Of a stretch of 32,000 nucleotides of DNA, positions 1 through 32,000 are shown one piece after another. The translations under genes were made by a program, and so were the position numbers. Numbering within the stretch: position 1 is the first letter of the stretch; every line of letters starts with the position of its first letter. Below the pieces are notes generated by a model. It had not been told where the DNA came from and made no database searches. It saw nothing but the letters and a program-made list of their open reading frames with translations. The stretch is from positions 21,003 to 53,002 of the forward strand of contig BBVC01000019.1 of the NCBI GenBank assembly GCA_001192655.1, given 5' to 3'. This stretch comes from Caedimonas varicaedens. Its GTDB lineage: Bacteria > Pseudomonadota > Alphaproteobacteria > Caedimonadales > Caedimonadaceae.

Positions 1-2
1 TT

Positions 3-374
3 GTGGCACTCAGGCAGGGAGAATCCATAGAGTTCCAGGGTTACAAAATTGAACTACAATCCGTTCAGCGTCATAAATTCCCCAACTATGAGGCTGAGCG
101 TGCAACAATCTCGCTGAAAAAAAAAGGAAGAACATCTATTCTGTTTCCTGAGAAGAGGTTCTATAGAGCGCATCAAACCCTGACAACGGAAACGGCCTTG
201 CATCATTTCTGGTTCTCTAACCTTTATTTTGCCTTGGGCCCTCTTTTGACAGGAGATCGATGGACATTGCGTGTCTATTACCACCCTCTGGTCGAGCTTA
301 TTTGGTTGGGGGGAATTTTATTAGCTACAGGGGGATTTCTGGGGCTTATTCCTAGGCAGATTTTCAGAAGAAAA
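3..374 (+). CDS. ccmF: Cytochrome c-type biogenesis protein CcmF, C-terminal part. The 5' end lies outside the window and there is no stop codon before ccmH.
   Basis: The ORF is open from the window edge. The translation PEKRFY..TTETAL..NLYFALGP..WTLRVYYHPLVELIWLGGILLATGG matches the conserved CcmF C-terminal region and its last TM helix. The frame continues directly into ccmH. Confidence 0.7.
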
Positions 375-770
375 ATGCGTAAAAAGGGACTCTCTCTTAT
401 TTTATTCCTGTTTTTGGGGAGAGTATTTCCTGCTGAAGCTGTAGAAATCGGTGAGCGTCTTTTAAATCCCGTGCTAGAACAACGCGCCCGTATCCTTTCT
501 AGCGAGATTAAATGTCCTGTTTGTGCGGGGCAGTCTATCGAAGATTCTCAAGCTCCCTTGGCACGAAAGCTGAGGCGATCGATTCGTGAATCCCTGCTTG
601 AAAACAAGACAGATGAGGAAATTCGGCAGAAGCTGATTCATCTTTATGGCGAAAATGTTCTGTTTAAGCCTGTATTTGATTTCAAAAATTCTCTTTTATG
701 GATTCTTCCGTTTCTCATTGGTTTGGGCAGTGTTGGATTGACTCTGTGGCGCTTTTACAGGAAAAAATGA
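375..770 (+). CDS. ccmH: Cytochrome c-type biogenesis protein CcmH/CycL (thiol-disulfide oxidoreductase component)
   Basis: ATG at 375 is followed by a signal-like MRKKGLSLILFLFLGRVFPAEA. The CcmH signature IKCPVCAGQSIEDSQAPLA (CXXC) is present, then ..YGENVLFKP and a C-terminal TM helix. Confidence 0.85.
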   Translation: MRKKGLSLILFLFLGRVFPAEAVEIGERLLNPVLEQRARILSSEIKCPVCAGQSIEDSQAPLARKLRRSIRESLLENKTDEEIRQKLIHLYGENVLFKPVFDFKNSLLWILPFLIGLGSVGLTLWRFYRKK

Positions 771-824
771 TATAACAACAAGCGGCATAACAAATCGCCA
801 CCTGTTATACAACCTAATGAAGTC

Positions 825-1535
825 TTATTGAGAAAGTGACAGAGTATATAAATTCCTTGGATTTCCGAATTCTGTTTCTGCTAGATATTGAGGTTCATTA
901 AAATATTTCTTCAGAAGCTTATTCACTGGTTGATTATTTAGCATGGCTGTTGCGTGAAGAGCTTTAATTGGTTGTTCTCCGATAGCGAAATTCTCTTTTT
1001 GAAGAAAAGGAATATAATCCTTAATCATGATTTCAGTAATTATGGTTGCATATTTTTTACCAGAATATTCCGGTTTTCCAAACCCGACTAATCCTAAAAT
1101 ACCTTCTTTGTTAATATCCCAGTTTGTGTGAGGAGTAAAAAGGCCAACAACACCAACGACTTCTTCATTTATGCTAACGACGAACCGCATATTATAAAAA
1201 AGTGTATTTTTTGCAAGTGATTCGCGCCAGCAGTGTTCATAAGCGCTTAATTCTTTTTCAACAGTCTGTCTAGTTTTTGTTTTTCCATCTCCTACCCATT
1301 GCATTACTGCTTTATTTTCATAAATGGGCATCAATACATCCAGGTTTTCCTTCCGAACAGGTTTTAATACAAGTGGATCATGGTGAATGATAATATCAGA
1401 AATATCTTTGGAGAAATTAATATAGGTAAGGGGGGTAGGTAACTCTTCATCTGTCGTCAAATCCGTTGCGTGTAGCGGTGAAATTATTAACAAGGTTAAA
1501 AGAGTTAACGATAATAAATCTAAAGTTCTTTTCAT
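825..1535 (-). CDS. GNAT-family (RimJ/RimL-like) N-acetyltransferase with an N-terminal Sec-type signal peptide
   Basis: Internal ATG at 1535 is preceded by AGGAG. The N-terminus MKRTLDLLSLTLLTLLIISPLHA-TD looks like a signal peptide. The body has the GNAT layout (LVLKPVRKENLDVL.., VGVVGL, GFGKPEYSGKKYAT, NNQPVNKLLKKY-F). The longer 305-aa ORF upstream of this ATG looks non-coding. Confidence 0.7.
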   Translation of the reverse strand: MKRTLDLLSLTLLTLLIISPLHATDLTTDEELPTPLTYINFSKDISDIIIHHDPLVLKPVRKENLDVLMPIYENKAVMQWVGDGKTKTRQTVEKELSAYEHCWRESLAKNTLFYNMRFVVSINEEVVGVVGLFTPHTNWDINKEGILGLVGFGKPEYSGKKYATIITEIMIKDYIPFLQKENFAIGEQPIKALHATAMLNNQPVNKLLKKYFNEPQYLAETEFGNPRNLYTLSLSQ

Positions 1536-1782
1536 AAAATAACTCCTATTTTTTTGATGGCTGTTTTTTTTAATTTTTAGAGGAAATGAATAGTAATATT
1601 CACTAATAAAAACAAGACACTCTTGAATTAGAGTAGCAAGAATTAGTCTTGTAGACAAGCTAGGTGATGAGGATCCAAAAAAATAATGCTTGAACGTACA
1701 AAAATTTGGAAGGAAAAGGATAGGCTGTACACTGAAAATCATGTTATAGTGACTGCTTATAATTCATAAGCTGTGTGCCAAT

Positions 1783-2433
1783 ATGACCTTTCATCGTGTT
1801 AAGATAGCACCGTCCATTCTTTCCTGTGATTTTGCGAGACTGGGAGCAGAAATAGAAGCCGTTACCCAGGCGGGTGCGGATATGATTCATATTGATGTAA
1901 TGGACGGCCATTTTGTGCCTAATTTGACACTGGGACCTGATATTATTAAAGCGATCAGACCTTACTCTTCTCTTCCTTTCGATGTTCATTTGATGGTCAG
2001 TCCTGCTGATCTTCTGATCGATCGTTTTATTGAGGTAGGCGCTGATATCCTGACCATTCATCCCGAAGCCAATCCTCATATGCACCGCACCTTGCAAAAA
2101 ATTCGCTATCATCGCAAAAAAGCAGGTATCGCTCTCAATCCAGCAACACCTCTTGATGTGCTTGATTATATCCTGGAAGATGTAGATCTTATTCTTGTGA
2201 TGACTGTGAATCCAGGCTTTGGGGGGCAGACTTTCATTCCTTCGCAACTTGAGAAAATCAGGGCTGTGCGAGAAATCATCGGAATGCGTTCTATTGAATT
2301 GGCTGTGGACGGGGGAATCTCAGCCGAAACAGGGGCTCAGGCGAGAGCCGCAGGGGCAACAGTGCTGGTTGCAGGCACAGCAATCTTCAAAAATCCTGAT
2401 TATGCGCAAGGTATCAAAAGCTTGCGTTCATAA
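1783..2433 (+). CDS. rpe: Ribulose-phosphate 3-epimerase
   Basis: IAPSILSCDFARLG..AGADMIHIDVMDGHFVPNLTLGP..HLMV..VMTVNPGFGGQ..VDGG is the canonical Rpe motif set. Confidence 0.95.
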   Translation: MTFHRVKIAPSILSCDFARLGAEIEAVTQAGADMIHIDVMDGHFVPNLTLGPDIIKAIRPYSSLPFDVHLMVSPADLLIDRFIEVGADILTIHPEANPHMHRTLQKIRYHRKKAGIALNPATPLDVLDYILEDVDLILVMTVNPGFGGQTFIPSQLEKIRAVREIIGMRSIELAVDGGISAETGAQARAAGATVLVAGTAIFKNPDYAQGIKSLRS

Positions 2434-2542
2434 AATTATATCCCTGCAAGCTGTATACGCGACAACAAACAGGTTTTTTCAATTTGGAGAGAAGTGTATA
2501 CTCAGCCAGATTAAATATTTTTAATAACGACTGAAGTATCTA

Positions 2543-3604
2543 TTGATGACATCCCTGGATCATTCAATTTTGACAGAAATCAAGGGAAGGGTGGGGCTTG
2601 TCACGCTTCATCGACCTTCTGCATTGAATGCATTAAATGTAGAGATGATTTCTCATCTTTCACGGACGCTTGATCTATGGCGTGATGATTCGAATGTTTC
2701 TTGCGTTGTTCTTCAAGGTACTGGTGAGCGGGCATTTTGCGCAGGCGGTGATTTGCGCAGCGTGTACGAAGCCAAACAACGAGATGACACAGAAGCTTTG
2801 TCCTTTCTCTTTCGGGAAGAATATCGGCTCAATTATAAAATTCATATGTTCCCAAAACCCTATATTTCCTTTCTGCACGGTTATACCATGGGGGGCGGGC
2901 TGGGCATTTCTGTTCATGGTTCTCATCGTATTGTGTGCGAGGGTTCCTGTTTAGCAATGCCTGAAGTGACGATCGGCTACTTCCCTGATGTGGGCGCCGG
3001 TTATTTTCTTAATCAATGTCCCGGATTTTTGGGTATGTATCTGGCGTTGACAGGAATTTATATATCTGCAGAAGATGCTCTTTATGCAAGGTTAGCAACT
3101 CACTATGTCCGCAAGGAAAATTATCAGGAACTGTTCCAGGATTTTTGCCATCGCTCTCCTGCAACTTCTTATGAGGTGGAAGAAATCCTGGGAAGATTTC
3201 AAGAGCCGGTGCCTGTTTCTTCTCTGAAAGAACGAAGAGGAGAGATTGATCGTCTTTTTGGAAAAGAGCAATTTGACGATATTTTGCGGACTCTTGAGCA
3301 GGAAAAATCAGAATTTTCAGACGAATGCCTGAAGACCCTCTCTACAAAATCTCCTTCCAGCCTGAAAGTGACTTTTGAGCTTCTTAAAAGAATGCGGGGG
3401 AAGTCTCTTAGGGAAGCTCTGCATTATGATTTTTTGCTGGCGCAAAAATTTGGCAAACATCCAGATTTTTTTGAAGGTATTCGCGCTGCGATCATTGATA
3501 AGGATCAGAATCCCCAGTGGCAACCCAAAACCCTTGATGAGGTGACTCAAAACGTTGTAGAAGAATATTTCGTTGCCCATTCAGATCAGAAACTATTTGA
3601 TTAA
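2543..3604 (+). CDS. Enoyl-CoA hydratase/isomerase superfamily protein, 3-hydroxyisobutyryl-CoA hydrolase-like
   Basis: Crotonase fold motifs are present (FCAGGDLRS, GYTMGGGLG, MPEVTIGYFPDVGAGYFL), plus the extended C-terminal domain typical of HIBCH-type hydrolases. Start is TTG 2543 or ATG 2546. Confidence 0.8.
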   Translation: MMTSLDHSILTEIKGRVGLVTLHRPSALNALNVEMISHLSRTLDLWRDDSNVSCVVLQGTGERAFCAGGDLRSVYEAKQRDDTEALSFLFREEYRLNYKIHMFPKPYISFLHGYTMGGGLGISVHGSHRIVCEGSCLAMPEVTIGYFPDVGAGYFLNQCPGFLGMYLALTGIYISAEDALYARLATHYVRKENYQELFQDFCHRSPATSYEVEEILGRFQEPVPVSSLKERRGEIDRLFGKEQFDDILRTLEQEKSEFSDECLKTLSTKSPSSLKVTFELLKRMRGKSLREALHYDFLLAQKFGKHPDFFEGIRAAIIDKDQNPQWQPKTLDEVTQNVVEEYFVAHSDQKLFD

Positions 3605-3610
3605 TTACTC

Positions 3611-6600
3611 ATGCAAATGCTTATTCCTATTCTGTCGGTGATTCCCGGGCGTCAAACGCTTTATGGTGTGACGGACAGCTTTGATGCTTTTGTTCTGGCA
3701 GCGTTGGCGGAACAAAATCCAGGGCGTCCTGTTTTGCATGTTTGTCGTCACGAAGCTCGTCTTTCTTTGTTGTCTCAAGAGCTTGAATTTTTGGCTCCCG
3801 GGGTTGAAGTTTTGGTTTTTCCTGCGTGGGATTGCTTGCCTTATGATCGTATTTCTCCGAAAAAAGATATTGTTGGCAAGCGTGTGGAAACGCTGGTTCG
3901 TTTGCTGCAACCTCAAACAGCGCCGCGTATTCTTCTGGTCAGTGCCGCAAGTTTTTTTCAGCGGGTATCGCCGCGAAGACTTTATCAGGGGGTGTCTCTT
4001 ACTATCAGAAAAGGAGAGAAAATTACGCAAAAAACGCTGGAAGATTATTTTCTTTCTCATGGATTCAACTCTGTTATGACGGTGAGGGAGCCCAGCGAAT
4101 TTTCTTTTCGTGGCGGGATCGTCGATTTTTTCCCGGCGGCTCATGCTTTGCCTTATCGACTTGACCTTTTTGGCGAAGAAGTCGATGAACTTAAAACCTT
4201 TGACCCCCTGACACAACTTAGCCAAACTCCAGTCGATGAAGTCTCATTGGCGCCTGCAAATGAAGTTTTGATTCATGAGGGAACCATAATTCATTTTCGA
4301 CAATCCTACCGGCAGTATTTTGGTACAGCAGGAGACCAGGACCCCCTTTATCAGGCGATCAGCGCAGGAAGAAGTTATCCAGGGGTCGAACATTGGCTGC
4401 CTCTCTTTTATGATTCCCTTGAAACGCTTTTGGACTATCTTCACAATCCACTTGTCTGTTTTGATCAACGCGCGCTGGATGCCGCCAAGACGCGTTTAGA
4501 GCAAGTGCAGGAATACTACGATGCCCGCACAAAATTTAAGGAAGCAGAGAAGGGAAAATCAGGTCTTCCCTATCATCCCCTTCCATCTCAGCTTCTTTAT
4601 CCTTCCATGACAGAAATGGACCAGAAGCTTGAATCCATGACAGTTTTCCATTTTTCACCCTTTGCTCCTCCTTCAGGGCAAGAGATTGACTTGACGGCGC
4701 GCGCTATTCCGGATTTTTCCGCTTCTCGTCATCGTCAGGAAATTAATCTTTTTGACCATCTGCAAGAGCGTATTTTGGCAGCCCAACAAAAGCAAAAGAA
4801 AGTTGTTCTTGCTTGTTTTAGCTCAGGTTCAGGAGATCGTTTTTCCAAAGTTTTAAAAGAACGTGATTTAACTGCTCGATGGCTTGCGCACTTTAGTGAC
4901 ATCAGGGATCTTCTTTGTCATCAGGTTGGGCTGATTCAACTTCCTCTGGAATATGGATTTGAGACACCTGTTCTTTTGTTAATGACAGAACAGGATATTT
5001 TGGGAGAGCGTCAGACACGTCCTGCCAAAAGGCAGCGTCGTTCAGATCTTTTCATCGGTGAGGTTTCTTCTCTGAATGAAGGCGATTATGTGGTGCATCA
5101 GGAGCATGGCATAGGACAATTCAAAGGACTCTTGACGCTGACTGTGGGCGAAATTCCTCATGATTGTGTTGTCTTGATGTATGAAGGGGGCGACAAGCTT
5201 TTTGTTCCTGTAGAAAACTTGGACATTTTATCTCGTTATGGCGGGGAGTCCAGCTTTGTGACTTTGGACAAACTGGGAAGCAGTGCCTGGCAGAATCGAA
5301 AAGCCAAAATAAAAAAACGGCTTTTGGAAATTGCTCAACACCTGATTGCGCTGGCGGCAGAACGCCAAGTTCGTGTTGCAGAAATCTTTCATCGCAATGA
5401 AAGTCTGTATCAGGAATTTTCAGCCCGCTTCCCCTATAATGAAACGGAAGATCAAGCGCGTGTTATCGAAGAAACTCTGGATGATCTTGCTATAGGAAAG
5501 CCAATGGATCGTCTGGTATGTGGTGACGTAGGTTTTGGTAAAACAGAAGTCGCGATGCGTGCTGCTTTTGTTGTCGCTTCTGCAGGCAAACAGGTTGCTC
5601 TGATTGTGCCTACGACTCTTCTCTGTCGCCAGCATTTTCGTAATTTCCAGGAACGTTTTCAAGGATTAGGGTTGCATATCGCGCAGCTTTCACGTTTGGT
5701 CTCAGCTAAAGACGCAAAGCACATCAAAGAAGATATAAGCAAGGGTGCCGTGGATATTGTTGTGGGCACCCATAGCCTTTTAAGCGCATCCTTACACTTC
5801 AAAAATTTGGGCTTGGTGATTGTTGATGAAGAACAACACTTTGGCGTTAAACAGAAGGAACGTTTGAAGGAACTACAAAAAGATGTCCACCTTTTGACAT
5901 TAAGCGCGACCCCTATTCCCAGGACGTTGCAAATGGCATTGTCGGGCGTCAGGGATCTTTCTCTGATTACGACGCCGCCTATTGATCGCCTGGCGGTCAG
6001 AACCTTTGTGATGCCTTTTGACGCTGTGGTGGTGCGTGAAGCAATTTTGCGCGAGATTTACAGGGGGGGACAGGTATTTTATGTTAGTCCCCGCATTGAA
6101 GACCTTGAAGAGCTGACAGAACGCTTGAAATCTCTTGTCCCGGAAGCCCGTACGGTTATTGCTCATGGTCAGCAATCCGCGACTGTCCTTGAGAAAGTGA
6201 TGAACGATTTTTATGATAAAAAGTATGAGATTCTTCTTTCTACAAACATTATTGAGTCTGGTTTAGATATGCCTTCAGTGAATACAATGATTATCCATCG
6301 GGCTGACCTTTTCGGTCTTGCCCAGCTTTATCAGTTGAGAGGGCGAGTGGGGCGCGCCAAAGTCCGTGGTTATGCCTATCTTATTTTACCTGAACATAAC
6401 GTTATTTCTGCGACGGCGCAAAAACGTCTTGAGGTGATGCAAACTCTGGATACGTTGGGCGCGGGATTTCAGCTGGCCAGCCATGATATGGATATTCGGG
6501 GAGCGGGAAATCTTCTGGGGGAAGAGCAATCGGGGCATATTCGGGAAGTGGGTGTTGAACTTTATCAGCAAATGTTGGAAGAAGCGATCCATGAAGTCCA

Positions 6601-7090
6601 GCAAGGTCATGAAAATCCAGCGCCTGTTTCCTGGTCTCCCCAGCTTAACCTGGGCTTGCCTGTGATGATTCCTGAGACTTATGTTCCTGATCTTGCCGTT
6701 CGTCTTCATCTTTACAGGCGACTTTCAACAGTAGAAACTGAAGAAGAAATTCATAGTTTAGAACGGGAACTTATGGATCGATTTGGTACATTGCCTGATG
6801 AAGTGGGTAATCTTTTAAAAATATTGGCGCTTAAGCAACTTTGTCGGAAAGCAGGCATTGAGAAACTGGATGCTGGCGAAAAAGGATGTGTTTTATCCTT
6901 TTCTAATCAGAGTTTTTCCAATCCTCTGGCTTTAGTCGCTTATATTAATCAGCATCAGGGGACGATTCGATTTCGCCCTGATCAAAAGCTTGTTTTCCTG
7001 AAAGTGTGGAAAACTCCCTCTCTCAAGGTGGAAGGGGTTAAAAAGATTTTGCAGGAGTTAATTTCTCTTGCAGATAGCAGAGAAATATAA
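3611..7090 (+). CDS. mfd: Transcription-repair coupling factor Mfd
   Basis: 1159 aa. Contains a UvrB-homology N-terminus, a CarD-like region (GDYVVHQEHGIGQF), SF2 helicase motifs (GDVGFGKTEVA, DEEQHFG, LSATPIPRT, QLRGRVGR) and a TRCF C-terminal domain. Confidence 0.97.
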   Translation: MQMLIPILSVIPGRQTLYGVTDSFDAFVLAALAEQNPGRPVLHVCRHEARLSLLSQELEFLAPGVEVLVFPAWDCLPYDRISPKKDIVGKRVETLVRLLQPQTAPRILLVSAASFFQRVSPRRLYQGVSLTIRKGEKITQKTLEDYFLSHGFNSVMTVREPSEFSFRGGIVDFFPAAHALPYRLDLFGEEVDELKTFDPLTQLSQTPVDEVSLAPANEVLIHEGTIIHFRQSYRQYFGTAGDQDPLYQAISAGRSYPGVEHWLPLFYDSLETLLDYLHNPLVCFDQRALDAAKTRLEQVQEYYDARTKFKEAEKGKSGLPYHPLPSQLLYPSMTEMDQKLESMTVFHFSPFAPPSGQEIDLTARAIPDFSASRHRQEINLFDHLQERILAAQQKQKKVVLACFSSGSGDRFSKVLKERDLTARWLAHFSDIRDLLCHQVGLIQLPLEYGFETPVLLLMTEQDILGERQTRPAKRQRRSDLFIGEVSSLNEGDYVVHQEHGIGQFKGLLTLTVGEIPHDCVVLMYEGGDKLFVPVENLDILSRYGGESSFVTLDKLGSSAWQNRKAKIKKRLLEIAQHLIALAAERQVRVAEIFHRNESLYQEFSARFPYNETEDQARVIEETLDDLAIGKPMDRLVCGDVGFGKTEVAMRAAFVVASAGKQVALIVPTTLLCRQHFRNFQERFQGLGLHIAQLSRLVSAKDAKHIKEDISKGAVDIVVGTHSLLSASLHFKNLGLVIVDEEQHFGVKQKERLKELQKDVHLLTLSATPIPRTLQMALSGVRDLSLITTPPIDRLAVRTFVMPFDAVVVREAILREIYRGGQVFYVSPRIEDLEELTERLKSLVPEARTVIAHGQQSATVLEKVMNDFYDKKYEILLSTNIIESGLDMPSVNTMIIHRADLFGLAQLYQLRGRVGRAKVRGYAYLILPEHNVISATAQKRLEVMQTLDTLGAGFQLASHDMDIRGAGNLLGEEQSGHIREVGVELYQQMLEEAIHEVQQGHENPAPVSWSPQLNLGLPVMIPETYVPDLAVRLHLYRRLSTVETEEEIHSLERELMDRFGTLPDEVGNLLKILALKQLCRKAGIEKLDAGEKGCVLSFSNQSFSNPLALVAYINQHQGTIRFRPDQKLVFLKVWKTPSLKVEGVKKILQELISLADSREI

Positions 7091-7096
7091 GGCAGA

Positions 7097-7636
7097 ATGA
7101 ATTCTTCTTCAAAAATTTTGATGGGTTTTATTATGGGCGCTTGTGGTATTCGCGGGGGGATGCGATTCAAGTCTTATGGGGAATCCCCCAAAGATCTTAA
7201 ATCCTATAAGGTATTTCAGGATCAAACAGGTTGTCAGCAGCTTAAAATAATTCAGATATTGCCGTATAAAGAGAATATCATTACGCTTTACCTGGAAGGG
7301 ATTACCACAAGAAGTCAAGCAGAAGCGCTTAGGGGAATGTCCCTTTATATTGATCATACTCAGCTTAAAAAGCTTTCAAAAGATGAATTTTATTATCATG
7401 ATTTGGAAGGGTTGATTGTCCGGAATGAAGAAAACTGCGTTATTGGACAGGTAAAAACAGTTGTGAGCTATGGCGCTGATTCTATGTTGGGTGTTTGTCT
7501 TTTAGAAGATCCCTCTTCAGAGATCCTGATTCCTTTTCGGAAAGAATTTGTAAAAGCAGTTAATCAACAGGAAAAATATATTATCCTTGATACAGATTAT
7601 GTGCAGGCATTTCTTGACTTAAAAGGGCAATCTTAA
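7097..7636 (+). CDS. rimM: 16S rRNA processing protein RimM
   Basis: N-terminal ILMGFIMGACGIRGGMRFK (the RimM GxxGxxG beta-barrel start), a PRC-barrel C-terminus, and conserved rimM-trmD-rplS synteny. Confidence 0.85.
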   Translation: MNSSSKILMGFIMGACGIRGGMRFKSYGESPKDLKSYKVFQDQTGCQQLKIIQILPYKENIITLYLEGITTRSQAEALRGMSLYIDHTQLKKLSKDEFYYHDLEGLIVRNEENCVIGQVKTVVSYGADSMLGVCLLEDPSSEILIPFRKEFVKAVNQQEKYIILDTDYVQAFLDLKGQS

Positions 7637-8346
7637 TGACTTTTGCAATTAAAATTTTTACATTGTACCCTGAAATTTTTCCAGGCCCTCTTCAATACTC
7701 GCTTGTCGGGCGGGCGCTTCAGGAAAAAAAATGGTCTCTTGAGACTGTCAATATTCGTGATTTTGCTTTTGATCGGCATAAAACCGTTGATGATACAGCC
7801 TGCGGAGGAGGCCCTGGGATGGTGATGCGTGCTGATGTTATCGACCGTGCTTTAAAATTTCATTATCCAGTGTTTTCAAAATCCTTGATCTATTTGTCGC
7901 CGCGTGGCATACCATTGACACAGGAATATGTAAAAAAGCTTGCGCAAAGACCCTCTGTGGGGTTACTGTGTGGTCGATTCGAAGGGGTTGACCAACGCGT
8001 TCTTGATGCGTGGGAATTTGAAGAAGTGAGCATAGGTGATTTCATCCTTACGGGGGGCGAATTGCCTGCTATGGCTTTGATTGATGCGTGCGTACGGGTT
8101 CTGCCAGGTGTTATAGGCTCGGCTGAATCTCTGGAGGAAGAAAGCTTTTCTCAAGGGCTTTTGGAATATCCCCAGTATACGCGGCCCCGTGTGTGGGAAG
8201 GGCGTGAAGTTCCTGACATATTGCTTCAGGGGCACCACGAACAAATACGTCGTTGGCGTCAGGCGCAAGCTGAAGAGATTACGCGCGTTCGCAGACCCGA
8301 TTTGTGGAAAAAGTATTGTGATACGCGAGACAAAGAGAAAGGATAA
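7636..8346 (+). CDS. trmD: tRNA (guanine37-N1)-methyltransferase TrmD
   Basis: [11 protein letters not shown].., [49 protein letters not shown].. The ATG overlaps the rimM stop (TAATG). Confidence 0.95.
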
Positions 8347-8351
8347 AGAGA

Positions 8352-8777
8352 ATGAACATTCTTCAACAATTTGAGCAGGAACAAGTGACCAAGCTTGCGG
8401 CGAATAATCCTGTTCCCCAATTTTCAGCAGGCGATACATTACGTATCCACGTAAAGGTGGTTGAAGGAGAGCGAGAGAGGACACAGGCTTATGAAGGATT
8501 CTGTATTGCGAGAAAAAATGCAGGAATTAATTCTTCCGTAACTGTCAGAAAGCTTTCCTTTGGAGAAGGTGTGGAGCGCGTATTTCCATTATATTCTCCC
8601 AATATTCGTATTGAAGTGGTGCGGTATGGTGACGTGCGACGGGCAAAGCTTTATTATTTACGCGCTCGTACGGGCAAGGCTGCGCGTATTACCGAGAAGA
8701 ATACATATGTGCGTAATTTGAATAAGAAAAATCAGGAGATTATCACTTCTGAAGAATCTGTTTCTGAGGATATATAG
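8352..8777 (+). CDS. rplS: 50S ribosomal protein L19
   Basis: [60 protein letters not shown] is typical L19, with a short C-terminal extension. Confidence 0.95.
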
Positions 8778-8795
8778 TTCTGTTGTGACGTAAAG

Positions 8796-8816
8796 AAGGG
8801 GTTTGTTCCCCTTTTA
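8796..8816 (+). terminator. Candidate Rho-independent terminator after rplS
   Basis: Hairpin AAGGGG-tttgtt-CCCCTT followed by TT, about 20 nt after the rplS stop. Confidence 0.5.
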
Positions 8817-8877
8817 ACGCCCGTTTTGTATTCATTTTGTGCCAGAAATATGCACTGAAAAGTGGTATATTTTTTTT

Positions 8878-9939
8878 ATGCCTGATTCTAAAGAGGAGAC
8901 AACATTGGGCGTTCAAACCAAATCTGTTTCAGCGAGTTCTGCCTCTCGTTCCTCTGTCACGAAAGAACAGCTTTTAGAGTATTACCATAAAATGCTTCTT
9001 ATCCGCCGTTTTGAGGAAAAAGCGGGGCAACTTTACGGGATGGGGTTGATCGCTGGTTTTTGCCATCTTTATATTGGACAAGAAGCTGTTGTTGTTGGCA
9101 TACAGTCTGTCCTTTCATCAAAAGACACCGTTATTACAGCCTATCGCGACCATGGTCATATGCTTGCTTGCAACATGGATCCACGCGGTGTGATGGCCGA
9201 GCTTACAGGTCGTATTGGGGGGTATTCCAAAGGTAAGGGTGGGTCGATGCACATGTTCTCGCGGGAAAAGAATTTTTTTGGAGGGCATGGTATTGTGGGT
9301 GCTCAGGTTCCCTTGGGAGCAGGGCTGGCCTTTGCTCATAAATATCGTGCTGATGGGGGGCTTTGCGTTACTTATATGGGAGATGGTGCTGTTAACCAGG
9401 GACAGGTGTATGAGACCTTTAATATGGCCGCTCTTTGGAAGCTTCCCATAATTTTTATCATTGAAAATAATGGGTATGCCATGGGAACGTCCGTTCAACG
9501 ACATGCAGCGGGAGAGCATCTTTATGAACGTGGTATGGCCTATGGTATCCCTGGACGAGAAGCCGATGGAATGGATATTCTTGCGGCACATACAGCAGCG
9601 CTTGCGGCGGTAGATTATGTTCGGGCAGGAAATGGCCCCATTATTCTCGAGATGAAGACATATCGCTATCGAGGGCATTCCATGTCTGATCCTGCCAAGT
9701 ATCGTAGCAAGGAAGAAGTTGAGAATATGCGTGAGAATGCTGATCCTGTTATGCACGCGCGATTGAAGCTTGAAAAGGAGTTTAGTGTTACTGAGGAAGA
9801 TTTCAAAACAATCGATAAGGAAATTAAAAAAATTATTACAGAAGCAGCAGAGTTTGCACAAATAAGTCCCGAACCTGATCCTTCTGAGCTTTATACCGAT
9901 ATTCTCATTGAAAATGAGAGAAATTCTACTTCAGATTAA
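8878..9939 (+). CDS. pdhA: Pyruvate dehydrogenase E1 component, alpha subunit
   Basis: YHKMLLIRRFEEKAGQLYGMGLIAGFCHLYIGQEA.., TPP-binding GDGAVNQGQ..NNGYAMGT, YRYRGHSMSDP. ATG 8878 is preferred over the upstream GTG 8839. Confidence 0.92.
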   Translation: MPDSKEETTLGVQTKSVSASSASRSSVTKEQLLEYYHKMLLIRRFEEKAGQLYGMGLIAGFCHLYIGQEAVVVGIQSVLSSKDTVITAYRDHGHMLACNMDPRGVMAELTGRIGGYSKGKGGSMHMFSREKNFFGGHGIVGAQVPLGAGLAFAHKYRADGGLCVTYMGDGAVNQGQVYETFNMAALWKLPIIFIIENNGYAMGTSVQRHAAGEHLYERGMAYGIPGREADGMDILAAHTAALAAVDYVRAGNGPIILEMKTYRYRGHSMSDPAKYRSKEEVENMRENADPVMHARLKLEKEFSVTEEDFKTIDKEIKKIITEAAEFAQISPEPDPSELYTDILIENERNSTSD

Positions 9940-9951
9940 GAAGAGGAATCT

Positions 9952-10956
9952 ATGACAGAAACAATCATAAATAGTCCTATGATTACTGTACGCGAAGCTT
10001 TACGTGACGGGATGGCTGAGGAAATGCGACGTGATACAAATGTATTTTTGTTGGGAGAAGAAGTCGCCGAATATCAGGGTGCTTATAAGGTAAGTCAGGG
10101 ATTATTGGATGAATTTGGCGCTGGGCGTATTGTTGATTCTCCTATTACCGAGCATGGTTTTGCTGGTTTGGGCGTTGGTGCCGCTTTTGCTGGACTTCGC
10201 CCCATTATTGAGTTCATGACGTTTAACTTTGGAATGCAGGCGATGGATCAAATCATCAATAGCGCTGCAAAAACTCTTTATATGTCTGGGGGGCAAATGG
10301 GATGTCCTATTGTTTTTCGCGGTCCCAATGGTGCCGCCAAGCGCGTTGCTGCTCAACATTCGCAATGTTTTGCCAGCTGGTTTGCCCATTGTCCTGGTTT
10401 AAAAGTTATTTCGCCCTATGATGCCAGCGATGCAAAAGGTCTTTTAAAATCGGCTATTCGTGATCCTAATCCCGTGATCTTTTTGGAAAATGAAATGTTA
10501 TATGGTGTGTCTTTTCCAACTCCTCTGGACGAGGATCATCTGGTTCCTATTGGTCAGGCAAAAATCGTGCGGGAAGGGACAGATGTAACAATTACGGCAT
10601 TTTCCCTGATGGTCAAAGTTGCTCTTGACGCAGCTGAAAAGCTTGCACAACAGGGCATTCAGGCAGAAGTCATTGATCTTCGTACACTTCGTCCTCTGGA
10701 CACGCCATCAATTTTGCGATCAATCATGAAGACAAACCGTTTGGTCTCTCTGGAAGAAGGATGGCCTTTTGCAGGAATTGGCGCTGAAATTTCGGCACTG
10801 ATGATGGAGCAGGCTTTTGATTATCTGGACGCACCTATCATGCGGGTAACGGGTGCTGATGTTCCGATGCCTTATGCCGATAACCTTGTGAACTTGACTC
10901 TTCCCCAAGTAGAGCAGGTAGTTGATGTGGTGCGGCAAGTATGTTATCGACATTAG
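9952..10956 (+). CDS. pdhB: Pyruvate dehydrogenase E1 component, beta subunit
   Basis: [46 protein letters not shown]..; transketolase-like pyrimidine-binding and C-terminal domains. Confidence 0.95.
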
Positions 10957-10997
10957 AATGAATATAATTTTAATTAAATAATGCGGGGATAGAATTC

Positions 10998-12230
10998 ATG
11001 CCCATACAAATCTTGATGCCAGCGCTTTCACCGACCATGAGTGAAGGGAATCTTGTAAAATGGCATAAAAAAGAGGGGGAACAGGTTAAGGCGGGACAAA
11101 TTCTTGCAGAAATTGAAACTGATAAGGCAACAATGGAAATTGAGGCTGTAGACGAAGGGATTTTGGGTCGAATCGTCGTTCCTGAGGGTACTGAAAACGT
11201 TAAGGTCAATGAACTTATTGGGTTATTACTGGAAGAGGGGGAAGATTCTTCGGCTTTGGATGAAGTATCAATTAAAAAGCCACCGATATTGGCTCCTGCT
11301 TCTTCTTCTGCGAAACCAGCATTAGCGACAGTATCTGAATTGCCCTCTTCTTCTGGGGGGCAAAATCGGGTTTTTGCAACGCCCTTGGCCAAACGGATCG
11401 CGGAACAGAAACAAATTGACCTGGGCACTCTTTCAGGTTCTGGGCCAAGAGGTCGAATTATCAGGGATGATGTTGAAGCTTATGGTAATACAGCCATCCG
11501 CCAAGCACCTCTGCCAGAAGTAAAAGCCGCAGATGAGCTTTTTCCATCCTATCAGGAAATCAGGCTTACGAATGTTCGCAAGGTGATCGCCCAACGTTTA
11601 TCTGAATCGAAGAAAATGGTTCCGCATTTCTACTTAACCATTGAATGCGAAATTGATGATTTATTGAAAGCACGTCAGGAAATTAACCTTAATTTAGACG
11701 AGACGCAAAAGATTTCCGTCAATGATTTTGTCATCAAGGCGATTGCTATGGCTTTGAAGAAAGTTCCTGAAGCAAATGCAGCATGGGGAGAGGATCATCT
11801 GAAGCTTTTCAATCGGGCTGATATTTCAGTAGCAGTTGCTTCGGATGCAGGGCTTATCACTCCTATCGTGCGCGGCGCTGACCAGAAATCCTTGAGTGAA
11901 ATTTCCCGGGAAATGAAAGAGCTTGTAGCCAAAGCACGCGCAGGAAAATTAAAGCCCCATGAATTCCAGGGTGGTACATTTAGTCTTTCAAACCTAGGGA
12001 TGTATGGTATTAAGAATTTTGCGGCTGTTATTAATCCTCCCCAAGGATGTATTCTGGCTGTTGGGGCTGGTCAGCAACAAGCCATTGTTAAAGCTGGAAA
12101 AATAGAAGTTGCTACAGTGATGAATTGCACGCTTTCTGTTGACCATCGTGTTGTTGATGGTGCCGTTGGTGCTGAATTTCTCAAGCAATTTAAACAAATG
12201 ATAACCTGCCCTGTTATGATGGTTGTATAA
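10998..12230 (+). CDS. pdhC: Pyruvate dehydrogenase E2 (dihydrolipoamide acetyltransferase), single lipoyl domain
   Basis: Lipoyl domain (MPALSPTMSEGNLVKW..EIETDKATME), Ala/Ser-rich linker, E3/E1-binding domain (FATPLAKRIAEQKQIDL) and a catalytic domain with the DHRVVDG motif. Confidence 0.95.
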   Translation: MPIQILMPALSPTMSEGNLVKWHKKEGEQVKAGQILAEIETDKATMEIEAVDEGILGRIVVPEGTENVKVNELIGLLLEEGEDSSALDEVSIKKPPILAPASSSAKPALATVSELPSSSGGQNRVFATPLAKRIAEQKQIDLGTLSGSGPRGRIIRDDVEAYGNTAIRQAPLPEVKAADELFPSYQEIRLTNVRKVIAQRLSESKKMVPHFYLTIECEIDDLLKARQEINLNLDETQKISVNDFVIKAIAMALKKVPEANAAWGEDHLKLFNRADISVAVASDAGLITPIVRGADQKSLSEISREMKELVAKARAGKLKPHEFQGGTFSLSNLGMYGIKNFAAVINPPQGCILAVGAGQQQAIVKAGKIEVATVMNCTLSVDHRVVDGAVGAEFLKQFKQMITCPVMMVV

Positions 12231-12244
12231 AAAGGAGTATCTCT

Positions 12245-13141
12245 ATGGATTGGGATAGATTAAAGACGTTTTATCGCGTCGCCCAGTATAAAAGCTTCAC
12301 AGACGCTAGTGTGGGGATGCATCTCAGTCAACCGGCTTTGAGCCGGCAAATTATGAGCCTTGAAGACAGCATGGGCATTCGCCTATTCTATCGTGAAAGT
12401 CGTGGGCTTACCTTAACAGAAGAAGGCAAGCAATGGTTCGAGACTGTGGGAGAAATTTATAAAAAGATTGAAGAAAAGAATATTGAAGTCAATCAGCGTC
12501 GTAGAGATCCTGAAGGGTATTTGAGAATTGCAGCCACAATTGGTTTTGTTTCATCTTATCTCAGTTGCGTTCTTAAAGATTTTTTAGACTTATATCCTAA
12601 GATCAGGCTTTCTGTCGTTGCCAGTAATTCTACTCCTGACCTTAAATTGCGTGAATCAGATATCCTGATTCATCCTTATATTGAAGATGAATCTGGTCTT
12701 ATTCAACGAGAGTTATATACTTTTCATGAGAAACTCTATGCAAGCCCCAAGTATTTGAAGGAATTTGGAGTTCCTCAAAAGCCTAAAGATCTTGATATTC
12801 ATCGTTTATTAATATCGGATAATCATCCCAGTCTTTTTGGGGATGCTGAGGATTGGCAGCTTATGCTGGGTAGAGAGAAAGACAATCCAAGAGATCCTTA
12901 CCTGAGTATTGGTACAAGTATTGGATTGTTTCATGCCGCTCAAGCTGGTTTAGGAATTATCTCCCTACCCAGGGAACATCCTGATTTAAAAACATCAGAT
13001 TTAGTTCCTGTTTTGCCCTCTATTGATGGGCCGGCTATAAAAGCATACATAATTTACCTCGATCATTTCAAGGGAATGAAAAGAATCGAGTTATTTTGTG
13101 ATTATCTTGAGAAGATTTTTAAGCAAAAGCCCCTCGCATAA
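12245..13141 (+). CDS. LysR-family transcriptional regulator (copy 1)
   Basis: N-terminal wHTH (LKTFYRVAQYKSFTDASVGMHLSQPALSRQIMSLE) plus a LysR substrate-binding domain. AGGAG RBS lies 14 nt after the pdhC stop. Confidence 0.9.
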   Translation: MDWDRLKTFYRVAQYKSFTDASVGMHLSQPALSRQIMSLEDSMGIRLFYRESRGLTLTEEGKQWFETVGEIYKKIEEKNIEVNQRRRDPEGYLRIAATIGFVSSYLSCVLKDFLDLYPKIRLSVVASNSTPDLKLRESDILIHPYIEDESGLIQRELYTFHEKLYASPKYLKEFGVPQKPKDLDIHRLLISDNHPSLFGDAEDWQLMLGREKDNPRDPYLSIGTSIGLFHAAQAGLGIISLPREHPDLKTSDLVPVLPSIDGPAIKAYIIYLDHFKGMKRIELFCDYLEKIFKQKPLA

Positions 13142-13246
13142 GTACGTTTATTCTGCATATGGGGTTACTTTTCTTCTTATATATTCGGTGACAGTAGTGA
13201 AGAGAGACTATTGAGCTTGTCATTTCTGAAAAGGGAGAGAATTTTT

Positions 13247-14524
13247 ATGAAACGTGTAAAAAATATTGCTATTGCGGTGTCCGGTACGGCCTTAGAAGTC
13301 TATGATAACACGCTTTATACGCTCTTTGCAGTTATACTGGGTCCTATTTTCTTCCCTCATGAGGATCCTTTCGTCGTTTATCTCTCGACTTTTGCCGCTC
13401 TTGCTGCTGGTTTTATTGCCCGCCCTATAGGAGGACTTTTTTTTAGTCATATAGGTGATCGTTTGGGTCGTAAGAAGGCCTTGAGTTGGTCTATTGTTTT
13501 AATGATTTTTCCAACGTTTATCATAGGTATTTTGCCCTCTTATGCTTCCATTGGCGTTTTAGCATCGATTCTTCTTGTTACTTGCCGTCTTGTACAAGGA
13601 TTTTGTGTTGGAGGAGAGCTTGGGGGGGCTATGACTTTTATTATTGAGTGTGCAGAGCCTAAGCATAAGGGATTTTATTCAAGTTTTATGGCAGTTGCTT
13701 CTTATTTAGGTGGTATTGTTGGAGCAGGATTTGGCTTTCTTTGTTTACAACCCTTTATGCCATCCTGGGGATGGCGAATCCCTTTTATATTTGGCGCTTT
13801 TATAGGTGTATTAGGGTATACCATCCGTCGTTACCTCACTGAAACTCCTGAATTTGTAGCAACTCAAAAGCAGGGAAAAATTTTGAAATATCCACTGGTA
13901 AATACCTTAAAATACCATAAAGCAAGCATGTTTCGAGCTATGGGGATTGCTGCCGGTGTTCTTGTTCCTTTTTTTATCGTCACGACTCATCTGAATGGTA
14001 TTTTAAAACTGAATTTACATTTTACATCATTGGATATTATGAAACTTAATTTGGGTCTCTTGACTTTTTGGACGTGTTTGTCTCCATTGATGGGGCTTCT
14101 TGCAGATCGTATTGGTGTTTCGACATTGATGGCAATCGCTTCTGGTAGTTTAGCGGTTTGTAGTTATCCCCTTTTCTTTTTCTTGGAGAATAACCTTCAT
14201 TCTTTTGAGGCTATTTTGTTTGTGCAGTTATGTTTGAGTACTCTTTGTGTTGCATTTGCAGCACCCTGTTCAGCTTATCTGACGTCTCTTTTTCCAACGA
14301 ATGAGCGGTATAGCGGTATTTCATTAGGATATACAATTGGTTGTGCTATGTTGGGTGGGACAGCGCCTTTAATTGCGACCGCCTTACTTAAGTGGACAGG
14401 AGATCAAAAAGCGCCTGCTTATTATCTGTTGTTTTGTGCTATAGGAGCGTTTTTAGCAGTAACGACTCATCCAACAGCTCGTTCTGGCCGCTTCTTTTTC
14501 TTAAAAAAGAGTGTTTTACAGTGA
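13247..14524 (+). CDS. MFS transporter, metabolite:H+ symporter (ProP-like) family (copy 1)
   Basis: About 12 predicted hydrophobic helices. MHS-family motifs are present: ALEVYDNTLY, RPIGGLFFSHIGDRLGRKK, CRLVQGFCVGGE, WGWRIPF. ATG 13247 is preceded by GGGAGAG. Confidence 0.88.
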   Translation: MKRVKNIAIAVSGTALEVYDNTLYTLFAVILGPIFFPHEDPFVVYLSTFAALAAGFIARPIGGLFFSHIGDRLGRKKALSWSIVLMIFPTFIIGILPSYASIGVLASILLVTCRLVQGFCVGGELGGAMTFIIECAEPKHKGFYSSFMAVASYLGGIVGAGFGFLCLQPFMPSWGWRIPFIFGAFIGVLGYTIRRYLTETPEFVATQKQGKILKYPLVNTLKYHKASMFRAMGIAAGVLVPFFIVTTHLNGILKLNLHFTSLDIMKLNLGLLTFWTCLSPLMGLLADRIGVSTLMAIASGSLAVCSYPLFFFLENNLHSFEAILFVQLCLSTLCVAFAAPCSAYLTSLFPTNERYSGISLGYTIGCAMLGGTAPLIATALLKWTGDQKAPAYYLLFCAIGAFLAVTTHPTARSGRFFFLKKSVLQ

Positions 14525-15255
14525 AGAATTCGCCATTATTTGGGATACCTACAGCAAACAAAAAAGGATACGTTCGTGAAACTCTAGTGAATGAGTATGG
14601 TCAGTTTTTCCTTGGTTATATAGAGCATCTTTCCTCACCGACTGTTTTAGATATTGGTGCTGCCTATGGGTTGACAACAAGTATTCCCGCTTTAATAGCC
14701 GGTGCTTTTGTTGTCGCAAATGACCTTGATACCACCCATCTTGATGTGCTGAAAAGCAAAGCACCGGCTCACCTGTTAGATCATTTAACTCTATGTGTCG
14801 GGAAATTTCCTCAAGAGATAGATTTTTCATCAAATAACTTTGATGCTATTGTGATGTTGCAAGTTTTACATTTCCTTAAAGCTGAAGAAATTGAACAGGG
14901 AATTCCTCTCTTGTACGATTGGTTAAAACCGGGAGGGAAAGTATTCCTGACAGTGATCAGTCCTTATATAGGAGTGTTGAGAGATTTTCTTCCTGTTTAT
15001 CAAGCAAGGAAAGAGCAAAAAATCTCTTGGCCAGGACAAGTAGAAAATATAAAAGAGTATTGCAACCACCCTTGTACAAGTCTTAATCCTGATTTTATTC
15101 ATGTGTTTGAACCAGACATTTTAGAGAAAATCTTTTTGAAAGTAGGGTTTAAGGTTGAAAAAGTTGGTTTTTATCCCATTCACCCTGGTGCTGAGCCTGA
15201 TTTTAGAAACGATGGGCGTGAATGTGTGGGCATCATTGCATCTAAACCTTTATAA
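14521..15255 (+). CDS. Class I SAM-dependent methyltransferase
   Basis: Motif I-like VLDIGAAYG, acidic post-I ANDLD, and LKPGGKVFL. There is no in-frame ATG. GTG 14521 overlaps the MFS stop (GTGA) and leaves about 40 aa before motif I. The alternative GTG 14392 would overlap the transporter by about 130 nt. Confidence 0.65.
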   Translation: MKNSPLFGIPTANKKGYVRETLVNEYGQFFLGYIEHLSSPTVLDIGAAYGLTTSIPALIAGAFVVANDLDTTHLDVLKSKAPAHLLDHLTLCVGKFPQEIDFSSNNFDAIVMLQVLHFLKAEEIEQGIPLLYDWLKPGGKVFLTVISPYIGVLRDFLPVYQARKEQKISWPGQVENIKEYCNHPCTSLNPDFIHVFEPDILEKIFLKVGFKVEKVGFYPIHPGAEPDFRNDGRECVGIIASKPL

Positions 15256-15276
15256 AATATAAAAAAGATATACCTT

Positions 15277-16206
15277 ATGTCTTTTATTGAACCTTTTCTG
15301 GAAATGCTGTGTGTTGAACGGGGAGCAGCACAAAATACGCTGATGGCTTATAAAAAAGATTTAGAGGCGTTCTTTGAATTTATAAAAAAGAATTCTCCTG
15401 ATGATATAGATGAAAAAGTCATACGCTCTTATCTGAAAGAGCTGAATCATCGACAATTGAGCCCTTCAACGCGCGCGCGACAATTATCCTCATTGCGACA
15501 GTATTTTAAATTTCTTTTTCAGGAAGGTTATATCCAATATAATCCGACTCTGACTTTGGAAAGTCCACGCAAAGGAAGGACACTTCCAAAGATCCTTCAC
15601 GAAGAAGAAGTTTGTGCCCTGCTGAATGTTGCAAACGGGATGCCAGAAACAGAAGGAATACGCGTTCGATGTTTGCTTGAACTTCTTTATGCGACAGGAA
15701 TGCGTGTATCGGAAATGGTAACACTTTTGACTCTTACGGTTGTTCAGGCCTTAAAAGCCAATCAACCTTATTTACTGATCAAGGGAAAGGGTGGAAAAGA
15801 ACGTATTGTGCCTTTATCTGAACCTTCGATCGAAGCTCTCAAAGCTTATTTGGGTGTCCGTCGTATTTTTGAACCTTCTTCTAAACCTTTGCCGTGGCTT
15901 TTCCCTTCAAGAAGCGCCAAAGGGCATTTGACGCGTCAGGGTTTTGGAAAAATTTTAAAGGACATCACGCTTAAAGCAGGACTTGATCCTCGACGAGTTT
16001 CTCCTCATGTCTTACGCCATGCCTTTGCGACGCATCTTCTTAATCGAGGCGCAGATCTGCTCAGCGTTCAGCAATTGCTTGGTCATGCAGATGTTTCAAC
16101 AACTGAAATTTATACCCATGTCATGACGGAAAAAATGGAAGAACTTGTTTTAAAACATCACCCCTTGTCAAAACGTCTAAAAGTAGCTACGACAGAAGAA
16201 GCATAA
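15277..16206 (+). CDS. xerD: Site-specific tyrosine recombinase XerD
   Basis: N-terminal SAM-like domain (FLEMLCVERGAAQNTLMAYKKDL) and catalytic R..HVLRHAFATHLL..LLGHADVSTTEIYTHV. Confidence 0.88.
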   Translation: MSFIEPFLEMLCVERGAAQNTLMAYKKDLEAFFEFIKKNSPDDIDEKVIRSYLKELNHRQLSPSTRARQLSSLRQYFKFLFQEGYIQYNPTLTLESPRKGRTLPKILHEEEVCALLNVANGMPETEGIRVRCLLELLYATGMRVSEMVTLLTLTVVQALKANQPYLLIKGKGGKERIVPLSEPSIEALKAYLGVRRIFEPSSKPLPWLFPSRSAKGHLTRQGFGKILKDITLKAGLDPRRVSPHVLRHAFATHLLNRGADLLSVQQLLGHADVSTTEIYTHVMTEKMEELVLKHHPLSKRLKVATTEEA

Positions 16207-16212
16207 TGATAG

Positions 16213-17184
16213 ATGAAAGGCTTTGATGTGGCCGCACCCCTGGAATTCGAACAGTCTATTGCCGACCTTGAAAGTAAACTGGATGAGTTGCGTCATCTCT
16301 CATCCTCTAAAGATTTTAATATTTCCAAAGAGGTTGCTCGTCTGGAAGAAAAGGTGCAACGTCTTTTGCGCCAGACTTATATGCGTCTTACGCCGTGGCA
16401 AAAAGTTCTCGTTGCGCGGCATCCCGAGCGTCCTCATTGTCTTGATTTTATCCGTCATCTGATTGAAGATTTTGTGGAATTGGCAGGGGATCGTGCTTTT
16501 TCTGAAGATAAGGCCATTGTAGGGGGAGTGGGGCGCTTTCGAGGAAAGCCCGTCATGATAATGGGAACAGAAAAAGGGCATGATATTGAATCGCGTCTTT
16601 TGCATAATTTTGGGATGCCTCGTCCTGAGGGGTATCGTAAGGCTTGTCGCCTGGTTCGGCTTGCAAACGATTATAGTTTGCCGATTCTTACATTTGTTGA
16701 CACAGCAGGGGCCCATCCTGGAAAAGATGCCGAAGAAAGAGGTCAATCCGAAGCTATTGCCCGAAGTATAGAAACTTTTCTCAAGGCTGAAGTGCCTGTT
16801 ATTGCAACGGTGACAGGAGAGGGGGGGTCAGGGGGTGCTATTGCCCTGGCAGCGGCGAATGAAGTGTTGATGCTTGAACATGCCATTTATTCTGTTGTGA
16901 CGCCTGAAGGATGTGCTTCTATTTTGTGGCGAAGCGTTGACAAGAAACAGGAGGCTGCGGCAGCGCAAAAATTGACAGCTCAGGATCTAAAAGCCCTTGA
17001 TATCATTGATTCTATTATTCTTGAACCTGTAGGAGGGGCGCAACGTTCACCACAATCTGCAATTTCTGCCACAGGAGATGCTATAGAAAAGGCATTGAAT
17101 AAATATCTAAATAGTTCGTCTGAGAGGATTAGGTCTCAGCGAAAGCAAAAATTTCTGGCGTTGGGACAAAAAGGATTGAATTAA
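16213..17184 (+). CDS. accA: Acetyl-CoA carboxylase carboxyltransferase alpha subunit
   Basis: ARHPERPHCLDFI..LAGDRAFSEDKAIVGG..FGMPRPEGYRKA.RL...A.....PILTFVDTAGAHPG..AEERGQSEAIA..; GEGGSGGALA-type motif present. Confidence 0.95.
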   Translation: MKGFDVAAPLEFEQSIADLESKLDELRHLSSSKDFNISKEVARLEEKVQRLLRQTYMRLTPWQKVLVARHPERPHCLDFIRHLIEDFVELAGDRAFSEDKAIVGGVGRFRGKPVMIMGTEKGHDIESRLLHNFGMPRPEGYRKACRLVRLANDYSLPILTFVDTAGAHPGKDAEERGQSEAIARSIETFLKAEVPVIATVTGEGGSGGAIALAAANEVLMLEHAIYSVVTPEGCASILWRSVDKKQEAAAAQKLTAQDLKALDIIDSIILEPVGGAQRSPQSAISATGDAIEKALNKYLNSSSERIRSQRKQKFLALGQKGLN

Positions 17185-17230
17185 AAAAAATTAAGATTTT
17201 TTTAATATTTAAACATGATAATAGGGATAT

Positions 17231-17260
17231 AAAAAAAAGACCGGGGGGTTAGCCCCGGTC
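17231..17260 (-). terminator. Rho-independent terminator reading on the minus strand
   Basis: Perfect 8-bp GC-rich stem GACCGGGG/CCCCGGTC (17239-17260), 6-nt loop, and an A8 run at 17231-17238 that becomes U8 on the minus-strand transcript. Confidence 0.75.
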
Positions 17261-17360
17261 AAGTTTAACAGGGAGGCTTCACGTCTGGGAGACGTAGGAT
17301 CAAAAGACAATGTGGTCTTTGACCCCTTCCCGGCTTTGCGCCAGAAACTCTGAAGAGAAA
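17231..17360 (-). ncRNA. Candidate small RNA or structured 3'UTR tail of the helicase transcript (5' end undefined)
   Basis: On the minus strand there are three short hairpins: CTGGC-gcaaa-GCCGG at 17330-17344, GGTC-aaa-GACC at 17314-17324, and ACGTCT-ccc-AGACGT at 17281-17295. They are followed by an unpaired CCUCCC (complement of 17271-17276) and the terminator. No ORF is present. Confidence 0.35.
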
Positions 17361-17564
17361 TAACTCTATATCCTTTTGTAACCTGCCTAACTCAAGATAA
17401 AAAGAATATTTTTTGCATCCGGTGTTTGACAGAAACGTATAGAGAGAAAAGGTCGAGGAAAGATCCCGTTTAAGTTTGACATAAGAACAAATCTATCAAA
17501 TAAAAAAATCAGAATTTTATCATCTCCAGCTGCTGTAGAAACCTAAGCTAGGATATTGCTCTAT

Positions 17565-17589
17565 GGATTCCCGCTTTCGCAGGGATGAC
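17565..17589. repeat. REP-like palindromic hairpin; minus strand reads GTCATCCCTGC-GAAA-GCGGGAATCC
   Basis: Imperfect 8-bp stem with a GAAA tetraloop, about 50 nt downstream of the helicase stop. It shares the 9-mer CGGGAATCC with the hairpin at 22804-22825. Confidence 0.4.
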
Positions 17590-17638
17590 AAAATAAGGAA
17601 ATATAAAGCATAGTTCCCATTGATTAAAGACGTTACAG

Positions 17639-19048
17639 CTATGATCTTCTTTTCTTTTTAAAAGGTTTGCCTGAGCCATTGTTACCGTTTGGCGATTTTA
17701 ATCCACTTTCCTTAAAAGCTTTAGAAAAAAATGGCTTTTTAGTGGTTTTTTGAGAAGTCTTTTTTGTTCTGTAGTCAGCCGATGTGTCTTCTACTTTTTG
17801 TTCTCTGTTTTCGAAACTTGTGGAACTATTATGATTTCTATCAGAAGAAGGTTTTTGTAAAAATGTTCTTTTGAGCTGTATCCCGTCAGGTGATTTTTTC
17901 AGTTTATCAGATTCACTGGCAACTATTGAACTTTCTTCGCCGGGAATTTTCTTTTTAACCAGTCTTTCTATATCGCGAAGAAACGGTCTTTCTGATTTAT
18001 TACAAAAGGAGATAGCAACGCCTTCATTACCTGCACGTGCAGTTCTACCAATCCTGTGAATATAATTTTCAGGGACATTAGGTAAATCATAATTAATAAC
18101 ATGTGAAATTCCATCAACATCAATGCCTCGAGAAGCAATATCAGTCGCGACTAATACGCGCACATGACCAGCCCGAAACCACTCTAAAGCCTTTTGTCTT
18201 GCGGTCTGTGATTTGTTACCGTGAATTGCTTCACATCTAATTTTAAGAGATTTCAATTTTTCGTAAATTCTATTGGCTCCATGTTTTGTACGACTGAAAA
18301 CCAATGCTCTCGTGATGGTTGGATCTCTGAGAAGTTCTCCTAACAAAGCATTCTTATTCACCTGCTCAATAAAGATAACTCTCTGGTCAATTTTGTCCGC
18401 AGTAGAAGCAACGGGTGTAACTTCCACAGTAACAGGATTGGTTAGAATACTCGCGGCAAGGTTTGAAATATCCGTCGGCATCGTCGCAGAAAAAAGCAAT
18501 GTTTGGCGCTTGTGAGGAAGCAACTGAACGATCTTTTTAAGAGAAGGCAAGAAACCCATATCAAACATCTGGTCAGCTTCATCTAATACAAAGAATTCCA
18601 AAGAATTTAGATTTATATATCCTTTATTCACAAAATCAAGCAATCTTCCGGGGGTCGCCACCAATACATCAACTCCTCTTGAAAGTGACTGAATTTGTCT
18701 ATCATGCCCCACGCCACCAAAGATAGCTGAATAGCTTAACTTTAAGTTCCTGCCATAAGAGTGAAAACTATCGCTAATTTGCGCTGCTAATTCTCTTGTT
18801 GGCGCTAAAACGAGTGCACGAATCTTTCTAGGTGACTTAGGTTTTTTATGATGATCGAGATACTGTAAAATAGGTAACGCAAACGCGGCAGTCTTACCTG
18901 TACCTGTTTGGGCATATCCCAGCAAGTCACTCCCAGCAAGCAGATGTGGAATCGCCTGAAGCTGAATAGGTGTTGGCGTCGTATACCCTTCAGTTTTGAG
19001 AGCATTTAGAATTGGTGTAATCAAATTAAGCTCTTCAAATGAAAGCAT
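17639..19048 (-). CDS. rhlE: ATP-dependent DEAD-box RNA helicase (RhlE-like) with a basic C-terminal tail
   Basis: Q-motif GYTTPTPIQ, AQTGTGKTAAF, PTRELA, DEAD, SAT, HRIGRTARAG. The Lys/Ser-rich tail ends in KPFKKKRRS. Confidence 0.92.
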   Translation of the reverse strand: MLSFEELNLITPILNALKTEGYTTPTPIQLQAIPHLLAGSDLLGYAQTGTGKTAAFALPILQYLDHHKKPKSPRKIRALVLAPTRELAAQISDSFHSYGRNLKLSYSAIFGGVGHDRQIQSLSRGVDVLVATPGRLLDFVNKGYINLNSLEFFVLDEADQMFDMGFLPSLKKIVQLLPHKRQTLLFSATMPTDISNLAASILTNPVTVEVTPVASTADKIDQRVIFIEQVNKNALLGELLRDPTITRALVFSRTKHGANRIYEKLKSLKIRCEAIHGNKSQTARQKALEWFRAGHVRVLVATDIASRGIDVDGISHVINYDLPNVPENYIHRIGRTARAGNEGVAISFCNKSERPFLRDIERLVKKKIPGEESSIVASESDKLKKSPDGIQLKRTFLQKPSSDRNHNSSTSFENREQKVEDTSADYRTKKTSQKTTKKPFFSKAFKESGLKSPNGNNGSGKPFKKKRRS

Positions 19049-19130
19049 TTATATTTTTCCTTTAATGTAAAAATAATATTTTGGGTTAACTGGATGACAT
19101 ACCCTAGAGAATTCAGGAAGAACCAGAAAA

Positions 19131-19176
19131 GTTGAGATAAAAGAAATCCCCAAAAAGTTTAAGGCTTTTTGGGGAT
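19131..19176 (-). terminator. Rho-independent terminator after the RRM protein gene
   Basis: Perfect 12-bp stem ATCCCCAAAAAG/CTTTTTGGGGAT (19146-19176) with a 7-nt loop, followed on the minus strand by TTCTTTTATC. Confidence 0.75.
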
Positions 19177-19200
19177 AACTTAAGCAATCAGCTATGAAAA

Positions 19201-19560
19201 TTAATTGCGATAAGGACGACGCTCACCACCTCTTGGTGCTCCGCCACCGTCACGAGAGCGGAAGCCGCCCCCATCCTGACGAGGACCGCCTGGACGACGT
19301 CCACCACCAGCGTTTCCTCCGCCAGCTTCATTTACTTTTAGCTCACGACCTGCATATTCTTTTCCATCCAGATCCTGAATAGCTTTTGCAGCTCCTTCGT
19401 CAGATTCCATCTTAACGAATCCAAAACCCCGCGAGCGACCCGTGTGGACATCTGTAATAATTTTAACGGATTCAACTTTTCCCGCGCTACCAAAATACTC
19501 GGTAAGAGATTCTTCCGTTGCTGAGTAAGGCAAATTGCCTACAAAGAGTTCACGACTCAT
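19201..19560 (-). CDS. RRM-type (RNP-1/RNP-2) RNA-binding protein with a C-terminal Gly/Arg-rich (RGG-like) tail
   Basis: RNP-2 LFVGNL and RNP-1 RGFGFVKM. The tail reads GGGNAGGGRRPGGPRQDGGGFRSRDGGGAPRGGERRP. ATG 19560 (MSRELFVGNL) is preferred over the longer ORF. Confidence 0.88.
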   Translation of the reverse strand: MSRELFVGNLPYSATEESLTEYFGSAGKVESVKIITDVHTGRSRGFGFVKMESDEGAAKAIQDLDGKEYAGRELKVNEAGGGNAGGGRRPGGPRQDGGGFRSRDGGGAPRGGERRPYRN

Positions 19561-20152
19561 ATGTTTCTTTCCTTCAAATGAGATTCCAAAAAACCACAAT
19601 CACGTGAACTGCCAAGCGGGGTGAAAACTCTGCCTAGAGAATGTCGAAGGGATACTGGAACCTTTATGTTTAACAATACTATCTTAAAAAACTATTCATT
19701 AAGATAATACTTAGCCTATGCTAAATATTCAGAGATGTCAAGGAATATAGGGTCGTAATCTGGGCTGTTCAGTAAATTCTTGTAAAGACTGTTCAAAATT
19801 TTGATGATTATTATTTAAAATTTCAGAAATTATAAGCCTTCCAAGAGGATCAATCAAGAATCAGAAAAAATCCCGATAAAATGGCTCGATTGAGAGTATG
19901 AGCGCTCAATATCTTGAGAGTTAAGTAAGGCTCAAAACATCTCACAGGCCTTGTATGAAAATGCCCTTAATAAGGTGAAATTCTGCCATAACTTCATGAA
20001 TTTTAAGAAGATTCAGGGGTTCCCTCACTTTCTCTCAAAGATGGGCATTCTAAACATTGAGATAAAATTTTTGTCTAGAACAATATTACCAATTTTTATA
20101 TATGGAATTTTATTTAAAAATAACAATAAAAAGTGATGACATTATTAATTTA

Positions 20153-20180
20153 TTGACAAATATTATTTGACACTTATATT
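20153..20180 (+). promoter_or_regulatory. Candidate sigma70-type promoter for the 822-aa gene
   Basis: TTGACA (20153-20158), a 16-nt spacer, then TATATT (20175-20180), about 55 nt upstream of ATG 20234. Confidence 0.5.
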
Positions 20181-20233
20181 CCTATTAGTCATTTCTAAGA
20201 ATGAAATTTTTTGACTAAAGTGAGAGTGATCGT

Positions 20234-22702
20234 ATGTTTATGAGTTTTGCAAAGAAAAAATTTACCTTAACAATTTTATTTATCCTCAGCTATTTTAATA
20301 GTACTCAGCTTTCTTTTGCTGATTCTAAGAACGAAAGCCTTGGAGTCAAAGAAAATTTATTGGGAGTAAAAAATATAGATAAAGAAGGTTCAGGGGAAGA
20401 ACGCCTCTTAGAAGCGCAGCATAGGAATAAACAACTTTCTATAGCAAATAAAGACCTTACAGATCGAAATGAAATCCTTAGGAAAGAAAGAGATTTTTAT
20501 CTTAAGGAAGCGACTGTTTATAAGGAAATAGTGGAAAAGCTGGAAACCCAAAAGATACAAACCGTGGAAAATCGGGCTTATGCCAATGAATCTAGCGGAA
20601 CTCAATCTATTGGTGGAGGTGAAAGTGTTGTTTCTACTAGATCTTATGAGTCCGTCTCAAAATCTCAGAATATAGAGCAAATAGGGAAAGAAGAAGAGGG
20701 AATAATTGATTATACTGAAAATAAAGATACAGATAAAAAGATAGAAAATGAAGATAATTACATTAGAAATCTAGAAAATCAATTACAATTAGTAAATACA
20801 ATGATCCAAAATTTACAAAAGAAAACATCTTCGGCGAATTTCTCGCCTCTGGATTCTTTGTCAATCATTATAAAGGAACAAAAAGAATTTCAAGAAGAAC
20901 ATAAATTACTTCAAGAGAAATGTACTGCAATGGCAGGAGTTTATGTAGATAATTTAAGACTACAAGAGGAAAATAAACGATTAAGAGAAGGTATAGACCC
21001 TGACCTTGAAGGAAAAATTTCTGCTCTGCAGGCACACCTTGACAGATTAAGCGGCGGTGCCACTCCGGAAGAAAATGAACAAAGAGCTAGAGAAATTTCT
21101 GCTCTGCAGGCACAGCTTGACAGATTAAGAGGCGGTGCCAATCCGGAAGAACATGAACAAAGAGTTAGACAAATTGCTACTCTGCAGGCACAGCTTGACA
21201 GATTAAGAGGCGGTGCCACTCTGGAAGAACATGAACAAAGAGGTAGAGAAATTTCTGCTCTGCAAGCGGAAGTCGCAAGACTAAGTCAAAGGGCAGACCC
21301 TGCGGAGTATGCAGCAAGAGTCAGAGAAATACAAGAGCGAGATGTAGATATTTCCACTTTGCAAGCGGAAGTTGCAAGACTACGTAATGGTGAAGAGTTA
21401 GCAGAGTATGGGCGAAAAATTAAGTCTCTCGAAATGGAAATTATTAGATTATTGGGGATGGCAGTAGAATCTCCTTCGGGTCAAACCCCTGTTTGGTTAC
21501 CGCTCGATTCTGATAATTTTTTTCACGCTGACCGTTTAATGTCTCAACCGACAGTTTCAGAGCAACCCCTTAAAGATAGTATGCAGCTGCTCAAAGATGA
21601 ATACGATAGAATAAAGGGGAACCTCATGGGGCTATCTAAATTGAATATGAAGGCTTTAGATGAACTAGATGTCAATGATGTTACAACTTTTGATGTGGTA
21701 GTACAAGCTGCCGCCCGTATTAAAGGCGTAAGGCTTCCTTTGGCTCAAGAATGTAAAAGGCTTTTTGAAAATACACTTGGAGTTTACAATGACTTTTGTG
21801 AGCAAAAAAAGCAAGAAATTCCAGGCTTAACTCGGTATATCAATCTTCAGAATATTTATAGTCGGATATTTTCTAAAGTTTCTCTAGATAAATTTGGAGA
21901 ATTAATGGAGCATTTCGATAATGCTACGGAGAGTTTTATCAACCTTGTGAAAGGAAAAGCAAGTTCACTAACCGGTGTAGAGGCTGGAGCTTATTTTAAG
22001 CTTATAAATTGGTTAGAATTAGAATATAAGTGTTTTACCTTATCTAATTTTATCAAGAGATATACTACTGCTCCTGTGCAGGCCGATAAAGACTATAATA
22101 ATTCACCTTTTGTTTTATTATGGAAGCAAACAGGTATGGGAAGAGATTTCAATTCTCTCAAATTGGCAACCACTACTCATCATAAGACTGGCGTTGTTAC
22201 GGCTGGCTTAGAAGAGCAAGACCCTTTCAAAATTTTCCGTCAAAAAGTTAAGGATAAACCTGTTAAATATTCGGATATTAGTGAGAACTTAATAGAGCTA
22301 TGCGAAAATATGTACATGATGAAATATTTGAATGCACGTTGGAAACATTTACAAACGACGCGTTTTGATCAAGATTTGGTAGGGGCTATCCGAGGATGTA
22401 ATTTGCGAAACAAAGATTCGAAACCTCTTTTAGAAGAAGGTGTCAAAGCCACGCTTTGTTCTATGTTGCAGGAGGATTTCCTTCAAAAACCTGCTATCGT
22501 TCATGCTACTACAGCTAAAGAGTTGGATGATAAATTAAGATCTTCTCTCTTGTATGAAAATGCTGAAGAGTGGCAAAAAAGTAGCAGGCCTACTCTGCGT
22601 GAAGATTTGATAGAAATCTATACAACCTATAGAGGTTTGACGAAAGGTGCTTTTGCTCTACATGCCAAAAACCCGAAAATCAAAGAATTCCACGAGGAAT
22701 AA
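20234..22702 (+). CDS. Hypothetical secreted coiled-coil protein with 26-aa tandem repeats and a C-terminal region of unknown fold
   Basis: 822-aa ORF. The N-terminus MFMSFAKKKFTLTILFILSYFNSTQLSFA-DS is Sec-signal-like. A Lys/Glu-rich heptad-like region follows, then ISALQAxLDRLxGGAxPEExEQRxRE repeats. I recognise no motif in the last ~390 aa (residues ~430-822). Confidence 0.8.
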   Translation: MFMSFAKKKFTLTILFILSYFNSTQLSFADSKNESLGVKENLLGVKNIDKEGSGEERLLEAQHRNKQLSIANKDLTDRNEILRKERDFYLKEATVYKEIVEKLETQKIQTVENRAYANESSGTQSIGGGESVVSTRSYESVSKSQNIEQIGKEEEGIIDYTENKDTDKKIENEDNYIRNLENQLQLVNTMIQNLQKKTSSANFSPLDSLSIIIKEQKEFQEEHKLLQEKCTAMAGVYVDNLRLQEENKRLREGIDPDLEGKISALQAHLDRLSGGATPEENEQRAREISALQAQLDRLRGGANPEEHEQRVRQIATLQAQLDRLRGGATLEEHEQRGREISALQAEVARLSQRADPAEYAARVREIQERDVDISTLQAEVARLRNGEELAEYGRKIKSLEMEIIRLLGMAVESPSGQTPVWLPLDSDNFFHADRLMSQPTVSEQPLKDSMQLLKDEYDRIKGNLMGLSKLNMKALDELDVNDVTTFDVVVQAAARIKGVRLPLAQECKRLFENTLGVYNDFCEQKKQEIPGLTRYINLQNIYSRIFSKVSLDKFGELMEHFDNATESFINLVKGKASSLTGVEAGAYFKLINWLELEYKCFTLSNFIKRYTTAPVQADKDYNNSPFVLLWKQTGMGRDFNSLKLATTTHHKTGVVTAGLEEQDPFKIFRQKVKDKPVKYSDISENLIELCENMYMMKYLNARWKHLQTTRFDQDLVGAIRGCNLRNKDSKPLLEEGVKATLCSMLQEDFLQKPAIVHATTAKELDDKLRSSLLYENAEEWQKSSRPTLREDLIEIYTTYRGLTKGAFALHAKNPKIKEFHEE
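21017..21427 (+). repeat. In-frame 78-bp (26-codon) tandem repeat array: three near-identical units plus two degenerate units
   Basis: Units at 21017-21094, 21095-21172 and 21173-21250 differ at only a few nucleotides. Diverged units lie at 21251-21328 and 21350-21427, separated by a 21-nt insert. Confidence 0.9.
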
Positions 22703-22803
22703 GGCAATTAGATTATGAGTGAATTGTGTGACTCAACTATAGCCTGGATTGCATCAGTTTTGATATACTCTTCGCCTTTCAAAACCCGGGGTCGTTGGAC
22801 TTC

Positions 22804-22825
22804 GGGATTTCCCTTCGGGAATCCC
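22804..22825. repeat. Palindromic hairpin GGGATTTCC-cttc-GGGAATCCC inside a GC-richer intergenic block
   Basis: A 9-bp stem (one G-U pair) with a 4-nt loop, lying between convergent genes. It contains CGGGAATCC, also present at 17565-17589. No flanking T-run on either strand. Confidence 0.4.
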
Positions 22826-22907
22826 ACCCTGTTGACATACTTTACTTACGCTGCGCGAGACTCAACGCTCATCCGCCTACCCAGATTTTGAAATCTTTTG
22901 GGTATCC

Positions 22908-24515
22908 TTATTTTTTCTTTTTAGAATTTTTGAGTTCTTTGGACGAATTTTTAGGTGTCAGTCCCAAAATTTCCCGACGATAATCTTCAAGGTCGCCGTC
23001 ATAGGGTTTAACAGTGTGATTCGCGACGAGCCATAAGCGATCCACAGTATGACGCAAGAGGTGCCAATCGTGTGTAATAAGAATCACCGCTCCCTTGAAT
23101 TCATTAATCGCCATCATCAGGGATTCACGCATCTCAACGTCCAGGTGGTTGGTTGGCTCGTCAAAAATCAGAATATTCGGTTTTTGGGAAGTGATAAGGC
23201 ATAAAACCAGGCGTGCTTTTTCTCCTCCTGAAAGTTTTTCAACAGCAATTTCAGATTTTTCCTTGTTAAAGCCAAAGCGTCCGAGGTGAGATCGAAGCTG
23301 TAATTCAGGTGTTTTAGGCATCCGATCAGAAAGGTGATCGAACCCTGTCCATCCTGCGTTTAAGTCTTCCATCTGATGTTGATGAAAATACCCAACCCGC
23401 ACTTTGGGAGAGCTATGAAAATAGCCATCCATTGGCTCAAGACGACCTGCAAGCAATTTGGCGAAGGTGGACTTTCCATTTCCATTTTTCCCCAGCAAAG
23501 CAATGCGGTCTTCCGGCGTAATACTGCCATTCAGGCCCCTCAAAATAATGTTTCCCTCATAACCTGTTGAGACTTTCTCAAAACTTATAAGAGGGGGCGC
23601 AAGCTTCTCTGGTTCAGGAAAGTCGATGGTTAATGTGGGGTCATTCAACATTAGGGAAATAGGCTCGAGTTTTTCAATGGCTTTAAGGCGGCTTTGCGCT
23701 TGTCGAGCTTTTGAGGCTTTAGAGCGGAATCGCTCAACAAATTTCATCATATGTTGGCGTTGCGCTTCAATCTTCTCATTATAGGCTGTCGCGTGCATCA
23801 TTTGTTGCTTGCGGGTCACCTCATAAAAGTCATAATTTCCATTATATTGGATGATCTTACCCTGGTGCAGGTGGTAAATACGCGTTGCGACAGCATTCAA
23901 TAATTGACGGTCATGACTGATAATCAACAGAGTATGTGGATAAGATTTTAAAAAGCTTTCAAGCCAAACAGATGCTTCCAGATCCAGGTGGTTGGTCGGC
24001 TCATCCAAAAGAAGAAGATCAGGTTCCTGAAAAAGGGCGGCAGCCAAAGCCACGCGCATGCGCCATCCCCCTGAAAAGCTTGAAAGAGGCTGGCTTTGTT
24101 GCTCATCATTAAATCCCAACCCCACGAGGATCTGTGCGGCACGGGCTTCGGCCGTATAGGCATCAATTTCTGTCAGGCGCGCATAAATTTCTCCGATCCG
24201 ATCAGGATCCTCACATGTTTCTGCTTCTTTTAAAAGAGCATCCATTTCCTGGTGTGAAGAAAGAACAAATTCCAAAGGTGTTCGCTCTCCTCCCGGCGTT
24301 TCCTGAGCAACTGTTGCAACTTTCATTTGACCTGTCAGGGTTAGATCCCCGGCATCTGTATGGACTGATCCAAGTATCATTTTAAAAAGCGTGGATTTTC
24401 CACAACCATTTCTTCCTACGAGTCCAGCATGGTGTCCTTTTGGCAAATGAAGATCTGCAGCCTCTAAAAGAGTCCGTCCACCAATTCGATAAGTAACCTG
24501 TTTTAATTTTAGCAT
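22908..24515 (-). CDS. ABC-F family ATPase (two ABC domains, no TM domain; translation-factor type)
   Basis: Two Walker A sites (GRNGCGKST, GKNGNGKST), two signatures (FSGGWRMR, LSGGEKAR), two Walker B sites (LLLLDEPTNHLD, ILIFDEPTNHLD), an inter-domain linker and a Lys-rich C-terminus. ATG 24515 is preferred over TTG 24530. Confidence 0.9.
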   Translation of the reverse strand: MLKLKQVTYRIGGRTLLEAADLHLPKGHHAGLVGRNGCGKSTLFKMILGSVHTDAGDLTLTGQMKVATVAQETPGGERTPLEFVLSSHQEMDALLKEAETCEDPDRIGEIYARLTEIDAYTAEARAAQILVGLGFNDEQQSQPLSSFSGGWRMRVALAAALFQEPDLLLLDEPTNHLDLEASVWLESFLKSYPHTLLIISHDRQLLNAVATRIYHLHQGKIIQYNGNYDFYEVTRKQQMMHATAYNEKIEAQRQHMMKFVERFRSKASKARQAQSRLKAIEKLEPISLMLNDPTLTIDFPEPEKLAPPLISFEKVSTGYEGNIILRGLNGSITPEDRIALLGKNGNGKSTFAKLLAGRLEPMDGYFHSSPKVRVGYFHQHQMEDLNAGWTGFDHLSDRMPKTPELQLRSHLGRFGFNKEKSEIAVEKLSGGEKARLVLCLITSQKPNILIFDEPTNHLDVEMRESLMMAINEFKGAVILITHDWHLLRHTVDRLWLVANHTVKPYDGDLEDYRREILGLTPKNSSKELKNSKKKK

Positions 24516-24568
24516 ACTTGTTGATAGCAAAAGTTTGTGAAGAAGACAAATTAAAGAGCATTCAGCCT

Positions 24569-25318
24569 TTAGTTTTTATAGCTCGGGTCTTTTTTATCCA
24601 GCATTCTGACGAGGGCTTTCCAGTCTCTTTGTCCTAAATTTGGCTCAAAATCACACATATCGCTGGCAGCTTGTTCACAGACAGGGGCAGAGGGCATCAT
24701 TAGTTGCTGACCGGATTGCAGCGCGGCACATTGAACTTTGCAAGCCTGTTCTAAATAATAAGCATAAAAAAAAGCTTCCTGAATGCTGGCGCCACATGTC
24801 AAAGTTCCATGATTATTTAAAATCATCGCTTTGTGATTTCCCAGGTCTTCCTGAAGGTTATTGCCATGTTGGTCATGGTCCAGGGCAAGGGAGTTATAGT
24901 TGTGGTAGGACAGTCTATTGTAAAAATGAAAGGAAAACTGACTGATAGGCATCAATCCACACTTCATGGTTGAGACAGCAACACCTGCTGTTGTATGGAG
25001 ATGAAAGATTGCATGAATATCTTTTCTCTTTTTATAAATTGCACTGTGTATAACATAACCTGTTTGATTATATTGTTCTTCTTGCCCTTCTACGATATTG
25101 CCATTACAATCTACTTTCATCAGGGAAGAGGCAGTCACTTCTTCAAATAAGGAACCAAAGGGATAAATAAAAAAGACATTGCTTCCGGGCGCTCTTGCTG
25201 AAAGGTGAGTATACGTCAGATCATCCATTTTGAAATGTGCCAAGAGTCTATACGCTGCGGCAAGGTCACGTTTGATGCTATATTCAGATTCTATAGATTT
25301 TTCATGGGCATAGCGCAT
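24569..25318 (-). CDS. Class II aldolase/adducin N-terminal domain family protein
   Basis: RDLAAAYRLLAHFKMDDLTYTHLSAR.., His-rich metal site HAIFHLHTTAGVA, and NHGTLTCGASIQEAF. ATG 25318 (MRYAHEK) is preferred; the upstream Cys-rich extension looks non-coding. Confidence 0.75.
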   Translation of the reverse strand: MRYAHEKSIESEYSIKRDLAAAYRLLAHFKMDDLTYTHLSARAPGSNVFFIYPFGSLFEEVTASSLMKVDCNGNIVEGQEEQYNQTGYVIHSAIYKKRKDIHAIFHLHTTAGVAVSTMKCGLMPISQFSFHFYNRLSYHNYNSLALDHDQHGNNLQEDLGNHKAMILNNHGTLTCGASIQEAFFYAYYLEQACKVQCAALQSGQQLMMPSAPVCEQAASDMCDFEPNLGQRDWKALVRMLDKKDPSYKN

Positions 25319-25351
25319 GCATTTTCCATTATTCAACTTATTTGTAGGCAA

Positions 25352-25368
25352 GCAATAACATTTATTGC
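25352..25368. promoter_or_regulatory. Perfect palindrome GCAATAA-cat-TTATTGC, candidate operator upstream of the aldolase gene
   Basis: 7-bp arms, 34-50 bp upstream of the aldolase ATG, within the divergent aldolase/LysR intergenic region. Confidence 0.35.
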
Positions 25369-25470
25369 AGTGTATTACAAGAATGCATAAACATTGGGAA
25401 AAAGAGAGATCACACAAAACTTCTGAATTTTTTTAATGCGCTAGAAGTCCTTGCGTCGTAGTCTTCAGAA

Positions 25471-25489
25471 GAAGCATTTACAATGCTTC
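25471..25489. promoter_or_regulatory. Perfect palindrome GAAGCAT-ttaca-ATGCTTC, candidate operator
   Basis: 7-bp arms in the middle of the divergent intergenic region. No T-run, so it is not a terminator. Confidence 0.3.
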
Positions 25490-25615
25490 AGAGGCTCATT
25501 TCTAGTAATATAGATAATAGATATGTTACAATTTTATTTTTTGTGAAAATTTTGAAGAGATTAAATCAAAAGTAAGAGATTTAATAATGATAATCAATTT
25601 TTAAGGGCTAAACGT

Positions 25616-26518
25616 ATGAAAACTAATATTGACTGGGATAAATACAAGACATTTTACTATGTTGCTAAAGCGGGAAGTTTTACGGCGGCAGGAGAAATCC
25701 TCAACCTGAGTCAATCGGCTCTGAGTCGAAGCATTCAAAATCTTGAGTATCAAGTAGGTATGAAGCTGCTTGAAAGGATACCCCGGGGAGTTATCTTGAC
25801 AAAGCAAGGTGAGGGACTGTTTAAAGCGGCAGAAAAAGCTCTTGAGGTATTCACGCGTGCAGAAATGTTGATGCTTGAACAAGAAGAAGAATTGCAAGGT
25901 ACATTGAAAATTGCGACCACTATGGCAATTGCTTCTGTGTGGATCATGCCATATATTGGCGATTTTCTGAAAAAAAATCCCAGAATCCGTCTGACGGTGA
26001 TAGGGAATGATGAAGAACTAGATCTAAAAACACGCCAGGCTGACGTTTCTGTCAGACCTTTTATGGCGAATCAACCCGAGTTGATACAGGAATTAATTTC
26101 TGTCTTCCATCTCAAGCTTTATGCGAGCTCAGAATATCTGGAAAAATATGGAACACCCAAAATGCCAGAAGATCTTGATCAGCATCAACTCATTGTTTTT
26201 GGCTATGATACCGTGAATCCCTACAGCGATATAAATTGGCCCCTAAAACTAGGAATGCCAGAAGGTTTGCTCAGAGATCCCTATTTATGTATCAATACGT
26301 CTTCAGGGATGCGGCAAGCTGCTGAGAATGGTCATGGCATTATCGCCCTTGCTGAAGAATTTCCTGGTTTGACAAAAAGTAATCTTGTTGAAGTGCTTTC
26401 AGAAATAGAAAAACCAAATATTCCTATCTATTATGTCTATCCTAAGCAGTTGGCTGGCTCAAAACGCGTCATGGCATTGGGAAAATATTTTAGAGAAAAA
26501 CTTGTTGCCTGCGTTTAA
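25616..26518 (+). CDS. LysR-family transcriptional regulator (copy 2)
   Basis: wHTH YKTFYYVAKAGSFTAAGEILNLSQSALSRSIQNLE plus a substrate-binding domain. It is collinear with copy 1 (KLYASSEYLEKYGTPKMPEDLDQHQLI versus KLYASPKYLKEFGVPQKPKDLDIHRLL; RDPYLCINTS versus RDPYLSIGTS). Confidence 0.9.
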   Translation: MKTNIDWDKYKTFYYVAKAGSFTAAGEILNLSQSALSRSIQNLEYQVGMKLLERIPRGVILTKQGEGLFKAAEKALEVFTRAEMLMLEQEEELQGTLKIATTMAIASVWIMPYIGDFLKKNPRIRLTVIGNDEELDLKTRQADVSVRPFMANQPELIQELISVFHLKLYASSEYLEKYGTPKMPEDLDQHQLIVFGYDTVNPYSDINWPLKLGMPEGLLRDPYLCINTSSGMRQAAENGHGIIALAEEFPGLTKSNLVEVLSEIEKPNIPIYYVYPKQLAGSKRVMALGKYFREKLVACV

Positions 26519-26536
26519 TAACAGAATTCTCTTACA

Positions 26537-26568
26537 CTTTCCTGGAAGTCAGGAAAGTTTCTTCTGTT
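26537..26568 (+). terminator. Rho-independent terminator after LysR copy 2
   Basis: Perfect 8-bp stem CTTTCCTG/CAGGAAAG with a 5-nt loop, followed by TTTCTTCTGTT. Confidence 0.7.
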
Positions 26569-26581
26569 ATATTTTAATCTC

Positions 26582-26610
26582 TTGAATAGTATAAAATATT
26601 TTTATATTAT
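26582..26610 (+). promoter_or_regulatory. Candidate sigma70-type promoter for MFS copy 2
   Basis: TTGAAT (26582-26587), a 17-nt spacer, then TATTAT (26605-26610). A GAGGGA RBS precedes ATG 26643. Confidence 0.45.
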
Positions 26611-26642
26611 ATTTGCCTAAGTTACATAAAGAGGGACACTGA

Positions 26643-27920
26643 ATGAAGGAACGTTATAAGGCTATTTTTGCCGCGATGATTGGTAATGCGTTGGAGTATT
26701 ATGATGTCATGCTCTACGGTTTTTTTGCAACGATGCTTGCTCCTTTATTTTTCCCCACGGGCAATCAGGCAACGTCTGTTATTGCAAGTTTAGGGACATT
26801 CGCGGCGGGGTTTGTCATGCGCCCTCTTGGGGGGATTATATTTGGTCATCTGGGAGATAGATTTGGTCGGCGCTATGCCCTGGTATTGACTATATTCCTT
26901 GTCACAATTCCCACTCTGACCATTGGTTTGCTGCCTACTTATGCCGAGATTGGGATTGCCGCTCCGGTCATTCTGGTTATTTGTCGCCTTTTACAGGGAT
27001 TATGTGTGGGTGGTGAATATAGTGGCGCTTCTATCTTTGTTATAGAGTATTCCAAGAAAGGCAGAGAAGCTTTTGCTGGAAGCACACTCTGCGCTTCTGG
27101 ATTCTTTGGGGGCGTTTTGGGAACTTTTGCTGGATTTTTTTGCACTCTTTCCTTTATGCCATCCTGGGGATGGCGCATACCCTTTCTATTGGGAACGTTG
27201 ATCGGGCTGGTAGGCTATTATCTGCGCTCAAGAGTCAATGAAAGCCCGGCATTTATCAGTCATAAGAATGAAGAAATTGCCCGGGTTCCTCTTTTAAAAG
27301 TCTTACAGAAAAGAAAAAAGAATCTTTTTTGTACAATGGGTGTAGGGGCGACCTCATTAATTCCCTTTTATATGGCTTCTGTTTATATGGGATATTTACT
27401 GAGTACAAAACTGCATATTCCTATCTCTCAAATTATGCTCATTAATGTGGGGCTTAACATTTTTGTGATGATTCTTCTTCCTTTAATGGGGATGGTTGCT
27501 GATAAGTTTGGTAAAAAGAATGTCATGCTTTTAACGGCTCTGATATCTTTCCTCATTGCTTATCCCTTGTTTTTTCTGCTTGAAAAAGATCTTTCCTTAT
27601 TAAATGTCATTTTTGTTCAAATCGTTCTTGGGATTATTACCGCTGGATTTGGCGCTCCTAGTACAGCTCTTCTTGCAACGTTCTTTCCTGTGCATGAACG
27701 GTATAGTGGTGTAGGCTTTGGATATGCTTTGGGAGGGGCGCTTTTAGGGGGAACAACTCCCCTTATTGTTGCAAGTTTGTCCAATATATTGGATTCAGCG
27801 CTTGCTCCAGCATCCTATCTTATGTTTAGTGCGCTTTTGGGAATAATATGTGTTACTCTGGGACAAAGAGAAGTGAGTTCTGTGCCCCCTCTGAAAAGAG
27901 GAGAATTTCAACACACGTAG
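26643..27920 (+). CDS. MFS transporter, metabolite:H+ symporter (ProP-like) family (copy 2)
   Basis: ALEYYDVMLY, RPLGGIIFGHLGDRFGRR, CRLLQGLCVGGE, FMPSWGWRIPF, and about 12 hydrophobic helices. It is collinear with copy 1 along its full length. Confidence 0.9.
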   Translation: MKERYKAIFAAMIGNALEYYDVMLYGFFATMLAPLFFPTGNQATSVIASLGTFAAGFVMRPLGGIIFGHLGDRFGRRYALVLTIFLVTIPTLTIGLLPTYAEIGIAAPVILVICRLLQGLCVGGEYSGASIFVIEYSKKGREAFAGSTLCASGFFGGVLGTFAGFFCTLSFMPSWGWRIPFLLGTLIGLVGYYLRSRVNESPAFISHKNEEIARVPLLKVLQKRKKNLFCTMGVGATSLIPFYMASVYMGYLLSTKLHIPISQIMLINVGLNIFVMILLPLMGMVADKFGKKNVMLLTALISFLIAYPLFFLLEKDLSLLNVIFVQIVLGIITAGFGAPSTALLATFFPVHERYSGVGFGYALGGALLGGTTPLIVASLSNILDSALAPASYLMFSALLGIICVTLGQREVSSVPPLKRGEFQHT

Positions 27921-28001
27921 TATTTCTTGTAATGAGTTTTGCGGAAGTGAAACGAGCGCATACTTGATGATAAATAAAATAAAAACAAGGAAGGGGAGCG
28001 C

Positions 28002-28931
28002 GTGCAGGAAAATTTTCTTTATGGTTTTTCGCCAGAAGGCTTTCATCGAGTTATTTACTATGAATGGAATGACAACAAAGCGGTGAATACACTTTTATGT
28101 GTCCATGGAATGACGCGTGTGGGGCGGGATTTTGATTATCTTGCCCAAGCTCTTCAGCCTCATTATCAAGTTGTATGTCCTGATATGGTGGGGCGTGGAA
28201 AAAGTGATCGTTTCAAAGTCAGAGATTCCTATAAAATAGAGCAGTATTTATCCGATTTAACAGCTTTGATAGCGCGCTTGAATATTTCTTCTCTTGATTG
28301 GCTGGGAACATCCATGGGCGGTATTTTGGGAATGATTATGGCTGCACAACCTAATAGTCCCGTCAGAAGGCTAATCCTTAATGATGTGGGCGCTCAAATG
28401 CCAGAGGATGCTGTGAAGCGCATCCTGGGTTATGCTGGTGTTAAAGTACATTTTTCCACACAAGAGGAAGCTGAGAACTTTTTACGCTTTATTTATACAC
28501 CTTTTGGCATTAGGGAAAAAGAACATTGGCAACATTTGTTCCAATACAGTCTGACGAATGATTCTGAAGGGGGGTATACGCTGAATTATGATCCCCAGGT
28601 TGTTGGAGCCGCAGAAGAAAAAAAGCAGCGTTTTGAACTCTGGGATCTTTGGGATAGAATCAAGTGTCCTGTTCTGGTCATTCAAGGAGAAGAATCAGAT
28701 ATTTTGACGGATGATATTATTGCCCTCATGCGTAAGCGAGGTCCGCAATTTGACCTGATCAGGATTCCTCACTGTGGTCATGCACCCATGCTGATTGAAC
28801 AGAAGCAAATTGCGTTGGTGAAGAGTTGGTTGGAGAGTACCCATGATCGAATAAGAGACGAAAATTTTTCTCAAGCGCATCATCCACAGCATGCAGATTT
28901 GCCTGAACACCCCTATCGTGAAGCGACGTGA
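28002..28931 (+). CDS. Alpha/beta-fold hydrolase
   Basis: HG oxyanion motif LLCVHGMT, nucleophile elbow GTSMGG, and a late HCGHAP histidine. GTG start is preceded by GGAAGGGGAG. Confidence 0.8.
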   Translation: MQENFLYGFSPEGFHRVIYYEWNDNKAVNTLLCVHGMTRVGRDFDYLAQALQPHYQVVCPDMVGRGKSDRFKVRDSYKIEQYLSDLTALIARLNISSLDWLGTSMGGILGMIMAAQPNSPVRRLILNDVGAQMPEDAVKRILGYAGVKVHFSTQEEAENFLRFIYTPFGIREKEHWQHLFQYSLTNDSEGGYTLNYDPQVVGAAEEKKQRFELWDLWDRIKCPVLVIQGEESDILTDDIIALMRKRGPQFDLIRIPHCGHAPMLIEQKQIALVKSWLESTHDRIRDENFSQAHHPQHADLPEHPYREAT

Positions 28932-29478
28932 CGCCGTAATCAGAAAGTCCACAGGGAATAATATTTTGATAATAAGAAAGATCAGGGTTCACATTGAGGG
29001 AAATGCCATGAAAGGTAATCCACTTTTTTACGCGCACCCCAATAGCTGCAACCTTTTGTTCCTTACCTTTTTCGTCAGAAACCCATATACCGACACGTTC
29101 TCTGCGGCGTTCTCCTTTTATGCCCAGATCTTTAAGCGTGATGATGAGCCATTCTTCCAACATCTGAACATACCAGCGTAAATCCTGTTTTCTCTGGGAG
29201 AGATCAATCATGACATAAGCGATGCGCTGCCCCGTTCCGTGGTACGTGACCTGACCGCCGCGTCCCGTTCTATAGAGAGGGAGCAGATCTGGAGAAAGGA
29301 CATCTGAGTCCTTTGCGCTGGTGCCCAGTGTATAAATATTGGGGTGTTCAAGAAGCCAGACCTCTTCCGATGCAAATCCTGTAAGCATATGGTCTACGTG
29401 TGTTTCCATACGCATCACAGTCTCTGGATAATCTGCTACATGGAGGAGTTTTCTAAAAATCATGAAAATCAAAAACAC
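28759..29478 (-). CDS. lipB: Octanoyltransferase LipB (lipoyl(octanoyl) transferase)
   Basis: VWLLEHPNIYTLGTSA, RTGRGGQVTYHGTGQ, KVAAIGVRV..WITFHGISLNV, and PCGL. The 3' end overlaps the convergent hydrolase gene. Confidence 0.88.
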   Translation of the reverse strand: MFLIFMIFRKLLHVADYPETVMRMETHVDHMLTGFASEEVWLLEHPNIYTLGTSAKDSDVLSPDLLPLYRTGRGGQVTYHGTGQRIAYVMIDLSQRKQDLRWYVQMLEEWLIITLKDLGIKGERRRERVGIWVSDEKGKEQKVAAIGVRVKKWITFHGISLNVNPDLSYYQNIIPCGLSDYGVTSLHDRGVQANLHAVDDALEKNFRLLFDHGYSPTNSSPTQFASVQSAWVHDHSEES

Positions 29479-29538
29479 ATAACGATCAAAAAAACATAAT
29501 AGTCCTTATGGGAGATCAGTATCAATAAAAAAGCATGC

Positions 29539-30077
29539 TTATTCCTTAACGAGTCTTTCAACTTTTATAAATTGTCCTAAATGATCTCCCTGTCCTATCG
29601 TCAGCATAAAGGGAGAAGGATTTAGAACATTGTGAATATTCAGGGAATCAAGATGTTGAAGCCTATTGATTCGGGCTAACGTAAGATGAGGACGATAGAG
29701 TTCACCAATATCATTAATACATGATAAGTTATAGTGCGTAACGATTTTCACAACTTTTTGCTGCAGGGTAATCAATTCAGGATCTCGTGCAACAGAAAGC
29801 TCAGCCCACCAGATTGTCTCGAATTTTTTATCTTTTATAAAACTGACTCCTGTAAAATGAGGCTGGGGAACATTTTGTAGAAGTCGCAGATCTTTTTCTA
29901 TTTGGTTGATAACTTTTTCAGAGCTGTAGTAAACCTGACAAATGGTGATATGGGGCAAGCTGTCGCTCCCCAGGATATAACGTTCAGCATTCTCAGAAAA
30001 ATGTTTTTGGCAGTTTCAGTATAAGGCTGGGTATGTAGAGCCAAAAGAGCGATAATATACTTTACACGAGCTGCCAT
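29539..30077 (-). pseudogene. 2H phosphoesterase superfamily (LigT/2'-5' RNA ligase-like) gene interrupted by a 1-nt frameshift
   Basis: Two HxTx motifs (PHITI, PHLTLA) sit in the 139-aa ORF, which begins only at a TTG. An ATG at 30077 with a GGAGG RBS opens a different frame (MAARVKYIIALLALHTQPYTETAKN..). The two frames can be joined at the A5 run (plus-strand T5 at 30004-30008). Confidence 0.6.
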
Positions 30078-30121
30078 AGTCCTCCATCCAGATTTGAACT
30101 TTTTTGATTATGCCAAACATA

Positions 30122-31909
30122 TCAGGTTTCTATGGGAAGAGTAATGGTAAATTCTGTATATTCTCCTGCTTTTGAGTTCACAGTGAGTGTTCCATGATGT
30201 TGCTGAGTAATAATTTCATAAGAGAGGGATAGCCCCAAGCCCGTACCACTTCCTGCAGGTTTAGTTGTAAAAAAAGGATCAAAAATATTCTTGCTGATTT
30301 TTTCAGGAATTCCGGGGCCATTATCCCAAATTTTGATGATAACATTTCTTTCGTCCTGGTGAGTTTCCAGATGAATTTGTGGTTCAAAAGGTTCATACGC
30401 TGCTGTTTTTTTCTGGTAAAGAGCATAGCAGGAATTATTAATCAAATTCAAAATCACACGTCCTAATTCTTGAGAATAGACTTTAAGATGAGGAAGATGA
30501 GGATCAAATTTTTTCACAATTTTGGGTATCAGTCCTTGTTGACGAAGTCCTGAAATTGCCAGAAGTGTGTTTTCTTCCACAAGTTGATTGAGATCCGTCT
30601 CTTCCAATTGTTCTGTTTTTCCACGTGCGTGCATAAGCATTGTTCGAATAATTGCATCAGCTCGCTTCCCATGCTCTTCAATACGTTGCATATTATGCGT
30701 TAAATTATAGAAAATTTCTGTTGCTTGGGTTGGTTGATCCTGAATATTTTTCTTAATTAAAAAGGATAGTTCAGTTATATATTCTCGTGAAAGCTCTGCA
30801 AAATTAATAATATAAGTAAGAGGATTTTTGATTTCATGGGCTATTCCTGCTGTCAAAGCACCCAATCCTGCAAGTTTTTCTTGAACAATGATTTGATTCT
30901 GGGCTTTCTTCAGTCCATCCAGAGCCTTTGTCAATGCCTTGTTTTTATTTGAAAGCTCTTGTGTGCGCTTATTGACCATGGAGTCAAGCTCCTTGATATG
31001 TAATTCCAAACGCTCTACGAGAATCTGGTTCTCCTGAAATACTTTCTTTACTTCTTCAAACCAGGGAATCCAAGGGTCAGGAATGTCCTTATATCCTTTT
31101 TCTTCATCATGGGCGCGATTTGCAATCAGATACACTAGTTTATGGGCAGGATGAATAAATTCTTGGGCAATTAAAGAGTTGGCAGCCCGTAAAATAACAA
31201 CGGCGAATATAATAAGGAACAAGACACTTGGCCCTATTTCTTCAAATGTTGCAATCAAAACTTTTGAGGCGGGTACGTAATAAATTAAAGACCAGGGTGC
31301 GTATCGTGATTTTACCTGGAAGATCCAGTATTTTCCTAATCGAGAGAGTTCTTTTTGGGGAAGTTTCTTCACTTCTTCGGGTTTTAATTCAGGTGGCAGA
31401 ATTTGATGGATTTTGATGATCGCTGCATTTTTTGGACTTTTGGAATTTGTATCTGCAATAACTGTTTCATAGTTGTTGACGATTAATAGGCGTCCATAGG
31501 GATTCGTAATTCCTGAAATCAATTCGTCAATAGATTTCAGTGTAAAATTAATTGCCACTACCCCTAAAAACTTTTCCTGTCGATGGATAGGTGCAATACA
31601 CGTCACCATTAATTGTTCCCCTTCTTTGCCAATATAGACGTCTGACCAACTTAATAAATTGCCATAAGGAAGGTGAAAAATACTTAAATCAGCCAGAAAA
31701 TGACTTTTAAGATTACTTTGATCCCACTTAAATTTTGTTGAGGGTTTCCAGGGAAAATAGTTTTCAAATCCAGATTCAGAGACATAGTAAAGAGATGTTA
31801 CAGATTTAATATTTTTTTTAATAGCCCGAAATACAGGATTTAAGTTAAAAGCCATCTCAATTTCCCGCTTTTGATCGGTGGTCAGATTGGAGAGAGAACC
31901 CTGTCCCAC
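30122..31909 (-). CDS. Sensor histidine kinase (Cache-like sensor region, one TM, coiled-coil, HisKA, HATPase_c); N-terminus unresolved
   Basis: H-box [12 protein letters not shown]-box LINNSCYA, G-boxes DNGPGI and GTGLGLS, and a hydrophobic segment [13 protein letters not shown]. The frame opens after a TAG at about 31958 and its first canonical start is GTG 31909 (ATG codons occur only further in, from MAFNL). Confidence 0.8.
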
Positions 31910-32000
31910 AAGATTTCCAACCAGCTCTTTATGAGGGGCTTCATCCAGATGATACAGCTAACAACATATAAAACGGTCATATTTTATTATCCTGAAATAA

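Follow-up and report, generated by a model that had tools for sequence, protein, structure and literature searches.

Cva_00478 of Caedimonas varicaedens, a predicted exported protein with a conserved all-alpha C-terminal domain and a candidate role at the symbiont-host interface

What does a long gene, standing alone among housekeeping genes and matching no known family, do for a bacterium that lives only with Paramecium? The gene Cva_00478 (GAO97838.1, annotated as a hypothetical protein) raises this question in Caedimonas varicaedens (Holosporales), an obligate Paramecium symbiont (PMC11909080). We analysed it within a stretch of 32,000 nucleotides, hereafter the window; coordinates are positions in the window and features lie on the + strand unless stated otherwise. 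Mfd and AccA encoded in the window match C. varicaedens proteins exactly, and GAO97838.1 was found as an 822-aa member of a protein cluster; among the matches listed in a GTDB scan, Mfd reached only about 53% identity. A preliminary description made from the letters alone had proposed a secreted orphan protein of an intracellular bacterium, and its guess at the lifestyle was right. Cva_00478 is a real, intact and expressed-looking gene of this endosymbiont. It occupies 20234..22702 (ATG start, 822 aa plus stop), in exact agreement with the coordinates, start and length first claimed. It is also solitary, as described: the genes on both sides lie on the opposite strand. Those upstream are divergent and code for a DEAD-box helicase and an RRM RNA-binding protein; those downstream are convergent and code for an ABC-F protein and a class II aldolase.

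The AT-rich upstream stretch, first put at roughly 630 bp, is a non-coding spacer of 634 bp between the divergent RRM-protein gene and Cva_00478 (19600..20233, no strand assigned), with 31.2% GC against 41.3% for the whole window. It matched nothing in Rfam at E <= 1 and is not common to the relocated gene copies in loci L001 and L003. Its 98.6% identity to L004 suggested selective constraint, an idea that we rejected in favour of recombination mosaicism as the simpler explanation, because divergence along the block is patchy (0-9% per 250 nt), the adjacent RRM gene is near-identical too, and the identity of the spacer to L090 is only 95.7%. The spacer as a remnant of the LysR gene that is fused before P0003 and P0004 was rejected as well, since tblastn reached only E = 2.3; homology between loci in fact stops 5 nt ahead of the ATG. 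The near-consensus promoter of the preliminary description, TTGACA-N16-TATATT, was recovered at 20153..20180 as the best match of the region and is unchanged in L004 and L005. We treat it as a sigma-70-like promoter candidate by consensus match (11/12 positions), from a class of matches that is not enriched relative to shuffles (14 found, 11.1 +/- 3.1 expected). A Shine-Dalgarno-like GTGAGAG (20220..20226) can be read 7 nt 5' of the ATG, and a terminator-like GC-rich hairpin with a 9-bp stem, 6 GC pairs and a weak T-tract lies 83 nt past the stop codon (22785..22806).

The first 29 residues (20234..20320) form a signal peptide of the Sec/signal-peptidase-I type, judged by inspection. The criteria used were a basic n-region, an h-region of 7-15 residues, small residues at -3 and -1, and no lipobox Cys or twin arginine. 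The leader, MFMSFAKKKFTLTILFILSYFNSTQLSFA|DS, has a KKK n-region (residues 7-9), a 12-residue hydrophobic core (FTLTILFILSYF, residues 10-21) and S27-F28-A29|D30 with S-F-A at -3 to -1; it contains neither Cys nor RR. The basic n-region, the h-region and the small -3 and -1 residues are thus all seen, and the classical leader that had been proposed is present on inspection, with a probable cleavage site at A29|D30. It is the only hydrophobic segment of the protein, no hydrophobic 15-mer occurring elsewhere. Similar leaders are found in P0007, P0008, L093, P0010, P0052, P0001 and P0023, and wherever the N-terminus of a full-length relative is available in its entirety, it is signal-peptide-like. 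Because it is kept across members that share only 24-49% identity elsewhere, the leader is arguably functional, and we infer from it that the protein is exported.

Behind the leader, residues 30-260 (20321..21013) make up a variable N-terminal region, delimited with a low-confidence AlphaFold2 model and a heptad test. The model places long helices at residues 54-105, 166-200 and 205-252, with a disordered Ser/Gly/Glu-rich linker at residues 106-165. The region had been described as Lys/Glu/Asn-rich and heptad-like. The composition bears this out (residues 31-255: E 14%, K 10%, L 9%, N 8%), whereas a crude test of a/d contrast passes the 95th percentile of shuffles at residues 164-204 only. Five 26-aa helix-turn repeats follow (residues 261-398, 21014..21427), three canonical and two degenerate, with the consensus I-S-A-L-Q-A-x-L-D-R-L-R-G-G-A-x-P-E-E-x-E-Q-R-x-R-E; the repeat block of the preliminary description is therefore real and comprises five units at the protein level. 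In the DNA, TRF reports tandem repetition of a 78-bp unit (21015-21264, 3.2 copies, 91% matches). The fifth unit merges with the opening helix of the C-terminal domain, and the number of canonical copies among close relatives and strains is 1, 3 or 4. A canonical coiled coil shows sustained hydrophobic periodicity at heptad positions a and d over long unbroken helices. Here GG-P turns interrupt the repeat region every 26 residues and clear heptads cover only about 40 residues, so the earlier label of coiled-coil protein seems overstated, and the repeats are better called helix-turn. Pfam FlxA-like (PF14282) matches residues 286-325 of the repeats weakly (E = 0.019, 15.5 bits, gathering threshold 26.3), and a precomputed "faint" hit to the same family, recorded for P0001, is the only database label on any relative. 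We rejected membership in this family: the match is compositional (helical, Q/L/R-rich) and leaves the C-terminal domain uncovered.

The part of the protein that had been set aside as an unassignable region of residues ~430-822 is where conservation concentrates. Alignments place the conserved unit at residues 386-822 (about 435 aa, 21389..22699), so its extent had been somewhat underestimated, while the absence of any assignable motif stands. Modelled by AlphaFold2 from only 11 sequences with pLDDT 89.9 and pTM 0.79, the domain consists of about 20 helices, its beta content being limited to isolated bridges. Across 8 full-length members 35 of its residues are invariant, among them H431, D479, D482, E597, E691, K738, K762, R789, Y796, Y799, E818 and H820. 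The most conserved short motif of the family is the extreme C-terminus itself, the near-invariant tail NPKIKEFHEE (residues 813-822, 22670..22699), with invariant positions P814, I816, E818 and H820; in the model this tail is ordered (pLDDT about 87) and packs against the rest of the domain. Pfam, NCBIfam, PHROGs and PADLOC returned no family above threshold for the protein or for five distant relatives, the best hits lying far under the gathering scores; single-sequence and profile searches of the PDB found no match for the protein, and Foldseek matched the fold of the domain to no solved structure. The profile and fold comparisons that the preliminary description had proposed thus point to no confident characterised family, whether by sequence, profile or fold. 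We saw no eukaryote-like domain or recognisable catalytic motif in the protein. An internal duplication of the domain was considered and rejected (hhalign of half against half, probability 0.5%). From the model, the domain may represent a new fold.

How far does this family extend? An exhaustive HMMER scan with the C-terminal domain found 10 relatives in 1.84 billion representatives, and there were none among 185,579 GTDB species representatives; plasmid and phage records did not contain the domain, and another large protein search, run with the profile, added no new member. The term orphan was therefore nearly right: the protein matches no known family, yet it belongs to a small one of about 10 clusters, whose orthologues are far from ubiquitous. 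Synteny is confined to near-identical Caedimonas-like contigs and is absent from deeper relatives. Full-length relatives with a complete N-terminus available keep the signal peptide and the C-terminal domain and have swapped the module between them. Helical repeat regions precede the domain in Cva_00478 and P0007; in their place P0010 has a duplicated stretch of about 150 aa, marked by a shared GFSDxE...RWT motif, and P0052 a Pro/Ser/Thr-rich linker. The alternative N-terminal modules of P0010, P0052 and P0008 have no match in Pfam, NCBIfam or the PDB.

Cva_00478 is the fastest-evolving gene of its syntenic block, with 91.7% identity and dN/dS 0.64, against 97.4-100% identity and a median dN/dS near 0.08 for its neighbours. 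Short-range dN/dS of the gene is 0.5-0.64, and the N-terminal region reaches 0.94 relative to an intact orthologue. In a deep comparison (dS about 0.6-0.7), dN/dS is 0.22 for the C-terminal domain and 0.56 for the N-terminal part; because of this difference and the invariant residues, we regard the domain as the selected unit, and our best reading is of a very small family, not described before, whose conserved functional unit is this domain. One lineage carries a CAA-to-TAA nonsense change at codon 216, seen in three independent assemblies. In the 65% relatives the gene has been relocated beside IS607-like and IS110-like genes, and its GC content is lower than that of the flanks in 5/5 lineages measured (the window, L001/L003, L087, L088 and L089). 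Rapid evolution, repeat polymorphism, module swapping, loss and relocation fit an accessory protein of the host interface; relaxed constraint, in a genome that is eroding, could explain the high dN/dS and the nonsense allele equally well.

Taken together, we tentatively favour an extracytoplasmic protein that acts at the interface between symbiont and host, surface-exposed or released. The Sec system would export the product and signal peptidase I would probably cleave it after A29. The mature protein, of about 793 aa, would be modular. Its N-terminal stalk would be elongated, mostly helical and in part disordered, with a length set by expansion and contraction of the helix-turn repeats, and would carry the compact all-alpha domain. 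This stalk would act as a variable spacer and the domain would bind or modify a ligand of the host or envelope; its presumed role is thus ligand-binding or enzymatic, and its presumed location host-facing. Three findings had been named in advance as speaking against a host-interaction protein, namely a characterised housekeeping family for the C-terminal region, ubiquitous and syntenic orthologues in free-living alphaproteobacteria, and a missing leader. None of them was made, and to this extent the assignment is supported; the word effector goes further than the protein itself, which has neither an evident translocation route nor a eukaryote-like domain. An outer-membrane route (T2SS, T5SS beta-barrel or TolC partner) was not seen within the window. 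Substrates of type VI systems normally have no Sec leader. It is such a system that a Holosporales review puts forward as the leading candidate for delivery (PMC11909080). An extended version of the interface reading, which we consider unlikely, would take the domain to be a fold not seen before and the defining feature of an effector family restricted to bacteria associated with protists. The protein would be exported by Sec and released through the outer membrane into the cytoplasm or macronucleus of Paramecium, the invariant His/Asp/Glu/Lys/Arg/Tyr set, to which the KIKEFHEE tail belongs, would bind a host target or modify it chemically, and the length of the repeat stalk would vary under host pressure.

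A Sec leader by itself delivers a protein to the periplasm only. A resident periplasmic or envelope-associated protein is nearly as likely: a spacer or tether made of helices and bearing a globular head, or a stored protein, without host contact in normal growth. The leader is the sole targeting signal that we found, the all-alpha domain leaves no beta-barrel, and lipobox, LPXTG-like and T9SS-type sorting domains are absent. Moreover, a helical rod with a globular domain is a common design for spanning the periplasm (TolA, Lpp), and RARP-1 of Rickettsia, which had long passed for a secreted effector, was reportedly later placed in the periplasm. However, housekeeping proteins of the envelope tend to be widespread and to evolve slowly, whereas this family comprises about 10 clusters, and its gene outpaces the neighbours of Cva_00478 in evolution by a factor of 5-8, has been truncated in one lineage and changes its place in the genome; swapping of N-terminal modules is likewise more typical of surface or secreted proteins. 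If the gene were instead decaying or functionless in an eroding endosymbiont genome, its short-range dN/dS, the nonsense allele, the P0006 locus called as two ORFs and the disrupted MFS and LysR neighbours in sister lineages would all be accounted for. This is very improbable in our view, given that the 2.5-kb ORF is intact in Cva_00478, P0001, P0023, P0003/P0004, P0007, P0008, P0010 and P0052, that the C-terminal domain shows dN/dS 0.22 over dS of about 0.6-0.7, with 35 residues invariant across lineages, and that its AlphaFold2 model is confident.

Two further readings would have the protein delivered to a paramecium. The Glu-rich C-terminus, the most conserved short motif, loosely resembles the E-block signals of Dot/Icm substrates, and three distant loci have ABC exporters at a distance of a few kb; the protein might then pass from cytoplasm to host by a type IV, VI or I system that recognises the acidic tail KIKEFHEE, its N-terminal hydrophobic segment being incidental. 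Yet every full-length member whose complete N-terminus is available retains the leader, the model shows a packed tail rather than a floppy signal, and no ABC exporter or secretion gene adjoins the Caedimonas copies; we consider this route very improbable. The least probable reading is the toxin of the killer trait, or some other alpha-helical toxin that damages membranes, reaching sensitive paramecia together with R-bodies. We know of no identified killer toxin of Caedimonas, and a lineage-restricted protein with predicted export and an all-alpha domain of unassigned function would be an eligible one. C. varicaedens is a killer symbiont (PMC4645214, PMC11909080). Nevertheless, the signal peptide is the only hydrophobic stretch, leaving no hydrophobic helical hairpin; Foldseek shows no likeness to any solved toxin; the domain is absent from plasmid and phage records; the window offers housekeeping context and no reb genes nearby; a nonsense codon truncates the gene in a natural lineage; and a variable N-terminus with a conserved C-terminus reverses the layout of polymorphic toxins, with no immunity-like gene downstream.

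The interface reading would matter for a group whose host-interaction mechanisms are, according to a Holosporales review, poorly understood and whose secreted molecules are unknown (PMC11909080); no secreted factor of Caedimonas has been identified so far. The C. varicaedens genome has 1,726 genes and 86 predicted signal-peptide proteins (PMC4645214), and the Cva_00478 product is one of only those 86. Its fast evolution, its leader and a confidently modelled domain without a PDB relative therefore make it a concrete, testable candidate for an interface protein. It is a reasonable candidate for a host-interaction factor, with a putative function, and as one orphan among the 588 hypothetical proteins of this genome we present it as a lead and not as a discovery.

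Autotransporters and trimeric autotransporter adhesins have a C-terminal beta-barrel where Cva_00478 has about 20 helices; the polarity is reversed relative to polymorphic toxins (CDI, Rhs, MafB) and the downstream gene is a convergent ABC-F gene; and alpha-helical pore-forming toxins (ClyA, colicin, XaxAB) have a hydrophobic hairpin that is missing here, along with any Foldseek match. Type IV effectors (Dot/Icm, VirB/D4) are marked by a disordered C-terminal translocation signal, lack a Sec leader and need a T4SS in the genome; Cva_00478 has a leader, and its acidic tail is ordered in the model. TRP32/47/120 of Ehrlichia/Anaplasma and other repeat-bearing effectors are lineage-restricted host-interaction proteins of obligate intracellular alphaproteobacteria, and they share with Cva_00478 in-frame tandem repeats of strain-variable copy number. 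These proteins are type I substrates without Sec leaders, in which acidic, Ser-rich, disordered repeats carry the function; Cva_00478 differs in its helix-turn repeats, its Sec leader and a conserved part that is a folded 435-aa C-terminal domain. RARP-1, a former candidate effector of an obligate intracellular alphaproteobacterium, is also lineage-specific and partly disordered with a Sec leader. It has ankyrin repeats, is reported as periplasmic and is related to Cva_00478 by neither sequence nor fold, and serves as a caution rather than as a relative.

A precedent for the interface reading comes from the same order. According to PMC5911502 and PMC11909080, which draw on Iwatani et al. 2005, Abamo et al. 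2008 and Fujishima et al. 2023, Holospora obtusa has periplasmic proteins of 89 kDa and 63 kDa that enter the host when it is infected. The exhaustive HMMER search with the C-terminal domain, in a library where the presence of Holospora sequence is unconfirmed, gave no Holospora-annotated hit, and Caedimonas has no described infectious form of the Holospora type with an enlarged periplasm. In PMC5911502 the 89-kDa protein falls in a predicted non-classically secreted group, whereas Cva_00478 has a classical leader. The Holospora proteins first reach the periplasm and then pass towards or into the host; export of Cva_00478 is predicted from its leader. What they have in common is the order Holosporales, a Paramecium host, large size, restriction to a lineage and no assignable enzymatic domain.

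The ORF listing contains the claimed gene, an ATG-initiated ORF of 822 aa at 20234-22702 on the plus strand, and its 90% cluster includes the 822-aa GAO97838.1, annotated as "hypothetical protein Cva_00478". The Mfd and AccA proteins of the window are exact matches to GAO97824.1 and GAO97835.1 of Caedimonas varicaedens. This organism (Holosporales, Caedimonadaceae) is an R-body-bearing "kappa" killer endosymbiont of Paramecium that resides in the cytoplasm or the macronucleus depending on the host (PMC11909080), so that the preliminary description was right in guessing an intracellular alphaproteobacterium. Its draft genome holds 1,726 CDS, with 588 hypothetical and 86 carrying predicted signal peptides (PMC4645214).

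The gene is real and intact, and it lies, as previously described, between two housekeeping blocks. The minus strand upstream carries genes for an RRM-type RNA-binding protein (19201-19599) and a DEAD-box helicase (17639-19048). The downstream block, in convergent orientation, contains an ABC-F ATPase (22908-24530) and a class II aldolase. The remaining genes are also housekeeping (Rpe, enoyl-CoA hydratase, Mfd, RimM, TrmD, pyruvate-dehydrogenase-type E1/E2, LysR, MFS, XerC/D, AccA and a sensor kinase). The bacterial RRM protein ends in a Gly/Arg-rich (RGG-like) tail, and its gene is nearly invariant across lineages, with 0 synonymous changes relative to either of two syntenic Caedimonas-like contigs, L004 and L090. 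The AT-rich spacer upstream of the target is present at 19600-20233 (634 bp, GC 31.2% versus 41.3% for the whole window), as is the promoter-like TTGACA-N16-TATATT at 20153-20180, matched at 11/12 positions. Taken as a class, promoter-like matches show no enrichment relative to shuffled sequence, which leaves this element as a candidate promoter. Past the stop codon lies a GC-rich hairpin (22785-22806), and Rfam returned no match in the spacer or the target gene.

Residues 1-29 (MFMSFAKKKFTLTILFILSYFNSTQLSFA) form the expected leader: the n-region is basic, the hydrophobic core is 12 residues long, and S-F-A precedes D30. The leader is the sole hydrophobic segment of the protein and contains neither Cys (no lipobox) nor a twin-arginine motif; very probably, the product is exported by Sec. 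Residues 30-260 are rich in Glu, Lys, Leu and Asn, and AlphaFold2 places here, at low confidence, long helices (54-105, 166-200 and 205-252) and a disordered Ser/Gly/Glu-rich linker (106-165). In a crude test of the heptad character proposed for this region, residues 164-204 alone score above shuffles. The 26-aa repeats are present as five units at residues 261-398 (at the DNA level, 3.2 copies of a 78-bp unit with 91% matches at 21015-21264). They look like a helix-turn array and not like an uninterrupted coiled coil, since in every unit a GG-x-x-P turn comes after a helix. The conserved domain spans residues 386-822 and terminates in NPKIKEFHEE.

We searched for relatives in several collections. 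A word-indexed search of 5.8 billion clusters returned four relatives for the full-length query and two more for the C-terminal region alone, and exhaustive HMMER with the C-terminal region against 1.84 billion 50%-identity representatives returned 10 proteins in total. A metagenome contig scan added three loci from the same lineages, while a pattern-plus-tblastn scan of 185,579 GTDB species representatives gave 0 relatives and plasmid and phage collections contained no family member. All full-length members with a complete N-terminus start with a signal-peptide-like sequence and end with the same domain of ~435 aa. The middle part varies. It consists of helical repeats in P0007 and the window protein; P0008 has a shorter segment rich in Leu, Lys and Asn that leads into a Ser/Pro-rich stretch, P0010 a duplicated ~150-aa region with a common GFSDxE...RWT motif, and P0052 a Pro/Ser/Thr-rich linker. 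Thirty-five residues are invariant among eight full-length members, including G408, G416, T418, W421, H431, D479, D482, Y518, Y535, Q539, E597, E691, K738, K762, W780, R789, Y796, Y799, P814, I816, E818 and H820. The product is modular; what the members of this tiny, undescribed family conserve as their functional unit is the C-terminal domain.

This domain was called unassignable in the preliminary description, and it remains so in the libraries we searched. Pfam, NCBIfam, PHROGs and PADLOC gave nothing near threshold for the window protein and five distant members; phmmer against the PDB returned coiled-coil noise only, and a profile of 11 C-terminal domains had zero PDB matches even at E <= 10. 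With the 11-sequence alignment, AlphaFold2 models an all-alpha domain of ~20 helices with an ordered tail (mean pLDDT 89.9, pTM 0.79). Foldseek found no PDB match at E <= 0.001 (top: arginyl-tRNA synthetase, E = 0.044, TM 0.16) and none in BFVD, and a search for internal duplication found none. The model may represent a new fold.

The closest relatives (P0001, P0002 and P0023, 92-98% identity) occupy the same slot as the target, in the order XerC/D-AccA-DEAD-RRM, target gene, ABC-F-aldolase. P0003 and P0004 (64-66%) are located elsewhere, at loci L001 and L003, where homology (L001 2347-2513 and L003 737-903 against window 20229-20300) sets in 5 nt ahead of the ATG. Further 5', the frame continues into a truncated LysR, a 153-aa N-terminal fragment of the regulator, so that gene callers give LysR fusions of 896-937 aa; AAGGA stands 8-12 nt 5' of the internal ATG. 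An IS607-like resolvase and TnpB lie downstream in L001 (5786-7469) and an IS110-type transposase fragment in L003 (3577-3870). Deeper relatives (P0006, P0007, P0008/L093, P0010 and P0052; 24-49%) each sit in a different housekeeping neighbourhood, and gene GC is below flank GC in 5/5 lineages measured. ABC exporter genes occur a few kb downstream of P0008/L093 and P0010 (L088 8167-12684, where two are followed by an AprE/HlyD-type adaptor; L093 6930 onward; L089 3852-5621). This proximity is probably coincidental, since the Caedimonas copies have no such flanking genes. Two public MAGs appear to be mislabelled: a 36%-GC contig named Janthinobacterium lividum (L087, GCA_050954885.1) and a contig of about 4.2 kb named Candidatus Rhabdochlamydia sp. 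(P0020, MFI0478874.1), encoding a protein with at least 90% identity to Caedimonas-lineage sequences.

We compared evolutionary rates with L090, where the orthologue is intact (822 aa) and syntenic. The whole target is 91.7% identical (dN 0.040, dN/dS 0.64), residues 31-255 are 88.0% identical (0.058, 0.94), the repeats at 256-385 86.9% (0.063, 0.40) and the C-terminal domain 95.2% (0.024, 0.62), against 97.4-100% for nine neighbouring genes (dN 0-0.012, dN/dS 0-0.34, median near 0.08, undefined for the RRM gene, where dS = 0). Relative to L001 and L003 (dS ~0.6-0.7), dN/dS is 0.22 for the C-terminal domain, indicating purifying selection, and 0.56 for the N-terminal part. The canonical 26-aa unit is present in 1, 3 or 4 copies in close relatives. 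In one lineage, represented by three assemblies that come from different samples (L004 9305-11773, L005 and L006), codon 216 (window 20879-20881) has changed from CAA to TAA, a nonsense change that leaves ORFs of 215 and 590 aa. The locus of P0006, a relative of about 50% identity, is likewise called as two ORFs (205 and 607 aa, 30 nt apart), split at about the same place, and P0006 is called without its N-terminus for this reason.

L001 and L003 are DNA-identical over the first 385 codons and differ by 78 substitutions in the C-terminal domain (dS 0.089), which suggests that the gene is mosaic through recombination or that a metagenome assembly is chimeric. Divergence from L004 over window 10800-32000 is patchy (0-9% per 250 nt), falling to 0.9% at 19251-20750 (RRM gene, spacer and target 5' part) and 0.6% at 22251-23250, a pattern that suggests recombination tracts between Caedimonas-like lineages. 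At 29501-30250, ~45% mismatch plus gaps against L004 interrupts a syntenic block that is otherwise 91-100% identical; this patch, which contains a 139-aa ORF (29539-29958, minus) with no Pfam match, has apparently been replaced or is hypervariable. Genes also erode in sister lineages: the MFS gene at 13211-14524 is split into 68 + 353 aa in L004, and at 25616-27920 (LysR + MFS) L090 has its second LysR shortened to 122 aa and lacks the adjacent MFS.

In this obligate symbiont of a protist, the target behaves like an accessory gene that evolves fast, can be dispensed with and changes location. Gene decay is unlikely, given an ORF intact in many lineages, purifying selection on the C-terminal domain and a confident fold model. 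Recognition of the product through a C-terminal signal is also unlikely, the leader being conserved in the family and the tail ordered in the model. A killer toxin or pore-former is similarly improbable: the protein has no hydrophobic hairpin and no fold match in the libraries searched, the gene is absent from the plasmid and phage collections, one natural lineage has it truncated, and the order of domains is the reverse of that in polymorphic toxins.

Because an exported and modular product of a fast-evolving, dispensable and relocatable gene has the features expected of an interface protein, we tentatively place it, with somewhat less than even confidence, at the symbiont-host interface, surface-exposed or released. 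The main alternative, a resident periplasmic or envelope protein, is only slightly less probable; in its favour, the Sec leader is the sole targeting cue, nothing points across the outer membrane, and the delivery machinery favoured in Holosporales is a type VI system (PMC11909080). Substrates of type VI systems normally carry no Sec leader.

A literature search found no paper discussing Cva_00478, which is already deposited as a "hypothetical protein" only. Its C-terminal domain has no assignment to known families by sequence, or by fold in the libraries searched. As a candidate interface gene it is a promising starting point for experiments on a symbiosis that is still little understood, and the same genome has many orphans like it. 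Its general kind is familiar: lineage-specific proteins that carry repeats and are exported by Sec are known from intracellular bacteria. For a placement at the symbiont-host interface there is precedent within the same order: the 89-kDa and 63-kDa proteins of Holospora, also a member of the Holosporales, are periplasmic and are then released during infection (PMC11909080, PMC5911502).
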